NCBI GenBank assembly: GCA_004212975.1
Contig: SHBF01000001.1
Span: 2,801 to 66,800, forward strand
Direction of reading: 5' to 3'
Length of the DNA: 64,000 nt
DNA from: SAR86 cluster bacterium
Lineage (GTDB): Bacteria > Pseudomonadota > Gammaproteobacteria > Magnimaribacterales > D2472
How positions within the stretch are numbered: the first letter of the stretch is position 1; the number at the start of each line of letters is the position of its first letter. A program made the position numbers and the translations under genes. This document shows, in pieces, positions 1 through 64,000 of the stretch. Under the pieces are notes generated by a model. The model made no database searches. It worked only from the letters and a program-made list of their open reading frames with translations, and was not told where the DNA came from.

Positions 1-2247
1 AGAATTAATTCTTTTTTTTGGTAGAGAAAAAGTATGAGTATCAAAATTAAACTTCCCAACACGATTAATCATTAAGTTTTGATTTGTGAGGCTAGGAGTT
101 TTAAAGTCAGATAAGTTAGTACCCATCAAATTTATAGACAGATCGCTTTGCTTAAAATTTATAAGATATTGCATTTGAAGATCAATCCCCTTTACCAAAG
201 TATTATCTTCATTGAAGTAGGTAGTTGTAACTCCTATAAGATCACCAAATTCATTTCTTGTAATACTCGGTCCAAATGGATTTGAAGATAATATTGCTTG
301 AGCACTTTCGACCTCGACTCTATCTTCATATTCTATCTCCCAAACATCTATGCTAATTCTAAGATCATTTCTTTGAAATATTAGTCCAATATTTGAATTT
401 GTTGAGGTAGCTGGTTTCAAATTTGGATTACCTGTTGAGGCTTGTCTTACAAAAACCGAATCATTAACGTCTCTTACGCTTCCAAGATTAATTTCACTTG
501 AGTACATTTGCGCCATAGATGGTGCAGAAAAAGCGGTTCCTTTGGAAAATCGAATTGTTAGAGCATCAGCTACATTATATTTCAATGAAATCTTTGGATC
601 GAATGATGATTCATTCTTCATAGACTCATATCTTGCTGCAACTCTTAAATCTAAAGCCTCTTGAATACTTTTTTCTATTTCAAGAAATAAAGCATTGCTA
701 GTCCTTGATTTGGATAAATTAATTCCTCCACCCAGAAAGAAAAGGTCAGCTGTTTTCACTAACTTTCCATCCTTATCAAACTCAGCTCTACTAACTTCAT
801 CATAATAAATATCTAAACTTTCTTTATTTAGTTGAAACCCATAAGCTAAATTGAGGTTTTTTAATTTCCTATTAAATATTCCATGTACAGAAATAAGGTC
901 AGCTACTTTTGATGAAACTTCTGCGCCTCTAACATAATCAATAAGAGATTTTGGATTTTGAGTTGAATCAAATATATTCCAAGTAAGATTTCCATCAGGA
1001 CCACCATTTCCTTTTATGGCAGCAAGAAATCTTGAATCAATAATATCAGGCCTAAAGTGATCATTGGAGTGCTCACTCACAGTTATAGATATATCGGCAT
1101 CAGTTGTTTGATTGATTAAAAAAGAAAGACTGTAATTAACATTAAATTGTTCAATGTCTTTAGGTGAGTAGGGTGACTTGAATTCCGAACCAAGAGGTCT
1201 GCCATACCATACAACTGGAACATTAAAAGGGCTCCCGCCCTCACCAGGCTCAATATTTCTTGATAAAAAAGGAAGAGCAGGATATGAAGGAGATTGAGGA
1301 TTATCGTTTACATTAACTTTAGATGATATGAAATGGAAATTATGTTTTAAAACCCCCGTTTCTTTTGAAAAATTCAAATAAATTTTTTGATGATCCTCAT
1401 CATTTACAATATTGAATCTTTCTCCATATAAAAATCTACAAAAACTTCCATCAAGAACGCCGCCATTTTCTTCACAATTTGGATCTGGAACAAATTGACT
1501 TACTTTTGGGTAAGCTCCAGCAAAAAGTCCAGATGAAACAATATCCGGACCAAGCACCTTGAAGGTTTTACCAAGACCACTTAATCCCAATTCAGCAATT
1601 CCATCTATTTCACTTGCAGACAATGGAGACCTCTCAAGCGCATTGAAACCAATCACAAGTTTTCCATCTAGGATTTTTGTTCCAAACAAAATACCAAAAC
1701 TATTATCATCTTGATTATAGTTTGTAGTAGTCTGTTTACCGGCTTTAACCCTTAATCCTTCAAATTCTCTAAATGTAAGAAAATTAACAACTCCAGCAAT
1801 TGCATCTGAGCCATATATTGATGTTGCACCTTCTTTTAGGATTTCTATTTTTTCAATAGCAATTTCTGGAACAATATTTGCATCAATGTAGCCATTTCCG
1901 TTATTGGATGGTGTTCCTGAAAAAGTATGTCTTCTAGAATTTAATAGTAATAAAGTTGCGGAAGCATCCAAACCCCTTAATGTAATTGATGACATGCCCT
2001 GATCAACCCCTTCAAGTGCATTTGTTTGAAATCTAGATCCTGAGCTTACGTTCAAATACTTACTTATTTCACCAATATTTGTGATATTAAAATTTTTATA
2101 ATCATTTTCATTAATAAGTTGAACAGGCGATAAATCACTTTCTGCATTTTTTAGAAGTGTTCCTGTCACAACTATTTCTTCAATTTCGTTTGAGTGAATA
2201 AAAAAAGAAAAAATTAACAAAGAAAAGACTTTTATCATTAATCGCAT
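1..2247 (-). CDS. TonB-dependent outer-membrane receptor, N-terminal ~749 codons only (C-terminus lies beyond window start)
   Basis: My own minus-strand translation of 1801-2247 and 1-72 is stop-free in this frame, and the track lists no ORF of 60 aa or more anywhere in 1-2324. So the frame is probably open from ATG 2247 (alt ATG 2238) to position 1, which would explain its absence from the ORF track. N-term MRLMIKVFSLLIFSFFIHSNEIEEIVVTGTLL (signal peptide plus TonB-box-like EIVVTG). Plug motifs ITLRGLDASATLLLLNSRR and IEKIEILKEGATSIYGSDAIAGVVNF. Confidence 0.85.
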   Translation of the reverse strand, partial: MRLMIKVFSLLIFSFFIHSNEIEEIVVTGTLLKNAESDLSPVQLINENDYKNFNITNIGEISKYLNVSSGSRFQTNALEGVDQGMSSITLRGLDASATLLLLNSRRHTFSGTPSNNGNGYIDANIVPEIAIEKIEILKEGATSIYGSDAIAGVVNFLTFREFEGLRVKAGKQTTTNYNQDDNSFGILFGTKILDGKLVIGFNALERSPLSASEIDGIAELGLSGLGKTFKVLGPDIVSSGLFAGAYPKVSQFVPDPNCEENGGVLDGSFCRFLYGERFNIVNDEDHQKIYLNFSKETGVLKHNFHFISSKVNVNDNPQSPSYPALPFLSRNIEPGEGGSPFNVPVVWYGRPLGSEFKSPYSPKDIEQFNVNYSLSFLINQTTDADISITVSEHSNDHFRPDIIDSRFLAAIKGNGGPDGNLTWNIFDSTQNPKSLIDYVRGAEVSSKVADLISVHGIFNRKLKNLNLAYGFQLNKESLDIYYDEVSRAEFDKDGKLVKTADLFFLGGGINLSKSRTSNALFLEIEKSIQEALDLRVAARYESMKNESSFDPKISLKYNVADALTIRFSKGTAFSAPSMAQMYSSEINLGSVRDVNDSVFVRQASTGNPNLKPATSTNSNIGLIFQRNDLRISIDVWEIEYEDRVEVESAQAILSSNPFGPSITRNEFGDLIGVTTTYFNEDNTLVKGIDLQMQYLINFKQSDLSINLMGTNLSDFKTPSLTNQNLMINRVGKFNFDTHTFSLPKKRINS

Positions 2248-2275
2248 AATGTTGATTATAGAGGTTTTAATGAAC

Positions 2276-2304
2276 ATAAAAAACTGGCCCAAATTTGGGC
2301 CAGT
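2276..2304 (-). terminator. Rho-independent terminator after the His-rich TonB receptor gene
   Basis: Perfect GC-rich palindrome ACTGGCCCAAATTTGGGCCAGT (2283-2304), followed on the minus strand by a T-run. It begins 20 nt after the stop codon at 2325-2327. Confidence 0.8.
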
Positions 2305-2324
2305 TTAATTTCTATATTGAAATA

Positions 2325-4553
2325 TTAGAAGGTTAGATTAAATTTTAATCCATAGTTTCTTCCAGGAAGAGGAACTTCATTTTTCACAAAAGAAGAGTGA
2401 TTCCTGGCAACTTCATCAAGAAGGTTATTAGCGAAAAGCGAAACTTTTAATTCACCTTCACCCATTCCATTAAATGTTTTGGTTAGTCGTGTGTTAAGCA
2501 TTTGATAAGCATCAGTTGCTGTTTCACCTTCACCAATATCATTTTGTTTTTCAACATCCTTAAGCATTAGCTTAAAGAGCAAATCATCTTGAGTATAAAC
2601 TAAAGAATAAATGTTTCTTGCTGGATTAATCCTTGGTATGTAATGTCCATCAGCGAATTCAGCATTCACAACATCTCTTCCGAAAGATAAAGCAAGCTCA
2701 CCAGAGCCAAGATCAAAACTTCTTCCAATTTCAATCTCGTATCCATCAAACTCAGCATCTTCTTGCATGTAATTAGCATGAATCAAATTACCATGACCAT
2801 GATCATCATGCTCGTCTTCATGATGTTCACCTTCCTCTTCATGATGATCATCTTCGTCTTCATGATGTTCATCTTCATCCATGTGATCATCTTCTTCATC
2901 TATTAAAGCAATATAATTATCCACATCAGTGATATAAAAACTTGCGTAAGCATAGAAATCACCATTATCAAAATTAAAAGTGATATCAAAGTTATTAGAA
3001 GTTTCACTGTTTAGATTTGGATCACCGACTTCAAATCTTCCTGTTGCCATATGAGGTCCATTCATGAAGAGTTCAATTGAAGATGGCAGTCTTTCAACAC
3101 TAGCATAACCAAGACTAATACCAAGATTATCGGTTAGACTTCTACCAAGAGTTACAGCAAAACTGTTAGTAGAATCATCTATATTGTAATAATCTACTTC
3201 TCCATGCTCATCTCCATGATCATCATCATGTTCTTCTTCAGTAACACTTCCACTTCTTTCTATTTGGTCGTGTCTAAAGCCGACATCAAGATCATATATT
3301 CCTAAATCTTTACTGAGGTAATAACCGATTGTGAATTCTTTACTATTAGCAGGATTCATAAATGCTTCTTCACCAACAATAGAGTTATCTTCATCAACAA
3401 AATTTACAACAACCTTTTGAGTTGAAGAGTCATTTGAAATATCAAAAGTAGCACCATACTCAACAGCCTCATTCATGAAAACGGTTGGACCAAGTTCTTC
3501 ATGATCTTCTTCTTCTTCATGTTCTTCTTCTTCATGACCTTCTGTAAGTGAGTAATCTGAATCTCGGTATGTAAAGTCAACTTTATTAACAAGATTTCCA
3601 TTAACATTATATGAACCTCTTATAGAAAAAGTTTCAGAATCAGTTGTGGAAAAAATTCTTTCTTCACCATGCTCTTCTTCATCACCATGTTCGTCACCAT
3701 GTTCATCTTCGTGCTCGTCGCCATGAAATGGAATACCATAAACACTTTCAAGATTATCAATTCCAAATCCAATGTAGCCCCAGTCTGTTACTTTAGATAC
3801 ACCGAACTTAGTTGCCTCAACAGCAAAATCTGAGTTATTTATATATCCTAAATCTTCCTCAGAATGCTCATCTTCATGATGTTCATCTTCATCGTGATCA
3901 TCTTCATCATGATGCTCTTCCTCTGAATGAATTACAGCACCACTAGGAACATCATAGTTTCCAAAATCAGTATTTTTATAGCCAAAATTAACATTAAATC
4001 CACCAACATTGCCTTTTAAATTAACAAATTCTGAATTTCCGTCATTTACAGATTGAGATTCATATCCAACTGAAACCTCAGGAATTTCAAAATTCTTAGT
4101 TGAAATTAAATCATCAACAACATTGATAATTCCTCCTATGGTCCCATTTGCGTATAGAAGTGATGAAGGTCCTTTGACAATTTCTACTTGAGAAATATCA
4201 TTCAAATCTACGTCATTTAAGTGATCAACGCCAAGACCAGAAACATCTCTGTTCACGACACCATTTTTAAGTATTTTTACTCTTGGGCCTGACATGCCTC
4301 TAATTATTGGTTGGCCAACTGCTGAACCATAGTCTGCAATTGAAAGACCAAGATACTCATCAATCGCATCACCCAAACTTGTCGTTGCTCCATCTGAGAA
4401 TTCAGCACCATCAATGACGTATAGTGGATTATTAATTTCACTTGTATCGATAAAAGCCGAAGTAACAACTATTTCTTGTACCTCATCTTGTGAAGTTATG
4501 TTTATCGAATGAAATGCAATTAAAACAATAATTGCGTTTAAAAATTTTTTCAT
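2325..4553 (-). CDS. TonB-dependent receptor with five His/Asp/Glu-rich insertions
   Basis: 742 aa. Signal peptide MKKFLNAIIVLIAFHS, EIVVTS TonB-box-like segment, plug motif PIIRGMSGPRVKILKNG and IVKGPSSLLYANGTIGGIINVV, C-terminal GRNYGLKFNLTF with terminal Phe. Strong AAGGAGG RBS upstream of the ATG at 4553. H/D/E blocks at aa 209-234, 277-298, 339-353, 439-452 and 552-588. Confidence 0.9.
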   Translation of the reverse strand: MKKFLNAIIVLIAFHSINITSQDEVQEIVVTSAFIDTSEINNPLYVIDGAEFSDGATTSLGDAIDEYLGLSIADYGSAVGQPIIRGMSGPRVKILKNGVVNRDVSGLGVDHLNDVDLNDISQVEIVKGPSSLLYANGTIGGIINVVDDLISTKNFEIPEVSVGYESQSVNDGNSEFVNLKGNVGGFNVNFGYKNTDFGNYDVPSGAVIHSEEEHHDEDDHDEDEHHEDEHSEEDLGYINNSDFAVEATKFGVSKVTDWGYIGFGIDNLESVYGIPFHGDEHEDEHGDEHGDEEEHGEERIFSTTDSETFSIRGSYNVNGNLVNKVDFTYRDSDYSLTEGHEEEEHEEEEDHEELGPTVFMNEAVEYGATFDISNDSSTQKVVVNFVDEDNSIVGEEAFMNPANSKEFTIGYYLSKDLGIYDLDVGFRHDQIERSGSVTEEEHDDDHGDEHGEVDYYNIDDSTNSFAVTLGRSLTDNLGISLGYASVERLPSSIELFMNGPHMATGRFEVGDPNLNSETSNNFDITFNFDNGDFYAYASFYITDVDNYIALIDEEDDHMDEDEHHEDEDDHHEEEGEHHEDEHDDHGHGNLIHANYMQEDAEFDGYEIEIGRSFDLGSGELALSFGRDVVNAEFADGHYIPRINPARNIYSLVYTQDDLLFKLMLKDVEKQNDIGEGETATDAYQMLNTRLTKTFNGMGEGELKVSLFANNLLDEVARNHSSFVKNEVPLPGRNYGLKFNLTF
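2857..2879 (-). repeat. 23-nt exact repeat copy A (codes DEDEHHED in insertion block 5)
   Basis: tcttcatgatgttcatcttcatc on the + strand, identical to 3871-3893. Confidence 0.9.
3871..3893 (-). repeat. 23-nt exact repeat copy B (codes DEDEHHED in insertion block 1)
   Basis: tcttcatgatgttcatcttcatc on the + strand, identical to 2857-2879. Confidence 0.9.
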
Positions 4554-4573
4554 ATTGCCTCCTTTATGAAAAA

Positions 4574-4597
4574 TTAGTTAAAAAATTAATTAACTAA
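4574..4597. repeat. AT-rich inverted repeat TTAGTTAA-N8-TTAACTAA between the small His-rich ORF and the receptor gene
   Basis: 8-bp perfect arms read directly from the sequence. It overlaps the TAG stop (4594-4596) of the small ORF and lies about 20 nt upstream of the receptor RBS. Confidence 0.4.
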
Positions 4598-4863
4598 TCT
4601 AAAGGTGGAGCTCTTGATAGGTTTGATTTTTGTTTTTGACTTACAAATCTATTGATTAGATTTGTTTCAGGAGATTCTTTTAAAAAATTGCCTTTATTTT
4701 TTGTTGAAGCAATTTTAATTTCAACATTTTCTTCACAAGCTTGGCATTTAGCCAAATGCTCATCTTCAAAGCTGAAGTGATCATGATGATCCGCAAAGCT
4801 GTGCAATGACAAACTTGCTAGAAATAGGAATGAATATAGTAGATATTTTTTATTCATGATCAT
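4594..4863 (-). CDS. Small secreted His-rich / CxxC protein (unknown family)
   Basis: 89 aa (87 aa from ATG 4857). Signal peptide NKKYLLYSFLFLASLSLHSFA, then DHHDHFSFEDEH and CQAC. The start overlaps the end of the upstream dehydrogenase gene. No family recognised. Confidence 0.55.
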   Translation of the reverse strand: MIMNKKYLLYSFLFLASLSLHSFADHHDHFSFEDEHLAKCQACEENVEIKIASTKNKGNFLKESPETNLINRFVSQKQKSNLSRAPPLD

Positions 4864-5917
4864 GGGTAAGGCATACTAGACCATTAATCTTTCCATTTTT
4901 CAAGTCATTTAAAGTTTTATTTGCCTCTGAGGCATTTCTTTTTTCAACCTCTACATGTTCAATCTTGTTTTCTCTTACAAACTCCATTAATTCACTCATT
5001 TCTTGCAGACTTCCAACATAGACTCCTCGAATGGTTCTTGCAGTTAAAGTTGTCATTGGAAGCTGTAAGTTTGTTTCTCCTCCAATCAAGCCAACAATTA
5101 CATATGTACCACCTCTTTTCATACCGAACATTCCAGATGCAAGCTCAAACGTCTCAGCTGCACCTACAAAATCAATGACACTGGTGGCACCACCATTAGT
5201 AAGTTCTGCAATTTTTTCGAACAACTTCTCGTCTCTTGAATTAATTACTTCAGATGCTCCAGCTTGTTTTGCTAGCTGAAGTTTTTCATCATCTATATCA
5301 ACAACTATAGGGTTAATCGAGTAGGCTGCTTGAATGATTTTTAATGAGAGTAATCCGAGCCCTCCAGCGCTTATGATAACAACAGAATTTTGACCTTTAA
5401 CTAAATCTGCTTTTTTAAGCGCACTGTATGCAGTCAAACCTCTGCAAGCGTAACTTCCAGCAACTTCGTCTGGAGTATCCCCGGCATCAAATAAATATTT
5501 AGAATCAGGCACGAGAACGTATTCAGCATAACCACCGTCTACATTAATGCCTAAATTTTTTGTTGTTAGAGGTGAACAATAATGCTCTCTATCATTAGCG
5601 CACTCATCACAATTACCACATCCTATCCAAGGATATGCAACATATTTTTTTCCAATTTCAATACCCGAAACATCTTCACCTAACTCAACCACTTCACCAT
5701 ATATTTCATGACCCATAGCAAGCGCATCGGTCATTAGAGGTACTGGAAGTTTTGCTTTTTCCCCCAAACTAAAAAAACCTTCATGTATATGGACGTCTGA
5801 ATGACAAACACCACATGCGACAGTTTTAATTAATATTTCTTTCCCAGTCGGTTTAGGTTTTTCTATTTCTCTTTTTTCTAGAGGTTTACCGTTTTCAACA
5901 ACTTGATATGCTTTCAT
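4850..5917 (-). CDS. Zinc-type medium-chain alcohol dehydrogenase/reductase
   Basis: GVCHSDVH catalytic-Zn motif, GHEIYGEV, structural-Zn cluster CGNCDECANDREHYC, Rossmann ISAGGLG. Start set to ATG 5917 (MKAYQVV...), because the track's start at 5944 is a TTG extension. Confidence 0.9.
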   Translation of the reverse strand: MKAYQVVENGKPLEKREIEKPKPTGKEILIKTVACGVCHSDVHIHEGFFSLGEKAKLPVPLMTDALAMGHEIYGEVVELGEDVSGIEIGKKYVAYPWIGCGNCDECANDREHYCSPLTTKNLGINVDGGYAEYVLVPDSKYLFDAGDTPDEVAGSYACRGLTAYSALKKADLVKGQNSVVIISAGGLGLLSLKIIQAAYSINPIVVDIDDEKLQLAKQAGASEVINSRDEKLFEKIAELTNGGATSVIDFVGAAETFELASGMFGMKRGGTYVIVGLIGGETNLQLPMTTLTARTIRGVYVGSLQEMSELMEFVRENKIEHVEVEKRNASEANKTLNDLKNGKINGLVCLTHDHE

Positions 5918-5921
5918 AGAT

Positions 5922-6002
5922 TTAATTATCTTTATTTGTAACAACCCAATACAACAGACCTATGAGAATAACATTACCGATTATGTAAGTTGTTAAGTCC
6001 AT
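5922..6002 (-). CDS. Possible 26-aa single-TM peptide (speculative)
   Basis: My translation gives MDLTTYIIGNVILIGLLYWVVTNKDN. The ATG lies 3 nt after the stop of the preceding small ORF and the stop lies 4 nt before the dehydrogenase ATG. No clear SD. Confidence 0.25.
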   Translation of the reverse strand: MDLTTYIIGNVILIGLLYWVVTNKDN

Positions 6003-6005
6003 TTA

Positions 6006-6137
6006 TTAACTAAAAAATACAATCAAACATATTATTAAAACAAGGTATATGCCTACATAAACATATTGACCAGTTCTAAAGTCTCTTTTTAAAGCCTCGT
6101 CTTTTTGTGAAGTGTTTTGATTATTAGAATCTTCCAT
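6006..6137 (-). CDS. Possible 43-aa single-TM peptide (speculative)
   Basis: My translation gives MEDSNNQNTSQKDEALKRDFRTGQYVYVGIYLVLIICLIVFFS, a polar N-terminus followed by one hydrophobic span. It starts 21 nt downstream of the tRNA-Thr 3' end. Confidence 0.3.
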   Translation of the reverse strand: MEDSNNQNTSQKDEALKRDFRTGQYVYVGIYLVLIICLIVFFS

Positions 6138-6139
6138 AT

Positions 6140-6158
6140 GAGTAATAATATCATCATA
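6140..6158 (-). promoter_or_regulatory. Fur-box-like 19-mer (weak)
   Basis: Minus-strand TATGATGATATTATTACTC matches GATAATGATAATCATTATC at 12 of 19 positions by my count. It sits at the head of the minus-strand receptor cluster. AT-rich background makes chance matches likely. Confidence 0.25.
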
Positions 6159-6235
<77 letters not shown>

Positions 6236-6342
6236 GTGGAGTGTGATTTTACATTATAGAATTATAAAAATTAATCCTTTTATAAAATTAAATTTAAAAT
6301 TAAGTATTGAATTCTATATCAAATGTAATAAAATTTTAGGTT

Positions 6343-7062
6343 ATGAAAAAATATTTATCTATAACAATTTTTATGATGTCATCAATCCTGATTGCAGATG
6401 ATCATACTGAACCAAATTATTCAAAGTTCCAAGCAAATTATTTCTTTAGCTGCCCTAATGAACCTGCTTGTGGCGCTGCATTCGATAAAATGATGAATAC
6501 TCCTGAAATAAAAGAGCAAAAATATGAGGCTGCTTTATCAAGGATTAGTCTTCAAGGTTATACAAACATTACCCATTCGATTAATTTTTATTACAAAAGT
6601 GCTGAAAGATTCCAAGAAGCATCAGAAATATTTTCTAGTTCACCTGCATTTGCTGTATTTGGACAGGAAATGGCTGCTGCTGGAGCTCAACCGTACTATC
6701 ATAATTTAACTAGTTATTTGATAGCAGAGGGTGATGGAAGAGGCGCTAATCACGGTCTTACTTTTGTTACCGAGGTTAGCAATCCAGTTGTCTATTTTAA
6801 TGCTTTTAAAAAGATGGCTGCAAAGATGTTTGAAGAATCATTTGGTGGTGAGGCGTATCTTTTAAGACAACAGCATACTGGTGGAGGTAATGTAACTCAT
6901 TCAGTATCAGTCTATTTTAACTCAAATGCTGAAGCGCTTGATTTTCTTGCCAATTATCCAAATACAACTCAATTTGCTCAATTTGTTGAAGAAGCAGGAA
7001 CTTCATTTAAACCGGTTAGAACATATATGGAGCAAGTTTTGCTTCAGTACAATCCTGATTAA
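6343..7062 (+). CDS. Secreted hypothetical protein built from two duplicated ~105-aa halves
   Basis: Signal peptide MKKYLSITIFMMSSILIA. The two halves align, e.g. NITHSINFYYKSAERFQEA (aa 75-) against NVTHSVSVYFNSNAEALDF (aa 183-). The beta-alpha-beta pattern suggests a ferredoxin-like/ABM-type fold, which is inference. Confidence 0.7.
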   Translation: MKKYLSITIFMMSSILIADDHTEPNYSKFQANYFFSCPNEPACGAAFDKMMNTPEIKEQKYEAALSRISLQGYTNITHSINFYYKSAERFQEASEIFSSSPAFAVFGQEMAAAGAQPYYHNLTSYLIAEGDGRGANHGLTFVTEVSNPVVYFNAFKKMAAKMFEESFGGEAYLLRQQHTGGGNVTHSVSVYFNSNAEALDFLANYPNTTQFAQFVEEAGTSFKPVRTYMEQVLLQYNPD

Positions 7063-7065
7063 TAA

Positions 7066-7617
7066 TTAATCTAGAGTACAACCAGTTCCACCTAGTCCAC
7101 AATATCCATTAGGGTTTTTGGCTAGGTACTGTTGGTGATATTCTTCCGCAAAATAGTAGTTTTTAATTAAACTTATTTCAGTTGTAATATCACCAAATTT
7201 ATTGGCTCTTAGAATGTTTTGAAACTTTTCTTTACTATTAGTAACTCGTTCAATATCATGCTCATTTGAACAGAAAATTACAGATCTATACTGAGTTCCA
7301 ATATCATTCCCCTGTCGCATTCCTTGAGTAGGGTCATGACATTCCCAAAAAATTTTCAATAATGCCTCTAGATCTATGACATTTGAGTCATATATAACTT
7401 TTACAACCTCAGCATGATTTGTATTTCTATAACATACATCTTCGTATGAGGGATTTTCAGTATCCCCACCTGAATATCCAACAGAGGTTAAAAAAACTCC
7501 TGGTAAATCCCAAAATTTTCTTTCAACTCCCCAAAAACATCCAGCGCCGAAAACTATCTCTTTATAATTTTCAGGTACATTGTTATTAATGGGAATATTT
7601 TTAATAAAATGAATCAT
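7066..7617 (-). CDS. msrA: Peptide-methionine (S)-S-oxide reductase
   Basis: GAGCFWGVE active-site motif, ...AEEYHQQYL..., 183 aa. Confidence 0.95.
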   Translation of the reverse strand: MIHFIKNIPINNNVPENYKEIVFGAGCFWGVERKFWDLPGVFLTSVGYSGGDTENPSYEDVCYRNTNHAEVVKVIYDSNVIDLEALLKIFWECHDPTQGMRQGNDIGTQYRSVIFCSNEHDIERVTNSKEKFQNILRANKFGDITTEISLIKNYYFAEEYHQQYLAKNPNGYCGLGGTGCTLD

Positions 7618-7619
7618 GC

Positions 7620-8366
7620 TTAATAAACTCCTTTTATGCTTATTTGACCAGTTGCAATAACTTCTTCACCTTCATTAGATTCAATTACTGCATTTCCTTG
7701 GGCATCTATATCTTTAAAAATACCTTTTTTTTGATGGCGTTTTCCATCGTATATTTCAATTTCTTTGTTTATATGCATACAACTCTTTTTCCAATCATCA
7801 GGCCAATTATCATAAGAATTATCAAAAACGTTTAAAAACTCGACCAATATTAAATTAATAAGCTCATTTCTTTTTGATTCAAGAGCAAATTTAGATAAAT
7901 CGCCCCACCATGATTCTTCTTTATCTATATTTAAGTTTATGCCTATTCCTATAATGGTTTTGATATTTTCCTTATTAATTTCAGTTTCAACCAAAATACC
8001 TCCAATTTTTTTATCATTAAATAAAATATCATTTGGCCATTTAAGCATTATTAAGGGTTTTCTTATTAATTTATCAACAGCTTTTTTGCAGATAAGACCG
8101 GAAATTAAGCTGATTGGGCTTATTTGTGAGATATTTTGATTAGTGCTGATTGTCATGTATATGTTGCCAGTATTGGGGCTAGACCACTTTTTACCGTGTC
8201 TTCCTCTTCCTTTTGTTTGTTTTTCTGCAATAAAAATATGAAACTCTTTTATGCTTTCAATTCTTTTAGCTTCGTCGTTTGTAGAGTCAATTTCATCATA
8301 AATATGAAGATTAAGCCTTTTTGATGGCAAATCCTTTAAAATTATGTCTTTATTAAGCTCGTTCAA
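7620..8366 (-). CDS. birA: Biotin--[acetyl-CoA-carboxylase] ligase, catalytic-only form (no N-terminal HTH)
   Basis: GRGRHGKKWSSP biotin-binding motif. 248 aa against about 321 aa for E. coli BirA. TTG start, with no in-frame ATG near it. Sits next to the tRNA/tuf cluster as in E. coli. Confidence 0.85.
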   Translation of the reverse strand: MNELNKDIILKDLPSKRLNLHIYDEIDSTNDEAKRIESIKEFHIFIAEKQTKGRGRHGKKWSSPNTGNIYMTISTNQNISQISPISLISGLICKKAVDKLIRKPLIMLKWPNDILFNDKKIGGILVETEINKENIKTIIGIGINLNIDKEESWWGDLSKFALESKRNELINLILVEFLNVFDNSYDNWPDDWKKSCMHINKEIEIYDGKRHQKKGIFKDIDAQGNAVIESNEGEEVIATGQISIKGVY

Positions 8367-8379
8367 TGTAAGAAATTAG

Positions 8380-8408
8380 TTGACTTAAAGTCATTCTAGA
8401 ACAAAAAT
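8380..8408 (+). promoter_or_regulatory. Possible sigma70 promoter for tRNA-Tyr
   Basis: TTGACT (8380-8385), 17-nt spacer, AAAAAT (8403-8408), 14 nt before the tRNA 5' end. The -10 is weak. Confidence 0.3.
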
Positions 8409-8422
8409 AGCTACCTTTAAAT

Positions 8423-8506
8423 GGAGAGGTGGGTGAGTGGTTAATACCAGCAGACTGTAAATCTGCCGCTTCGGCTACGTAGGTTCGAATCCTACCCTCT
8501 CCACCA
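8423..8506 (+). tRNA. tyrU: tRNA-Tyr (anticodon GUA)
   Basis: GGAGAGG acceptor, anticodon stem-loop GCAGA-CTGTAAA-TCTGC, long variable arm, TTCGAAT T-loop, encoded CCA. Confidence 0.95.
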
Positions 8507-8553
8507 TTGATTTTTATAAGAAAAAGCGTACTTAAAATATCTTCTAAAAAAGG

Positions 8554-8590
8554 TTGAGTTTATAGCCTTTTAGAGGGATAATACGCCACC
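8554..8590 (+). promoter_or_regulatory. Sigma70 promoter with GC-rich discriminator, upstream of tRNA-Thr and tuf
   Basis: TTGAGT (8554-8559), 17-nt spacer, GATAAT (8577-8582), then ACGCCACC. A-tract-rich upstream region. The AATACGCCAC module recurs at the S10 promoter. Confidence 0.5.
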
Positions 8591-8613
8591 AAAAATAGGA
8601 TGCTTATGAACGG

Positions 8614-8688
8614 GCTCATATAGCTCAGCGGTAGAGCACTTGCTTGGTAAGTAAGAGGTCACCGGTTCAAGTCCGGTTATGAGCTCCA
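8614..8688 (+). tRNA. thrT: tRNA-Thr (anticodon GGU)
   Basis: GCTCATA acceptor, anticodon stem-loop CTTGC-TTGGTAA-GTAAG, TTCAAGT T-loop, encoded CCA. Lies immediately upstream of tuf as in E. coli thrT-tufB. Confidence 0.95.
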
Positions 8689-8717
8689 ATTTATAACAAT
8701 TTTAGAGAGGCATAAAA

Positions 8718-9908
8718 ATGGCTAGAGAAAAATTCGAGAGAACCTTACCCCACGTTAATGTGGGTACTGTTGGTCACGTTGACCATGGTAAAACTACTCT
8801 TACTGCTGCTTTAACAAAAGTGGCTGCAGAGGTTTATGGTGGTGATGCAGTTGATTTTGCTAATATCGATAATGCTCCAGAAGAAAGAGAGAGAGGGATC
8901 ACAATCGCTACTTCTCACGTAGAGTATGTATCAACAGCGAGACACTATGCACACGTTGACTGTCCAGGTCACGCTGACTATGTTAAAAACATGATCACTG
9001 GTGCTGCACAAATGGATGGTGCAATTCTTGTTGTAAGTGCTGCTGATGGACCAATGCCTCAAACAAGAGAGCATATTCTTCTTGCAAGACAGGTTGGTGT
9101 TCCTTACATAGTTGTATACATGAACAAAGCTGATCAAAATGATGATGCTGAAATGATTGAGTTAGTTGAAATGGAAATTAGAGAGCTATTAAATGAATAT
9201 GATTTCCCTGGAGATGATACACCTATTATCGTAGGAAGTGCTTTAAAAGCACTTGAAGGAGATACTTCAGACATTGGTGTTCCTTCAGTACAAAAATTAA
9301 TTGAGACTTTAGATACATATGTTCCTGAGCCTGAAAGACCTGTTGATGGTAATTTCTTAATGCCGATTGAGGATGTTTTCACAATATCTGGAAGAGGTAC
9401 CGTAGTAACAGGAAGAATTGAAACTGGAATTGTTAATACTGGAGATCCTCTTGAGATCGTTGGTATTAAAGAAACAACTGATACAACTTGTACCGGTGTT
9501 GAAATGTTCAGAAAATCTCTTGATGAAGGAAGAGCTGGTGAGAATTGCGGTATTCTTTTAAGAGGCGTCGAAAGAGATGCTGTTGAGAGAGGACAAGTTT
9601 TAGCTAAACCTAAATCAATTTCACCTCATACAAAATTTGAAGCTGAAATATATGTTTTAAGTAAAGATGAAGGTGGAAGACATACTCCATTTATGAATAA
9701 TTACAGACCTCAGTTTTATTTCAGAACAACTGATGTAACAGGTGCTTGTGAATTACCTGAAGGTACTGAAATGGTTATGCCTGGAGATAATATCAAAATG
9801 GTTGTTTCATTAATTGCTCCAATTGCGATGGACGAAGGTTTGAAATTTGCAATCAGAGAGGGTGGAAGAACTGTTGGTGCTGGCGTAGTATCAAAAATAG
9901 TAGAGTAA
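8718..9908 (+). CDS. tuf: Elongation factor Tu
   Basis: 396 aa, [11 protein letters not shown]1 motif, [12 protein letters not shown]. Confidence 0.99.
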
Positions 9909-9922
9909 CATAAGACTTTTTG

Positions 9923-9952
9923 GCCGAGGCTTTATGCCTCGGCTTGTTTGTC
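9923..9952 (+). terminator. Rho-independent terminator after tuf
   Basis: GCCGAGGC-TTTAT-GCCTCGGC hairpin (9923-9943) followed by TTGTTTGTCTTT. Confidence 0.8.
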
Positions 9953-9974
9953 TTTGAGGAAAATGAAAAATTAT

Positions 9975-10050
9975 AGGCCAGTGGCTCAATTGGTAGAGCA
10001 TCGGTCTCCAAAACCGGGGGTTGGGGGTTCGAGTCCCTCCTGGCCTGCCA
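9975..10050 (+). tRNA. trpT: tRNA-Trp (anticodon CCA)
   Basis: AGGCCAG acceptor, anticodon loop CTCCAAA, TTCGAGT T-loop, encoded CCA, 76 nt. Confidence 0.95.
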
Positions 10051-10079
10051 TGAGGAACGAGCTGGTAGAGAGTTGAATT

Positions 10080-10442
10080 ATGAATAAAGGGTCTACTTCA
10101 AAAACTCTTGATAACCTTAAGTGGTTATTAGCATTAATTGTATTTGCTGCAGCTGTTGTTGGAAATAGCTACTTTGTCGAGGTTGCATTCTTATATAGAG
10201 TTCTTGGTGTGTTATTTCTTTTCATTATTGGACTTGCAATAATTGCCATTACAAGCTTCGGTACAAATGCTATTAAGTTAATGAGAGAATCAAGAACGGA
10301 GATAAGAAAAGTTGTTTGGCCAACAAGAATGGAAACAACACAAACTTTTATGATCGTGTTTGGTGCAATCATTGTTTTATGTTTATTTTTTTGGGGACTT
10401 GAATCCCTTCTTAGTTTTTTAACAGGTTTAGTTTTAGGATAA
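10080..10442 (+). CDS. secE: Preprotein translocase subunit SecE
   Basis: 120 aa, three hydrophobic spans, conserved [16 protein letters not shown] segment, canonical position before nusG. Confidence 0.9.
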
Positions 10443-10444
10443 TA

Positions 10445-10972
10445 ATGGATTGGTATGTGATACAAGCTTATTCAGGCTATGAGCAGAAAGTTAAAGCTGC
10501 TCTTGAGGAGAGAATTGCATTAAATAACCTATCTGAAAAGTTTGGAGAAATCCTAATACCTACAGAGCAAATTGTAGAATTAAAAGGCGGCGCAAAAAAA
10601 ACAACAGAAAGGAAGTTTTTCCCTGGTTATATATTAGTTCAAATGAATTTAGAAGATGATTCGTGGCAGTTAGTTCAATCTACTCCTCGTGTTTCAGGTT
10701 TTGTAGGCGGAACTAGAGATAAGCCTCTACCTATATCTGAGGAAGATGTTAATAATATTATTAATAGAATTGAAGTTGGCGAAGATGCACCAGCTCCAAA
10801 AACAATTTATGAGCCTGGAGAAGTTATAAGAGTTTGTGATGGACCATTTAATGATTTTAATGGGGTGGTTGAAAACGTTGATTATGAGAGAAATATGGTT
10901 AAAGTTTCTGTTCAAATCCTTGGTAGGGCAACTCCAGTTGAGTTAGATTTTATGCAAATTGAGAAAACATAA
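10445..10972 (+). CDS. nusG: Transcription termination/antitermination factor NusG
   Basis: [19 protein letters not shown] start, KOW region [22 protein letters not shown]. Confidence 0.97.
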
Positions 10973-11400
10973 TGGCAAAAAAAGTAGTTAATGTATTAAA
11001 GTTACAAATTCCAGCCGGAGGTGCAAATCCAAGTCCTCCAGTAGGACCTGCTTTGGGCCAAGTTGGACTTAATATAATGGACTTTTGTAATGCATTTAAT
11101 TCTGCTACTCAAGAATCTGAAAAAGGCATGCCGCTTCCAGTTGTTATAAATGTATATGAAGACAAATCGTTCGATTTTGTTGTAAAAACTCCACCAGCAG
11201 CTGTTTTAATTAGAAAAGCTCTAAATATTCAAAAAGGAAGTGGTGAACCTAACAGAGAAAAGGTTGGAAAATTAACTAGAGCACAATTAGAAGATATAGC
11301 AAAGGCAAAAGAACCAGATTTAAATGCAAATGATATGGATGCTGCAGTGAAGATCATTGCAGGAACAGCAAGAAGTATGGGTGTTGAAACAGACTTATGA
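10972..11400 (+). CDS. rplK: 50S ribosomal protein L11
   Basis: [30 protein letters not shown]. Shares 1 nt with the nusG stop. Confidence 0.98.
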
Positions 11401-12089
11401 GTAGCGTAACTAAAAAACAAAAAATCATTCAGGAAAAACTTGATCCTGAAAAATCTTACTCAATCACTGAAGCGATGGAAATCATTCAATCTGTTAAGTC
11501 TGAAAAGTTTGATGAATCGATTGATATATCTGTGAAACTTGGAGTAGATCCTAATAAATCTGATCAAAATGTTAGAGGAGCTGTTACTTTACCAAATAGT
11601 CTTGGTAAAGAAGTGAAGGTAGCAGTATTTGCAGATGGTGATCATGCCAGTCAGGCTGAAAAAGCAGGAGCTGATTTTATTGGAATGGATGATTTAGCAG
11701 AAAAGTTTCAAAAAGAAGAAATTAGCGTTGATGTTGTTATTTCATCAAATGCTGCAATGAAGGTAGTTGGTAAATTGGGTCAGGTACTTGGACCTAAAGG
11801 ACTAATGCCGAATCCAAAAACTGGAACAGTTTCTGATGATGTTGAAACAGCTATTAAAAATGTGAAAGCTGGACAAGTAAGATTTAGAACAGATAAAAAT
11901 GGAATTATTCATGGAAGTATTGGCAAAGTATCCTTTGATGGAGACAAAATTAAAGCAAATGCTTCAGCTTTATTAGAGGAATTAAAAAAATTAAAACCAG
12001 CATCTGCTAAAGGTGTTTATATTGGCAACATTGCCATTAGTAGCACCATGGGACCAGGTATAAAAATAAACCCTGGTGAGTTGGGATAA
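11397..12089 (+). CDS. rplA: 50S ribosomal protein L1
   Basis: 230 aa, [24 protein letters not shown]. 4-nt overlap with rplK. Confidence 0.98.
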
Positions 12090-12250
12090 GTTTTAGTTTT
12101 ACAGAGATGTAAAACTAGATAGTTGCGTTTTACGCAGCCGTCGAAGACCGTAGGTGTCGAAAGACTTAATTGCCTACGTAGGGGGTGTTCAAATTGTAAT
12201 TTTTGCAATTTGTCGCCAAATAGCCGAAAGGCTTTAATTGGAGAATTGCT
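12090..12250 (+). promoter_or_regulatory. Structured rplJ (L10) leader
   Basis: A 161-nt gap in an otherwise gap-free cluster. Hairpins read by eye: 12095-12116 (AGTTTTAC/GTAAAACT), 12124-12136, 12149-12178 (CGTAGG/CCTACG enclosing GTC-GAAA-GAC), 12190-12212, and 12222-12233 (AGCC-GAAA-GGCT) just before the GGAG RBS. Confidence 0.5.
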
Positions 12251-12781
12251 GTGGCATTATCTAAGAGTGAAAAAGAAAAAATAGTACAGGATGTTAAAGA
12301 AGTTGCATCAAATGCTTCTTCATTAGTCATCTCTGATGCTAGAGGTTTAAAAGTATCTGAGCTTTCTGAGATTAGAACTAAAGCAAATCAGTCAGGTATT
12401 CATATCCAAGTGATAAAGAATTCATTGGCTAAATTAGCTTTTGAAGGAACTGATTTTGGATGTTCTGACGAAGTTCTTATTGGACCTTCACTATTTGCTT
12501 TTTCTTTCGAAGAGCCGGGTGCAGCTGCAAAATTGCTCAAGACTTATGCCAAAAATTTTGATGAACTTGAAATTAAAGCTCTAGTAGTTGAAGGGCAATT
12601 ATTAGATGGAAGCCAAATTGATATTTTGGCAAAACTTCCTTCTAAAGAAGAAGCATATGGACTTATTGCCAATGTATTACAGGCTCCAGTAGGTAAGTTT
12701 GCAACTTTACTAAATGAAGTTCCAAGCAAGCTTGCAAGAGTACTAACAGCAGTTCGAGACAACAAAGAGGCGTCAGCCTAA
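12251..12781 (+). CDS. rplJ: 50S ribosomal protein L10
   Basis: GTG start with a GGAG RBS. 176 aa, ...[17 protein letters not shown]... Confidence 0.97.
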
Positions 12782-12798
12782 ATTATAAGGAGAATAGA

Positions 12799-13182
12799 AT
12801 GGCAACTAATAAAGATGATATCTTAAAAGCAATAGAGGAAATGTCAGTTATGGATCTAGTAGATCTTATTTCAGCTATTGAAGAAAAATTTGGTGTTACA
12901 GCAGCAGCAGCTGTTGCAGCAGCACCACCAGCAGCAGGTGGAGACGGTGACGCTCCAGCAGCTGAAGAGAAAGATGCATTTGATGTTGTTTTAGCAGCAG
13001 TAGGTGATCAAAAAGTTCAAGTTATTAAAGCTGTAAGAGCTATAACTGGACTTGGTTTAAAAGAAGCAAAAGATATGGTTGATGGAGCACCTAGTACTTT
13101 AAAAGAGGGTGTTAAAAAAGAGGAAGCCGAAGAGATGTTAGCAAAGCTTACTGAAGCTGGAGCTACTGGCGAACTTAAGTAA
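12799..13182 (+). CDS. rplL: 50S ribosomal protein L7/L12
   Basis: Ala/Pro-rich hinge plus C-terminal [27 protein letters not shown]. Confidence 0.98.
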
Positions 13183-13214
13183 AACAATCATATTAAATTA
13201 ATAAGGAAGCATTT

Positions 13215-16200
13215 ATGCCATATAGCTATACAGAAAAGAAAAGAATAAGAAAGAATTTTGGTACCTTCGCTCAGGTGATGGATCTACCAAACTTGATTGA
13301 AACCCAAACTAATTCTTATGCTGAATTTTTGCAAGCTGATGTGGCACCTGAGGCAAGAAAGAAACAAGGACTTGAGGAAGTTTTTCAATCCTTGTTTCCA
13401 ATTAAAAGTGTTTCAGGTAATGCAGCCTTAGAGTATGTATCTTATGAACTTGGCAAAAATACATACGACGTTCAAGAATGTTTAATACAAGGATTGACAT
13501 ATTCTGCACCGCTAAGAATAAAAGTTAAATTAGTTTTATTTGATAGAGATTCTAATTTTGAAGAAGTAAAAGATATTAAAGAAGGTGAAGTATTTATGGG
13601 CGAAGTACCATTAATGACTGATGATGCTTCATTTATTATCAATGGAACTGAAAGGGTTGTTGTATCTCAATTACATAGGTCTCCAGGCGTCTTTTATGAT
13701 CACGATAAGGGTAAAACTCATTCTTCAGGAAAGGTTTTATATTCTGCAAGAATTATTCCATATAGAGGTTCTTGGTTAGATTTTGAGTTTGATCCTAAAG
13801 ACATTCTATTTAGCAGAATAGATAGAAGAAGAAAAATTCCAGCCACTATTATGCTAAGAGCTCTCGATATGGGCACTGAAGAAATATTATCCGAGTTTTA
13901 TGAAGAAGATATTTTTACTATTGATAAAGATAATGTAAAGGTAGCATTAGTTCCAGAGAGACTTCGTGGTGAGACTCTATCAGTTGACATAAAAGTTAAA
14001 AGCAAAGTTTATGTAGAAGCTGGTAAGAGAATTACTGCTCGTCACATTAAAGAGCTTACAGGTTCTAAAGCCTCTGAAATATCATTAGCCCAAGAATTCT
14101 TATACGGAAAAGTTCTTTCGAAAGACATTTTTAATAAAGAGACTGGTGAAGTTTTATTTTCTGCAAACACTGAAATTGACGAAGTGATTTTGGAAGAAAT
14201 TAAAAATAATGACATCAATCAAATTAAATGCTTGTACATAAATGAATTAGATAAAGGTCCTTACATATCAAATACTTTGAGAGCTGATCCTACAACTAAT
14301 AAATTAGAAGCTCTAGTTGAAATATACAGAATGATGAGGCCAGGAGAGCCACCAACAAAAGATTCGGCAGAAACCTTGTTTAATAATTTATTCTTTAATG
14401 AAGAAAGATATGATTTATCTGAAGTAGGCAGAATGAAATTTGATAGAAGACTTAAGCTTGATACTAAAAAAGATAATCCACATGTTTTAGACAAGCAGGA
14501 CATAATCGAGGTTATGAAAGGTATTGTTAATATTCGTGACGGACATGATATTGTTGATGATATTGATCATCTTGGAAATAGAAGAGTTAGATCTGTTGGT
14601 GAAATGACTGCTAATCAATTTAGAGTTGGTCTTATTAGAGTTGAAAGAGCAGTAAGAGAAAGATTAAGCATGGCTGAAGCTGATGAACTTGGACCGCAAG
14701 ATTTAATTAATGCCAAACCAGTAACTGCAGCAATTAAAGAATTTTTTGGTTCCAGCCAATTATCACAATTTATGGATCAAAATAATCCTTTATCAGAAAT
14801 TACTCATAAGAGAAGGGTTTCCGCACTTGGGCCTGGAGGACTTACAAGAGAAAGAGCTGGATTTGAGGTGAGAGACGTTCATCCAACTCATTATGGAAGA
14901 GTTTGTCCAATTGAAACTCCAGAAGGACCAAATATTGGATTAATTAATTCTTTTGCGTCATATTCAAGAACAAATCAATATGGTTTTATTGAAACTCCGT
15001 ATAGAAAAGTATCAAAAGGTAAGGTTACGGACGAAATTATATATTTGTCAGCAATTGATGAAGCTGAGCATGTTATTGCACAAGCAAACGTAATGCTAGA
15101 TAAAAACAATAGATTTGTAGATGATCTTGTTGCTGTAAGACATGCAAATGAATTTGAGTTAATGTCCCCAGACAGAATTGATTTGATGGATGTATCTCCA
15201 CAACAAGTTGTTTCAATTGCTGCTTCTTTAATACCATTTCTAGAGCATGATGACGCTAACAGAGCTTTAATGGGATCTAACATGCAACGACAAGCAGTTC
15301 CTGTTCTAAGAGCTGAGAAACCACTAGTAGGAACTGGATTAGAAACTGTTGTAGCAAGAGATTCAGGAGTCTGTATTGTTGCTAAAAATTCAGGAGTTGT
15401 AGAAAGTGTTGATGCTTCTAGAATTGTTGTTCGTGTAACCGACAAGAAGTCTAAAACTGCTTCAGACGTCTATAATCTAATTAAATATACAAGATCAAAT
15501 CAGAATACTTGTATTAATCAACGCCCGATTGTAAAAGCAGGCGATGTCGTTAAAAAAGACGATATTCTTGCTGACGGACCCTCTGTTGATAATGGGGAGT
15601 TAGCGTTAGGGCAAAATATCAGAATTGCTTTTATGCCTTGGAATGGATACAACTTTGAGGACTCAATTTTAATCTCTGAGAAAGTCGCAAGAGAAGATAG
15701 GTTCACATCAATTCATATTCAGGAAATAGTTTGTATTGCCAGAGATACAAAGCTTGGTTCAGAAGAAATTACAGCAGATATTCCAAATGTTGGAGAAGGC
15801 TCATTAAACAAGCTTGATGAATGCGGAATTGTATATGTTGGCGCTGAAGTTGAGCCAGGAGACATTTTAGTAGGAAAGATTACTCCTAAAGGTGAGACTC
15901 AACTTTCTCCAGAAGAAAAATTGTTAAGAGCAATTTTTGGAGAAAAGGCATCTGATGTAAAAGACACATCACAAAGATCAAGCTCAAAAGGGACAGTAAT
16001 AGGTGTTGAAGTTTTCACTAGAGACGGTGTTGAAAAAGATGAAAGGACTCAAGCAATTGAGCAAGATCATCTTGATCAGTCAAAAAAAGATGCTGATGAC
16101 GAGGCGGGTGTTGTAGAACAAGCCACTAAAACAAGGTTATGCGAGCTATTAAAGTCTAAAAAAGCAGTAAAAGGAAATGGTGTAAAAAGAGGAGAGGTTC

Positions 16201-17276
16201 TCACAGCTGAAAAACTAGAATCTTTTAAACTAAATGATATTTTCTCCCTAAGAACCAGTGATGATTCTATTAATACTGTTATTGAAGAAACAGAAACCTC
16301 ATATAAGCAATATATCAAAGATATTAAAGCAAGATATGAGGAGAAAGTTGCAAAAATTACTAGGGGTCATGATTTAGCACCAGGCGTAATTAAAATTGTT
16401 AAAGTCTTTTTGGCAATTAAAAGAAGAATTCAGCCTGGAGACAAAATGGCAGGAAGACATGGAAACAAAGGTGTTATTTCTGAAATCATGCCTGTTGAGG
16501 ATATGCCATATGATGAAAAAGGAAATCCAGTTGATATTGTTTTAAATCCGCTCGGAGTTCCCTCAAGAATGAACGTTGGGCAGATACTTGAAACGCATAT
16601 GGGATCTGCTGCAAAAGGTATAGGAAGAAAAATAGATGAAATGATTAAAGATAATGCAAAACCTGCAGAACTCAAATCTTATTTGGATAAACTATATAAC
16701 CAAAATGCTGCAAATAAAGAAGATATTAATTCACTTAATAACACTGAAATTAATGAGCTTGCAGAAAATCTGAGAGATGGCTTACCAATTGCTACTCCTG
16801 TTTTTGATGGTGCAAAAGAAAGTGAAATTAAAGATCTTCTTAAGCTTGCTGATATACCAGAATCAGGTCAGATAAATCTTTATGATGGAAGAACCGGATC
16901 AAAATTTGACAGGCCTGTAACAGTTGGTTACATGTACATGATTAAGTTGAACCACTTAGTTGATGACAAAATGCATGCTAGATCAACTGGATCATATAGC
17001 CTTGTAACACAACAACCATTAGGCGGAAAGGCTCAGTTTGGAGGCCAAAGATTTGGCGAAATGGAGGTTTGGGCGCTTGAGGCCTACGGAGCTTCATACA
17101 CTCTTCAAGAAATGCTTACTGTTAAATCTGATGATGTATCTGGAAGAACGAAAATGTATAAAAATATCGTTGATGGAAGTTATGAAATGGATGCCAATGT
17201 CCCAGAATCATTTAACGTTTTAAGTAAAGAGATTAAATCTCTAGGAATTAACATCGAATTAGATTTAGAAAATTAG
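13215..17276 (+). CDS. rpoB: DNA-directed RNA polymerase subunit beta
   Basis: 1353 aa, [16 protein letters not shown] start, ...[18 protein letters not shown]... Confidence 0.99.
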
Positions 17277-17285
17277 GAGAATAAA

Positions 17286-20200
17286 TTGAAAGACTTATTA
17301 AATTCTTTAAAAACTGGTCAAGAGGACTTCACAACAATCTCTGCAGGCTTAGCCTCTCCTCAAGTAATTAAATCTTGGTCTTTTGGCGAAGTTAAGAAAC
17401 CTGAAACAATAAATTACAGAACATTTAAGCCAGAGAGAGATGGTCTATTTTGTGCAAAGATATTTGGGCCTGTAAAAGACTACGAATGTATCTGTGGTAA
17501 ATATAAAAGAATGAAACACAGAGGTGTTGTCTGTGAAAAATGTGGTGTTGAAGTAACTCTAGCAAAAGTTAGAAGGGAAAGAATGGGTCACATTGACCTT
17601 GCTGCGCCAGTTGCACATATTTGGTTCCTTAAATCTTTACCATCAAGAATTGGTTTGTTACTTAATGTGACTTTAAGAGAAATAGAAAGAGTCCTATATT
17701 TTGAAAGCTATATAGTCACTGACCCCGGACTTACTGAACTAGAAAAAGGACAGATCCTTACTGAAGAGGAGTGGGTAGAAAAATACGAAGAGTTTGGTGA
17801 CGAATTCTCTGCTGGAATGGGTGCTGAAGCAGTGCAAATACTTCTTGAAGAGCTTGATATAGATGATGAGATAAGAATTATTAGAGAAGAAATCCCACAA
17901 ACAAATTCAGAAACAAAACTAAAGAAATTTTCAAAGAGATTAAAACTATTAGAAGCTTTTAACAATTCTGGAAATAAGCCTGAATGGATGATAATGAATG
18001 TTCTTCCAGTTTTACCACCAGATTTAAGACCTTTAGTACCCTTAGAAGGTGGAAGATTTGCAACTTCTGATCTCAATGATCTTTATAGAAGAGTTATTAA
18101 CAGAAATAATAGATTAAAAAGATTACTGGAACTGAATGCTCCAGAAATTATTGTTAGAAATGAAAAAAGAATGCTTCAAGAGTCAGTCGACGCGCTCTTG
18201 GATAATGGACGAAGAGGAAGAGTTATAACAGGTACAAATAAAAGACCTTTAAAATCTCTTGCTGACATGATCAAAGGCAAAGGTGGAAGATTTAGACAAA
18301 ACTTACTTGGAAAAAGAGTTGATTACTCTGGAAGATCTGTAATTGTTGCTGGCCCTAATTTGAAATTACATCAATGCGGGTTACCTAAGAAGATGGCATT
18401 AGAATTATTCAAACCTTTTGTCTATGGAAAGTTAGAGAATAGGGAGCTTGCAACTACAATTAAAGCTGCAAAAAAACTTGTTGAAAGAGAAACTCCAGAA
18501 GTTTGGGAAGTGCTCGAAGAAGTAATTAGAGAACATCCAGTTTTGTTAAACAGAGCACCAACTCTTCATAGACTTGGTCTACAAGCTTTTGAACCAAAAT
18601 TAATTGAAGGTAAAGCAATTCAGTTACATCCTCTTGTTTGTGTAGCATTTAACGCAGACTTTGATGGTGACCAGATGGCTGTCCATGTCCCACTAACATT
18701 GGAGGCGCAGCTTGAAGCCAGAGCTTTAATGATGTCAACTAATAATATTCTCTCTCCAGCAGATGGATCACCTATCATCAATCCTACTCAAGATGTGGTT
18801 CTTGGACTCTACTATATGACAAGAGATAACGCTAACGCTTCTGGTGGTGGAAGAACATTTAGTAATGCCGATGAGGTTTTAAGAGCATATGAAACAGAGA
18901 ATTTAGAAATTCATTCACCTGTAAAAGTCAGAATTACTCATGAAAGTGGTGAGACATCAATTGAAGAAACCACAGTTGGACGTATTTTAATATGGAGAAT
19001 AACTCCTACTGAAGTTGGTTTTAAAAACATCAATACCGTTTTAAACAAGAAAACAGTATCAAAATTAGTTGATACTTCATATAGAAAAGCAGGACTTAAG
19101 AAAACAGTAATTTTTGCAGACCAACTAATGTATCTTGGTTTTGATTTTTCAACTAGGTCTGGTTCTTCTATTGGCGTTAATGATTTTGTTATACCTGAAG
19201 AAAAAGCAAGCATCATTGATTCATCAGAAAAAGAAGTAAAAGCAATTGAAAAACAATTCGACTCTGGTCTAGTAACAAGAGGAGAAAGATACAATAAGGT
19301 TATCGATATTTGGTCTAGAGCTAATGAACAAGTCGCAAAAGCAATGATGGAAAAAATTAGTTCAGAAACTGTTAAAAATCCCGATGGAGAAAATGTTGAT
19401 CAGTCATCTTTTAATTCTGTTTATATTTATGCAGATTCAGGTGCAAGAGGTTCACCTGCTCAAATTAGACAGCTCTCTGGTATGAGAGGATTAATGTCTA
19501 AACCGGATGGATCGATTATTGAAACTCCTATCACTGCAAACTTTAGAGAAGGCTTGTCTGTACTTCAGTACTTTATATCAACTCATGGAGCCAGAAAGGG
19601 CCTTGCAGATACTGCTTTAAAGACTGCCAATTCAGGATATTTAACAAGAAGATTATGTGACGTATCAATGGATTCAGTAATAAACATTGAAGATTGTGGT
19701 ACAACTGAGTCAATTACGGTTACTTCAATCATTGATGGTGGAGAAATTATTCAACCTCTTACAGATAGAATTTTAGGAAGAGTAATTGCAGAGCCAATAC
19801 TTGATGCTGATGGAAAAGAAATTTTCCCAGTCAACACAATGCTTGATGAAGATGCGCTAGTTACCATAGAAGAATTGAACTTATCTAGTTTAAAAATCAG
19901 ATCTCCAATGACATGTGATGCTCCTATAGGAGTTTGTGCTAATTGTTATGGAAGAGATCTTGCAAGAGGTCATTTGGTTCACAGAGGTGAAGCTGTCGGG
20001 GTTGTTGCAGCACAATCTATTGGAGAGCCTGGAACTCAATTAACTATGAGGACATTCCACATTGGTGGTGCCGCATCAAGTTCATCTGAAGAAAATGCAA
20101 TTTTTAATAAGAATTCTGGAGTTGTGAGCTTTTCGGATGACATGAAAACAGTTACAAATAAAGACAAACTTGAAGTTGTTGTTTCAAGAAATGCTATGTG

Positions 20201-21470
20201 TTCAATATCAGATGCTAATGGGAAAATTATTGAACAATACAAGGTGCCATATGGAGCTACTTTGGAGGTTGCTAACTCTACTGATCTTGAAGAAGGTATC
20301 AGAATAGCATCATGGGATCCATATACCAGACCCATAATCTCTGAAACTTCAGGTAAAGTTAAATTTACTGATATACAAGACGGAATAACTGTAAGAGAAC
20401 AGCTTGATGAATTAACAGGTTTATCAAGTGTTGAGATCATTGAAGTTGCTGACAGAACTTCAGCAGGAAGAGACATGAGTCCAACAATTGAAATTGTAGA
20501 TTCAAAAGGTAAACCAGTTTTAATTGGAGAATTTAAACAACCAGCAGTATATCCATTACCTGCTGGAGGACTTGTAAACCTTGTGAATGGTCAAAAAATA
20601 ACTGCTGGTGAAGTCATTGCTAGAATGCCTCTAGTCGCTTCTAAAACTAAAGATATTACAGGTGGACTTCCAAGAGTTGCAGATTTATTTGAAGCTAGAA
20701 CACCAAAAGATGCAGCAGTTCTTGCTGAAGAATCTGGTGTCGTATCATTCGGTAAAGAAACAAAAGGTAAAGTTAGGCTTGTAATAACTCCTGAAGGCGC
20801 TACTAAAAAAGCTCAAAACAAAGAAATGCTTATTCCAAAACATAGAACTTTAAATGTTTTTGAAGGAGAGAGAGTTAATAAGGGTGATGTAATTTCAGAG
20901 GGACCTTTAAGCCCTCATGATATATTAAGATTAAAAGGCATACCTGAGTTAACAAACTTCATTGTAAATGAAATTCAAGACGTATACAGACTTCAGGGAG
21001 TTTCTATTAACGATAAACATATTGAAACTATATTAAGACAGATGCTTAGAAAAGCATTGGTCATTGAAGGTGGCGATACAAAATTCATACAAGGTGATCA
21101 GGTGAGTTATGCAGAATTGAAAGAAGAAAATTCAAAAGCTGAAGCTGACGGAAAAAATCCTGCTGAATATGAAAGAGTATTACTTGGTATAACAAAGGCA
21201 TCATTAGCAACAGATTCATTTATATCTGCTGCGTCTTTCCAAGAAACTACTAGAGTGTTAACTGAGGCTGCTGTTACAGGCAAAAAAGACCATTTAAGAG
21301 GTCTTAAAGAAAATGTTGTTGTTGGAAGACTTATACCTGCTGGTACTGGTATGGAATTTCACGACAAACTAAGAGACAAAAAAATAGGTGAGTTTGAAGA
21401 AAGTACATTATCAGATGAAGATATTGAAGCAGCATTAAGGCAAGAGCTTCAAGAAAATGATGAAGAATAA
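17286..21470 (+). CDS. rpoC: DNA-directed RNA polymerase subunit beta'
   Basis: TTG start 6 nt after an [17 protein letters not shown]..., Zn finger [20 protein letters not shown], catalytic NADFDGDQM. 1394 aa. Confidence 0.99.
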
Positions 21471-21472
21471 TG

Positions 21473-21508
21473 TTGACCATTAACCATATGCTCTATAAAA
21501 TCGCCGCC
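21473..21508 (+). promoter_or_regulatory. Sigma70 promoter with GC-rich discriminator for rpsL-rpsG-fusA
   Basis: TTGACC (21473-21478), 17-nt spacer, TAAAAT (21496-21501), then CGCCGCC. Confidence 0.5.
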
Positions 21509-21524
21509 TATATAAGAAATTAAT

Positions 21525-22369
<845 letters not shown>

Positions 22370-22381
22370 TTAAAAGTAATT

Positions 22382-24484
22382 ATGGCCAGAGATACTGTTT
22401 TAAACAAATATAGAAACGTTGGTATATGCGCTCACGTTGATGCTGGTAAGACTACTACTACTGAAAGAGTTTTATTTTATACAGGTCTTTCTCATAAAAT
22501 CGGAGAAGTGCACGATGGTGCTGCTGTAATGGATTGGATGGAACAGGAGCAAGAAAGGGGAATAACAATTACATCTGCCGCTACTACTTGTTTTTGGAGT
22601 GGAATGGAGCAGCAATATCCTCAACATAGAATAAATATTATTGATACACCAGGTCACGTAGATTTTACTATTGAGGTAGAAAGATCTTTAAGAGTATTGG
22701 ATGGAGCTGTAGTCGTTTTTTGTGGAACTTCTGGTGTTGAGCCTCAATCGGAAACGGTTTGGAGACAGGCTAACAGATATGAGGTGCCTAGGATTGTTTT
22801 TGTTAACAAAATGGATAGAGCAGGTGCTAACTTTGAAAGGGTAGTTGATCAAATTAAAGACAGATTACAAGCAAATATAATACCAATTCAATATAACATC
22901 GGAGCTGAAGATGATTTTAAGGGTGTTGTTGATCTGATAAATATGAGAGCTATTTATTGGAATGAAGATGATCAAGGTCTTACATTTGACTCAAAAGAGA
23001 TACCAGATGATTTAATGGATAAATGCTCAAAATTAAGAGAAGAAATGTTAGAAGCTGCAGCCGAGGCAAGTGAAGATCTTATGGATGCATATTTAGAGTC
23101 AGGAGAATTAACACCAGATCAAATTAAAGAAGGATTAAGAATTAGATCTCTTGCAAACGAAGTTATATTAGCGCTATGTGGTTCTGCATTTAAAAATAAA
23201 GGTGTTCAAGCTGTTTTAGATGCGGTTATTGACTTTCTACCAGCTCCTGACGAAGTTAAAGCTATAGAGGGAGTTATACCAAACAATTCAGATGAAGATG
23301 ATGAAATTGATTCAAGATCATCATCTGACGATGAACCTTTTTCTGCACTAGCATTTAAGATCGCCACTGATCCATTTGTAGGAACCCTTACTTTCATTCG
23401 AGTTTATTCTGGTGTTTTAAATGTTGGTGACGGCGTATTAAATACAACTAAGTCGAAGAAAGAGCGTGTGGGAAGAATGGTCCAGATGCACTCAAATAAC
23501 AGAGAAGAAATTAAAGAGGTAAGGGCTGGAGATATTGCTGCTTGTATTGGACTAAAAGATATTACAACTGGAGATACTTTATCTGATGCAAACAAACCGA
23601 TTATCCTTGAAAAAATGGATTTCCCGGAACCGGTTATCTCTGTTGCCGTAGAACCAAAGTCAAAGCAAGATCAAGAAAAAATGTCTTTGGCTCTAGGTAA
23701 GCTTGCACAAGAGGATCCTTCATTCCGTGTTGCAAGTGATGAAGAATCTGGGCAAACAATAATTTCAGGTATGGGTGAGCTTCATTTGGATGTACTTGTC
23801 GATAGAATGAAAAGAGAATTTTCAGTTGAAGCTAATATAGGGAAACCTCAGGTAGCTTATAGAGAAACTATAAAAGAAACAGTAGAAATTGAAGGTAAAT
23901 TCGTTAGACAAAGTGGTGGTAAAGGTCAATATGGTCACGTTTGGCTGAAGTTAGAGCCTTTAGGCCTAGATGATGAATATGAATTCGTTGATAAGATCGT
24001 AGGCGGAGTTATTCCTAAGGAATATATACCTGCTGTTAATAAAGGAATTCAGGAGCAAATGCAAAATGGAGTAATCGCTGGATATCCTCTATTAGCATTG
24101 AGAGCAACTTTATATGATGGCTCCTTCCATGATGTTGACTCAAACGAAATGGCATTCAAGATTGCAGGCTCAATGGCTTTAAAAGATGGGTCCTCAAAAG
24201 CTAAACCAGCTTTGCTTGAACCAATAATGAAAGTTGTTGTTGTGACACCAGAGGAACATATGGGTGATGTTGTTGGTGATTTAAACAGAAGAAGGGGAAT
24301 CATTCTTGGTATGGATGACATTACTTCTGGTAAAGAAGTTTCTTCTGAAGTGCCATTAGCTGAAATGTTTGGATATGCTACTGATTTAAGATCACAGACC
24401 CAAGGTAGAGCAACTTTTACCATGGAATTTACAAAATATGGCGAAGTTCCAAATAATATTGCTGAACAGCTAAAAACATCCTAA
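22382..24484 (+). CDS. fusA: Elongation factor G
   Basis: 700 aa, [13 protein letters not shown]1 motif, DTPGHVDF. Confidence 0.99.
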
Positions 24485-24514
24485 AAACAATATAAATAAA
24501 ACTGTTCAATAAAG

Positions 24515-24551
24515 TTGACAGTACTGCTCTTAGGGGCTTAGAATACGCCAC
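24515..24551 (+). promoter_or_regulatory. Sigma70 promoter with GC-rich discriminator for the S10-spc-alpha block
   Basis: TTGACA (24515-24520), 18-nt spacer, TAGAAT (24539-24544), then ACGCCAC. AT-rich UP-like region upstream. Confidence 0.6.
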
Positions 24552-24608
24552 ATTTTGCGATTTGTAGGATGTAAAAGTTTTTTTAAAAAAGGTACAAAAA
24601 TAGGGTAA

Positions 24609-24923
24609 ATGGAGAATCAATCAATAAGAATTAGGCTGAAGGCTTTTGATTACAGATTAATTGATGCATCTGCAAAACTAATTGTTGAAACTGTAAAAAA
24701 AACAGGAGCAGTAATTAACGGACCTATCCCATTGCCAGTTAAAAAAGAAAGAACAACAGTACTGATATCACCGCATAAAGATAAAGATGCTAGAGATCAG
24801 TATGAAATTGTTACATATAAAAGATTGATGGACATTGTCAAACCAACTGATAAAACAGTTGATGCTTTAATGAAACTTGATCTATCTTCCGGGGTAGATG
24901 TTCAAATAAGCTTAGGACAATAA
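24609..24923 (+). CDS. rpsJ: 30S ribosomal protein S10
   Basis: [29 protein letters not shown]... Confidence 0.99.
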
Positions 24924-24978
24924 ATTTTAACGCGAATGCGGCCATAGAGGGTTTATAGCCCCGTAAAAGGAGAAGAAA

Positions 24979-25608
24979 TTGAGCATAGGCTTGATAGGAA
25001 AAAAATCTGGTATGTCACGTCTTTTTCTTGAAGACGGTGAATCAGTTCCTGTAACTGCAGTTTCTGTGTGTGGTAATTTTGTTGCCGGCAAAAAAACTAC
25101 TGACAAAAATGGTTATAACGCACTTCTAGTATCTAAAACAACAAAATCTAATAATTTACCAAAATCACAATCTGAATTTTTTAAGAAAATTAATATTAAT
25201 CCAGGCAACCTTGCTGAGTTTAAGTCTGATGATATTGAAAATTATGAAATAGGAGCTCATCTCACAGCTGATATGTTTGAGGTTGGTCAGTACGTTGATG
25301 TTACTGGAACATCTAAAGGTAAAGGTTATGCCGGTGTAATTAAACGACATAATTTTTCTATGCAAGATGCTACTCATGGAAACTCACTAGCTCATAGAGC
25401 TCATGGTTCTATTGGGCAATGTCAAACTCCCGGGCGAGTTTGGAAGGGAAAGAAAATGTCAGGTCACATGGGTAATGTGCAAAAAACTGTGCAAAGTTTA
25501 AAGATAGTTGATATGGACGTTGCAAATAACGTTATTTATATCAAAGGAGCTGTTCCTGGGTTCAATGGCTCAGAACTAAAAATTAAACCATCTAATAAGA
25601 AATCATGA
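24979..25608 (+). CDS. rplC: 50S ribosomal protein L3
   Basis: TTG start 6 nt after an AAGGAG RBS, with an in-frame TAA just upstream. MSIGLIGKKSGMSRLF. Confidence 0.98.
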   Translation: MSIGLIGKKSGMSRLFLEDGESVPVTAVSVCGNFVAGKKTTDKNGYNALLVSKTTKSNNLPKSQSEFFKKININPGNLAEFKSDDIENYEIGAHLTADMFEVGQYVDVTGTSKGKGYAGVIKRHNFSMQDATHGNSLAHRAHGSIGQCQTPGRVWKGKKMSGHMGNVQKTVQSLKIVDMDVANNVIYIKGAVPGFNGSELKIKPSNKKS

Positions 25609-26219
25609 AAATAGAGCTTCTATCAAATACAAAAAATAAAGATATTTCTATATCTAATGATGTCTTTAGTAAGGAGTTTAATGAATCCTTAATACATCAA
25701 GCCGTTGTGAGTTTCATGGCATCATCGCGACAAGGCAGTGCAAAACAAAAAAATAGGTCTGAAGTTAGAGGTGGGGGTAAAAAACCATACAGGCAAAAGG
25801 GTACTGGCAGAGCAAGAGCGGGGACCATTAGAAGTCCTTTGTGGAGAGGCGGAGGTGTAACATTTGCCTCAAGACCTAGAGATTTCAGTAAAAAAATTAA
25901 TAAAAAAATGTATCGCGCTGCTATCAAATCAATTTTTTCTGAATTAGTAAGACAAAATAGACTGGTCGCCATTGAAAAACCAACTTTAAAGAAACCTAAA
26001 ACCAAGGAAGTTGCTAGTTTTTTAAATGAATTCTCTCTTAGTAAAGTTTTAATAATTACAGATGAACTTGATATGAATTTATATCTTTCAGCTAGAAACA
26101 TACCTAATGTCGATGTAATAACTGTGAGAGAAATAAATCCAATTAATCTTTTAAAACCTCAAAAAGTTGCTGTAACTGGAGAAGCTTTAAAACAAATAGA
26201 GGAGTGGATTAATGGGTAA
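25605..26219 (+). CDS. rplD: 50S ribosomal protein L4
   Basis: ...KQKNRSEVRGGGKKPYRQKGTGRARAGTIRSPLWRGGG... Confidence 0.98.
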   Translation: MKIELLSNTKNKDISISNDVFSKEFNESLIHQAVVSFMASSRQGSAKQKNRSEVRGGGKKPYRQKGTGRARAGTIRSPLWRGGGVTFASRPRDFSKKINKKMYRAAIKSIFSELVRQNRLVAIEKPTLKKPKTKEVASFLNEFSLSKVLIITDELDMNLYLSARNIPNVDVITVREINPINLLKPQKVAVTGEALKQIEEWING

Positions 26220-26508
26220 AGAAAAACTATATACATTAATTAAATCACCAATAATTACTGAGCAAACAGCACAGCTTGGAGAAAAAATGAAGCAAGTTGT
26301 TTTTAAAGTTGATCTTTCAGCAAATAAAAGAGAGATAAAACAAGCAGTTGAAGAATTATTCAAAGTAGAAGTATTAAATGTTACTACTTCTATTATGAAA
26401 GGAAAAACAAAAAGAAATAGATTTGGGGCTTATAAAAAATCAGATTACAAAAAAGCTTTTGTTTCTATAAGCGAAGATTCTGACATTCAATTTGAGGGTA
26501 TTAACTAA
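26212..26508 (+). CDS. rplW: 50S ribosomal protein L23
   Basis: 98 aa, ...[26 protein letters not shown]... Confidence 0.97.
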
Positions 26509-27332
26509 TGGCAATTGTTAAGTCAAAACCAACTAGTCCAGGTAGAAGGGGTCTTATCTCAGTTAAGTCTGATTTGTATAAGGGCAAACCTCACAAGTCC
26601 CTAATTGAACCAAAATCTAAAAATGGTGGAAGAAATAATAATGGAAGAATTACAGTGCGGCATCAAGGCGGAGGTCACAAGCAACACTATAGAGTTATAG
26701 ATTTTAAACGTAATAAGTTTGATATACCTGCAATTGTTGAGAGGATTGAATATGATCCAAACAGATCAGCTCATATCGCACTATTGAAATACCTTGATGG
26801 CGAAAGAAGCTATATTATAGCTCCATCAAAATTGAAAATTGGCGATGAAATAATATCCTCAGATAATTGTGAGATCAAAGTTGGTAATTCAATGAAGTTA
26901 AAGGATATTCCATTAGGTACTAATGTCCATTGTGTTGAGTTGAAGCCAATGAAGGGAGCTCAAATTGCAAGAAGCGCCGGAACATCTGCAAGACTTGTTG
27001 CCAAAGAGGGTATATACGCAACTCTAAGATTGCAGTCTGGCGAAACAAGAAAAGTGTTATGGGAATGTAGAGCCACACTTGGAACAGTTTCCAATCAAGA
27101 AAATAATCTTAAGTCTCTTGGAAAAGCTGGTGCTAAAAGATGGAGGGGTGTCAGACCAACTGTTAGAGGTGTTGCTATGAATCCAGTAGATCACCCACAT
27201 GGTGGAGGTGAAGGAAGAACTTCTGGTGGAAGACATCCATCAACACCATGGGGAGTTCCTACAAAAGGCTATAAGACAAGAAAAAATCAAAGAACTAATG
27301 ACCTTATTATAAGAAGAAGAGGTAAGAAGTAA
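26508..27332 (+). CDS. rplB: 50S ribosomal protein L2
   Basis: 274 aa, ...[21 protein letters not shown]... Confidence 0.99.
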
Positions 27333-27333
27333 G

Positions 27334-27603
27334 ATGCCAAGATCACTAAAAAAAGGACCTTTTGTAGATTTATCTCTTTCAAAGAAAGTCGATGAAGCTA
27401 ATGCAAATAACGATAAAAAACCAATTAAAACTTGGTCAAGACGATCAATGATAATTCCTTCTATGGTTGGATTAACAATATCTGTTCATAACGGTAGACA
27501 ACATGTACCCGTATTTATTAACGAAGATATGGTAGGTCATAAGTTAGGCGAGTTTGCAATGACAAGAACTTTTAAAATGCATTCTGGAGATAGGAAGGCT
27601 TAA
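27334..27603 (+). CDS. rpsS: 30S ribosomal protein S19
   Basis: [12 protein letters not shown]... Confidence 0.99.
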
Positions 27604-27605
27604 TC

Positions 27606-27944
27606 ATGGAAACTAGAGCTTATTTAAAAGGAACAAGACTATCCCCACAAAAGGCAGCGCTTGTTGCGGATCAAATTAGAGGAAAGAGTGTAGATGAGGC
27701 TATGGATTTTCTAGTTTTTAATAAACAAAAAGGCTCTGCAGTAATGAAGAAATTATTAGAGTCAGCAATTGCTAATGCTGAGAATAATAATAATTCAGAT
27801 ATTGATAAGTTGTCGGTCAAATCTGTAATTGTTAATCAAGGAATGAGATTAAAAAGAATGAAAGCAAGGGCAAGAGGAAGAGCAGACAGAATTATAAAAC
27901 CAACATGTCATATAGAAATCATATTGGTGGAGGAAATTAACTAA
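27606..27944 (+). CDS. rplV: 50S ribosomal protein L22
   Basis: ...[26 protein letters not shown]... Confidence 0.98.
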
Positions 27945-28603
27945 TGGGACAAAAAGTAAACCCTAATGGATTTAGATTAGGTATTTCTAAGAAACAAAAT
28001 GCTAATTGGTATGCCAAAGGTAAAGATTTTTCTAGTAATTTAATTCAAGACCTTAAAGTAAGAGACCATTTGAATACAAAGTTAAAAAATTCTTCAATTA
28101 GTAAAATTGAATTAGAAAGAACTGCAGATACTTTCATTGTAAATATACACACTGCAAGACCAGGAATAATTATAGGTAAACGTGGTGAGGAAATAGAAAA
28201 TCTAAAAAAAGCTGTTGAAAAAATAGTTAAAGGCCCATCACAAATAAATATTAAAGAAGTAAAAAAACCAGATTTAGATGCACAAATTTTAGCAGAAGGT
28301 GTGGCACAGCAACTTGAAAAAAGAGTTATGTTCAGAAGAGCAATGAAAAGAACTGTTCAAAGTGCATTAAGGCAAAGTGCAAAAGGTGTTCGGATTGAGG
28401 TATCTGGAAGACTCAATGGTGCTGAAATTGCTAGAACAGAGTGGTATAGAGAAGGAAGAGTTCCTCTTCATACTCTTAGGGCTGACATAGATTACGGAAC
28501 AGCTGAAGCTCTAACAACTTATGGAATTATTGGTGTAAAAGTTTGGGTTTACAGAGGAGAAATTACTGAAGATCCATATAAGAATGACCAGGGAGCAAGT
28601 TAA
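27944..28603 (+). CDS. rpsC: 30S ribosomal protein S3
   Basis: [14 protein letters not shown]..., KH-domain segment [18 protein letters not shown]. Confidence 0.99.
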
Positions 28604-28608
28604 GTAAA

Positions 28609-29019
28609 ATGCTACAACCAAAACAAACAAAATTCCGAAAGATGCATAAAGGTCGCAACCGTGGTCTTGCACAAAATGGAAATACTATTGCATTTGGTAG
28701 ATTTGGATTGGTTGCTTCTGGCAGAGGAAGAATTACTGCAAGACAAATCGAAGCTGCCAGAAGAGCAATGACTAGATATATTAAAAGAGGCGGAAATATA
28801 TGGATAAGAATTTTTCCAGATAAGCCAATTACAAAAAAACCTTTAGAAGTAAGAATGGGAAAAGGTAAGGGTAACGTTGAATATTGGGTAGCGCTTGTTC
28901 AGCCTGGAAAAATAATGTTTGAAATGGCAGGAGTTGAAGAAGAACTTGCCAGAGAAGCATTTAGACTTGCATCAGCAAAATTACCAATTAAGACTCATTT
29001 TATAAAGAAGGATCTATAA
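28609..29019 (+). CDS. rplP: 50S ribosomal protein L16
   Basis: [19 protein letters not shown]... Confidence 0.99.
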
Positions 29020-29226
29020 ATGAATAAAGAATTAGCAGATTTAAGAAAAAAAAGTGTTGAACAGTTAAGTGCTGAGCTTATGTCTGCAAGAGAAACACAA
29101 TTTGGTTTAAGGATAAAACATAAAACGGGTCAACTTAATGAAGTCAGTGATTTAGTAAAAGTAAGAAAAAAAATTGCTGTTATTAAGACACTTATTAATG
29201 AAATGAAATTGAAGGATGAAAAATAA
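29020..29226 (+). CDS. rpmC: 50S ribosomal protein L29
   Basis: 68 aa, ...[26 protein letters not shown]... Confidence 0.95.
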
Positions 29227-29492
29227 TGAAATCAACTAATCCAAGAATTTTAACTGGAGTAGTTACCAGCAATAAAGCTGATAAGACTATTACAGTCAAA
29301 ATTGAAAGAAAAGTAAAACATCCTTTATATGGAAAAGTAGTTAAGAGAGCTAGCAAAGTTCATGCTCATGATGAAAACAATTCAGCATCAATAGGAGACA
29401 TTGTCTCAGTAAAAGAATGCAGGCCTATTTCAAAAACAAAAACTTGGGTACTAGTATCTGATGAAATGCCCCAAACCGTGGAGGATAAATAA
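29226..29492 (+). CDS. rpsQ: 30S ribosomal protein S17
   Basis: ...[29 protein letters not shown]... Confidence 0.98.
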
Positions 29493-29860
29493 TGATTCAA
29501 ATGCAATCACTATTAAAAATCGCGGATAATAGCGGTGCACGAAGTGTTATGTGTATAAAGGTATTAGGCGGATCAAAAAGAAGATATGCAAATATTGGCG
29601 ATGTTATAAAAGTTGCAGTTCGTGAGGCAATCCCTACTGGAAAGGTTAAGAAGGGGCAAGTCGTTGATGCACTTATTGTTAGATCAAAAAAGGGTGTGAG
29701 AAGGCGTGATGGCTCTCTTATAAAGTTTGATGAAAATGCAGCAGTTCTTATTAATGCTCAGAAAGCCCCAATTGGGACAAGAGTATTTGGACCTGTAACA
29801 AGAGAATTAAGAGATGGTAAGCATATGAAAATATTATCGCTTGCACCTGAGGTTTTGTAA
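29492..29860 (+). CDS. rplN: 50S ribosomal protein L14
   Basis: [17 protein letters not shown]... Confidence 0.99.
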
Positions 29861-29861
29861 G

Positions 29862-30197
29862 ATGAGCAAGAATTTAATACCAACAAAATTAAGATCAGGA
29901 GATGAAGTAATTGTAATTGCTGGTAAAGATATTGGTAAGAAAGGAACTCTTAGAGAAATTGTTAGAAGCAAGAATAAAGCAATAGTAACTGGTATCAATA
30001 TGGTTAAGAAACATACTAAACCAAATCCAGAAATGGGCGTCACTGGTGGTGTAGTTGAACAAGAGGCTGCAATATCTTTATCAAATTTAGCAATATGGAA
30101 TCCAAAGAGTAAATCAAAAGATAAAATTTCTTACTCTACTAATAAAGATGGCAAAAAAATAAGACTTTATAAGTCAGATGGAGTTGAAATCAAATAA
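29862..30197 (+). CDS. rplX: 50S ribosomal protein L24
   Basis: Start moved to ATG 29862 ([28 protein letters not shown]), 1 nt after the rplN stop. The track start at 29841 is a TTG inside rplN. Confidence 0.96.
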
Positions 30198-30736
30198 TGG
30201 CTAATTTAAAAGAAAAATATAACAATGAGTTAAGACCAGCTTTAAAAGAAGAGCTTGGAATAGATAATATTATGGCAGTTCCTAAACTCACAAAAGTTGT
30301 TATCAATATGGGAGTTGGAGAAGCTGCAAATGATAAAAAACATCTTGAATCTGCTTTAGAAAACCTCACTGTTATTGCTGGACAAAAACCGATTGTAACC
30401 AAAGCTAGACAGTCTGTTGCAAGTTTTAAGATTAGAGAAGGCTGGCCACTTGGATGCAAGGTTACATTAAGAGGCAATAAAATGTATGACTTCATTGAAA
30501 GGCTTATCAATATTGCGATTCCAAGGGAAAGAGACTTTAGAGGACTCAATCCAAAGTCCTTTGATCAACAAGGGAATTATAGTTTTGGCATAAAAGAGCA
30601 GATTATTTTTCCTGAAATAAATTATGACAATATAGACAACATTAGAGGTATGGATGTTTGTATTAATACTTCGGCTAAATCAACTGAGCATGCTAAGGCA
30701 TTACTTAAAGCTCTAGATTTTCCTTTTAAACAATAG
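30197..30736 (+). CDS. rplE: 50S ribosomal protein L5
   Basis: 179 aa, ...[16 protein letters not shown]... Confidence 0.99.
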
Positions 30737-30745
30737 GTACAAAAT

Positions 30746-31051
30746 ATGGCAAAAAAATCAATGATAGCAAGAGAAGTCAAAAGAATTAAAACAGTTGAAA
30801 GATTTGCTGAAAAGAGAGCTGCACTAAAGAAAATGATGAATGATCAATCTTTAACTAGTGAGGAAAGGTATGAAGCTAGGATTAAATTTCAGAAGCTTCC
30901 AAGGAATGCTAGCCCATCAAGAGTTGTAAGAAGATGTCAAGTTACAGGGAGGCCACATGCTGTTTACAGAAAGTTTGGCCTAAGTCGAATTAAATTAAGA
31001 GAAGCTGCTATGAGAGGTGACATACCTGGACTAGTAAAATCAAGTTGGTAA
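30746..31051 (+). CDS. rpsN: 30S ribosomal protein S14 (long form)
   Basis: 101 aa, ...[33 protein letters not shown]. Confidence 0.98.
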
Positions 31052-31055
31052 TATT

Positions 31056-31451
31056 ATGAGTTTTCAAGATCCAATATCAGATTGTTTAACAAGGATTAGA
31101 AATGGTCTTATGCGAGGCAAAGATCAGGTGAATATTCCATACTCAAAACTAAAATTTGAATTAGTAAATGTTTTGGTTGATGAGGGCTACCTAAAATCTT
31201 GTGATAAGTCTGAAGAAAATAACAAACCAATAATAGAGGTTGGACTTAAATACTTCAATGAATCGCCAGTTATCAAAGAACTCAAAAGAGTGAGTAAGCC
31301 AAGTTTAAGAAAATATTCTAGTGCTTCAGACTTAGATTCGGTCAAAGGTGGATTAGGTTCATTTATAGTATCAACAAATCAAGGCTTAATGACTGACAGA
31401 GATGCCAAGGCTAAAAATGTTGGTGGTGAAATTTTGTGTGAGGTTTTTTAA
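31056..31451 (+). CDS. rpsH: 30S ribosomal protein S8
   Basis: MSFQDPISDCLTRIRNG... Confidence 0.98.
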   Translation: MSFQDPISDCLTRIRNGLMRGKDQVNIPYSKLKFELVNVLVDEGYLKSCDKSEENNKPIIEVGLKYFNESPVIKELKRVSKPSLRKYSSASDLDSVKGGLGSFIVSTNQGLMTDRDAKAKNVGGEILCEVF

Positions 31452-32002
31452 TGTCAAGAGTAGCAAAAAGTCCAATTAATATTCCTGATAATGTTGAATT
31501 TAGCATTAATGAGAATATTGTTAAGGTCAAAGGAAGCAAAGGAGAACTTGAATTTTCTTTACCTGAATCCGTATCTATTGAGGTGCAGGAAAATGTTATC
31601 AATGTTAAATATGATGAAGCTAATCAACAATCTGTAGCTTTAGCTGGAACAACTAGATCCCTTGTAAATAATATGATTATTGGTGTCTCAGAAGGATTTG
31701 AAAAGAAGTTAGAACTTAAAGGTGTTGGTTACAGAGCAAAAGCCTCAGGTAAATTATTAGAATTAACTCTAGGTTTTTCTCATCCTATAAAATATCAACT
31801 GCCAGAAGAAGTAGATGTTGAGACTCCGTCTCAAACAGAGGTTGTATTAAAAAGCCACAATAAACAAATTTTGGGCCAAGCTGCCGCAGAAATAAGAGCA
31901 TTTAGACCCCCAGAGCCATACAAGGGCAAGGGCGTTAGATATGCTGATGAACAGGTTAAGAGAAAAGAAGCTAAGAAAGCTGCTGGTGCAGGAGCTGCGT
32001 AA
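31451..32002 (+). CDS. rplF: 50S ribosomal protein L6
   Basis: [12 protein letters not shown]..., ...ELKGVGYRA... Confidence 0.98.
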
Positions 32003-32349
32003 TGAATATTAAAAATACATCAAGATTGAGAAGAGCAAAGAAAACTAGAGCTAACATAAAAGTTCAAGAGTCTCCTAGATTAACTGTGTTCAGGTCTTCA
32101 AGACATTTTTATGCACAAGTGTTTGATAATCTTGGATCTAAAGTAATTGTTTCGGCTTCCACTGCGGAGAAAGATATTGATGCTAAATCTAATAATCTTG
32201 ATGCAGCAGTTGCAGTTGGTAAAAAAGTAGCTGAAAGAGCGCTAGAAAGTGGAATTAAAAAAGTTGTTTTTGATAGATCAGGTTATAAATATCATGGTCG
32301 CATCAAAGCATTAGCGGACTCTGCAAGAGAAGCAGGATTGGAGTTTTAA
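32002..32349 (+). CDS. rplR: 50S ribosomal protein L18
   Basis: ...[16 protein letters not shown]..., ...[26 protein letters not shown]. Confidence 0.98.
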
Positions 32350-32352
32350 TAT

Positions 32353-32862
32353 ATGAATCAAGAAAATGCAATGAACACTCAGCAAGTGGACGCTCTTGAA
32401 GAAAAGTTAGTTCAAGTTAATAGAGTTGCTAAAGTTGTTAAAGGTGGAAGAATTTTTGGATTTACAGCGCTAACCGTAGTTGGAGATGGTAACGGAAGAG
32501 TTGGTTTTGGAAGAGGCAAAGCTAAAGAAGTTCCAATTGCAATTCAAAAAGCAATGGAAAATGCCAGAAGAAGCATGGTTGAGGTTGAATTAAATAACAC
32601 AACATTATGGTATCCAATAAAAGCAAAACATGGATCAGCTAACGTATACATGCAACCTGCATCTGAAGGTACTGGAATTATTGCTGGAGGAGCTATGAGA
32701 GCTGTTCTTGAATTAGCAGGTGTTCAAAATGTTTTGGCTAAATGTTACGGATCTACAAATCCTGTGAATGTTGTCAGAGCGACTATTAATGCTTTAAGTG
32801 CAATGGAATCCCCTGAGACTGTAGCAGCTCGAAGGGGTAAAAAAGTTGAAGAAATATCATGA
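32353..32862 (+). CDS. rpsE: 30S ribosomal protein S5
   Basis: ...[32 protein letters not shown]... Confidence 0.98.
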
Positions 32863-33047
32863 GTAAAGATAAGACAATCAGCATTAAATTAATTAAAAGT
32901 GGTATTGGAAGAATGGAGAACCATAAACTTTGCATCAAAGGTTTAGGATTTAAAAAACTTAATCAAACTGTAACAGTTTTAGATACCCCAAGTAATAGAG
33001 GGATGATTAATAAAATTTCAGATATGTTAGAAATAACGGAAGATTAA
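32859..33047 (+). CDS. rpmD: 50S ribosomal protein L30
   Basis: 62 aa, ...[25 protein letters not shown]... Confidence 0.95.
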
Positions 33048-33048
33048 A

Positions 33049-33555
33049 ATGACTAAAGAAACAAAAACTACAATGACCTTGAATTCGCTATCAAGCATTG
33101 GTACTTCTAAAAATAGAAAAAGAGTTGGAAGAGGGATTGGTTCTGGCACTGGAAAAACTGCCGGAAGAGGTCATAAAGGTCAAAAATCAAGATCAGGCGG
33201 CAATATTAGACAAGGGTTTGAGGGTGGACAAATGCCACTTCAGATGAGACTCCCAAAGTTTGGATTCTCTTCTAGAGTTAATAACAATTTCAAAGAAGTT
33301 AATATTAAAAATATAAACGGAATGAAAGTTGTGAACCTAGAGACTCTAAAGGAAAAAAAATTAATAACTAAGTCTGTTAAAAAAGTAAAAATATTTGGTA
33401 ACACAGAAGTTGATTCTAAAATTACTGTTGAAGGAATTTCTCTTTCTAAGGGCGCTAAACAAGCTATTGAAAATGCAGGTGGAAAAGTAGTTGATTTGGA
33501 AAAGAAAAATAATAAAGACACAAAAGATAAATCAAATAGTGAGGATAATGAATAA
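33049..33555 (+). CDS. rplO: 50S ribosomal protein L15 (with short N- and Lys/Asp-rich C-terminal extensions)
   Basis: ...RVGRGIGSGTGKTAGRGHKGQKSRSGG... 168 aa against about 144 in E. coli. Alternative start at ATG 33073. Confidence 0.96.
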   Translation: MTKETKTTMTLNSLSSIGTSKNRKRVGRGIGSGTGKTAGRGHKGQKSRSGGNIRQGFEGGQMPLQMRLPKFGFSSRVNNNFKEVNIKNINGMKVVNLETLKEKKLITKSVKKVKIFGNTEVDSKITVEGISLSKGAKQAIENAGGKVVDLEKKNNKDTKDKSNSEDNE

Positions 33556-33557
33556 AA

Positions 33558-34856
33558 ATGGCTGATCAAGGTAACATGAGCGATCTTTGGAAAAGATTAC
33601 GATTTGTTTTCTTTGCTATTCTTGTATATAGAATTGGATCGCATATACCTATACCAGGAATTGACCCAGACAGATTGGCTTCACTTTTTCAGCAAAATCA
33701 AGGAACAATAATTGAAATGTTTAATTTGTTCTCAGGTGGTGCCTTAGAGAGAATGAGTATATTTGCACTAAACGTAGTCCCCTACATTTCTTCTGCAATT
33801 ATTATGCAACTTTTTTCAAATTCAATTCCATATTTGATTGAGCTTAAAAAAGATGGACAGGCCGGTAGAAATAAAATTACCCAATATACAAGATATGGTA
33901 CAGCCGTCTTAGCTTTAATTCAGGCATCTGCACTTGCAGTCACTCTTTCAGCAAGTGGCCTTGCATATGTTCCAGGAACAGCATTTTTTGTTTCTGCAGT
34001 TTTCTCAGTTGTTGCAGGAACTATGTTTTTAATGTGGTTAGGTGAGCAAGTCTCTGAGAGAGGTATAGGAAATGGAATTTCTATAATTATCGCTACTAGC
34101 ATTTTAACTGGAATACCTGGGGCTATTGGACAAGCTCTAGAACAATCAAGACAAGGTGACTTGAGTATACTTCTTTTAATTGGCATAGGCTTGTTGTCAA
34201 TGGCAGTTATTGCAGTAGTTGTATTTATTGAGAGGGGTCAAAGAAGAATAACTGTTAACTATGCACAAAGACAACAAGGAAGAAGACTGATGCAAGCTCA
34301 GGCAAGTCATTTACCATTTAAAGTCAACATGGCTGGTGTTATACCTGCAATTTTCGCAAGTACTTTTTTACTTTTCCCTGCGTCTTTATCTACATGGTTT
34401 GGAGAATATGAATCCTTAAGTTTTTTGCAAAGTTTTTCATTAGCTCTTAATCCAGGTCAACCACTTTATATATTAGTGTTCGCAGGCTTAATAATTAGCT
34501 TTTGTTTCATTTGGTTAGCTCTTACGTTTAATACTAAAGACGTGTCAGATAACTTAAAGCGTTCAGGTGCTTATATAGCTGGGATTAGGCCAGGTGAACA
34601 AACAGCAAGCTACATTGATTCAGTTTTAGCAAGGTTGACTGTTTTTGGAGCTATCTATTTAACATTAATTTGCTTACTTCCGCTTGCTCTAATTAATTTT
34701 GCTGGAATATCACCAACAATTTCTATTGGGGGCACTTCGGTGTTGATTATTGTTGTAGTGCTTATGGATTTCATGTCACAAGTTCAGTCTCACATGATGT
34801 CCTCCCAGTATGCTTCGTTAATGAAAAAAGCAAATTTAAAAAATTATAGAAGGTAA
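33558..34856 (+). CDS. secY: Preprotein translocase subunit SecY
   Basis: 432 aa polytopic membrane protein, ...[25 protein letters not shown]... Confidence 0.99.
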
Positions 34857-34857
34857 T

Positions 34858-34974
34858 ATGAAAGTAAAAGCATCAGTAAAGAAAATTTGTCGAAATTGCA
34901 AAATTGTAAGGAGAAATGGTGTTCTATATGTAATTTGCAAGACAGATCAAAAACATAAACAGAGGCAAGGATAA
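34858..34974 (+). CDS. rpmJ: 50S ribosomal protein L36 (Zn-ribbon type)
   Basis: Not in the ORF track because it is only 38 aa. My translation gives [38 protein letters not shown]. It starts 1 nt after the secY stop and ends 2 nt before rpsM. Confidence 0.97.
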
Positions 34975-34976
34975 TT

Positions 34977-35333
34977 ATGGCTAGGATCGCAGGAGTTAAT
35001 GTACCAGAGAATAAACATATTGAAATTTCTCTTACTCATATCTTTGGAATAGGCAGAAAAACAGCTCAAAACATCTGTGTTGATCTTAAGATAGATTACA
35101 CAAGAAAAATTTCAGACCTAAGTGAAGAAGAAATTGAAAACATAAGAAATGCAATTGGTAATTATGTTGTTGAGGGAGATCTTAGAAGAAATATAAGTAC
35201 CAATATTAAGAGATTACAAGATTTAGCAAGTTATAGAGGTATTAGACATAGAAGAAAGCTTCCTACTAGAGGACAGAATACAAAAAATAATGCAAGAACT
35301 AGAAAAGGTCCTAAAAAACCAATGAGAGGATAA
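34977..35333 (+). CDS. rpsM: 30S ribosomal protein S13
   Basis: [14 protein letters not shown]... Confidence 0.99.
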
Positions 35334-35335
35334 TT

Positions 35336-35713
35336 ATGGCAGCAAAAGGAAAGAAGAATAAAAAAGTTGTGACTGACGGAGTGGCTCACATTCATTCCTC
35401 CTTTAACAATACTATTGTTACTATTACTGATAAACAAGGTAACACAATTTGTTGGGCAACTTCAGGAGGATCAGGCTTTAAGGGTTCAAGAAAAAGTACT
35501 CCGTTTGCGGCTCAGATTGCTGCTGATAAAGCTGGCAACGCGGCTAAAGAGTTTGGAATGATAAATCTTGATGTAAAAGTAAAAGGACCAGGTGGCGGAA
35601 GGGAGTCTGCTATTAGATCACTTAATGCATGTGGTTTAAAAATAAAAAGCATAACTGATGTAACACCACTTCCTCATAACGGATGCAGACCATCTAAAAA
35701 AAGAAGAGTATAA
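35336..35713 (+). CDS. rpsK: 30S ribosomal protein S11
   Basis: ...[22 protein letters not shown]... Confidence 0.99.
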
Positions 35714-35724
35714 CGGAGAAATAA

Positions 35725-36345
35725 ATGGCTAGATATAGAGGACCATCACTAAGACTTTCGCGAAGAGAGGGCACAGACCTGTTACTAAAAAGTGGAGTTA
35801 GAGCAATTGAATCTAAGTGCAACATGGATACACTTCCTGGCGTTCATGGAGCTAGAAGGGGAAGGTTATCGGATTATGGACTCCAATTAAGAGAAAAGCA
35901 GAAAGTTAGAAGAATGTATGGCATTTTAGAAAAGCAATTCAGAAATTATTATAAAAAAGCTGCTTCCTCAAAAGGAAATACTGGGGAAAATCTTTTATCT
36001 CTTTTAGAAAAAAGATTAGATAATGTTGTTTATAGAATGGGTTTTGGTTCAACAAGAGCTGAAGCTCGTCAAATGGTATCTCACAAAGCATTTATGGTTA
36101 ATGGAAAGGTTGTGAACATAGCTTCATATCAGGTTCAACCTGGAGATGAAATTGAAGTAAGAGAATCAAAAAGAGGTCACTTGAGGATTGCAGCAGCTCT
36201 TAAGATTGCTGCAACAAGGGAAGAATGTGACTGGATTGAGGTAGATGATAAAAATTTTAAAGGGGTATTTAAATCAGTTCCTGATAGGACTGATCTAAGT
36301 ACAGAAATTAACGAAAATCTTATTGTTGAGCTTTACTCAAAATAA
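35725..36345 (+). CDS. rpsD: 30S ribosomal protein S4
   Basis: [19 protein letters not shown]... Confidence 0.99.
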
Positions 36346-36367
36346 AAGTATAAAGGCGGAGAAAATT

Positions 36368-37333
36368 ATGCAAACATCAGTAATAGATCTATTAGTACCA
36401 ACCGAAATTCAGGTTGATGATGTCTCACCAACATTATCAAAGGTAACACTTGAGCCATTGGAAAGAGGTTTTGGACATACACTCGGAAATGCTCTAAGAA
36501 GAATATTACTTTCCTCAATGCCTGGTGCTGCTGTGACAGACGTCGCAATTGATGGAATATCTCATGAATATAGCACTATCGAAGGAGTAAGAGAGGATGT
36601 AATAGATATTCTTTTAAATATTAAAGACATGCCTATAAATCTAATTGAAGGAGACTCAGCTGAAGTAACACTTGATGTAAAAGGTCCTTGTGACGTATTA
36701 GCTTCATCCTTTGATGTACCTGGAAATCTAGAGCTTGTTAATCAAGATTTTCATATCGCAACTATTGTTGATAAGGTTAATCTCAAAATGACTTTAACTG
36801 TTAGAATTGGAAGAGGCTATGAGCCAGCTGACTTGAGAGAAGACGAAGATAGGGTAGTTGGAGCTCTTAAAGTGGACGCATCATATAGCCCTGTTAGAAG
36901 AGTTTCTTACACAGTTGATAACGCAAGATCTGGAAAAAGAACTGACTTAGATAAATTAGTATTAGAGCTTGAAACTGATGGCACATTAGATCCAAAGATG
37001 GCAATAGAACACTCTGCTACAATTCTGCAACAGCAGCTTGGTGCGTTTGTTGATCTAGATGCAATAGCAGAACAAGAGGCTAAAAAAGATCAAAATGACT
37101 TTGATCCAATCTTATTAAGATCGATTGAAGAGCTTGAGCTAACAGTAAGATCTACTAATTGTCTCAAAGCAGAGAGCATTTTTCTTATAGGTGACCTAAT
37201 TCATAGATCTGAGTTTGATTTATTAAAAACTCCAAATCTAGGTAAGAAATCCTTAAATGAAATTAAAGATGTTTTAGCTTCTAAAGATTTATCGCTTGGT
37301 ATGAATGTTGAAAACTGGCCTCCAGTAGGATAA
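36368..37333 (+). CDS. rpoA: DNA-directed RNA polymerase subunit alpha
   Basis: Start moved to ATG 36368 (MQTSVIDLL...) after a GGCGGAG RBS. The track start at 36323 is a TTG inside rpsD. ...[23 protein letters not shown]... Confidence 0.98.
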
Positions 37334-37337
37334 AAAA

Positions 37338-37754
37338 ATGAGACATAAAAAATCTGGAAGAAAATTAAATAGAAATTCAGCTCACAGAAAAGCTTTATTC
37401 AAGAATCTTGCTATTGCTTTGATTGAGAGGGATATTATTAAAACGACTCTTCCAAAAGCAAAAGAGCTGAGAAGGTTTATAGAGCCACTAATAACGATTA
37501 GCAAAAATGATACAGTTGCAAATAGAAGACATGTATTTAATAAACTTAGATCTGATTCTGCTGTTGCAAAGCTTTTTACTGAAGTTTCGTTAAACTCAAA
37601 AGATCGTAAAGGTGGTTACACTCGCATAATAAAAGCTGGATTCAGGCCTGGAGATAAAGCTGACATGGCCTATATTGAACTTGTAGATAGAAAACTTGAA
37701 GAGGAATTAGAGTCTGCTGAGCCAGAGTTAAAGGAAGAGGAAACAGCAGCTTAA
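37338..37754 (+). CDS. rplQ: 50S ribosomal protein L17
   Basis: [19 protein letters not shown]... Confidence 0.98.
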
Positions 37755-40570
37755 CTCAAAACATCTTTTAAAAACTTTCCAGTAAAAGACTTTTTGACTT
37801 TAGCAACATCCTCAGGTGTTCCTATTGCAACAATTTCACCCCCATCAGAACCTCCTTCTGGACCAAGATCAATAATCCAGTCTGCTGTTTTAACAACATC
37901 AAGATTATGTTCAATCACAACTACAGTATTTCCTTGTTCTTTTAAGCGACCGAGAACCTTTAATAGAAGTTCTATGTCTGCAAAATGTAATCCAGTTGTA
38001 GGTTCATCCAATACGAAAAGTGTTTTACCAGTGCTTCTTTTTGACAATTCTTTTGCAAGTTTAATTCTTTGAGCCTCTCCTCCTGATAGCGTCAAAGCAG
38101 ATTGACCAAGTGTAATGTATCCAAGACCTACGTCATTGAGCGTCAGTAACTTTTTCTTTATTGCTGGATGCGCATCAAAAAAATTCAAAGAATCTTCAAC
38201 TGTCATATCTAAAATATCACTAATATTTTTATCTTTGTATTTTATTTCTAGTGTTTGTTCGTTATATCTCTTTCCATCACAAATATCACATTTAACATAA
38301 ACATCGGCAAGGAAATGCATTTCAACCTTAATCATGCCATCGCCTTGACATGCCTCACACCTTCCTCCTTTAACATTAAAACTAAACCTACCAGGCTTAT
38401 ATCCTCTTGAACGAGCTTCTACTGTTTGTGATAAAAGATCTCTGATATGCGAAAAAAGCCCTGTATAAGTTGCAGGATTAGATCTTGGGGTTCTTCCAAT
38501 AGGAGATTGGTCAATATTTATTACCTTATCAAGATATTCTAGCCCCTCAATTTTTTCACATTTTATTTCTTTTGAAAGCTTTGATTTATTTAGAAAAAAT
38601 GAACTTATTGGCAGAAGAGTTTGGTTTATCAGTGAAGATTTTCCAGATCCTGATACTCCTGTAATACATGTAAATAGGCCTACTGGAATATCTACAGAAA
38701 CCTTTTTTAAATTGTTCTCGAAAGCCTCAACTATTTTTATTTTTTCGTTTTTTATTTCTAATCTTTTTTTAGGTACTTTGATTTTCCTTTCACCTGATAA
38801 ATATTTTGCAGTTATAGAATTTTTACTTTTTAAAATAGCATCAATATTTCCTTGGGCACATATTTCACCACCATGCATACCAGCTCCAGGACCTATATCA
38901 ATTATATGATCAGCAGATCTGATTGCCTCCTCATCGTGCTCAACAATAATCACAGTATTTCCAAGTTCTTTAAGATTATTTAATGTTCTTATCAGTTTTG
39001 TGTTATCTCTTTGATGAAGACCTATTGACGGCTCATCTAGGACATATGTCACTCCTACAAGACCAGAACCAATTTGACTTGCTAATCTAATTCGTTGAGC
39101 TTCACCGCCTGACAATGTTTCAGCACTTCTATCAAGTGTAAGATAGCTAAGTCCAACATCTTTTAGAAAAGTTAATCTATCTGTGATTTCCTTCACAATC
39201 TTTTCGGCAATTTTTTCTTTTGAACCCTCTAACCTCATATTTTTGATGAAGTTTAAACAATCACTAATTTTCATCGAAGTAATATTGTGAATTTGAGTAT
39301 TATTTATAAAAACATTACGGGCGTATGTATTCAATCTGGATCCATCGCATTCATCACAAATGCTCTCTGAGGTTAACTTTGAGAGCTCTTCTCGTATGTA
39401 CTCAGAATCTGTTTCTTTAAATCTTCGTTCTGTAGAAGGTAAAATGCCTTCAAACCTATGCTTTCTTATAATTCTGCTCCCACTTCTAAACCTATGAGAG
39501 AAATCAATTTTTTCTTTAGTACCCCATAAAATAATATCTTTAATTTTTTGTGGATAATCTTTCCATTTGGTAGTTAGTGAAAAATCAAAATGATTGCTCA
39601 AACATCTAAGTTGGTAATAATAAAATCTATTCCTTCTTGTCCAGCCTTTAATTGCGCCATTTGCAATCGAAACTTCATCATCTTGAATTAACTTCTTCTC
39701 ACTAAAAAATTGAATCACACCCAGGCCATCACATCGGGGACATGCTCCATGAGGATTGTTAAAAGAAAATATTCTTGGCTCAAGCTCAGGAATTGAGTAT
39801 CCACATTGTGAACAAGAAAAATTAGATGAATATAAATGAACATAATTTGAATCGATTTCTTCCACCTCGATCAATCCTTCAGATAATATCAAAGACGTTT
39901 CTATAGATTCAGATATACGTGATCTAATATCATTCCCAGGCTTAATGACTAATCTGTCTATAACAGCCGAGATATTATGTTTCTTATTTTTTTCTAGGCT
40001 GGGAAACTCTTCGATGGGATAAACTACATCATTGACTTTAACTCTGACGTAGCCGCTTTTACGAAGATCCTCATATATTCCTAAATGTTCACCTTTTTTA
40101 TCTCTAATGATAGGCGACATTATCATTATCTTTGTGCCTTGTTTTAGTTTAAGAATCTCATCACAGATTTCTGATACAGTTTTTGCACTTAGTTCCTCAT
40201 CATGATCTGGACATTTTGGGGTGCCAATTCTTGAGTACAAAAGTCTAAGGTAATCATAAATTTCTGTAACCGTACCTACTGTTGATCTTGGATTATGAGA
40301 TGTGGCTTTTTGTTCTATTGATATAGCTGGTGAGAGGCCTTCAATCTGATCAACATCAGGCTTTTCCATCATAGATAAAAATCTTCTTGCATAGGTTGAT
40401 AATGATTCTACATAACGTCTTTGACCTTCGGCATATAAGGTATCAAAAGCAAGAGAGGACTTACCTGAACCAGAAAGTCCTGTTATAACTATGATTTTAT
40501 TTCTAGGTATTTCGAGATTAATATTCTTTAGATTATGTGTTCTCGCACCTTTTATAATAATACTATCCAT
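37751..40570 (-). CDS. uvrA: Excinuclease ABC subunit A
   Basis: 939 aa, two ABC modules ([28 protein letters not shown]) and Cys-cluster zinc fingers. Confidence 0.99.
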
Positions 40571-40637
40571 TGAATTAAAAATTCCGTGATGAAAAAATTA
40601 AATTAGGTTAAACTTTTACATATTATAAGAGGTAATT

Positions 40638-41075
40638 ATGAGCAGAGGAGTAAATAAAGTAATTTTAGTTGGTAATTTAGGACAAAAGCCAGAAATGAGA
40701 TATACAGCTACACAAACAGCTGTAGCAAACCTTTCTATAGCAACCACTGAATCATGGAAGGATAAAGAAAGTGGTGAAAATAGGGATAAGACTGAATGGC
40801 ATAAAGTTGTATTTTTTGGTAATTTGGCTGAGATCGCTGAGAAGTATTTAGACAAAGGTTCGAGTGTCTATGTTGAAGGAAAAATTCAAACAAGAAAATG
40901 GCAAGATAAAGATGGTAATGATAGATACACAACTGAAGTTTTAGGCAATCAACTTACAATGCTTGGTTCAAGAGGGTCATCTGATAACTCAAATCAAATG
41001 GAAAGCTCTTCTGATACACCTTTCCCCGAGGATGATAGTGGAGAAGGCCTCACGGATGACGATATTCCATTCTAG
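40638..41075 (+). CDS. ssb: Single-stranded DNA-binding protein
   Basis: ...[16 protein letters not shown]... OB fold and acidic C-terminal tip DDDIPF. Divergent from uvrA as in E. coli. Confidence 0.98.
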
Positions 41076-41084
41076 TATTAAATT

Positions 41085-41957
41085 TTGTTGAAAGAATATA
41101 AAACCATCCTTCTTGACGAAGTTGATTCAGTTGCAATATTAAAACTTAATAGACCAGAAAAGTTAAATGCTTTTAATATGCAGATGTTTGATGACATGCT
41201 CGATGCAATCGATCTTGTTAATAATAATGACAATATCAAATCGCTTGTAATTACTGGTTCTGGCAGAGCTTTTTGTGCAGGAGCAGACTTATCCTTTGGA
41301 GAGAAAACTTTTGATAAAGAATTTGATACTAAAGGACAATTTGAATCAGATTATAGGAGAGATGCTGGAGGTATATTAAATCTAAAAATCTATAATTCTT
41401 TAAAGCCTGTGATTGCAGCATGTAACGGAGACGCTGTGGGTGTTGGGGCAACAATGCAATTGCCAGCGGATGTAAGAATTGCTACAACTAATTCAAGATT
41501 TGGTTTTGTTTTTGCTAAGAGAGGTATTGTTCCTGATGGTTGTGCTAGCTGGTTTTTGCCTAAAATTGTGGGAATTCAAAATGCGCTTGAATTGTGTTAC
41601 TCGGGCGAGATTATAGATGCTCAAAAAGCTTCAAAAATTGGATTAGTAAATTATTTAGTTGATGAAGATAAATTACTTAATAAAGCTATTGAAATATCTA
41701 ATTTATTCTTTGATTCAAGTGCCCCTGTGTCAGTTGCAATGACGCGACACATGCTTTGGTCATTATCGGCAGACGATAGTCCTGAAAATGCACATATTGT
41801 TGAAAGTAAGTTGATTGATTCAAGAGGAGCTTCGGATGATGCAAAAGAGGGAGTAATGTCATTTTTAGAGAAAAGACAACCAGACTTTAAGAATAAGATT
41901 TCTTCTGATTTACCAAAAGACTTCCCATGGAGAAAATCAAAGTTTGATAAAAAATAA
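41085..41957 (+). CDS. Enoyl-CoA hydratase/isomerase (crotonase) family protein
   Basis: ...ITGSGRAFCAGADL... oxyanion-hole region. TTG start (41085 or 41088), with no ATG nearby. Confidence 0.85.
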   Translation: MLKEYKTILLDEVDSVAILKLNRPEKLNAFNMQMFDDMLDAIDLVNNNDNIKSLVITGSGRAFCAGADLSFGEKTFDKEFDTKGQFESDYRRDAGGILNLKIYNSLKPVIAACNGDAVGVGATMQLPADVRIATTNSRFGFVFAKRGIVPDGCASWFLPKIVGIQNALELCYSGEIIDAQKASKIGLVNYLVDEDKLLNKAIEISNLFFDSSAPVSVAMTRHMLWSLSADDSPENAHIVESKLIDSRGASDDAKEGVMSFLEKRQPDFKNKISSDLPKDFPWRKSKFDKK

Positions 41958-41959
41958 AT

Positions 41960-43039
41960 ATGATCTTTGAAAATTACAAACTTAAAAATATTACTCTTAG
42001 AAATAGAATTGTAATGGCGCCTATGACTAGAAATCAGTCTCCTGGAGGGATTCCCACGCAGGAGGTGGTTGCCTATTATTCTAGGCGAGCAAAAGCAGAA
42101 GTTGGGTTGATTATTACAGAGGGAATTGAAGTAAGTCATAAGGCTTCAAGTGCATATCCAAATGTTCCTAGATTAGATAGTAATGAGGCTAAAGAAGCGT
42201 GGAAAAAGGTCGTAGAGGGAATTAAAAATAACAATGGGGCAGTTATTGCACAATTATGGCATTGTGGTGGTTTTAGAAAGCTAGGCATGCAACCAAATCC
42301 TGAAGTACCTGGTCATACAGCCTCTGGACTTGTAAAACCTGGTAAAAAAGTAGCTCATGAGATGACTTTAAATGATATCAAAGAAACAATTGATGCTTAC
42401 GCATCAGATGCAAAGATATGTGAAGAGATTGGATTTGATGGAGTTGAAATACATGGAGCTCATGGTTACTTGATAGATAATTTTTTTTGGAGCGGTACAA
42501 ATATTCGTGAAGATGAATATGGAGGCTCAATAGAAAATCGCTCACAATTTGTTTCAGATATTATTAAATCTGTTAGAGAGAATGTCAGTGAAAATTTTAT
42601 TGTTGGCTTAAGATTTTCTCAATGGAAGCAACATGACTTTGAAGCTAAACTTGCATCTAATCCTGAAGAACTTAAAACAATTCTTACTTCACCTGTAGAA
42701 TCTGGCTTGGATTATTTACATTCAAGCATGAGAAGGTTCTGGGAAAGCGAATTTACAGGCTCAAAGGAAAACCTAGCCTATTGGACTAAGAAAATAACAA
42801 AGATCCCAACGATTGGTGTTGGCAGCGTAGGACTGGATTCAGATTTTATTGATATGACTGCACCAGCAACACCAACAAGTATTGACAAAGCAATAGACGA
42901 AATTACGAATGACAAATATGATCTTATAGCAGTTGGCAGAGCATTATTATCTGATCATGAATGGGTTTTAAAGATGAGGGAAGGTAGAGTTAACGATGTT
43001 ATTCCGTATACAAAAGACGCATTGCTAAATCTTTATTGA
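41960..43039 (+). CDS. NADH:flavin oxidoreductase, Old Yellow Enzyme family
   Basis: ...[13 protein letters not shown]..., ...[14 protein letters not shown]... Confidence 0.88.
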
Positions 43040-44244
43040 TACCTACTGATTACTAGACTTGCATTGGTTCCACCAAAGCCAAACGAATTACTAAGAACAT
43101 TATTGATTGATGTATTCCTTGTTTCGGTAACTATATCAAGGCCTTCAGCATCATCACATAATGATTCAATGTTTATAGATGGCGCAATAAAGTTTTCATT
43201 GATCATCATAATTGAGTATATGGCCTCATGAGCACCTGTAGCTCCAAGTGAGTGTCCTGTCATTGATTTAGTTGAACTTATCATTGGTGTTTCTGAATTA
43301 AAAAGAGTCTTGATTGCATTTATTTCTGCCACATCTCCAACGGGAGTACTTGTACCATGAGTATTAATGTAATCGATTTTTATTTTTGAATTATCAATTG
43401 CTCCTTGCATACATCGAGATGCACCTTCACCAGAAGGAGCTACCATGTCATAGCCATCAGAGTTTGCAAAATAACCGGAAAGCTTAGCTAGAATATTTGC
43501 GCCTCTTTTCTTTGCATGCTCTTCATCTTCTAAAATTATCATTCCAGCTCCACCTGAAATAACAAATCCATCTCTATTTGAATCGTATGGTCTTGATGCA
43601 ATCGTTGGAGTTGAATTGAAGTTAGATGAAAGTGCTCCCATGGCATCAAATAAGCAAGATGAGCTCCAATGCTCGTCATCACTTCCACCAGCTATGACGA
43701 CATCTTGTTCGCCGCTTTTAATTAAATCTGCAGCATGACCAATGCAATGAGCACTGGTTGCACATGCTGAAGAAATTGAATAATTTATTCCCTTTAATTT
43801 GAGTGCTGTTGCTATGATTGCTGATATAGAACTAGACATGCTTTTTGTAACACCATAAGGTCCAATTCTTTTAGGACCTTTCTCTCTTGCAATATCACCA
43901 CTTTCTAACATCACTCTCGTAGAAGCACCTCCAGATCCTGCAACAATACCAATTTTTGGCGAGTCTAAATGACTTTCATCAATTCCAGCCATTTTAAGGG
44001 CATCCTTAGTAGCCAAGTAAGCGTATCCGGCAGATTCACCCATAAATCTTAATAATTTCCTATCAATATGTTCTGAAAGATCAATATTGACAGATCCAGA
44101 GACACAACTTCTAAATCCCATCTCTGAATATTTCTCATTAAATACAATTCCTGATTTAGCATTCTGAAGATTAGCAAGTACTTCTGCATAGTCATTACCT
44201 ATACAAGATTTAATACCTACTCCTGTTATGACTACGTTTCTCAT
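43033..44244 (-). CDS. fabB: 3-oxoacyl-ACP synthase I
   Basis: 403 aa. Active-site Cys region [12 protein letters not shown], His motifs NTHGTSTP and GHSLGATG. Directly downstream of fabA. Confidence 0.93.
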
Positions 44245-44765
44245 CAGAAATTACTTGGATCCTTAAATAAACCAACTTTTAACTTTTCAGCGCTATAGAT
44301 TTTTTTATTATCAACAAACATTTCACCATCTGCTAAACCAACTATTGCACCTCTATTGATAATCCTTTTAATATCTAATTTATATACAACTTTTTTTGCT
44401 TTTGGAAGAACTTGTCCAAAGAACTTTACATTTTCAGCTCCAAGAGCTCGTCCAATTCCTGGTAAGCCAGTCCACAACAAGTAAAATCCTAGAAGTTGCC
44501 ACATAGCGTCTAGACCTAGACATCCTGGCATGACAGGATCTTCCTTAAAATGATACTTAAAAAACCACAAATCAGGGTTTACGTTTAGCACAGCTTCAAT
44601 TGAGCCTTTATTATAATTTCCTGAAAAATCATCAATATTAACTATTTCGTCGAACATTAACATTAAGTCTGAAGGCAATCGACCATCACCTTTTTTTGTA
44701 AATAATTCTCCATTTGAACATGCAATTAGTTCTTCTTTGTTATATGAGCTTTTAGGATTAAACAT
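44244..44765 (-). CDS. fabA: 3-hydroxydecanoyl-ACP dehydratase/isomerase
   Basis: ...[27 protein letters not shown]..., 173 aa. Confidence 0.96.
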
Positions 44766-45709
44766 TATTTATCTCTTTTAAGTGCCATATCGGCTAATTC
44801 TATCATTTCTTTTCTAACAATTAGGTCATTTATCTTATTAGCACAGTCAACTGTTTTGACATGATATTTTTCAGCAAGTTGCTGAGTTTTTCGAATTCCA
44901 TTCAAATTTTGAATAAGAGTTTTTGCTTTTGATTGATTTAAGTTATTTTTTCCAAGAAGCTCAAATAAATTCTTTTTATTTCTAGTGTTACCATTTTTGT
45001 AGGCATAAAAAAACGGATAAGTGACTTTGCCTTCCCTAAGATCTTGATATGATGGTTTTCCAATTTCTAAATCTGAAGAATAATCAAGCATATCATCACG
45101 GATTTGAAATAATATTCCTAGATTCCTAGCACACTCACTTACGTTGTTTATATAATTCCTATTTGAAGAGGAAAGTATTGCTCCTGTCCTAGCTGCAGCT
45201 TCAAAAAGCCTGCCTGTTTTAAAGTAGCTAATTTTTTTTAGCTTATTTAAAGATATTTTGATGTTCCTAATTGCATCAAGTTGTATTAATTCTCCTTGAG
45301 AAATGTCATTTGTTGCATTGGCAAGCTCTTCAAGAATATTCTTATTTCCTATTTCAACCATGAGAATAAAAGCTTTTGAGTAAATATAGTCCCCAATTAA
45401 AACTCCGTGCGAATTTGTCCAAACATTATTTACAGATTTGACTCCTCGTCTGACTGAGGAATTATCAACGACATCATCATGAACGAGTGTTGCTGTATGA
45501 AGAAGCTCTATCACAGATGCAAGTTTAAATCTGTCTTTGTGATTTTTAACAGATGAAGCAATAAGACTTAATCTTGCTCGCATTTTTTTACCACTTGATC
45601 TAAAAATATATTTGTATAAGCCTGAAATAGTTTTTTCCTTGCTTAGGTCCTTTTTTATATATTTTTCAACAACCTTTAATTCCTCAGTAATATTGATATT
45701 TCTCTTCAT
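44765..45709 (-). CDS. ispB: Octaprenyl-diphosphate synthase (long-chain polyprenyl synthase)
   Basis: Two Asp-rich motifs, LVHDDVVD and IRDDMLD. Divergent from rplU-rpmA as in E. coli. Confidence 0.9.
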
Positions 45710-45745
45710 ATTGCCTTATTTATGATGCAAAATTCTGTTTAAGTA

Positions 45746-45774
45746 TTGATAATTTCTTCATTAAAGCGTATATT
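45746..45774 (+). promoter_or_regulatory. Sigma70 promoter for rplU-rpmA-obg
   Basis: TTGATA (45746-45751), 17-nt spacer, TATATT (45769-45774). Confidence 0.45.
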
Positions 45775-45798
45775 TTGCGAGCTTTTTAGGATTATATT

Positions 45799-46119
45799 AT
45801 GTATGCAGTTATAGAAACAGGCGGTAAACAGCATAAAGTTGAAAAGGGTATGATTTTATCAGTTGATCTTTTAAAAGATGAAGTTGGTAAAAAGATTACT
45901 TTTGATAATGTTTTATTGTACGTAGACGCTGATAATGTTGAGGTTGGGCAACCATACCTTGATAATGTAAAGGTAACTGCTGAAATAAAAGATACTGTGA
46001 AAGCTGATAAAATCTCTATTCTGCGCTTCAGAAGAAGAAAGCACAGTATGAGAAAAATAGGGCATCGAGCAAAGCATTCTCAGGTTGAAATTAAGAATAT
46101 TAAATTAGAGAGTAAATAA
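45799..46119 (+). CDS. rplU: 50S ribosomal protein L21
   Basis: [17 protein letters not shown]... Confidence 0.98.
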
Positions 46120-46376
46120 TGGCACATAAGAAAGCAGGTGGATCAAGCAAGAACGGAAGAGATTCCAACTCAAAAAGGCTTGGTGTAAAAAGATTTGGTG
46201 GTCAGTTGGTCAAAGCTGGTGAAATTCTTATTCGTCAAAGAGGCACAAATACTCATCCGGGTCTAAATGTTGGTATTGGTAAAGATGATACATTGTTCGC
46301 TAAATCTGCTGGCATTGTTCAATTTACATACAAAGGCCCTAAAAAAAGAAAGACAGCAAACGTTATTCCTCAATAA
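46119..46376 (+). CDS. rpmA: 50S ribosomal protein L27
   Basis: [24 protein letters not shown]... Confidence 0.98.
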
Positions 46377-47663
<1,287 letters not shown>

Positions 47664-47729
47664 AATTAAGATGCGTAGTTTAATTATCTATAGACAATAT
47701 GTCTATATTTATACGAATTATTATGAAAA

Positions 47730-48076
47730 TGGTGGAGGCGGCGGGAATTGAACCCGCGTCCGTCAATCCTTCAGCCTAACTTCTACATGCATAGCTCATT
47801 CTATTATTTTTAACTTTTATCACCCGAAGAGCAGGGTATAAAAGCTAGCTTGATTAAGTTTTACCAAACTATATCCAAGCAATATAGCTTGGCTAGACTG
47901 TGTGTTTAGCCGATGCTTCAAACCACAGTCAATTCTTGCATCGGTTAGCATTAAGCTGCTAAGGCGTAGTTGTCGTTATTTGCAACTATTTTTTTTGTAG
48001 TATGTTTTACAAGAATTACTACAATCTTGGCATGCGCTTCGGAGTCCAGTAGAAACGTCGAACCCTATTCGCCCCC
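47730..48076 (-). ncRNA. ssrA: tmRNA (SsrA)
   Basis: Minus strand starts GGGGGCGAATAGGGTTCGACG and ends ...GGGTTCAATTCCCGCCGCCTCCACCA. The acceptor stem has the G3:U pair. Internal tag frame present. Lies directly downstream of smpB. Confidence 0.95.
47951..47983 (-). other. tmRNA tag reading frame, ANNDNYALAA plus stop
   Basis: GCA AAT AAC GAC AAC TAC GCC TTA GCA GCT TAA read on the minus strand. Compare the E. coli tag ANDENYALAA. Confidence 0.9.
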
Positions 48077-48088
48077 ATAAGGAAAGGC

Positions 48089-48094
48089 ATTATA
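48089..48094 (-). promoter_or_regulatory. Possible -10 box (TATAAT) for ssrA
   Basis: TATAAT on the minus strand, 12 nt upstream of the mature tmRNA 5' end. No convincing -35. Confidence 0.35.
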
Positions 48095-48117
48095 CATGAA
48101 TATTTTTTTTGATTCGA

Positions 48118-48588
48118 TTAGGAGAATTTTTTTGAATTTTTAAGAATTCTTCCTTGATCTCTTTCCCAATCTCTTTTTTTGATATCCTCTCTTTGATCCC
48201 TATGCTTTTTGCCTTTGCCCATGGCAATATCACATTTAATTAAATTATCTTTCCAGTAAATTTTTGTTAAAACACATGTAAGTCCTTTCTCACCTTTCAA
48301 TCTTTCTATCTTTTCGATTTCTTTTCTATGAAGTAAAAGTTTTCTTGATTTAGTCAAATCTATATCTTCTTGTTTTAAAGATGCTGGACTATCAATTTTT
48401 ACTCCAATAAGCCAAGCCTCACCTTTTTTGATATTTACATATGAATTTTTTACATCAACCTTTGACTGTCTTAGCGATTTTACTTCCCAACCTTCTAAGA
48501 CAATTCCGGCTTGAAAACTTTCATCTAATTTATAGTTTCTAGAAGCATTTTTATTCTTTACAATTAAAGAAGGTTTTTCTTTAGGCAT
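48118..48588 (-). CDS. smpB: SsrA-binding protein SmpB
   Basis: ...KNKNASRNYKLDESFQAGIVLEGWEVKSLR..., 156 aa. Confidence 0.97.
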   Translation of the reverse strand: MPKEKPSLIVKNKNASRNYKLDESFQAGIVLEGWEVKSLRQSKVDVKNSYVNIKKGEAWLIGVKIDSPASLKQEDIDLTKSRKLLLHRKEIEKIERLKGEKGLTCVLTKIYWKDNLIKCDIAMGKGKKHRDQREDIKKRDWERDQGRILKNSKKFS

Positions 48589-48639
48589 ACTTTATTATGT
48601 ATTCTAAAGAGCTAAGTGCAATAACTTTAAAGAAATAAA

Positions 48640-49101
48640 TTGAATATAACCAATATCAAATCTACCTATGGCTATGTTGGCTTTCTTCCATTTGCTACAT
48701 TTTCCCTTATACCTTGGATTATTGGTGGAGAGGTCAGCAAGACCCTTATATATTTTCAATTAGGCTACGGCGCAATAATAATTACCTTTTTAGGCGGCTT
48801 TGCTTGGGGATGGAGAGATGATCAAAAAAATCAAAAATTAAACTTATCTATAGGGATTGGTTTTAGTTTATTGGGTTGTTTGATTCTACTTCTTACTTAT
48901 TTAAAGCTTATTTTAATTTCTCTATTTTTATCAATAATTAGTTTTTATTTATTTTTCGTATTTGAGAGATCTACAGAAGATTTCAATAAAAAGGATATTG
49001 ATTATCAGAAATTCAGAAAAATTTTAACTTTACTAGTATGTATATCTTTTTTAATATCAATTGGTTATTGGATTAATCCATACAGCAACCCTTATTTATA
49101 A
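48640..49101 (+). CDS. Small polytopic membrane protein (DUF3429-like, tentative)
   Basis: 153 aa with about 4 hydrophobic spans and a ...GYGAIIITFLGGFAWGW... motif. TTG start, because the ORF has no in-frame ATG at all. Confidence 0.6.
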   Translation: MNITNIKSTYGYVGFLPFATFSLIPWIIGGEVSKTLIYFQLGYGAIIITFLGGFAWGWRDDQKNQKLNLSIGIGFSLLGCLILLLTYLKLILISLFLSIISFYLFFVFERSTEDFNKKDIDYQKFRKILTLLVCISFLISIGYWINPYSNPYL

Positions 49102-49103
49102 TT

Positions 49104-50447
49104 ATGGAAAAAAAACTAAAGTCTCATGGTGCCTGGATTGGAAAATGGACATTTATACTTGCAGCCACAGGATCTGCTGTTGGCTTAGGAAACATCTGGG
49201 GATTTCCTTATAAAGCCGGAACGAATGGTGGTGGCGCCTTTGTACTAATCTACTTACTATGTATCGTCATGATAGGAGTCCCAATCATGATTAGTGAGAT
49301 CATTATTGGAAGGAGGGCTGGCAATAGTCCAATCAATGCAATGAAAAGAACTGCAATGCAATCAAGCACTTCTTCACTTTGGAAACTTGTTGGATGGAGT
49401 GGAATTACAGCAGGAGTATTAATACTTTCTTTTTACAGCGTTATTGCTGGCATTTGTTTAAATTACATTTTTATTGCTGCATTCTCCACCGATGCTTTAA
49501 GTTCATCAGATCAGTTCGGTTCTGTCATAGCCTCACCATATAATCTTTTATTTTGGCATACAGTTTTTATGCTTTTAACTTTTTTGATTGTTTCTGCAGG
49601 TGTTAAAAATGGTATTGGAAGAATGGTAAAAATTTTAATGCCAATGTTAGGATTTTTATTAATCTTTATGGTCATATATGCAATGTTTAATGGAGCATTC
49701 GCTAGGACATTGGAATTTTTATTTGCTCCAGACTTTTCAAATGTGACGGCTGAGACATTTTTGAGTGCAATGGGCCAAGCTTTTTTTAGCTTGAGTTTGG
49801 GAATGGGTTCAATTATGGCTTATGGCGCATACATGCCCAAAGATCAAAAAGTAGTTCCAACTTCTTTTACCGTAGCATCTTTAGATACCTTGGTAGCTAT
49901 GTTAGCGGGCTTAGCAATATTTCCAATTATTTTTGCTTTCAATTTAGAACCAAATAGCGGACCAGGGCTTGTTTTTGTATCAATGTTATCTGCATTTAAC
50001 CAAATGCAATTTGGTCAAATAATTGGTGCTTTTTTCTTCATATTGTTGTCTATTGCAGCCTTAAGCTCTTCCATTTCATTGCTTGAGCCTGGTGTGGCTT
50101 ATTTATCTGAAGAAGGCTTTTTATCAAGGAAATACTCTGCCTTAGCTATTTCTTTTTTCGCTTGGAGTTTAGGTATTGGAACAGCATTGAGTTTTAATGT
50201 TTTGTCTGAATTTAACCTCACTCCTGGCAGAAATTTTTTAGATTCAATGGATTTTATTGCTAATCAAATTTTGCTACCTCTGGGTGGAATGATGATTGCA
50301 ATATTTGTTGGTTGGTTTATGAAAAAAGAACTTATTACTAATGAAGTAGGTTATGTTAATCAAATTATTTATAAGCTATGGAGATTTTTTATAAAATTCA
50401 TAGCTCCAATAAGTGTTGCTTCAATATTTATTTCACAGATCCTTTAG
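49104..50447 (+). CDS. Sodium-dependent transporter, neurotransmitter:sodium symporter (NSS/SNF) family
   Basis: 447 aa polytopic protein with family signature GSAVGLGNIWGFPY near the N-terminus. Confidence 0.9.
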   Translation: MEKKLKSHGAWIGKWTFILAATGSAVGLGNIWGFPYKAGTNGGGAFVLIYLLCIVMIGVPIMISEIIIGRRAGNSPINAMKRTAMQSSTSSLWKLVGWSGITAGVLILSFYSVIAGICLNYIFIAAFSTDALSSSDQFGSVIASPYNLLFWHTVFMLLTFLIVSAGVKNGIGRMVKILMPMLGFLLIFMVIYAMFNGAFARTLEFLFAPDFSNVTAETFLSAMGQAFFSLSLGMGSIMAYGAYMPKDQKVVPTSFTVASLDTLVAMLAGLAIFPIIFAFNLEPNSGPGLVFVSMLSAFNQMQFGQIIGAFFFILLSIAALSSSISLLEPGVAYLSEEGFLSRKYSALAISFFAWSLGIGTALSFNVLSEFNLTPGRNFLDSMDFIANQILLPLGGMMIAIFVGWFMKKELITNEVGYVNQIIYKLWRFFIKFIAPISVASIFISQIL

Positions 50448-50448
50448 A

Positions 50449-50874
50449 GTGCCCCGTAAGATTCATTTTTTAAAGTCAGTGACTGAAGACTTTTCAAAAG
50501 TTTACGGTCAAATCGCAAACTTTGAAAACTATTCTTCATATATACCTGGCTGCTCAAAGTCAGAGCTTATAGAAAAAAATGATCAATTTGAGATTGGTAA
50601 ATTGGAATTTAGTTTTTTGCTGAGGGATTATGAAATTAGATCAAAGAACATTTTGCTAGAAAATAAAATCAAAATTGAACAAATTGATGGCCCTTTTAAT
50701 TCCTTTAAAGGAGAGTGGAATATTTCTAAAAAAGACAACTATGAAACTCTAATCGAATTCAGTGCAGAATTCGAACTTCCTATATTGTTGAATAATTTGC
50801 TGCCTGAGAAGGCAATTGACAGTTTTTGTGAAATTTTATTAGAAGCCTTTTTGGATCGGCTCTCAAAGGTTTAA
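50449..50874 (+). CDS. ratA: SRPBCC/START-fold protein RatA (ubiquinone-binding COQ10-like)
   Basis: ...YSSYIPGCSKSELIE...IDGPFNSFKGEWNI... resembles E. coli RatA. Start moved to in-frame GTG 50449, 1 nt after the transporter stop, because the track start at 50413 overlaps the transporter by 35 nt. Confidence 0.8.
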   Translation: MPRKIHFLKSVTEDFSKVYGQIANFENYSSYIPGCSKSELIEKNDQFEIGKLEFSFLLRDYEIRSKNILLENKIKIEQIDGPFNSFKGEWNISKKDNYETLIEFSAEFELPILLNNLLPEKAIDSFCEILLEAFLDRLSKV

Positions 50875-51219
50875 TTATTCCGATAGATCTTCAATAGTCC
50901 AATTATCTACGAGACCTTCACTGTTAAAGTTTATAGATAATTTCATTTCATCCAAAAGCTCATCGCCCACTTGAATCGAGTAATAATAATCCCATCGATT
51001 TGAATGAAAAGGATCTTTAATTAAAGCTGTTCCAAATATGAACTGAACTTGTTCTTTAGTTAAACCTTCACTCAATTTGGACATATCATCTTCATCAAAA
51101 ATATTTCCTTGCAAAATAGGGACCTTGTATGGCGTTAATGATGCACAAGATGAAATTATTAATACTAAAAAGTAGGCAAATAACTTATTTAAAAAATTTT
51201 TAGTCAATATACTTTTCAT
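50875..51219 (-). CDS. bamE: Outer-membrane assembly lipoprotein BamE (SmpA/OmlA)
   Basis: Lipobox LIISSC, ...ILQGNIFDEDDMSKLSEGLTKEQVQFIFGTALIKDPF... Divergent from fur as omlA-fur in Pseudomonas. Confidence 0.9.
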   Translation of the reverse strand: MKSILTKNFLNKLFAYFLVLIISSCASLTPYKVPILQGNIFDEDDMSKLSEGLTKEQVQFIFGTALIKDPFHSNRWDYYYSIQVGDELLDEMKLSINFNSEGLVDNWTIEDLSE

Positions 51220-51307
51220 AACAAACTTTGATTATACTTACCTTATATTATCTTTTGTTATGCAAGAGCATAATATAATTTTGAAAACTGTACTATACTA
51301 AAGTTAA

Positions 51308-51718
51308 ATGAACCAAACAAAAGAACTGAAAAAAGCAGGTCTTAAGGCTACATTGCCTAGAATAAAAATTATGGAAGTCTTAGAATCTACTGCTATTCAA
51401 GAAGAAGCACATTTTAGTGCTGAAGATATATATAAAGAACTTCTAAACAGAGGTGAAAATATTGGTCTTGCTTCTGTATACAGAGTCCTTACTCAGTTCG
51501 AAACTGCTGGAATAGTTAAAAAACATCACTTTGAAGGCAGTCATGCTGTTTATGAAGTAATAGAAGAAAGTCATGAGCATATGGTTGATGTAGAATCTGG
51601 GAAGGTCTTAGAATTTCGGGATAATGAATTAATTGAAAGGCTAAACTCTATTGCCGAAGATGCTGGATATCAATTAGTTGATCATAATCTCGTGCTTCAC
51701 GTTAAAAAATTAGATTAG
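51308..51718 (+). CDS. fur: Ferric uptake regulator Fur (Cys-less C-terminal type)
   Basis: LKKAGLKATLPRIKIMEVLE, ...HHFEGSHAVYE...HEHMVDVESGKVLEF...DHNLVLHV. No CxxC pairs, like Pseudomonas Fur. Confidence 0.93.
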   Translation: MNQTKELKKAGLKATLPRIKIMEVLESTAIQEEAHFSAEDIYKELLNRGENIGLASVYRVLTQFETAGIVKKHHFEGSHAVYEVIEESHEHMVDVESGKVLEFRDNELIERLNSIAEDAGYQLVDHNLVLHVKKLD

Positions 51719-51724
51719 TCAAAA

Positions 51725-51755
51725 CCCCTTGAACTGATAATTAATATCCCAATAT
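51725..51755 (+). promoter_or_regulatory. Sigma32 (heat-shock) promoter for grpE-dnaK-dnaJ
   Basis: CCCCTTGAA (51725-51733), 14-nt spacer, CCCAATAT (51748-51755). Compare the E. coli consensus CCCTTGAA-N13-15-CCCCATNT. Ends 21 nt before the grpE ATG. Confidence 0.65.
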
Positions 51756-51776
51756 ATGGTGGTATAGGGATATTTT

Positions 51777-52346
51777 ATGAGTGAAAAAGATAAATCTGTT
51801 GAAGAAAATTCTCTTGATGAAGAGCTTTCATTAAATGGATCTGGGGAAGATTCTGATGTAAGTGATGATTCTCAGGATGAAGTTGAAAATGTTGGTACAC
51901 CAACATATGAAGAGCTTGTTGATAAAAAAGAGGAGCTTGAAGGACTATTACTTCGTGCTAATGCTGACCTTGATAATGCTTTAAAAAGAACATTAACAGA
52001 AGTTGAAAAAGCTCATAAATATGGAACTGAGAGACTGCTCATGGAGCTTTTGCCCATAATAGATAACTTAGAGAATGCATTAAATAATTTGTCTGAGAAT
52101 TCCTCAAAAGAGGACAAAGAGGGTATTGAATTAACTTTAAAATCTTTTGAATCAACTCTTGATAAATTCGGAATGGTACCTATCTATCCGGATAGTGAAG
52201 AATTTAATCCAGAAAAACATGAGGCTGTTTCAATGGAGAAAGATAAAAACAAGAAAGACGGCTTTGTTGGAAATATTTTTCAAAGGGGCTGGGAACTGCA
52301 CTCAAGAGTCTTAAGACCGGCAAGAGTGACTGTGATTAAAAATTAG
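51777..52346 (+). CDS. grpE: Nucleotide exchange factor GrpE
   Basis: 189 aa with an acidic N-terminus, ...[13 protein letters not shown]...HEAVSME... Confidence 0.95.
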
Positions 52347-52356
52347 AGGAAAAAGT

Positions 52357-54273
52357 ATGTCAAAAATTATAGGAATTGATTTAGGAACAACTAATAGCTG
52401 TGTTGCTGTTGTTGAAGGCCAGCAACAAAAAGTTATTGAAAATGCTGAGGGTGCAAGAACAACGCCGTCTGTGATTGCATATACAGATAACGATGAAGTT
52501 CTTGTTGGACTGCCAGCTAAAAGACAAGCTGTTACTAATCCTGAAAACACCTTGTATGCAATCAAAAGATTAATAGGTAGAACATTCGATGATGAAGTTG
52601 TTAGTAAGGATGCTGACATGGTTCCCTATAAAATTGTTAAAGCAGATAATGGTGATGCTTGGGTTGAGGCATCAAAAAAACAATTAGCCCCACCACAGGT
52701 TGCTGCAGAAGTTCTTAAAAAGATGAAGAAAACTGCTGAAGATTATCTCGGGCATGAAGTAAAAGAAGCAGTAATTACCGTACCAGCTTATTTTAACGAT
52801 TCACAAAGACAGGCAACGAAAGATGCAGGAAAAATTGCAGGCTTAGATGTTAAAAGAATTATCAATGAACCTACTGCAGCAGCGCTTGCGTATGGTCTTG
52901 ATAAAGGCAAGGGAGATTCAACGGTAGCAGTATACGATCTTGGAGGAGGAACTTTTGATATATCTATTATTGAAATATCTGACGTTGATGGAGAGCATCA
53001 ATTTGAAGTTTTATCTACAAATGGAGACACTTTTCTAGGCGGTGAAGATTTCGATCTAAGATTGATTGATTATTTTGTTGATAAATTTAAAGAGGAATCT
53101 GGATTTGATTTGAAAAGTGATCCTCTTGCGCTTCAAAGATTAAAAGAAGCTGCTGAAAAGGCCAAAATTGAACTATCTTCATCTGAGCAAACAGAAGTTA
53201 ATTTGCCCTATATAACTGCTGATAGTTCTGGGCCAAAACATTTTGTCCACAAGATTACTAGAGCTAAATTAGAGTCTCTTGTAGAGGATTTGGTTGATAA
53301 AAGCCTCGAGCCTCTTAAACTTGCACTCAAGGATGCAAAAATATCAAAGGGAGACATAAATGAGATTTTGCTCGTTGGTGGACAAACAAGGATGCCACTT
53401 GTTCAAAAGAAAGTTGCAGATTTTTTTGGTAAAGATCCTAGAAAAGATTTAAATCCTGATGAAGCAGTAGCTGTTGGCGCTGCCATTCAAGGTTCAGTTT
53501 TATCTGGAGATACAACTGATGTATTGCTTTTAGATGTTACTCCATTAACACTTGGTATTGAAACTCTAGGTGGAGTAGCTACCCCACTTATTGAAAAAAA
53601 TACTACTATTCCTACTCAAAAATCTCAGATATTTTCGACAGCCGAAGATAACCAAACTGCCGTTACAGTTCATGTCATTCAAGGAGAAAGAACTCAGGCT
53701 GCTCAGAATAAATCTTTAGGCCAATTCAATCTAACTGACATACCTGCGGCAGCAAGAGGAGTTCCACAAATTGAAGTATCATTTGATCTTGATGCAAATG
53801 GAATTTTGAATGTTTCAGCAAAAGATAAGAATACTGGTAAAGAACAATCAATTGTTATTAAAGCATCTAGCGGATTATCAGACGAAGATATAGAAAAGAT
53901 GGTAAAAGATGCTGAGGCAAATGCTGAAGATGATAAGAAATTTGAAGAACTAGTAAAAGCTAAAAATAATGCCGATATGTTGGTTCATGCCACAAGAAAA
54001 ACTATTGAGGAATCAGAGGATAAACTTGAAGATGAAGAAAAGAATCAAGTAGAAGAGGCGCTCAAAGGATTAGAGGAAGCAATATCATCTGAAGATATCG
54101 AAGCAATTGAGTCTGCAACAAAAAATCTAAATGATGTTCTAACACCACTAACTCAAAAACTATATAAACAGGAAAGCGCAGAAGGACAATCTGATACTAA
54201 TACAGATGAAGACAGTTCTACCGAAAATACTGTTGATGCTGAATTTGAGGAAGTAAAAGAAGAAGAAAAGTAA
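52357..54273 (+). CDS. dnaK: Chaperone DnaK (Hsp70)
   Basis: [25 protein letters not shown], 638 aa. Confidence 0.99.
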
Positions 54274-54282
54274 AGATTTATC

Positions 54283-55389
54283 ATGCCTAAGAGAGACTAC
54301 TATGAAACTCTTGAAGTCTCTCGTGATGCTTCATCAAATGAATTAAAAAAGGCCTTCAAAAAGAAGGCTATGAAATATCACCCAGATAGAAATCCAGATA
54401 ACCCAGGAGCAGCAGAAAAATTTAAAGAAGCTGCTGAAGCCTATGATGTTCTTTCAGATCCTCAAAAAAAATCTGCGTATGACCAATTTGGACATTCTGG
54501 TGTTGAAGGTATGGGAGGCGGAGGACCAAACTTTAATGATATAAATATCAATGATATTTTTGGTGACATTTTTGGAGATGTATTTGGAACTAGGTCTCAA
54601 TCCAGAAGACAAAGGAGGGGTTCGGATCTTCAATACAATCTTGATTTAGATCTTAAAGATGCGGTCTTAGGAATACAAAAGAAAATAAAAATTCCCTCGC
54701 ATACCCAATGTTCAGATTGTTCTGGATCAGGTGCTGAAAAAGGATCTAGTCCAATTACGTGTTCAAATTGTGGAGGTTCTGGTCAAATTAGAATGCAACA
54801 AGGATTTTTTTCAGTTCAACAAACCTGCTCAGTTTGTTCTGGAAATGGACAAGTAATTAAAAACATTTGTAAAACGTGTAGGGGGGCAGGAGCTATTAAA
54901 GATAACAAAACTCTTTCAGTAAATATTCCAGCTGGAGTTGATAATGGAGATAAAGTAAGGCTTTCAGGCGAAGGAGAGTGGATGAAGGGTGGTCAATCTG
55001 GCGATCTTTATGTTGCTATTAGAGTTAACAACGATCCAATTTTTGAAAGAGATGGAAGACATTTGTATATAGAAGCTCCAATACCTTTTGAAATTTCTGT
55101 AATTGGGGGCTCTATTAAGATACCAACATTAGAGAAATCCATCTCATTAAAAATCCCAGCAAACACTCAAACAGGAAAAGTTTTTAGAATTAAAGGAAAG
55201 GGAGCCTCGGTGGTTAGAGATAGAAGAAGAGGCGATATATTATGTAGAGTCGTTGTTGAGACACCTTCTAACTTAAATAAAGATCAAATGAAGCTTTTAA
55301 ATCAACTGAGTGCATCCTTAGATAAATCAAAGAACTATCCAGGTACAGACACCTTCTTGAAAGCAATTTCTAAGGTCAAAAATGATTGA
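54283..55389 (+). CDS. dnaJ: Chaperone DnaJ
   Basis: J-domain with HPDRNP, a Gly-rich linker, and four CxxCxGxG zinc-finger repeats. Confidence 0.98.
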   Translation: MPKRDYYETLEVSRDASSNELKKAFKKKAMKYHPDRNPDNPGAAEKFKEAAEAYDVLSDPQKKSAYDQFGHSGVEGMGGGGPNFNDININDIFGDIFGDVFGTRSQSRRQRRGSDLQYNLDLDLKDAVLGIQKKIKIPSHTQCSDCSGSGAEKGSSPITCSNCGGSGQIRMQQGFFSVQQTCSVCSGNGQVIKNICKTCRGAGAIKDNKTLSVNIPAGVDNGDKVRLSGEGEWMKGGQSGDLYVAIRVNNDPIFERDGRHLYIEAPIPFEISVIGGSIKIPTLEKSISLKIPANTQTGKVFRIKGKGASVVRDRRRGDILCRVVVETPSNLNKDQMKLLNQLSASLDKSKNYPGTDTFLKAISKVKND

Positions 55390-56032
55390 ATTATATATAA
55401 ATGGCAGTTCTGGAAGGATGGGCACAACTATAAATGATTTAGTGAATGAAAATGATGAATTTAAAGTTACTGACAATTTAACCTCTGCAGATGTCGTTTT
55501 AGACTTTTCTCATCCCACATCAACTAAGAAAATTATTAACAGTTGTTTAAAACATAATATTCCTATGGTCATTGGAACTACAGGGTTAAATAAAGATGTA
55601 TTAGAAAATATAGATATTGCTTCTAAAACATTACCTATAGTTCTAGCAGCAAATATGAGTATCGGTGTTTATCAATTAAAAGATTCTTTAAAAAGCTTTA
55701 TAAAAAAAAATAAAAACAGAGTTAATTGTTCTATTGAAGAAACTCATCATTTAAAGAAGCTAGATAAACCATCAGGTACTGCAATTGAAATTGAAAATTT
55801 AATTAAAGATGAAGATACACTCAATCTAATCAGCTTATCTAAAACTGTTTCTCACAGAAAAGATGATATAAGTGGAATACATAAAGTTATCTTTATAGAT
55901 AAAGATGTTACATACACCTATACGCATAAAGCAATCTCTAGAGATATTTTTGGGAATGGAGCCCTATATTGTGCGAAGAAGGTAATCAAGCTTCAACCGG
56001 ATTTATATACTTTTGAGAGGATTATTAATTAG
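55382..56032 (+). CDS. dapB: 4-hydroxy-tetrahydrodipicolinate reductase (short, 216 aa)
   Basis: GSSGRMG dinucleotide motif, MVIGTTG, EETHHLKKLDKPSGTA (compare E. coli EAHHRHKVDAPSGTA). 8-nt overlap with dnaJ. Confidence 0.88.
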   Translation: MIELYINGSSGRMGTTINDLVNENDEFKVTDNLTSADVVLDFSHPTSTKKIINSCLKHNIPMVIGTTGLNKDVLENIDIASKTLPIVLAANMSIGVYQLKDSLKSFIKKNKNRVNCSIEETHHLKKLDKPSGTAIEIENLIKDEDTLNLISLSKTVSHRKDDISGIHKVIFIDKDVTYTYTHKAISRDIFGNGALYCAKKVIKLQPDLYTFERIIN

Positions 56033-56040
56033 ATCAAAGC

Positions 56041-56169
56041 TTTAAATATTAATTATTTTTCTATAGAATACACAAACTTTAACTACGAAGATTCTGTTTT
56101 TTGTAAAGTGGGGTGCTTTAAAAGTTTGCTTTACTAAGAATCGGAGAATAACCCCAAAGGAGATAAAAA
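56041..56169 (+). promoter_or_regulatory. rpsB promoter and structured 5' leader (hairpin plus possible pseudoknot next to the SD)
   Basis: TTTAAA-17 nt-TAGAAT (56041-56069). Nested stems GATTCT 56090-95/AGAATC 56137-42 and GTAAAG 56103-08/CTTTAC 56129-34. Loop TGGGGT 56109-14 is complementary to ACCCCA 56151-56, which abuts the AAGGAG SD. Confidence 0.5.
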
Positions 56170-57072
56170 TTGAGTATAGTATCAATTAAAGACCTGCTTC
56201 AAGCAGGAGTTCACTTCGGCCATCAACAAAGATTCTGGAATCCAAAAATGAATGATTATATTTTTGATACCAGAAAACAAATTAGTATTATTAACCTAGA
56301 GATTACTCAAGAACATTTAAGTGCAGCTGCATCTAAAGTTGAGGATATATGTTCAAAGGGTAATAAAATTTTATTTGTTGGTACAAAAAGGTCTGCAAGC
56401 AAAACAATTAAGGAAGAAGCATCTCAAATAGGGTTGCCTTATGTTGATAAAAGATGGTTAGGCGGAACCCTTACAAACTGGAAGACAATTAGAGGCTCTA
56501 TTAGAAGACTTATAGATATTGAAGAAATGATTTCTTCAGGAAGAATTGAAAAGCTAATTAAAAAGGAAGCGGTAGAAATTCAAAAAGAATATACAAAATT
56601 AAAGGCTAGCGTTGGCGGTATAAAAGATATGAAAGGTTTGCCTGATGCAATTTTTGTTGTTGATGTAAAGTATGAAAAGATTGCAGTACTTGAGGCAAAA
56701 AAAATGGGTATTCCAGTTATTGGAATAGTTGATACAAACTCTGACCCAGATGGTATCGATACTATTATCCCCGCTAATGATGATGCAATAAGATCAATTA
56801 GGCTAATTACTAAAGTTATCTCAGATGCCTGCGCTAGAGGTATAGAATCTGCAAAGGGATTTGCTCCTAAATCTGATGCACCAGTTATTCAAAAAGTTAA
56901 AAAAGATGATTCTGAAGTAACAATTGAAGATAATCAAGAAGAAGTTGCAGATGCTCCAAGTGCTGATAATGAAGCTGAAAAAGAAGTTAAAGCTGATATG
57001 GAATCGACCGAGGTTGACCAAGAACTTTCGGATGATACTCCACCTGAAGATACTAATGAAGAGGATAAGTGA
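56170..57072 (+). CDS. rpsB: 30S ribosomal protein S2 (with ~55-aa acidic C-terminal tail)
   Basis: TTG start 7 nt after an AAGGAG RBS. MSIVSIKDLLQAGVHFGHQQRFWNPKM. 300 aa. Confidence 0.98.
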   Translation: MSIVSIKDLLQAGVHFGHQQRFWNPKMNDYIFDTRKQISIINLEITQEHLSAAASKVEDICSKGNKILFVGTKRSASKTIKEEASQIGLPYVDKRWLGGTLTNWKTIRGSIRRLIDIEEMISSGRIEKLIKKEAVEIQKEYTKLKASVGGIKDMKGLPDAIFVVDVKYEKIAVLEAKKMGIPVIGIVDTNSDPDGIDTIIPANDDAIRSIRLITKVISDACARGIESAKGFAPKSDAPVIQKVKKDDSEVTIEDNQEEVADAPSADNEAEKEVKADMESTEVDQELSDDTPPEDTNEEDK

Positions 57073-57932
57073 TAGTGGAAATTAAAGCATCACAAGTAAA
57101 AGAGTTAAGAGATATGACTGGTGTTGCAATGATGGACTGCAAAAAAGCACTTGTTGAATGTGAAGGCGATATAGAAAAAGCTCTTGATCTTTTACGATCA
57201 AATAGTGCGCTTAAAGCAGAAAAAAAATCTTCAAGAGTTGCAGCAGATGGAATCTTGGTCGTATCTGTAAATGAAGATTATGCAACTTTGGTAGAGTTAA
57301 ATTCAGAAACAGATTTTGCTGCAAAAGATGCAAACTTTTTATCTTTTGGTGAAAAGGTAAAAGAATATATTTCAAAAAATAAAATCTTTGAAGCTTCGGT
57401 TCTTAAAGAGTCCTCACTGGAAGATGACAGAAAAGCATTAGTTCAAACCATTGGCGAAAATATTCAAATTAGAAGAGTTGTTACTCTTGAATTTGATTCA
57501 ACTATGAACATTGGCATCTATATTCATTCTGATTCAAAACTTGGTTCATTGGTTGTTACAAAGGACGGAAGTGATGAAATAGCAAAAGATATTGCAATGC
57601 ATGTGTCGGCTTTTAACCCTTTATGTTTATCTCAAGATGATATAGATAAAGATGTACTTGAGAGGGAAAAAGCAATATATCAAAATCAAGCTCAAGATTC
57701 TGGTAAACCACAGGATATTATGGATAAAATGGTTGATGGGAAGATTAAGAGATTCTTATCAGAGGTTTCATTAATTTCTCAAAATTTTGTTAAAGATCCT
57801 GACATTACAGTTCAAGAGTATTTAGAAAAGGGTGGCGCAACAATTGTTGAGTTTGCTAGATTAAAAGTTGGTGAGGGAATCGAGGTTGAGACAAAAGATT
57901 TCGCTGAAGAGGTTGCAGAACAGTTAAAGTAA
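57069..57932 (+). CDS. tsf: Elongation factor Ts
   Basis: ...KASQVKELRDMTGVAMMDCKKAL... GTG start at 57069 (GTGA overlap with the rpsB stop) or GTG at 57075. Confidence 0.97.
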   Translation: MIVEIKASQVKELRDMTGVAMMDCKKALVECEGDIEKALDLLRSNSALKAEKKSSRVAADGILVVSVNEDYATLVELNSETDFAAKDANFLSFGEKVKEYISKNKIFEASVLKESSLEDDRKALVQTIGENIQIRRVVTLEFDSTMNIGIYIHSDSKLGSLVVTKDGSDEIAKDIAMHVSAFNPLCLSQDDIDKDVLEREKAIYQNQAQDSGKPQDIMDKMVDGKIKRFLSEVSLISQNFVKDPDITVQEYLEKGGATIVEFARLKVGEGIEVETKDFAEEVAEQLK

Positions 57933-57935
57933 ATT

Positions 57936-58649
57936 ATGTCTAAGTTAGAGCATAAAAGAATTCTGCTTAAATTTAGTGGAGAATCTGTTGCTGGAAATGA
58001 AAAACAAGGCATTGATCCAAAAATATTAGATGGAATGGCAAGCTCAGTTAAGTCTTGCAAAGAATTAGATGCAGAAATTGGCATTGTTATTGGTGGTGGA
58101 AATCTTTTTAGGGGAGAAAAATTAAATAAAGCTGGAATGGACAGGGTTGCTGGTGATCATATGGGAATGTTAGCAACTGTTATGAATGGAATTGCTTTAA
58201 GAGATTCTCTCGAAAGAGCTGGAATTAAAACAAGAGTTATGTCTGCAATATCTATGTCAGGTATTGTTGAACATTATGATAGAAGATTAGCCATTCAATT
58301 ATTAAGTGACGGGTATGTTGTAATATTTACAGCTGGAACAGGAAATCCATTTTTTACAACAGATACAGCCGGGTGTTTGAGAGCAATAGAAACTCAGGCT
58401 GACCTTATGTTAAAAGCAACAAGAGTTGATGGAGTGTATGACTCTGATCCAGAATTAAATAAAGATGCAAAATTTTTTGATGCTTTATCATTTGATGATG
58501 CCATATCAAAAAATCTTAAAGTTATGGATGCTACAGCTCTAACACTCGCAAGAGATCACGGATTACCTATAAATGTTTTTAATGTAAATAACCATAATGC
58601 ATTAAAAGACATAATTTGTGGCAAAAAAGTAGGTACACTTATATCTTAA
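57936..58649 (+). CDS. pyrH: UMP kinase
   Basis: ...[14 protein letters not shown]..., ...[15 protein letters not shown]... Confidence 0.97.
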
Positions 58650-58650
58650 T

Positions 58651-59205
58651 ATGGAAAATTTACTAAATGATGTAACGCAAAGAATGGATAAATCATTATC
58701 CGCTCTCAGAAGCGCCTTTAACAAAATAAGAACTGGAAGAGCGAATCCAGCAATACTTGATGATGTAAACGTAGATTATTATGGGAATATGACTCCTATC
58801 AATCAAACATCTAATATAAGTATTGAAGAGGGTAGATCTATAGTTATATCACCGTGGGATAAAAATTTAATCCCTGAAATAGAAAAAGCAATTTTAAACT
58901 CTGACCTTGGTCTTAATCCTAGTACAAGCGGTGACTTAATTAGAGTCACTATGCCTGCTTTAACAGAAGAAACAAGACAGGATTACATAAAACAAGCTAG
59001 AGCAGAAGCTGAAAACTCAAGAGTTTCTATCAGAAATATTAGAAGAGATGCCAACCAAGCAGCAAAAGAAAAACAACAATCATCTGAAATTTCAGAAGAC
59101 GAGTTGAGAAGAATTGAAGATTTAATTCAAAAAGAAACTGACAAATTCATTTCAATTGTTGATTCAGATTTAAAAAATAAAGAATCAGACTTACTCGAAA
59201 TTTAG
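58651..59205 (+). CDS. frr: Ribosome recycling factor
   Basis: 184 aa, ...FNKIRTGRANPAILDDV... Confidence 0.97.
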   Translation: MENLLNDVTQRMDKSLSALRSAFNKIRTGRANPAILDDVNVDYYGNMTPINQTSNISIEEGRSIVISPWDKNLIPEIEKAILNSDLGLNPSTSGDLIRVTMPALTEETRQDYIKQARAEAENSRVSIRNIRRDANQAAKEKQQSSEISEDELRRIEDLIQKETDKFISIVDSDLKNKESDLLEI

Positions 59206-59214
59206 TGGCCTTAT

Positions 59215-59934
59215 ATGGCTAATACTAGCAAAATTAATACACCAAAACACGTCGCTATAATTATGGATGGCAATGGAAGATGGGCCATTAAAAACTCTTT
59301 AAAAATTAGTGAAGGTCACAAGAAAGGAGTGAGCATTGTAAAAGATATAGTTGAGGAATCAGTCAAGCAAGATCTATCATCTTTAACAATCTACGCTTTT
59401 AGTACTGAGAACTGGAAAAGACCTAAAACTGAGGTTACCGCTATTAAAAAATTAGTTATTGATGCAATCAATGATCAAGTTCCCGAACTAAAAGAGCAGA
59501 GAGTAAGGCTAAAGTTTTTTGGACACACATACGACTTTGGAAAAAAAGTCATTGATAAGATAGATTATGCGGAACAAGAAACGCACATAAAAAAGAGTAA
59601 GCTAGACTTGAACGTTGCCCTTGGATACGGTGGCAAGCAAGATATTGTGGACATAACTAAAAAAATAGCATCAAGTGTTTTGGCTAAACAAATCAAAATA
59701 GAAGATATTAATGAAAAAGTTATACATAATGCATCATCCGTTCCAGTTGAAGACATAGACCTATTAATTAGAACTGGCGGTGATAACAGAATAAGCAATT
59801 TTCTTCTTTATCAAATAGCATATGCTGAGATAATGTTTGTTAATAAATATTGGCCTGATTTTAATAGGAAAGACTTTTTAAAATGTATTGATAATTTTAA
59901 AAAAATTAATAGAAGATTTGGCAAAAGAAAATGA
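59215..59934 (+). CDS. uppS: Ditrans,polycis-undecaprenyl-diphosphate synthase
   Basis: HVAIIMDGNGRWA, ...DLLIRTGGDNRISNFLLYQIAYAE... Confidence 0.96.
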   Translation: MANTSKINTPKHVAIIMDGNGRWAIKNSLKISEGHKKGVSIVKDIVEESVKQDLSSLTIYAFSTENWKRPKTEVTAIKKLVIDAINDQVPELKEQRVRLKFFGHTYDFGKKVIDKIDYAEQETHIKKSKLDLNVALGYGGKQDIVDITKKIASSVLAKQIKIEDINEKVIHNASSVPVEDIDLLIRTGGDNRISNFLLYQIAYAEIMFVNKYWPDFNRKDFLKCIDNFKKINRRFGKRK

Positions 59935-60536
59935 ATACAATGCTTACAAGACTTGCTACATCGTTATTATTAGTTCTGATTATCTTTTTAATCATTTATT
60001 TAGAAAATATTTGGATATTTTCATTAGCAATATCCTTTGTTTGTATTTTAGGAATATTTGAGTGGGTAACAAATAAATTTGAACATCTTTTTTTAGGATT
60101 ATTTCTTATTTTCGGCTTCGGTTCATGTTCAATCTTTTATATGTTATTAAATGAAAATTTTTATCTTTTGTATGTATTAATTATTATGAATACAGCAATT
60201 TTTGATACATTTGCTTACGTCATCGGAACTAAGTTTGGAGCTAATTTTATTGTAAAAAAGATTAGCCCTAATAAAACTCTTGAGGGTTTGGCTGGAGGTA
60301 TGAGTGGATCCATAATTTTTGGATTGATATGTGGCCATATATTTGAAATCAATTTTCTACCACTTATTTTTATGTTGGGAGGATTTTTGGCATTTATCGG
60401 AGATTTACTAATAAGTTATTTCAAAAGACAATCAGGAGTTAAAGATACAGGTTCAATTCTTCCAGGTCATGGAGGAATTCTAGATAGAATAGATTCTCAT
60501 CTTATAGCAACTCCAGTATTAATTTTATTATTATGA
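59931..60536 (+). CDS. cdsA: Phosphatidate cytidylyltransferase (short, 201 aa)
   Basis: C-terminal signature SYFKRQSGVKDTGSILPGHGGILDRIDS, plus FDTFAYVIG and SPNKTLEG. Confidence 0.9.
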   Translation: MNTMLTRLATSLLLVLIIFLIIYLENIWIFSLAISFVCILGIFEWVTNKFEHLFLGLFLIFGFGSCSIFYMLLNENFYLLYVLIIMNTAIFDTFAYVIGTKFGANFIVKKISPNKTLEGLAGGMSGSIIFGLICGHIFEINFLPLIFMLGGFLAFIGDLLISYFKRQSGVKDTGSILPGHGGILDRIDSHLIATPVLILLL

Positions 60537-61681
60537 AGAATGTTCTTTTACTAGGAGCTACAGGTAGCATTGGAAAAAGTGTTCTTAGTGTCATTTCTCA
60601 AAATAAAGAATCATTAAATTTAATTGGCATATCTTTCAACAAAAATGTTTCACGATATCAAGAAATATTAGAAAAACATTCACCTGAATACGTTTATATT
60701 GAAGACCATGATTCATTTAAAAGTCTTTGCAGTAAAGATAAGGAAAGATATTTAAGTGGTGATGAGGAGCTTGAAAGACTAATTAATAGAGATGATGTCG
60801 ACATTATTGTATGTGCTACATCTGGATTTGCGGGCTTAAAAACTGCATATATTGCATCCAAGACAGGAAAAAAGATTTTATTAGCAAATAAAGAAAGTAT
60901 TGTTGCAGGCGGAGACTTAATTTTACCTCTAGCAAAAGAGAATAATACTAAAATTATCCCAATTGATAGCGAGCATAATGCAATTTTTCAATGTTTATCC
61001 GGTGAGAAGGGTACTGAAGATGTAAAGAGTATTACTATTACTGCATCTGGTGGGCCTTTTATTAATGCCTCTATTAAAGAGTTACAGCATGTTACTGTAG
61101 AGGATGCTCTTATACATCCTAATTGGAAGATGGGAAGCAAAGTTACGATCGATTCTGCTACTTTAGTTAATAAATGCTTAGAACTTATTGAAGCTAGATA
61201 TTTATTTGATTTAGATGAAAAATATTTTGATTTAGTCATTCATCCACAAAGCATAATACACTCAATAGTCACATATATAGATGGCTCAAGTATATGCCAG
61301 ATGAGTTCTCCTGACATGAGGGTTCCCATTGCTCATGCTCTTTCTGAAGAAAACAGAATTCCAATTGATTTTAAAGACTTAGACTTTAGTAACTTAAATC
61401 TATCTTTTCAAGAGTTTCCGTCCGACAGATCGAAGATTCAAGATATTGCAAGAGATGTATGTAATAAAGGTGGATTTCTAGGAACTGTATTTAATGCTGC
61501 TAATGAAATTGCTGTGGAAAGTTTTTTAAATAAAAAAATTAACTTTAATGAAATTTATGAAGTTATATATCGAACTTTTGATAAAAATATTGTGTCTAAT
61601 GAAGTAACGATAGAATCAATAAATGAGGTTGACGCTCAAACACGCATTCATGCTCAGAAGGTGGTAAAATCGTTTGCTTAA
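60533..61681 (+). CDS. dxr: 1-deoxy-D-xylulose-5-phosphate reductoisomerase
   Basis: LLGATGSIG, ...LANKESIV..., ...PIDSEHNAIFQC..., HPNWKMG. Confidence 0.97.
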   Translation: MKNVLLLGATGSIGKSVLSVISQNKESLNLIGISFNKNVSRYQEILEKHSPEYVYIEDHDSFKSLCSKDKERYLSGDEELERLINRDDVDIIVCATSGFAGLKTAYIASKTGKKILLANKESIVAGGDLILPLAKENNTKIIPIDSEHNAIFQCLSGEKGTEDVKSITITASGGPFINASIKELQHVTVEDALIHPNWKMGSKVTIDSATLVNKCLELIEARYLFDLDEKYFDLVIHPQSIIHSIVTYIDGSSICQMSSPDMRVPIAHALSEENRIPIDFKDLDFSNLNLSFQEFPSDRSKIQDIARDVCNKGGFLGTVFNAANEIAVESFLNKKINFNEIYEVIYRTFDKNIVSNEVTIESINEVDAQTRIHAQKVVKSFA

Positions 61682-61693
61682 AATAAATCAAAT

Positions 61694-63046
61694 ATGACGT
61701 ATTTAATATACATATTAGCTTTCTTGGTTCTTTTGGGAGTTCTTGTCACTATCCACGAATTTGGGCATTTTATTGTTGCTAGGATGTGTAAAGTTCATGT
61801 TCAAAGATTTTCCATAGGCATGGGCCCAGTTTTTTATAAAAAACTAGATAAACATGGAACTGAATTTGCCCTATCAGCAATACCCCTAGGTGGATATGTT
61901 TCAATGATTACAAATAAATTAATTGAACTTGAGCCTGAGATATCGAACCAACTTACTGAGGAACAATTAAAAAATACATTTGATTCAAAGCCAAAATGGC
62001 AAAGAGCTTCAATTATGTTTGCAGGACCATTAGCTAACTTTCTTTTATCAATTTTTATATTTACAGGTATTTTCTTAAACACTGCAGATCCTAAAATTGT
62101 ACCTGTAGTAAATTCAGCTAATCAGCAAATAACATACTCATCCGATGAATCATTTGAGATTAATGATCAAATATTATCAATAAATAATACGTCTGTTAAA
62201 GAAGCAAAAGACGTTAATTTGGAATTACTAACTTATGCGGGATATACAGGTGATTTAAGTTTTGAAGTAGCTCGGGACGGACTTGAAAATTCCATAAATA
62301 TTTTAGTTAAAGTAAGTAATTTTTTACCAACCTCTGAATCTCAAAGTAATCCAACTGAATATCTCGGAGTTGATATTTCATATTTAATGCAGCCAATAAT
62401 TGGTAAAGTAATTCCAAGTGGGTCCGCAGACAATGCTGGAATAAAATCCAACGATAGGATATTGAAAATAGGAGATGCCAATATTAACTTTGCCTCAGAT
62501 ATTCAAAAGCAGGTTTCAGAAAATCCAAATAATAACGTTGAGTTTAAGATTGAAAGAGATGGCAAAATTATTTATTTACCGGTAGATATTGGGTCTCAGA
62601 GCAGGGAAGATAAGATTGTTGGCATGCTCGGAGTATCTTTTGGAACATCAAGAGGCTTATATCAGTCACTATTAAAAGGTGTTTATGAAACATACAACTT
62701 AAGTGTGAAGACTCTCCAGTTTATAGGAAAAATGATCAGTGGAAATATGGGTACCGAAAATTTAAGTGGTCCAATTGGCATTGCTCAAATGGCAGGAGAT
62801 ACTGCTCAAGCAGGATTTTTACCATTCATGTATTTGATGGCACTCTTAAGTATCAGTCTAGCAGTGCTTAATTTATTACCAATTCCAGTGTTGGACGGGG
62901 GACAGCTCACTTTACTTGGAATTGAGGCAATAAGAGGAAAACCGTTACCTGAAAAGGCAGAAAACATAATTTACACTGGTGGCGCAGCAATTGTTGTCAT
63001 GCTTATGGTTTTTGCAATTTTTAATGACATATCAAGATTTCTATAG
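61694..63046 (+). CDS. rseP: Site-2 zinc metalloprotease RseP
   Basis: HEFGHF zinc motif in TM1, central PDZ-like region, C-terminal NLLPIPVLDGG. Confidence 0.96.
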   Translation: MTYLIYILAFLVLLGVLVTIHEFGHFIVARMCKVHVQRFSIGMGPVFYKKLDKHGTEFALSAIPLGGYVSMITNKLIELEPEISNQLTEEQLKNTFDSKPKWQRASIMFAGPLANFLLSIFIFTGIFLNTADPKIVPVVNSANQQITYSSDESFEINDQILSINNTSVKEAKDVNLELLTYAGYTGDLSFEVARDGLENSINILVKVSNFLPTSESQSNPTEYLGVDISYLMQPIIGKVIPSGSADNAGIKSNDRILKIGDANINFASDIQKQVSENPNNNVEFKIERDGKIIYLPVDIGSQSREDKIVGMLGVSFGTSRGLYQSLLKGVYETYNLSVKTLQFIGKMISGNMGTENLSGPIGIAQMAGDTAQAGFLPFMYLMALLSISLAVLNLLPIPVLDGGQLTLLGIEAIRGKPLPEKAENIIYTGGAAIVVMLMVFAIFNDISRFL

Positions 63047-63055
63047 GCTTTATAA

Positions 63056-64000
63056 ATGAAGAATTTAAAAATTATCTTTTTATCATTTTTACTTAGCCTA
63101 AATCTTAATGCTTTTGATGAATTTTTAGTAAGTGATATTAGAATAATTGGACTACAAAGAGTTTCTACAGGTAGCATCTTTAATGTTATACCTATTAGTG
63201 TTGGAGACAGAATTGATATAAGGAAGTCCAATGATATTGTTAGATATCTTTTTTCAACTGAACAATTCGATGATATTCAAATCGGTAAAGATGGAAATAC
63301 TCTTATTATTACTGTTGTTGAAAGGCCCTCAATATCATTAATTGAAATTTCTGGTAACAAAGCTCTTAAAACTGAACAGCTATTGGAAAGTCTAGATGGT
63401 GTTGGCATTAAAGAGGGAGAGGTTTATAAAAGATCAACACTTGAAAAGGTTAAGTCGGAACTTGTTAGATCATATGCTTCAAATGGAAGATACGGAGCTG
63501 ACGTAGAAATTAATGAAATTTTTAAGCCAAGGAATAGACTTGAAATTAGTATTGAAGTTGATGAGGGTAATAGCGCAAAAATTAAAAAAATTGCAATAAT
63601 TGGCAATGAAACATTTACTGATGATGAGTTGCTTGATAGTTTTGAATTATCTGAAGGCTCATTCTTTTCTTTTTTATCAAGTAATAATCAATATTCAAGA
63701 GAAAAACTTGTTGGTGATTTAGAAACTTTGGAATCATATTATAGAGATAGAGGATACTTAAAGTTTTCTATTGAATCCTCACAGATAAGTTTATCCAGAG
63801 ATAAGAAATCAATCTTTATCACCTATAACGTTAATGAAGGTGAAAAATATACTATTAATGATGTTGATGTGATTGGGGAAATACCTTTCGAAGAGGAGGT
63901 CTATATTGAAATTGTAAATAGTCTTAAGGATCAAACTTATTCTCAAGCTCAAATAACGTCAATAGAAGAATTTTTTGTTAATGTTCTCGGAAACAGAGGT
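63056..64000 (+). CDS. bamA: Outer-membrane protein assembly factor BamA, N-terminal POTRA part (continues past window end)
   Basis: My translation runs from ATG 63056 and stays open to 64000 (315 codons). MKNLKIIFLSFLLSLNLNAFDEFLVSDIRIIGLQRVSTGSIFNVIPISVGD... Follows rseP as usual. Absent from the ORF track because it is open-ended. Confidence 0.93.
   Translation, partial: MKNLKIIFLSFLLSLNLNAFDEFLVSDIRIIGLQRVSTGSIFNVIPISVGDRIDIRKSNDIVRYLFSTEQFDDIQIGKDGNTLIITVVERPSISLIEISGNKALKTEQLLESLDGVGIKEGEVYKRSTLEKVKSELVRSYASNGRYGADVEINEIFKPRNRLEISIEVDEGNSAKIKKIAIIGNETFTDDELLDSFELSEGSFFSFLSSNNQYSREKLVGDLETLESYYRDRGYLKFSIESSQISLSRDKKSIFITYNVNEGEKYTINDVDVIGEIPFEEEVYIEIVNSLKDQTYSQAQITSIEEFFVNVLGNRG

Follow-up and report, generated by a model that had tools for sequence, protein, structure and literature searches.

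A compact minus-strand run of genes in a SAR86 cluster bacterium raises the question of which of its tightly packed members belong together and how they relate to metal acquisition. The run lies in the window, the stretch of 64,000 nucleotides that was analysed, and its neighbourhood was compared across 14 SAR86 species representatives and metagenomic contigs. It comprises the following features:

6159-6235, minus strand: tRNA-Thr (anticodon UGU), found with ARAGORN and Rfam, at the same position in relatives
6006-6137, minus strand: mini-ORF 1, a small membrane-protein gene of 43 aa (ATG at 6137, stop ending at 6006)
5922-6002, minus strand: mini-ORF 2, a small membrane-protein gene of 26 aa
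4850-5917, minus strand: Zn-ADH, a Zn-dependent medium-chain alcohol dehydrogenase (ATG at 5917, stop ending at 4850)
4871-4904, minus strand: promoter-like block (TTGAAA, 19 nt, TAGTAT) inside the 3' end of the Zn-ADH gene
4594-4863, minus strand: upstream ORF of 89 aa, a putative metal-sensing ribosome-arrest peptide of the RAPP type (CruR/CutF-like)
2325-4553, minus strand: ZnuD-like TonB-dependent outer-membrane receptor, 742 aa
2281-2306, minus strand: GC-rich intrinsic terminator at the end of the unit of 89-aa ORF and receptor

The gaps are 21 nt between tRNA-Thr and mini-ORF 1, 3 nt between the two mini-ORFs and 4 nt between mini-ORF 2 and Zn-ADH. Zn-ADH and the 89-aa ORF overlap by 14 nt (8 nt if counted from the second ATG), and 40 nt containing AAGGAGG at 4564-4558 separate the 89-aa ORF from the receptor. 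The terminator forms 11 pairs, 6 of them G-C, followed by a T-run, with a fold energy of -21.6 kcal/mol. In an earlier sequence-only reading the coordinates, gaps, overlap, ribosome-binding site and terminator had all been given correctly on the minus strand. Its gene identities hold as well, with Pfam ADH_N/ADH_zinc_N for the dehydrogenase and a Plug/TonB barrel for the receptor.

That reading had suggested the run as a candidate metal-acquisition unit, transcribed together and joining a zinc-dependent enzyme, a periplasmic His/Cys protein and a His-rich receptor. In a five-gene operon of this kind the zinc enzyme would be the client, the His/Cys protein the chaperone and the receptor the importer. 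Every junction of the run in the window is tight and no strong terminator precedes 2281-2306. Moreover, some ADH lies directly upstream of the 89-aa ORF in all 14 species; it is swapped ORF for ORF by a non-homologous ADH and not lost, and the junction with the 89-aa ORF is without a terminator in either variant. However, these partners are a Zn-MDR enzyme in some species and an Fe-ADH in others, and a zinc-requiring and an iron-type enzyme cannot both suit one metal-sparing or metal-client logic. Most relatives carry two convergent amidohydrolase genes after the mini-ORFs, so that the mini-ORFs cannot share a transcript with the ADH there. Besides, the locus is without an inner-membrane transporter, TonB/ExbBD or a metal regulator, and a conserved promoter-like block stands immediately upstream of the 89-aa ORF. 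We consider the five-gene operon very unlikely. The relatives show three modules instead, namely the tRNA with the mini-genes, a dehydrogenase slot and the 89-aa ORF with the receptor. Across the 14 species the five-gene run is not conserved, but the pair of 89-aa ORF and receptor is invariant.

At least 16 related loci have both mini-ORFs intact immediately behind tRNA-Thr(UGU), regardless of the downstream gene, and the variable sites of mini-ORF 2 fall 7/3/24 on the three codon positions. Pfam and NCBIfam searches of both gave no match. Both are real, conserved genes and belong to the tRNA-Thr module, not to the receptor. The dehydrogenase of the window matches Pfam ADH_N and ADH_zinc_N and has the zinc motifs GVCHSD, GHE and CGNCDEC-x7-C. 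Its best NCBIfam match is AdhP, under the AdhP cut-off, and its best PDB match is a Sulfolobus NAD-ADH (E = 3e-62), aligned through the C-terminal LNDLKNGKING. In most relatives the slot is occupied by the non-homologous Fe-ADH, which is closest to 4-hydroxybutyrate dehydrogenase. All four combinations are found among relatives, that is Zn- or Fe-ADH, each with or without the two amidohydrolases, and the compact layout of the window is common only to one other locus (L014). The tight spacing is a derived deletion state, in which ADH, mini-ORFs and tRNA are adjacent modules joined by deletion. In the window the ADH is probably co-transcribed with the mini-ORFs, since a gap of 4 nt leaves no room for a promoter of its own. 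It is a neighbour of the pair of 89-aa ORF and receptor, and a link between this pair and the ADH is not supported.

The promoter-like block lies within the last ~50 nt of the ADH gene, and its -10-like hexamer ends 9 nt before the ATG of the 89-aa ORF. Relatives with Fe-ADH have kept it without exception as non-coding DNA between Fe-ADH and the 89-aa ORF, even the most divergent ones (L026 and L027). In the 48 nt upstream of the ATG, 39 positions are identical between the window and the related locus L009. The promoter scan does not call this block because its 19-nt spacer exceeds the allowed 16-18 nt, and no SD was found upstream of the 89-aa ORF. In 14/14 SAR86 species representatives, and in all metagenomic contigs of sufficient length for both, the 89-aa ORF adjoins the receptor, which bears out the metal-related coupling of the two proposed earlier. 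The functional unit is most likely the 89-aa ORF with the receptor (4863-2281, minus strand) and not the five-gene run. A search for the suggested Zur or Fur control found neither box at the locus, which fits a post-transcriptional control.

The question then is what the 89-aa ORF does. Its parts and the RNA around its stop codon are as follows:

4792-4863, minus strand: signal peptide, aa 1-24, MIMNKKYLLYSFLFLASLSLHSFA, read from the sequence
4726-4791, minus strand: putative metal-binding segment, aa 25-46, DHHDHFSFEDEHLAKCQACEEN, from alignment A1
4603-4614, minus strand: codons of the RAPP arrest motif (R84 A85 P86 P87), two codons before the stop
4557-4611, minus strand: two-tier RNA structure (predicted fold)
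4558-4564, minus strand: Shine-Dalgarno sequence AAGGAGG of the receptor gene

The ORF belongs to a conserved family of 284 proteins with no match in Pfam or the PDB, only 20 cluster representatives among 1.84 billion proteins searched, and genome matches that are SAR86 in 14 of 14 cases. Homology to DUF2946/CruR was not detected, with no Pfam match even at E <= 10. The signal peptide has a basic n-region, a hydrophobic core of 14 residues and S-F-A preceding the predicted cleavage site. In the following segment D25, H26, H27, D28, H29, H36, C40, Q41, A42, C43, E44, E45 and N46 are invariant in the alignment, so both the DHHDH and the CQAC motif are invariant in the family. RAPP is present in 123 of the 124 members having both motifs; the spacing from CxxC to RAPP is 40 aa in 123 of these 124, and 121 of them end two residues beyond RAPP. 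This motif forms the core of ribosome-arrest peptides that are already known. The peptide KSNLSRAPP stays the same even where synonymous changes have altered the codons of Ala (4 different ones), both Pro, Ser, Asn and Leu. No second RAPP, RGPP or RAGP occurs in the 23,164 aa of ORF space of the window or among its 230 small ORFs.

The signal peptide, the invariant His and Cys residues and the strict co-location with a metal receptor would also suit a stable periplasmic or released metal chaperone or scavenger, like PA4063, ZinT or the secreted ZepA of Anabaena, in which RAPP is incidental. Small His-rich zinc proteins and a secreted zinc-binding protein that works with a receptor are precedents (PMC8561739, PMC10957091). 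However, AlphaFold2 is confident for the signal peptide alone (pLDDT 77-87; rest below 55, pTM 0.25), which leaves the mature part without a predicted fold. RAPP is strongly avoided in bacterial proteomes outside arrest peptides (PMC12992588), but here it is invariant, stands at a fixed distance to CxxC with two codons between it and the stop, and is encoded by codons that mask the ribosome-binding site of the next gene. Moreover, CruR, as the closest analogue, is regarded as short-lived in its mature form, with no further function. A chaperone with an incidental RAPP seems unlikely to us. The "periplasmic His/Cys protein" of the sequence-only reading is more plausibly a regulatory arrest peptide that acts in cis, and we think it reasonably probable that the 89-aa ORF is a RAPP-class ribosome-arrest leader which controls the ZnuD-like receptor in cis by metal. 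A second periplasmic role for the mature peptide and the switch are not mutually exclusive.

The RNA downstream of the motif is consistent with such a leader. In the predicted fold the codons of A85-P86-P87-L88 form an outer stem with the Shine-Dalgarno sequence of the receptor, of which 6 of the 7 bases are paired. The inner part is an AT-rich hairpin in the region of the 40-nt spacer (4590-4599 paired with 4572-4581; -4.8 to -9.1 kcal/mol by itself), followed by a T-run. The earlier remark that no internal terminator is visible was thus half right, as it holds for strong terminators but not for this conserved hairpin and T-run. The fold has an MFE of -15.2 kcal/mol and a z-score of -3.06 (1 of 200 shuffles as good), a moderate score, and Pro-Pro codons (CCN CCN) will to some extent pair with GGAGG in any case. 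Fifteen distinct sequences from relatives are predicted to fold into this two-tier architecture, with loops of 5-11 nt; true compensatory pair changes are confined to the L027 lineage, which has two. Of the 49 long ORFs in the window, roughly half lack any SD-like motif, and AAGGAGG is the only SD match of 6 or 7 nt among them. In every locus its first base lies 44-49 nt downstream of the first base of codon P86.

The hairpin and T-run could also be a plain attenuator or stabiliser, with the receptor translated by ordinary coupling and APP kept for the SD pairing alone. The conserved hairpin with its variable loop length and the subsequent T-run agree with this, and CCN CCN codons are natural anti-SD sequences. 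Nevertheless, Arg84 and the preceding KSNLS are invariant though they lie outside the pairing, the third codon positions of Ala and Pro vary while the amino acids are fixed, and the fixed spacing of 40 aa to CxxC is not explained by RNA alone. Such a purely RNA-based control is in our view most improbable.

Based on the known RAPP mechanism, we infer the following course for the arrest-peptide switch. When metal is scarce, the ribosome would arrest at the RAPP of the 89-aa ORF. By then both the signal peptide and the segment DHHDH...CQAC would just have emerged from the exit tunnel, because C43 is 43 residues from the P site. The stalled ribosome would sit over the codons of Ala-Pro-Pro-Leu and would cover the greater part of the inner hairpin's 5' arm. 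Since these four codons pair with the SD, a ribosome stalled there would unmask the receptor site, and AAGGAGG, ~29 nt further downstream, would be free for translation of the receptor. The ribosome may also stop the weak hairpin and T-run from terminating transcription. When metal is plentiful, the His/Cys segment of the nascent chain would bind it and the stall would be relieved, as by copper for CruR. Termination two codons on would then let the mRNA refold and mask the ribosome-binding site of the receptor again. A comparable release was described for SecM, where Zn2+-dependent folding of a 29-aa Cys2His2 domain releases the stall (PMC4571824). The strength of RAPP arrest varies with upstream context and species. 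The direction of the response differs between known cases, as copper relieves the CruR stall but enhances that of CutF.

Which metal is sensed has to be read mainly from the receptor. Its predicted extracellular loops rich in His, Asp and Glu were placed with an AlphaFold2 model of low confidence (mean pLDDT 50):

3819-3965, minus strand: loop L2, aa 197-245, between strands 3 and 4 of the model, 53% H/D/E
3663-3743, minus strand: loop L3, aa 271-297, 63% H/D/E
3486-3530, minus strand: loop L4, aa 342-356, between strands 7 and 8, 80% H/D/E
3198-3239, minus strand: loop L6, aa 439-452, 86% H/D/E
2775-2900, minus strand: loop L8, aa 552-593, between strands 15 and 16, 81% H/D/E, 11 His

These five loops hold 28 of the 35 His of the receptor, and L2 is 39-49 aa long in homologues. 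The receptor matches Pfam Plug and TonB barrel, and its best NCBIfam match is ZnuD (184 bits against a cut-off of 950). ZnuD (4rdr) is also the only solved structure that matches both plug and barrel (E = 3e-31); other structures match the plug only, with E-values of 1e-7 or weaker. D110/H111 and H501, which are invariant in 32 homologues, align with D99/H100 and H499, zinc ligands of ZnuD. Three of the four high-affinity zinc ligands of ZnuD are conserved; an equivalent of the fourth, E340, could not be aligned in the receptor. The start of L3, HGDEHEDEHGD, aligns with H241-D251, the peripheral zinc sites in loop 3 of ZnuD. L6 comes just before the residue aligned to ZnuD 459 and hence lies inside ZnuD loop 6 (430-459).

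The same switch could sense and import copper, as CruR/CrtA does, or nickel or cobalt. CXXC is a classic Cu(I) motif. It is the copper-sensing motif of CruR, the catalogued RAPP ORFs are mostly copper-linked, and His-only CutF-like proteins are tied to nickel and cobalt. Cleavage after SFA would give a mature N-terminus DHH with His at position 3, which we take to resemble Cu(II)/Ni(II)-binding amino-terminal motifs. However, the copper receptor OprC matches the plug only (E ~2.5e-4), in contrast to plug and barrel for ZnuD, and there was no CrtA-like match of note. The ZnuD ligands D99/H100/H499 and the loop-3 cluster are conserved, and the PepSY, PCuAC, Sco and YcnI genes that usually accompany CruR are absent from the locus. 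We regard a metal other than zinc as rather less likely. Zinc appears the most likely metal, at about an even chance, and is favoured because the receptor is specifically ZnuD-like. The locus is probably a SAR86-restricted member of the known class of metal-sensing arrest-peptide switches, one for zinc.

The sequence-only reading did not recognise the combination as a described system, but it matches the CruR/CutF class (PMC9426467, PMC9973294, PMC12992588). CruR of Bordetella pertussis (DUF2946) carries a predicted export signal and a CXXC, after which RAPP comes at a constant distance, close to the C-terminus, and it mediates copper control of a downstream TonB receptor (PMC9426467). Compared with CruR-CrtA/BfrG (PMC9426467; PMC12914433), the SAR86 locus shares the upstream ORF with an export signal, an invariant CXXC and a RAPP that follows at fixed spacing and ends 2-3 residues short of the C-terminus. 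In both, the ORF is first in its unit with a TonB-dependent metal transporter directly downstream, a Fur-type box is missing and the protein is predicted to be poorly structured. In contrast to CruR, the SAR86 ORF shows no detectable sequence homology and does not match DUF2946, its CxxC-RAPP spacing is 40 aa instead of 45, and a DHHDH cluster comes in addition. The spacer is 40 nt, AT-rich and with a masked Shine-Dalgarno sequence, whereas that of CruR is 162 nt, GC-rich and subject to Rho-dependent termination. Moreover, the receptor is ZnuD-like and not of the CrtA type, and no PepSY_TM gene follows.

CutF of Rhodobacter capsulatus combines a signal peptide with a metal motif and a Pro motif at the C-terminus, and a stem-loop masks the ribosome-binding site of the next gene (PMC9973294). 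As in CutF-CutO, a stem-loop masks the downstream ribosome-binding site in SAR86 and a stalled ribosome would open it, and there are CutF-like clusters with His-rich motifs for which a link to other metals than copper exists (PMC9973294); a sequence relationship to CutF was not shown. The downstream gene is an importer here but a detoxifying multicopper oxidase for CutF. With an importer downstream the opposite polarity is to be expected, so that metal would relieve the stall and not enhance it.

MifM, with ~95 aa, presumably has nearly the same geometry as the 89-aa ORF. SecM-SecA, MifM-YidC2 and ApdA/ApdP (PMC7897499, PMC10951233, PMC10987492) have in common with it an N-terminal export or insertion signal, a C-terminal RAGP/RAPP arrest motif and a downstream ribosome-binding site in a stem that is melted by the stalled ribosome. 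However, they monitor the protein-export machinery and regulate Sec/YidC genes, whereas the target here is a metal receptor and the nascent chain has a putative metal-binding segment. ZnuD of Neisseria meningitidis (PDB 4rdr; PMC4557270) is the only full-length structural relative of the receptor, with the buried zinc site D99/H100, H499 and the His/Asp cluster at the start of loop 3 conserved. It differs in having one His/Asp/Glu-rich loop instead of five of varying length, and in SAR86 there is no Zur box; ZnuD has not been reported with an arrest-peptide leader.

A survey by Fujiwara et al. (2025) found 5,450 RAPP ORFs upstream of genes annotated "TonB-dependent receptor", and it lists 14 RAPP and 13 RGPP ORFs upstream of zinc-regulated-receptor annotations (PMC12992588). 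The word SAR86 was not found in the accessible part of its supplementary files. Like the SAR86 ORF, these are small secretory proteins with a C-terminal RAPP upstream of TonB receptors, but the survey is a bioinformatic listing in which no zinc-linked member was analysed or tested. If the proposed switch is true, a small "secreted His/Cys protein" would activate a zinc-type receptor under metal scarcity in marine SAR86. The class of RAPP ORFs upstream of TonB receptors is already known, and the SAR86 case is new within this class.

The sequence-only reading took five minus-strand genes, between the tRNA-Thr gene and a strong terminator, for one candidate metal-acquisition unit. Its spacings were reproduced: gaps of 21, 3 and 4 nt are followed by an overlap of 14 nt, or of 8 nt if the second ATG is the start, and a 40-nt gap, with AAGGAGG at 4564-4558 ahead of the receptor gene. 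The identities of the alcohol dehydrogenase (ADH) and of the receptor are likewise backed by Pfam and NCBIfam. The three small ORFs (43, 26 and 89 aa) matched no family in Pfam or NCBIfam.

Features of the locus in window coordinates
6159-6235, minus strand, tRNA-Thr(UGU)
6137-6006, minus strand, 43-aa mini-ORF 1
6002-5922, minus strand, 26-aa mini-ORF 2
5917-4850, minus strand, zinc-type medium-chain ADH
4863-4594, minus strand, 89-aa ORF
4553-2325, minus strand, TonB-dependent receptor, 742 aa
2775-3965, five segments, loop inserts of the receptor
2281-2306, minus strand, strong terminator

Sorting of 27 related loci by tblastn showed that relatives carry three separable modules with a varying ADH slot, and this speaks against all five genes as a single unit. 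Module A, the tRNA-Thr(UGU) with both mini-ORFs, was found in all loci compared. Module B consists in most relatives of two convergent amidohydrolases with signal peptides, followed by an Fe-type ADH (PF00465) that comes closest to 4-hydroxybutyrate dehydrogenase (470 bits against a cut-off of 500). Module C, the 89-aa ORF with the His/Asp/Glu-rich receptor, showed no variation across the loci. The run as a whole is not kept in relatives; the pair of 89-aa ORF and receptor alone is invariant. Because the relatives' loci resolve into the separable modules A, B and C, the compact layout in the window is a derived deletion state. The earlier reading had sensed a metal-related unit correctly, while its borders were too wide and the small protein was misassigned.

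Both mini-ORFs (window 5922-6174 region) are conserved small membrane-protein genes after tRNA-Thr(UGU) in all SAR86 loci. Variable sites of mini-ORF 2 (MDLTTYIIGNxxLIGLLYWVVxNKDN) are distributed 7/3/24 over the three codon positions in 15 distinct DNA sequences; it is therefore a real gene. A promoter-like site has its -35 element CTGACA within the tRNA 3' end, and its extended -10 element TG-n-TATTAT ends about 7 nt before the first mini-ORF ATG, so that a nearly leaderless mRNA would result. The stop of mini-ORF 2 abuts or overlaps the convergent amidohydrolase stop in relatives (L001 4027-4107; L005, L009 and L015-L027), a junction with zero intergenic room for terminators. On the plus strand, window 6343-7062 encodes a protein of 239 aa that has a signal peptide but matched neither Pfam nor NCBIfam. 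Relatives have one of two forms of it, roughly 81-92% identical or just 32% identical; 8 of the related loci gave no match over half or more of its length.

By descent the ADH does not count as a conserved partner, and it should be kept out of any metal operon. The zinc type is clear from the ADH_N and ADH_zinc_N domains (Pfam E = 6e-26 and 4.6e-24), the zinc-ligand motifs GVCHSD, GHE and CGNCDEC-x7-C and the best PDB relative, 2eer (E = 3e-62). Only the window and L014 have this Zn-ADH joined directly to mini-ORF 2. Amidohydrolases and a Zn-ADH occur together in L015-L017 and L020, and L022 has the Fe-ADH without amidohydrolases. Among SAR86 species, all four combinations of ADH type with or without amidohydrolases are seen; the slot is held by a Zn-dependent MDR ADH or a non-homologous Fe-type ADH, and the swap is ORF-precise at the 5' end.

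Positions of the ADH slot
Window, 4850-5917
L001 (related locus), 6823-7959
L015 (related locus), 5947-7011
L022 (related locus), 5817-6950

This interchange could be a sorting of enzyme alleles by the metal cofactor on hand, or neutral mosaicism. A zinc-sparing role of the Fe-ADH beside a zinc receptor was ruled out for the window, since the slot here holds a zinc-requiring ADH. Over window 1-5917, DNA identity to other SAR86 species (L014-L017, L005 and L022) is about 80% for msrA, 96-97% for the Zn-ADH, 95-98% for the 89-aa ORF and 95-100% for the second receptor gene. For the His-rich receptor there are two classes, of about 90% and about 72% DNA identity, independent of ADH type. From these values the region looks like a mosaic from between-species recombination.

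All Fe-ADH loci carry a conserved block, CTTGAAAAAT...ATTAATGGTCTAGTAT, in the 45-55 nt from the Fe-ADH stop to the 89-aa ORF, even the most divergent ones (L026 and L027). It corresponds by homology to the 3' end of the Zn-ADH coding sequence, which encodes DLKNGKINGLVC (39 of 48 nt identical between the window and the related locus L009). Because this peptide is the canonical C-terminus of the Zn-ADH family in the alignment to PDB 2eer, the non-coding block in the Fe-ADH loci is what remains of a Zn-ADH gene. The block lies at window 4871-4904, L009 7950-7990 and L027 about 5850-5890. That every Fe-ADH locus retains about 50 nt from the Zn-ADH 3' end implies a Zn-ADH as the ancestral neighbour, and also that the relic is maintained for a signal inside, probably a promoter. 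It reads TTGAAA, a 19-nt spacer and TA(G/T)TAT and ends 9-13 nt 5' of the 89-aa ORF ATG, with no Shine-Dalgarno (SD) sequence between block and ATG. Tentatively, we regard it as a promoter from which the 89-aa ORF and the receptor would be transcribed with a short leader or none; read-through from the ADH gene into the 89-aa ORF may also take place.

In annotation, the 89-aa product, a 'hypothetical secreted protein', ought to be treated as a regulatory leader. Its species-level genome matches number 14, every one in SAR86, the gammaproteobacterial group to which the organism of the window belongs. The family comprises 284 matches, with 72-99% identity among the matches listed, and a profile search of 1.84 billion clustered representatives returned only 20 proteins, all from the same small family or of low complexity. 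Neither Pfam nor NCBIfam gave a match at E <= 0.01, and only chance-level matches appeared in Pfam at E <= 10 and in a PDB profile search. Residues 1-24 form a predicted signal peptide, in which a basic n-region precedes a hydrophobic core and SFA stands ahead of the predicted cleavage site. The alignment of the family has invariant D25-H-H-D-H29, H36 and C40-Q-A-C43-E-E-N, then a low-complexity linker and the invariant K-S-N-L-S-R84-A-P-P87, two residues before the stop. In one known class of ribosome-arrest peptides, RAPP forms the core. Both the CXXC and the arrest-type motif are found in 124 of 137 family sequences, the 13 others being truncated, frameshifted or single-residue variants. 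RAPP itself is present in 123 of the 124 two-motif members; its distance from the CXXC is 40 residues in 123 of them and 41 in one, and two residues separate it from the stop in 121.

The nonapeptide KSNLSRAPP is kept despite synonymous changes, with four Ala codons and two codons per Pro in use; therefore, the constraint acts on the peptide. No other RAPP, RGPP or RAGP was found in the 23,164 aa of ORF space of the window, and the C-termini of the 229 other small ORFs likewise lack such a motif. AlphaFold2 gave nothing confident for the 89-aa protein beyond the signal-peptide helix. A secreted zinc protein of the ZepA type was rejected as a family match: ZepA homologues have a PEP-CTERM domain and confident folds, whereas the 89-aa protein has neither.

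The RNA between the leader and the receptor gene adds a second element. A 68-nt stretch (4615-4548) is predicted to fold at -15.2 kcal/mol (z = -3.06; 1 of 200 shuffles was as stable). The outer stem of this predicted structure pairs the codons GCU-CCA-CCU-UUA of A85-P86-P87-L88 with six of the seven AAGGAGG bases, and inside it lies an AT-rich hairpin (10 pairs) with a T-run behind it. The same fold is predicted in all 15 distinct versions from relatives, at -10 to -18 kcal/mol, and the related locus L027 carries two compensatory pair changes. Fold conservation was judged from per-sequence folds; the MAFFT alignment of the RNA region had placed the SD halves out of register. From the P86 codon to the SD sequence there are 44-49 nt in every locus. 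Among the 49 long ORFs of the 64-kb window, the full AAGGAGG occurs only here, which is also the only SD match of 6 or 7 bases; in about half of them no SD sequence could be recognised. The spacer is 40 nt long, AT-rich and C-poor. A protein operator in the spacer was ruled out, as the arms are separated by a loop of variable length, 5 to 11 nt. Rfam detected no known RNA element except the tRNA.

These two elements suggest a switch, which we put forward as a proposal in all its steps, from stalling through unmasking to release by metal. With P86 in its P site, a stalled ribosome would cover the mRNA to about +15; under this footprint would lie the outer stem's entire 5' strand and the greater part of the hairpin's 5' arm. 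The SD sequence would lie about 29 nt past the ribosome edge and would then be open to a second ribosome; the stall would also block formation of the hairpin and T-run. At the stall, C43 would sit 43 residues from the P site and hence just outside the tunnel, which is spanned by about 30 residues (PMC4571824). Metal-driven compaction of the His/Cys segment could pull on the chain and release the stall, and it has been reported that Zn2+ releases the stall of a 29-aa zinc finger fused to SecM (PMC4571824). After release, the ribosome would terminate two codons on, the mRNA would refold and the ribosome-binding site of the receptor gene would be masked. By analogy with the copper-sensing leader CruR, metal is expected to turn the receptor off, since the latter is an importer.

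The only solved structure matching both plug and barrel of the receptor is ZnuD of Neisseria (4rdr, E = 3e-31); other structures match the plug alone with E = 1e-7 or weaker, among them the copper receptor OprC at about 2.5e-4. The NCBIfam ZnuD model NF038289 is the best-scoring family, yet the receptor reaches only 183.8 bits against a cut-off of 950, and because of this score we class it by homology as ZnuD-like and not as ZnuD. Against the OprC/NosA model TIGR01778 it scores 36 bits with a cut-off of 472. The buried high-affinity zinc site of ZnuD consists of D99, H100, E340 and H499 (PDB 4rdr; PMC4557270). D110/H111 and H501 of the receptor align to D99/H100 and H499, and all 32 homologues have them unchanged; the E340 region was aligned neither by profile search nor by a search with the middle segment only. 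The HGDEHEDEHGD segment (aa 277-287) aligns with H241-D251 of ZnuD, the peripheral zinc sites of loop 3.

An AlphaFold2 model from 32 close homologues, of low confidence (mean pLDDT 50), was used solely for strand order and loop parity. It has 22 strands with short periplasmic turns, and the five His/Asp/Glu-rich inserts are modelled as extracellular loops 2, 3, 4, 6 and 8; loops 3 and 6 are anchored independently through the ZnuD alignment. The five loops hold 28 of the 35 His and consist of 53-86% His, Asp and Glu. Their lengths across homologues range from 39 to 49 (loop 2), 13 to 42 (loop 3), 10 to 29 (loop 4), 6 to 22 (loop 6) and 28 to 46 aa (loop 8), which suggests that the coding repeats rich in GA(A/T) and CA(T/C) expand and contract often. 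A second, larger TonB-dependent receptor of about 853 aa (window 1-2247, minus strand; L001 10648-13209) starts 78 nt past the terminator. Its family matches are weak and of the haem/transferrin and siderophore types. It has no upstream RAPP ORF, and its DNA is nearly identical across several species.

Our best guess for the metal is zinc, with copper, nickel or cobalt as possible alternatives. Consensus scans of the window, bearing on the suggestion of Zur- or Fur-dependent expression, found neither box: at best, 5 of 19 positions in this region mismatched the Fur box and 8 of 23 positions the 23-nt Zur box, matches to shorter Zur cores were of no better quality than those in other parts of the window, and none of the near-matches lay at an intergenic promoter position. 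SAR86 bacteria are among the most abundant heterotrophs of the surface ocean, with streamlined genomes and many TonB-dependent receptors. If true, a cis-acting peptide switch would explain how a trace-metal importer is tuned without a dedicated regulator. To our knowledge, experimentally studied metal-sensing arrest ORFs respond to copper only, and zinc sensing is the most interesting open possibility, perhaps a first for this metal. We think it conceivable, though on balance rather doubtful, that the 89-aa ORF is the first zinc-sensing nascent peptide, whose Cys2/His-type segment binds Zn2+ and pulls the chain from the RAPP stall, turning off a ZnuD-like receptor in SAR86 without a Zur-type factor. 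In ocean metatranscriptomes, metal limitation of SAR86 could be read from ribosomes piling up at the RAPP codons or from the receptor-to-leader transcript ratio.

Proteomes strongly avoid RAPP; the occurrences that do exist are enriched at the C-terminal ends of small secreted proteins encoded upstream of regulated genes (PMC12992588). The survey by Fujiwara et al. counted 5,450 RAPP ORFs upstream of 'TonB-dependent receptor' genes (PMC12992588), and the RAPP-before-TonB-receptor class, even with a zinc link, is already on record as a survey listing. CruR and CutF are two metal-responsive examples whose workings have been established by experiment. CruR senses copper via its CXXC, which ends the arrest, and Rho then terminates before the TonB transporter gene (PMC9426467). 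The 89-aa ORF resembles CruR in its invariant CXXC (C40-Q-A-C43), its predicted N-terminal export signal and RAPP near the C-terminus, followed by two residues where CruR has three. The CXXC-RAPP spacing is equally rigid but measures 40 residues, compared to 45 (within 1-2) in CruR. Moreover, the 89-aa ORF is not a DUF2946 member by profile, as this family was unmatched by all 13 members scanned, even at E <= 10. CruR-class ORFs are the first operon gene with a TonB transporter and/or PepSY_TM downstream. Here the receptor always follows directly and the promoter-like block precedes the ORF; PepSY_TM is lacking, and the ADH gene may be read through into the ORF. The spacer of CruR is long and structured, with Rho-dependent termination, in contrast to the short, AT-rich and C-poor one of SAR86.

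CutF of Rhodobacter capsulatus combines a signal peptide with a copper motif and with a proline motif at the C-terminus, and its stalling opens a stem-loop that occludes the following gene's ribosome-binding site (PMC9973294). The SAR86 ORF agrees with all rules of the CutF-like definition (PMC9973294): it is 89 aa long with PP at residues 86-87, it carries a signal peptide, and the receptor gene begins 40 nt downstream on the same strand. Similarly, the predicted stem-loop covers six of seven bases of the receptor SD sequence (z = -3.06) in 15 distinct sequences. With ZnuD, the receptor shares the His/Asp-rich loop 3 and has four further loops rich in His, Asp and Glu. Judged by these sequence features, the 89-aa ORF and its receptor are a new, SAR86-restricted member of the RAPP arrest-peptide switches before TonB-dependent metal receptors, a putative switch that joins CruR-like motifs to CutF-like masking of the ribosome-binding site before a ZnuD-like receptor.

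Follow-up and report, generated by a model that had tools for sequence, protein, structure and literature searches.

The window (the whole stretch of SAR86 DNA analysed, 64,000 nucleotides) carries the gene of a ZnuD-family TonB-dependent receptor at 2325..4553 on the minus strand, to which all features below belong unless noted otherwise. The ORF starts with ATG and encodes 742 aa; its assignment draws on Pfam, NCBIfam and PDB matches, an AlphaFold model and Foldseek. It has the normal receptor chassis recognized in a preliminary description of this DNA. Residues 1-22 form the signal peptide, the plug spans about aa 38-158 and the barrel, of 22 strands, takes up aa 159-741. Both Pfam matches lie above their cut-offs, Plug (aa 38-142) at 63.7 bits and the TonB barrel at 79 bits. 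The segment E27-IVVTS-32 (4458..4475), read off the sequence, is what we take, as established knowledge of the family, to be the TonB box. Relatives keep it as (E/V)xVVTS, and they also conserve the C-terminus (...NLTF) with its terminal aromatic residue F742. Upstream of the receptor lies an 89-aa ORF (hereafter uORF; 4594..4863), which the preliminary description had overlooked. Just past the receptor stop codon, an 11-bp G+C-containing hairpin with no strand assigned (2281..2306) resembles a bidirectional terminator. A second TonB receptor follows downstream (1-2247), but we rejected the idea that the two form one unit, as the hairpin stands between them and the downstream gene has none of the sequence blocks described below. 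Searches of the rest of the window for znuABC and zur found neither, only housekeeping genes.

ZnuD was the top match of the receptor in both sequence and fold, which bears out the relation to this zinc receptor that had been suggested earlier. It was the best NCBIfam match (E 6e-54) and, as 4rdr, the best PDB sequence match (E 3e-31); a search with a family profile retrieved ZnuD over the full length with an E value of 4.7e-160, the next PDB match being at 3e-43. An AlphaFold model computed with 146 diverse sequences as input reached a pLDDT of 83.1 and a pTM of 0.85 and has 22 strands. An earlier structure prediction from close relatives only (30 sequences, 67-99% identical) had a pLDDT of 51.6 and was set aside as too weak alone. 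In Foldseek searches of the model the top four hits were ZnuD structures (E about 1e-38, the best 5.6e-39; TM 0.76-0.91), followed by OprC at 2e-28. However, the score against NF038289, the NCBIfam model of ZnuD, was 183.8 bits, far under the curated cut-off of 950 bits. By this measure the receptor is classed as a relative within the wider ZnuD family and not as a ZnuD ortholog.

The buried high-affinity zinc site of ZnuD consists of Asp99, His100, Glu340 and His499, and X-ray absorption has shown that it holds zinc (PMC4557270). All four predicted ligands are kept in the SAR86 receptor according to the alignments. D110-H111 (4221..4226), aligned to SPDHA of ZnuD, correspond to D99/H100 in the apical loop of the plug, while the barrel ligand E338 (3540..3542), matched to E340 by profile alignment, is also the first residue of one of the blocks described below. 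The fourth, H501 (3051..3053), aligns with H499 and lies in loop 7 within the conserved segment NGPHMATGRFE. None of D110/H111/E338/H501 varies in the alignments of relatives (124 in one, 146 in the other), which extend down to about 25% identity.

The receptor carries a series of five blocks made almost only of His, Asp, Glu and Gly (HDE blocks), whose presence in the 742-aa ORF and whose content of 28 His were confirmed by recomputation. Recomputed coordinates place block 1 at aa 209-234 (HSEEEHHDEDDHDEDEHHEDEHSEED; 3852-3929), block 2 at aa 277-298 (HGDEHEDEHGDEHGDEEEHGEE; 3660-3725), block 3 at aa 338-353 (EGHEEEEHEEEEDHEE; 3495-3542), block 4 at aa 439-452 (EEEHDDDHGDEHGE; 3198-3239) and block 5, the longest, with 10 His, at aa 552-588 (2790-2900). 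Four of these agree with the positions given before; block 3 had been started one residue late, at 339 instead of 338. Together, the blocks comprise 115 residues, of which 24% are H, 23.5% D, 41% E and 9% G, and K and R are absent. They contain 28 of the 35 His of the receptor, and outside them His makes up 1.1% of residues. Chance is excluded as their origin, because, with the composition outside the blocks, the whole protein would be expected to contain about 3e-7 segments of 14 residues of which 13 are H, D or E. No comparable block occurs in the other open frames of at least 100 aa in the window (93 frames, 23,164 residues), and since those frames lack them, we rejected the idea that the blocks are an artefact or reflect a compositional trend throughout the genome. 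The DNA of the blocks consists of imperfect tandem repeats of codon units with periods of 12, 15, 18, 21 and 42 (in block 5, a 21/42-nt repeat), which fits the variation in block length among relatives.

The model puts the blocks in L2, L3, L4, L6 and L8, the odd-numbered strand connections, which are extracellular. This supports the earlier proposal of long extracellular insertions that together make up a multi-loop surface for metal capture; no block lies in a periplasmic turn or in the plug of the model. Together with the N-terminal 35 residues, the blocks are its main low-confidence segments, though L4 and L6 drop no lower than a mean pLDDT of about 55. Block 1 lies in L2 (aa 202-242), between strands 3 and 4, with a pLDDT below 50. 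Block 2, in L3 (aa 274-299), is in a residue-by-residue alignment the counterpart of the first His/Asp cluster of ZnuD, 241-HSHEYDDCHAD-251, part of a loop 3 that has been described as a 'fishing net' (PMC4557270). Block 3 falls in L4 (aa 341-356), the loop whose residue E347 belongs to a peripheral metal site in ZnuD (PMC4557270). Block 4 is in L6 and corresponds to loop 6 of ZnuD (residues 430-459), and block 5 is in L8 (aa 553-590).

Among 124 diverse relatives, HDE blocks occupied from zero to five loops per protein, always extracellular ones (L2 in 60 proteins, L3 in 86, L4 in 11, L6 in 18 and L8 in 26) and never periplasmic turns. Block 4 was confined to the nearest relatives among the 120 closest matches (67-99% identical) and reappeared in more distant members. 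Receptors with five such loops also occur in the cultured strain HTCC2207 and in further SAR86 genomes, and thousands of uncharacterised relatives have one to five. The claim that five blocks go well beyond any characterised receptor thus stands for characterised proteins and does not extend to uncharacterised ones; judging from these sequences, the SAR86 receptor is the top of a continuum and not a singular case. We found nothing specific in the literature on SAR86 zinc receptors or on His-rich loops of TonB receptors.

Blocks built from slippage-prone codon repeats, with lengths that vary among close relatives, could also be a fast-evolving surface decoration, serving evasion of phages or grazers or acting as a hydration or charge shield on a receptor for another substrate, such as haem. 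The receptor does have weaker secondary matches to haem/haemoglobin-receptor families (TIGR01785, 103.6 bits against a cut-off of 316.85; TIGR01786, 83 against 323.75) and a FRAP/NPNL-like segment common to haem receptors. However, ZnuD has haem-receptor motifs as well and yet does not bind haem (PMC4557270). Moreover, relatives as remote as about 25% identity keep the H/D/E/G composition at the same loops even as the sequence itself drifts, which argues for selection on chemistry and not for mere variability; a charge shield would not need blocks with 24% His, and the family is surrounded by metal-related regulatory elements. We therefore give decoration very little credence.

Instead, the five loops, predicted to be disordered, would probably bind metal and serve as low-affinity, high-capacity capture arms, in effect the loop 3 net of ZnuD repeated around the greater part of the barrel rim. 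[quoted passage not shown] A TonB-driven movement of the plug would then release it to the periplasm.

The composition of the blocks alone selects no metal. His/Asp/Glu stretches bind Ni, Co and Cu(II) too, and carboxylates in seawater also face millimolar Mg and Ca; in addition, TonB receptors for nickel are known, and Co and Ni in the open ocean are also scarce or strongly complexed. The loops could accordingly be a general cation-exchange surface of a scavenger with broad specificity or with another divalent preference (Ni, Co, Mn or Fe(II)). The buried D/H/E/H site speaks against this, being that of a receptor in which zinc was detected, and so does the regulatory DNA before relatives, which contains Zur boxes and not Fur-type or NikR-type sites. 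In Rfam searches of 2000 to 6500 no riboswitch or leader was found, and upstream of the receptor there was neither a nickel or cobalt riboswitch nor any other known RNA element. A broad or different divalent specificity is, on this evidence, very unlikely.

The Zur boxes lie outside the window. In the window itself, no Zur box was found upstream of the receptor or at any other relevant position; a lone match with three mismatches at 7419 is inside another gene, and seven such matches are expected by chance. In 1.43 Mb of related loci, the Zur-box consensus occurred with at most one mismatch at five sites only, all five of them just upstream of family receptors or their uORF (a Zur box precedes the receptor in loci L065, L083, L088 and L089). 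One precedes a SAR86 relative of the same length (53% identical) that has five HDE blocks, one operon carries a Zur box together with a uORF of the kind described below, and a FUR-family gene lies directly downstream of one relative. The position of these canonical Zur boxes directly before relatives argues for zinc. The metal, which the preliminary description left open among Zn, Ni, Co and Cu, can thus be narrowed towards zinc through the conserved ZnuD ligands and the Zur boxes, and zinc is most likely the substrate of the receptor.

At the SAR86 locus, the receptor appears to be switched by an upstream ribosome-stalling peptide instead of the usual zinc repressor. The uORF, identified from its frame, motifs and alignment, is a putative secreted arrest-peptide leader like CruR and CutF. 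Its N-terminus resembles a signal peptide and is followed by H26-HDH-29 (4777-4788), by the CxxC motif C40-QAC-43 (4735-4746) and, after a spacer of 40 residues, by the predicted C-terminal arrest motif R84-APP-87 (RAPP; 4603-4614), two residues before the stop. RAPP is an experimentally established arrest motif, and CruR and CutF are established metal-sensing leaders and the precedent for this arrangement (PMC9426467). In nearly all related loci a uORF precedes the receptor by 30-90 nt, in the same orientation. The spacing between CxxC and RAPP was 40 or 41 in 32 out of 38 uORFs and 42 in one, while five had no CxxC; in the alignment APP was invariant, and the R and one His were present in at least 90%. 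Homologues of the uORF are unannotated (438 retrieved, the best 120 of which have no Pfam domain). The uORF of the window had no match to PF11162 (DUF2946), and among 27 uORFs only two matched weakly, the better with E 0.0043 and 18.2 bits against a gathering threshold of 23.7. By its motifs, the uORF is assigned as a nascent-peptide metal sensor of the CruR/CutF type, and by analogy with these leaders translation would arrest at its RAPP.

An mRNA stem-loop is predicted at 4557..4611 (MFE -15.2 kcal/mol, z = -2.9); of 200 shuffled sequences, not one gave as good a fold. In it, the receptor Shine-Dalgarno AGGAGG (4558-4563) is predicted to be base-paired with the Ala and Pro codons of RAPP and with the codons after them; an inner A/U hairpin and then a run of U are also present. 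The Shine-Dalgarno was predicted to pair with the arrest-site region in all 58 distinct loci, in three registers. Its pairing was 0.88, against 0.73 in codon-usage-matched recodings, and was stronger in 31 out of 39 loci; in a control of only 37 other genes, weak on its own, strong Shine-Dalgarnos were frequently paired as well (mean 0.55). Support for selection on RNA pairing is moderate. Pro-Pro codons by nature resemble an anti-Shine-Dalgarno, and the loci compared are mutually related. RNAalifold on 34 leader-to-start segments found no consensus structure across groups, because groups of loci use different pairing registers, and per-sequence folds with recoding controls were used in its place. 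Since the intergenic region between uORF and receptor is only about 40 nt long and A/T-rich, Rho-dependent termination, the mode of CruR, is unlikely here. A promoter scan gave fewer matches than shuffles and was uninformative.

The uORF would probably control expression of the receptor in cis. A ribosome stalled on RAPP would cover the codons that otherwise pair with the ribosome-binding site, and the receptor would be made. Binding of metal by HHDH and CxxC of the nascent peptide would relieve the arrest and turn receptor synthesis off. This direction of regulation is probable by analogy with CruR.

The same leader is the main reason to consider copper, since nascent-peptide sensors of the CruR/CutF type have so far been described for copper only. 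On this reading, the loops would collect Cu(II), which His-rich peptides bind well, and the CxxC/RAPP leader would sense copper as CruR does in Bordetella pertussis. The features that define CruR are all present in the uORF (an export signal, CxxC, C-terminal RAPP, a fixed spacing and its place as first gene before a TonB receptor), and the literature groups RAPP uORFs before TonB receptors with copper genes. The sole characterised uORF of this sort before a TonB receptor responds to copper and little to zinc (PMC9426467). Nevertheless, the receptor is ZnuD-like and not OprC-like: its score against TIGR01778 (OprC/NosA) was 36 bits, with a cut-off of 472, and OprC was clearly the weaker fold match. 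Across its whole sequence the 742-aa receptor has no cysteine, so that a Cys-containing copper site of the OprC type (Cys/Met/His, as reported for the OprC structure) could not form. The four ZnuD zinc ligands are invariant, and Zur boxes precede relatives, among them the one in whose operon a Zur box and a RAPP uORF occur together. The additional, nearly invariant His patch beside CxxC in the leader would also suit Zn coordination of the Cys2His2 type. Copper uptake is thus an unlikely function of this receptor.

We consider the gene product to be a ZnuD-family TonB-dependent outer-membrane transporter of SAR86 that would take up Zn(II), most likely free or weakly complexed, with its loops as capture arms and its expression controlled in cis by the uORF; to this reading as a whole we assign a probability of roughly two in three. 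More tentative, and held with less than even confidence, is the proposal that the uORF is the first zinc-sensing member of the RAPP class. Its secreted nascent chain would detect zinc with HHDH and CxxC and control translation of a ZnuD-type receptor by exposing the ribosome-binding site. In much of SAR86 and its relatives, the uORF would hold the position that the Zur box has in other members.

SAR86, which is uncultured, ranks with the most abundant bacteria in the surface ocean; free zinc in surface waters is picomolar, and zinc acquisition by heterotrophs is poorly known. If the proposed reading is correct, a large unannotated family would be the marine equivalent of ZnuD, the receptor known from a pathogen. 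Its thousands of metagenomic members now carry only the label 'TonB-dependent receptor' or the misleading one 'iron complex outer-membrane receptor'. The gene would be a marker of zinc stress in ocean metatranscriptomes and metaproteomes, and the range from zero to five His-rich loops among relatives would be a natural series on capture rate and affinity. The RAPP leader, in the spot of the relatives' Zur box, would carry metal sensing by stalled nascent peptides from copper over to zinc. Leader and His/Asp/Glu rim net together would then be how an abundant ocean heterotroph senses and harvests picomolar zinc.

Among known systems, ZnuD (TdfJ) of Neisseria meningitidis (PDB 4RDR/4RDT/4RVW) is the closest, being the best sequence, profile and fold match. 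It shares the plug, the 22-strand barrel, the four-residue buried zinc site and, at the equivalent place, a loop 3 rich in His and Asp; to the likenesses belongs the peripheral metal site that L3 and L4 share in ZnuD. In the Foldseek structural alignment, identity is about 21%. Loop 3 of ZnuD has two short His/Asp clusters in one long, partly folded and disulfide-bonded loop. In contrast, the SAR86 receptor has a short L3 of H/D/E/G only, further blocks in L2, L4, L6 and L8, and no cysteine. ZnuD is Zur-regulated and belongs to a host-restricted pathogen, whereas the SAR86 gene comes from a free-living marine oligotroph and has a RAPP uORF and no Zur box. ZnuK, ZnuL and ZnuM of Caulobacter crescentus are alike as TonB receptors, several per genome, that a free-living oligotroph needs to grow when zinc is low, and canonical Zur boxes also occur with relatives of the SAR86 gene. 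Their own regulation is by Zur only, and their source paper makes no mention of histidine or His-rich segments.

For the leader, the nearest system is CruR (Bp2923, DUF2946) of the bfrG operon in B. pertussis, also a small exported protein, first in its operon and ahead of a TonB-dependent receptor, with a CxxC motif and a tightly conserved CxxC-RAPP spacing. That spacing is 45 in CruR and 40-41 in the SAR86-type leaders, which have an extra His-rich patch before CxxC and fall under the DUF2946 threshold. The intergenic region in B. pertussis is 162 nt long with a C-rich Rho site, in contrast to the 40 or so A/T-rich nucleotides in SAR86, where a ZnuD-like receptor follows whose family is linked to Zur and not to copper genes. 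CutF of the cutFOG operon in Rhodobacter capsulatus is likewise a secreted leader of the DUF2946 type, with coupling as predicted for SAR86. Metal and target gene differ; CutF stalls with copper bound and turns on a detoxifying oxidase. An uptake receptor such as that of SAR86 should be regulated the other way round, with metal releasing the stall as it does in CruR.

Five segments of the receptor (742 aa, minus-strand ORF 2325-4553) consist of His, Asp and Glu with small amounts of Gly (HDE blocks); they span aa 209-234, 277-298, 338-353, 439-452 and 552-588. Recomputing the blocks showed that the coordinates in the preliminary description were correct to within one residue. Together they amount to 115 residues (24% His, 64% Asp plus Glu, no Lys or Arg) and hold 28 of the 35 His in the protein, the remaining 627 residues being 1.1% His. 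Given how the rest of the protein is composed, about 3e-7 such stretches would be expected by chance, and no second open frame with such a block was found anywhere in the 64-kb window. At the DNA level, the blocks are built of codon units repeated imperfectly in tandem, with periods of 12 to 42. A scan of one genome per species retrieved 258 receptor relatives. The best 80 of these, with identities of up to 93% in the best-matching segment, came nearly all from single-cell or metagenome-assembled SAR86 genomes with the same gene neighbourhood. Because of this distribution, and of the tuf-secE-nusG-rpl-rpoBC cluster present in the window (G+C content about 34%), the receptor gene belongs to the chromosome of a SAR86 bacterium.

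Pfam detected the plug and barrel of TonB-dependent receptors. The top NCBIfam model was the zinc receptor ZnuD (E 6e-54), with a score far under the strict cut-off of the model, and ZnuD was also the best solved structure by sequence (E 3e-31). A profile built from 124 diverse relatives matched ZnuD end to end (E 4.7e-160), followed by a haem receptor (3e-43). The buried high-affinity zinc site of ZnuD is formed by Asp99, His100, Glu340 and His499 (PMC4557270). Once the 14-residue numbering offset of the deposited ZnuD chain was allowed for, sequence and profile alignments mapped these ligands to D110, H111, E338 and H501 of the receptor. Very few columns are invariant in the alignments of 124 and 146 relatives, which reach down to about 25% identity; all four ligands are among them, and they were present in every relative inspected individually. 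In Foldseek searches against the PDB, four ZnuD structures ranked first (E about 1e-38, TM 0.76-0.91), and the copper receptor OprC came after them (2e-28). The OprC-type copper site contains Cys; the receptor has no cysteine, and such a site therefore cannot form in it.

A first structure model based on close relatives only was poor (pLDDT 51.6). The second, built on 146 sequences of diverse relatives gathered by profile search, had a mean pLDDT of 83.1, a pTM of 0.85 and 22 strands. In this model, the blocks occupy the connections after strands 3, 5, 7, 11 and 15, which by the standard topology of the family are the extracellular loops L2, L3, L4, L6 and L8, while each periplasmic turn has 2 to 7 residues. 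The blocks and the N-terminal 35 residues are the main segments of low confidence, as expected for disordered loops, with L4 and L6 falling only to a pLDDT of about 55. Two of these positions are supported by the ZnuD crystal structure as well: block 2 aligns residue by residue with the His/Asp cluster of ZnuD loop 3 (241-HSHEYDDCHAD-251), and block 4 falls within ZnuD residues 430-459, named loop 6 by the authors of that structure.

Each of the 120 closest database relatives (67-99% identical) has between three and five blocks, placed as in the receptor, with lengths that vary by whole repeat units. Searching 1.84 billion cluster representatives exhaustively retrieved 8,164 relatives, of which 124 full-length representatives (25-56% identity) were used for a loop census. 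Loops with an HDE block numbered none in 27 proteins, one in 35, two in 33, three in 17, four in eight and five in four. Blocks were most frequent in L3 (86 proteins), followed by L2 (60), L8 (26), L6 (18) and L4 (11); they were rare in L7 and L10, and none of the 124 relatives had one in a periplasmic turn or strand. Other SAR86 genomes, and the cultured strain HTCC2207, also encode proteins with five such loops. Five blocks in one barrel, initially considered to lie beyond any characterised receptor, are thus less unusual than was thought, and the receptor marks the upper end of a continuum within a ZnuD-family branch that is large and uncharacterised. Block composition is kept although sequence and length change, a pattern indicative of selection acting on the chemistry of the loops. 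This conserved chemistry, together with the genomic context, makes a non-metal role of the loops, or haem as the substrate, unlikely.

Two kinds of irregular relatives were encountered. In P0008 and P0010 (625 aa, about 92% identical), a segment of approximately aa 230-350, comprising L2 to L4 and four strands, is missing; P0008 is located on a 44-kb contig. The gap reflects an assembly artefact in the repeats, or else a true deletion, which should disrupt the barrel. Another receptor gene lies on a 2.2-kb contig (CAXFIU010000092.1) assigned to the genome of a 'Candidatus Poseidoniales archaeon', almost certainly through mis-binning.

Forty nucleotides upstream of the receptor, on the same strand, lies an 89-aa leader ORF (4594-4863, minus strand) with a signal peptide, HHDH and CQAC motifs and a C-terminal RAPP. 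It had no Pfam or NCBIfam match. Of its 438 homologues in databases, the best 120 contained no Pfam domain, and the few named by their sources were called 'hypothetical protein'. Nearly every related locus has a counterpart 30-90 nt upstream of the receptor, including distant ones in HTCC2207, Porticoccaceae and SAR86E; further counterparts are present in Hellea, Kineobactrum, Colwelliaceae and Coraliomargarita. These counterparts are only 9-68% identical to the window copy and share a common anatomy: a signal peptide, a patch of His residues (HHDH, HDH or HHH) and, in most cases, EC-x-x-CE, then a spacer of variable sequence and an invariant (R/Q)APP, with one to five further residues before the stop codon. 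The spacer is exactly 40 or 41 residues long in 32 of 38 leaders and 42 in one more. In a Pseudomonadales MAG (L066) and in Marinicella (L087), the leaders end in RASP and RGSP, respectively, instead of RAPP/RGPP; such natural variants could inform studies of stalling. The shared anatomy matches that of CruR (DUF2946) of Bordetella pertussis, in which copper relieves translational arrest and leads to Rho-dependent termination (PMC9426467). Structures and toeprinting have demonstrated arrest at RAPP, and RAPP/RGPP uORFs preceding TonB receptors are a recognised class, discussed so far in relation to copper (PMC12992588).

Copper, with CruR as its precedent, is accordingly the main alternative to zinc as the substrate; the ZnuD-type site, the complete lack of cysteine and the Zur boxes of relatives argue against it. 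Boxes for the zinc repressor Zur were sought with the gammaproteobacterial consensus TGTTATAWTATAACA, allowing at most one mismatch. None was found in the window, and 90 related loci (1.43 Mb) yielded only five matches, all five directly upstream of receptor relatives or of the leader. Two are in Glaciecola (-83 and -56), one, a perfect match, is in Paraglaciecola (-46), one is in a complete SAR86 genome (-48), before a 742-aa relative that is 53% identical and has five HDE blocks, and one is in a Colwelliaceae strain (L088, 2101-2115), 5 nt before the start of a RAPP uORF. L088 thus combines a Zur box and a RAPP uORF in one operon. The boxes of the other loci, at 7953-7967 in L065, 4918-4959 in L083 and 2455-2469 in L089, precede receptor relatives and are not accompanied by a uORF; L065 is the only locus without one among the SAR86 and Porticoccaceae-type loci examined. 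In Coraliomargarita, a FUR-family gene is directly downstream of the receptor relative and a ZIP-family gene is near. Because the zinc ligands are conserved and relatives show these Zur boxes or this FUR and ZIP context, zinc is, by homology and context, the best-supported candidate substrate. A broader metal range is conceivable.

The CruR mode of coupling is unlikely in the window, given how short and A/T-rich the intergenic region is. [quoted passage not shown] A two-tier hairpin was predicted in the window mRNA between the RAPP codons and the receptor start (-15.2 kcal/mol, z = -2.9; none of 200 shuffles was as stable), in which the Ala/Pro codons, or those just after, pair with the Shine-Dalgarno sequence of the receptor. 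This sequence was predicted to be paired in all 58 distinct loci analysed (mean probability 0.87), although strong Shine-Dalgarno sequences of other genes were often paired too (mean 0.55, n = 37). Its pairing partners fall within -2 to +14 nt of the first Pro codon; the register is one of three, depending on the group, and no single consensus structure emerged across locus groups. Recoding the leader 3' end with matched codon usage lowered the pairing only from 0.88 to 0.73, with a decrease in 31 of 39 loci, which are not independent. A ribosome arrested at RAPP would cover the pairing nucleotides and so free the Shine-Dalgarno sequence. Tempered by the controls, the coupling of leader and receptor through RNA is a plausible and physically consistent prediction.

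Several neighbouring genes were also annotated. A second TonB-dependent receptor (1-2247, minus strand), cut by the window edge with 749 aa visible, lacks His-rich loops and matches siderophore and haem receptor models only weakly; it occupies the same position in many SAR86 loci, beyond a strong hairpin at 2281-2306. On the other side, a zinc-dependent alcohol dehydrogenase family gene (4850-5944, minus strand), has a stop codon that overlaps the leader start by 14 nt. In 28 of the 80 related loci, a match to it (58-98% identity) occupies this position; coincidence or co-transcription may explain why a zinc enzyme adjoins a putative zinc receptor. Between this gene and a tRNA-Thr (6159-6235), a possible 43-aa ORF (5945-6158, minus strand; MEDSNNQNTSQKDEALKRDFRTGQYVYVGIYLVLIICLIVFFS) with one hydrophobic helix was read by eye. 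A 239-aa protein (6343-7062, plus strand), which carries a signal peptide and matched no Pfam or NCBIfam model, has 78-92% identical counterparts nearby in several SAR86 loci. An ordinary tmRNA gene (47730-48076, minus strand; tag peptide ANNDNYALAA) is adjoined by smpB (48118-48588).

In the mechanism judged most likely, the His/Asp/Glu loops around the barrel mouth would serve as flexible, low-affinity capture arms that hand Zn(II) to the D110/H111/E338/H501 site, from which the ion would be released inward upon unfolding of the plug by TonB. Under zinc scarcity, ribosomes would stall at the leader RAPP, exposing the Shine-Dalgarno sequence so that the receptor is made; when zinc is available, the His and Cys residues of the nascent leader would bind it, the stall would be relieved and the stem would re-form. 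The direction of this switch is suggested by analogy with CruR and by the logic of an uptake gene. The main value of the locus is that it opens zinc acquisition and sensing in an uncultured bacterium of global abundance to direct testing. In the literature searched, we found no description of a His/Asp/Glu architecture extending over several loops or of its spread through the family, nor of a RAPP leader paired with a zinc-type receptor in the position that a Zur box takes in relatives. Both parts are nevertheless of known kinds, a ZnuD-type receptor and a CruR/CutF-type leader. Loop 3 of ZnuD works as such a flexible, low-affinity capture arm and feeds the buried site, according to crystal structures and simulations (PMC4557270), and the SAR86 receptor would extend the same principle over five loops, including L4, which starts at the zinc ligand E338.
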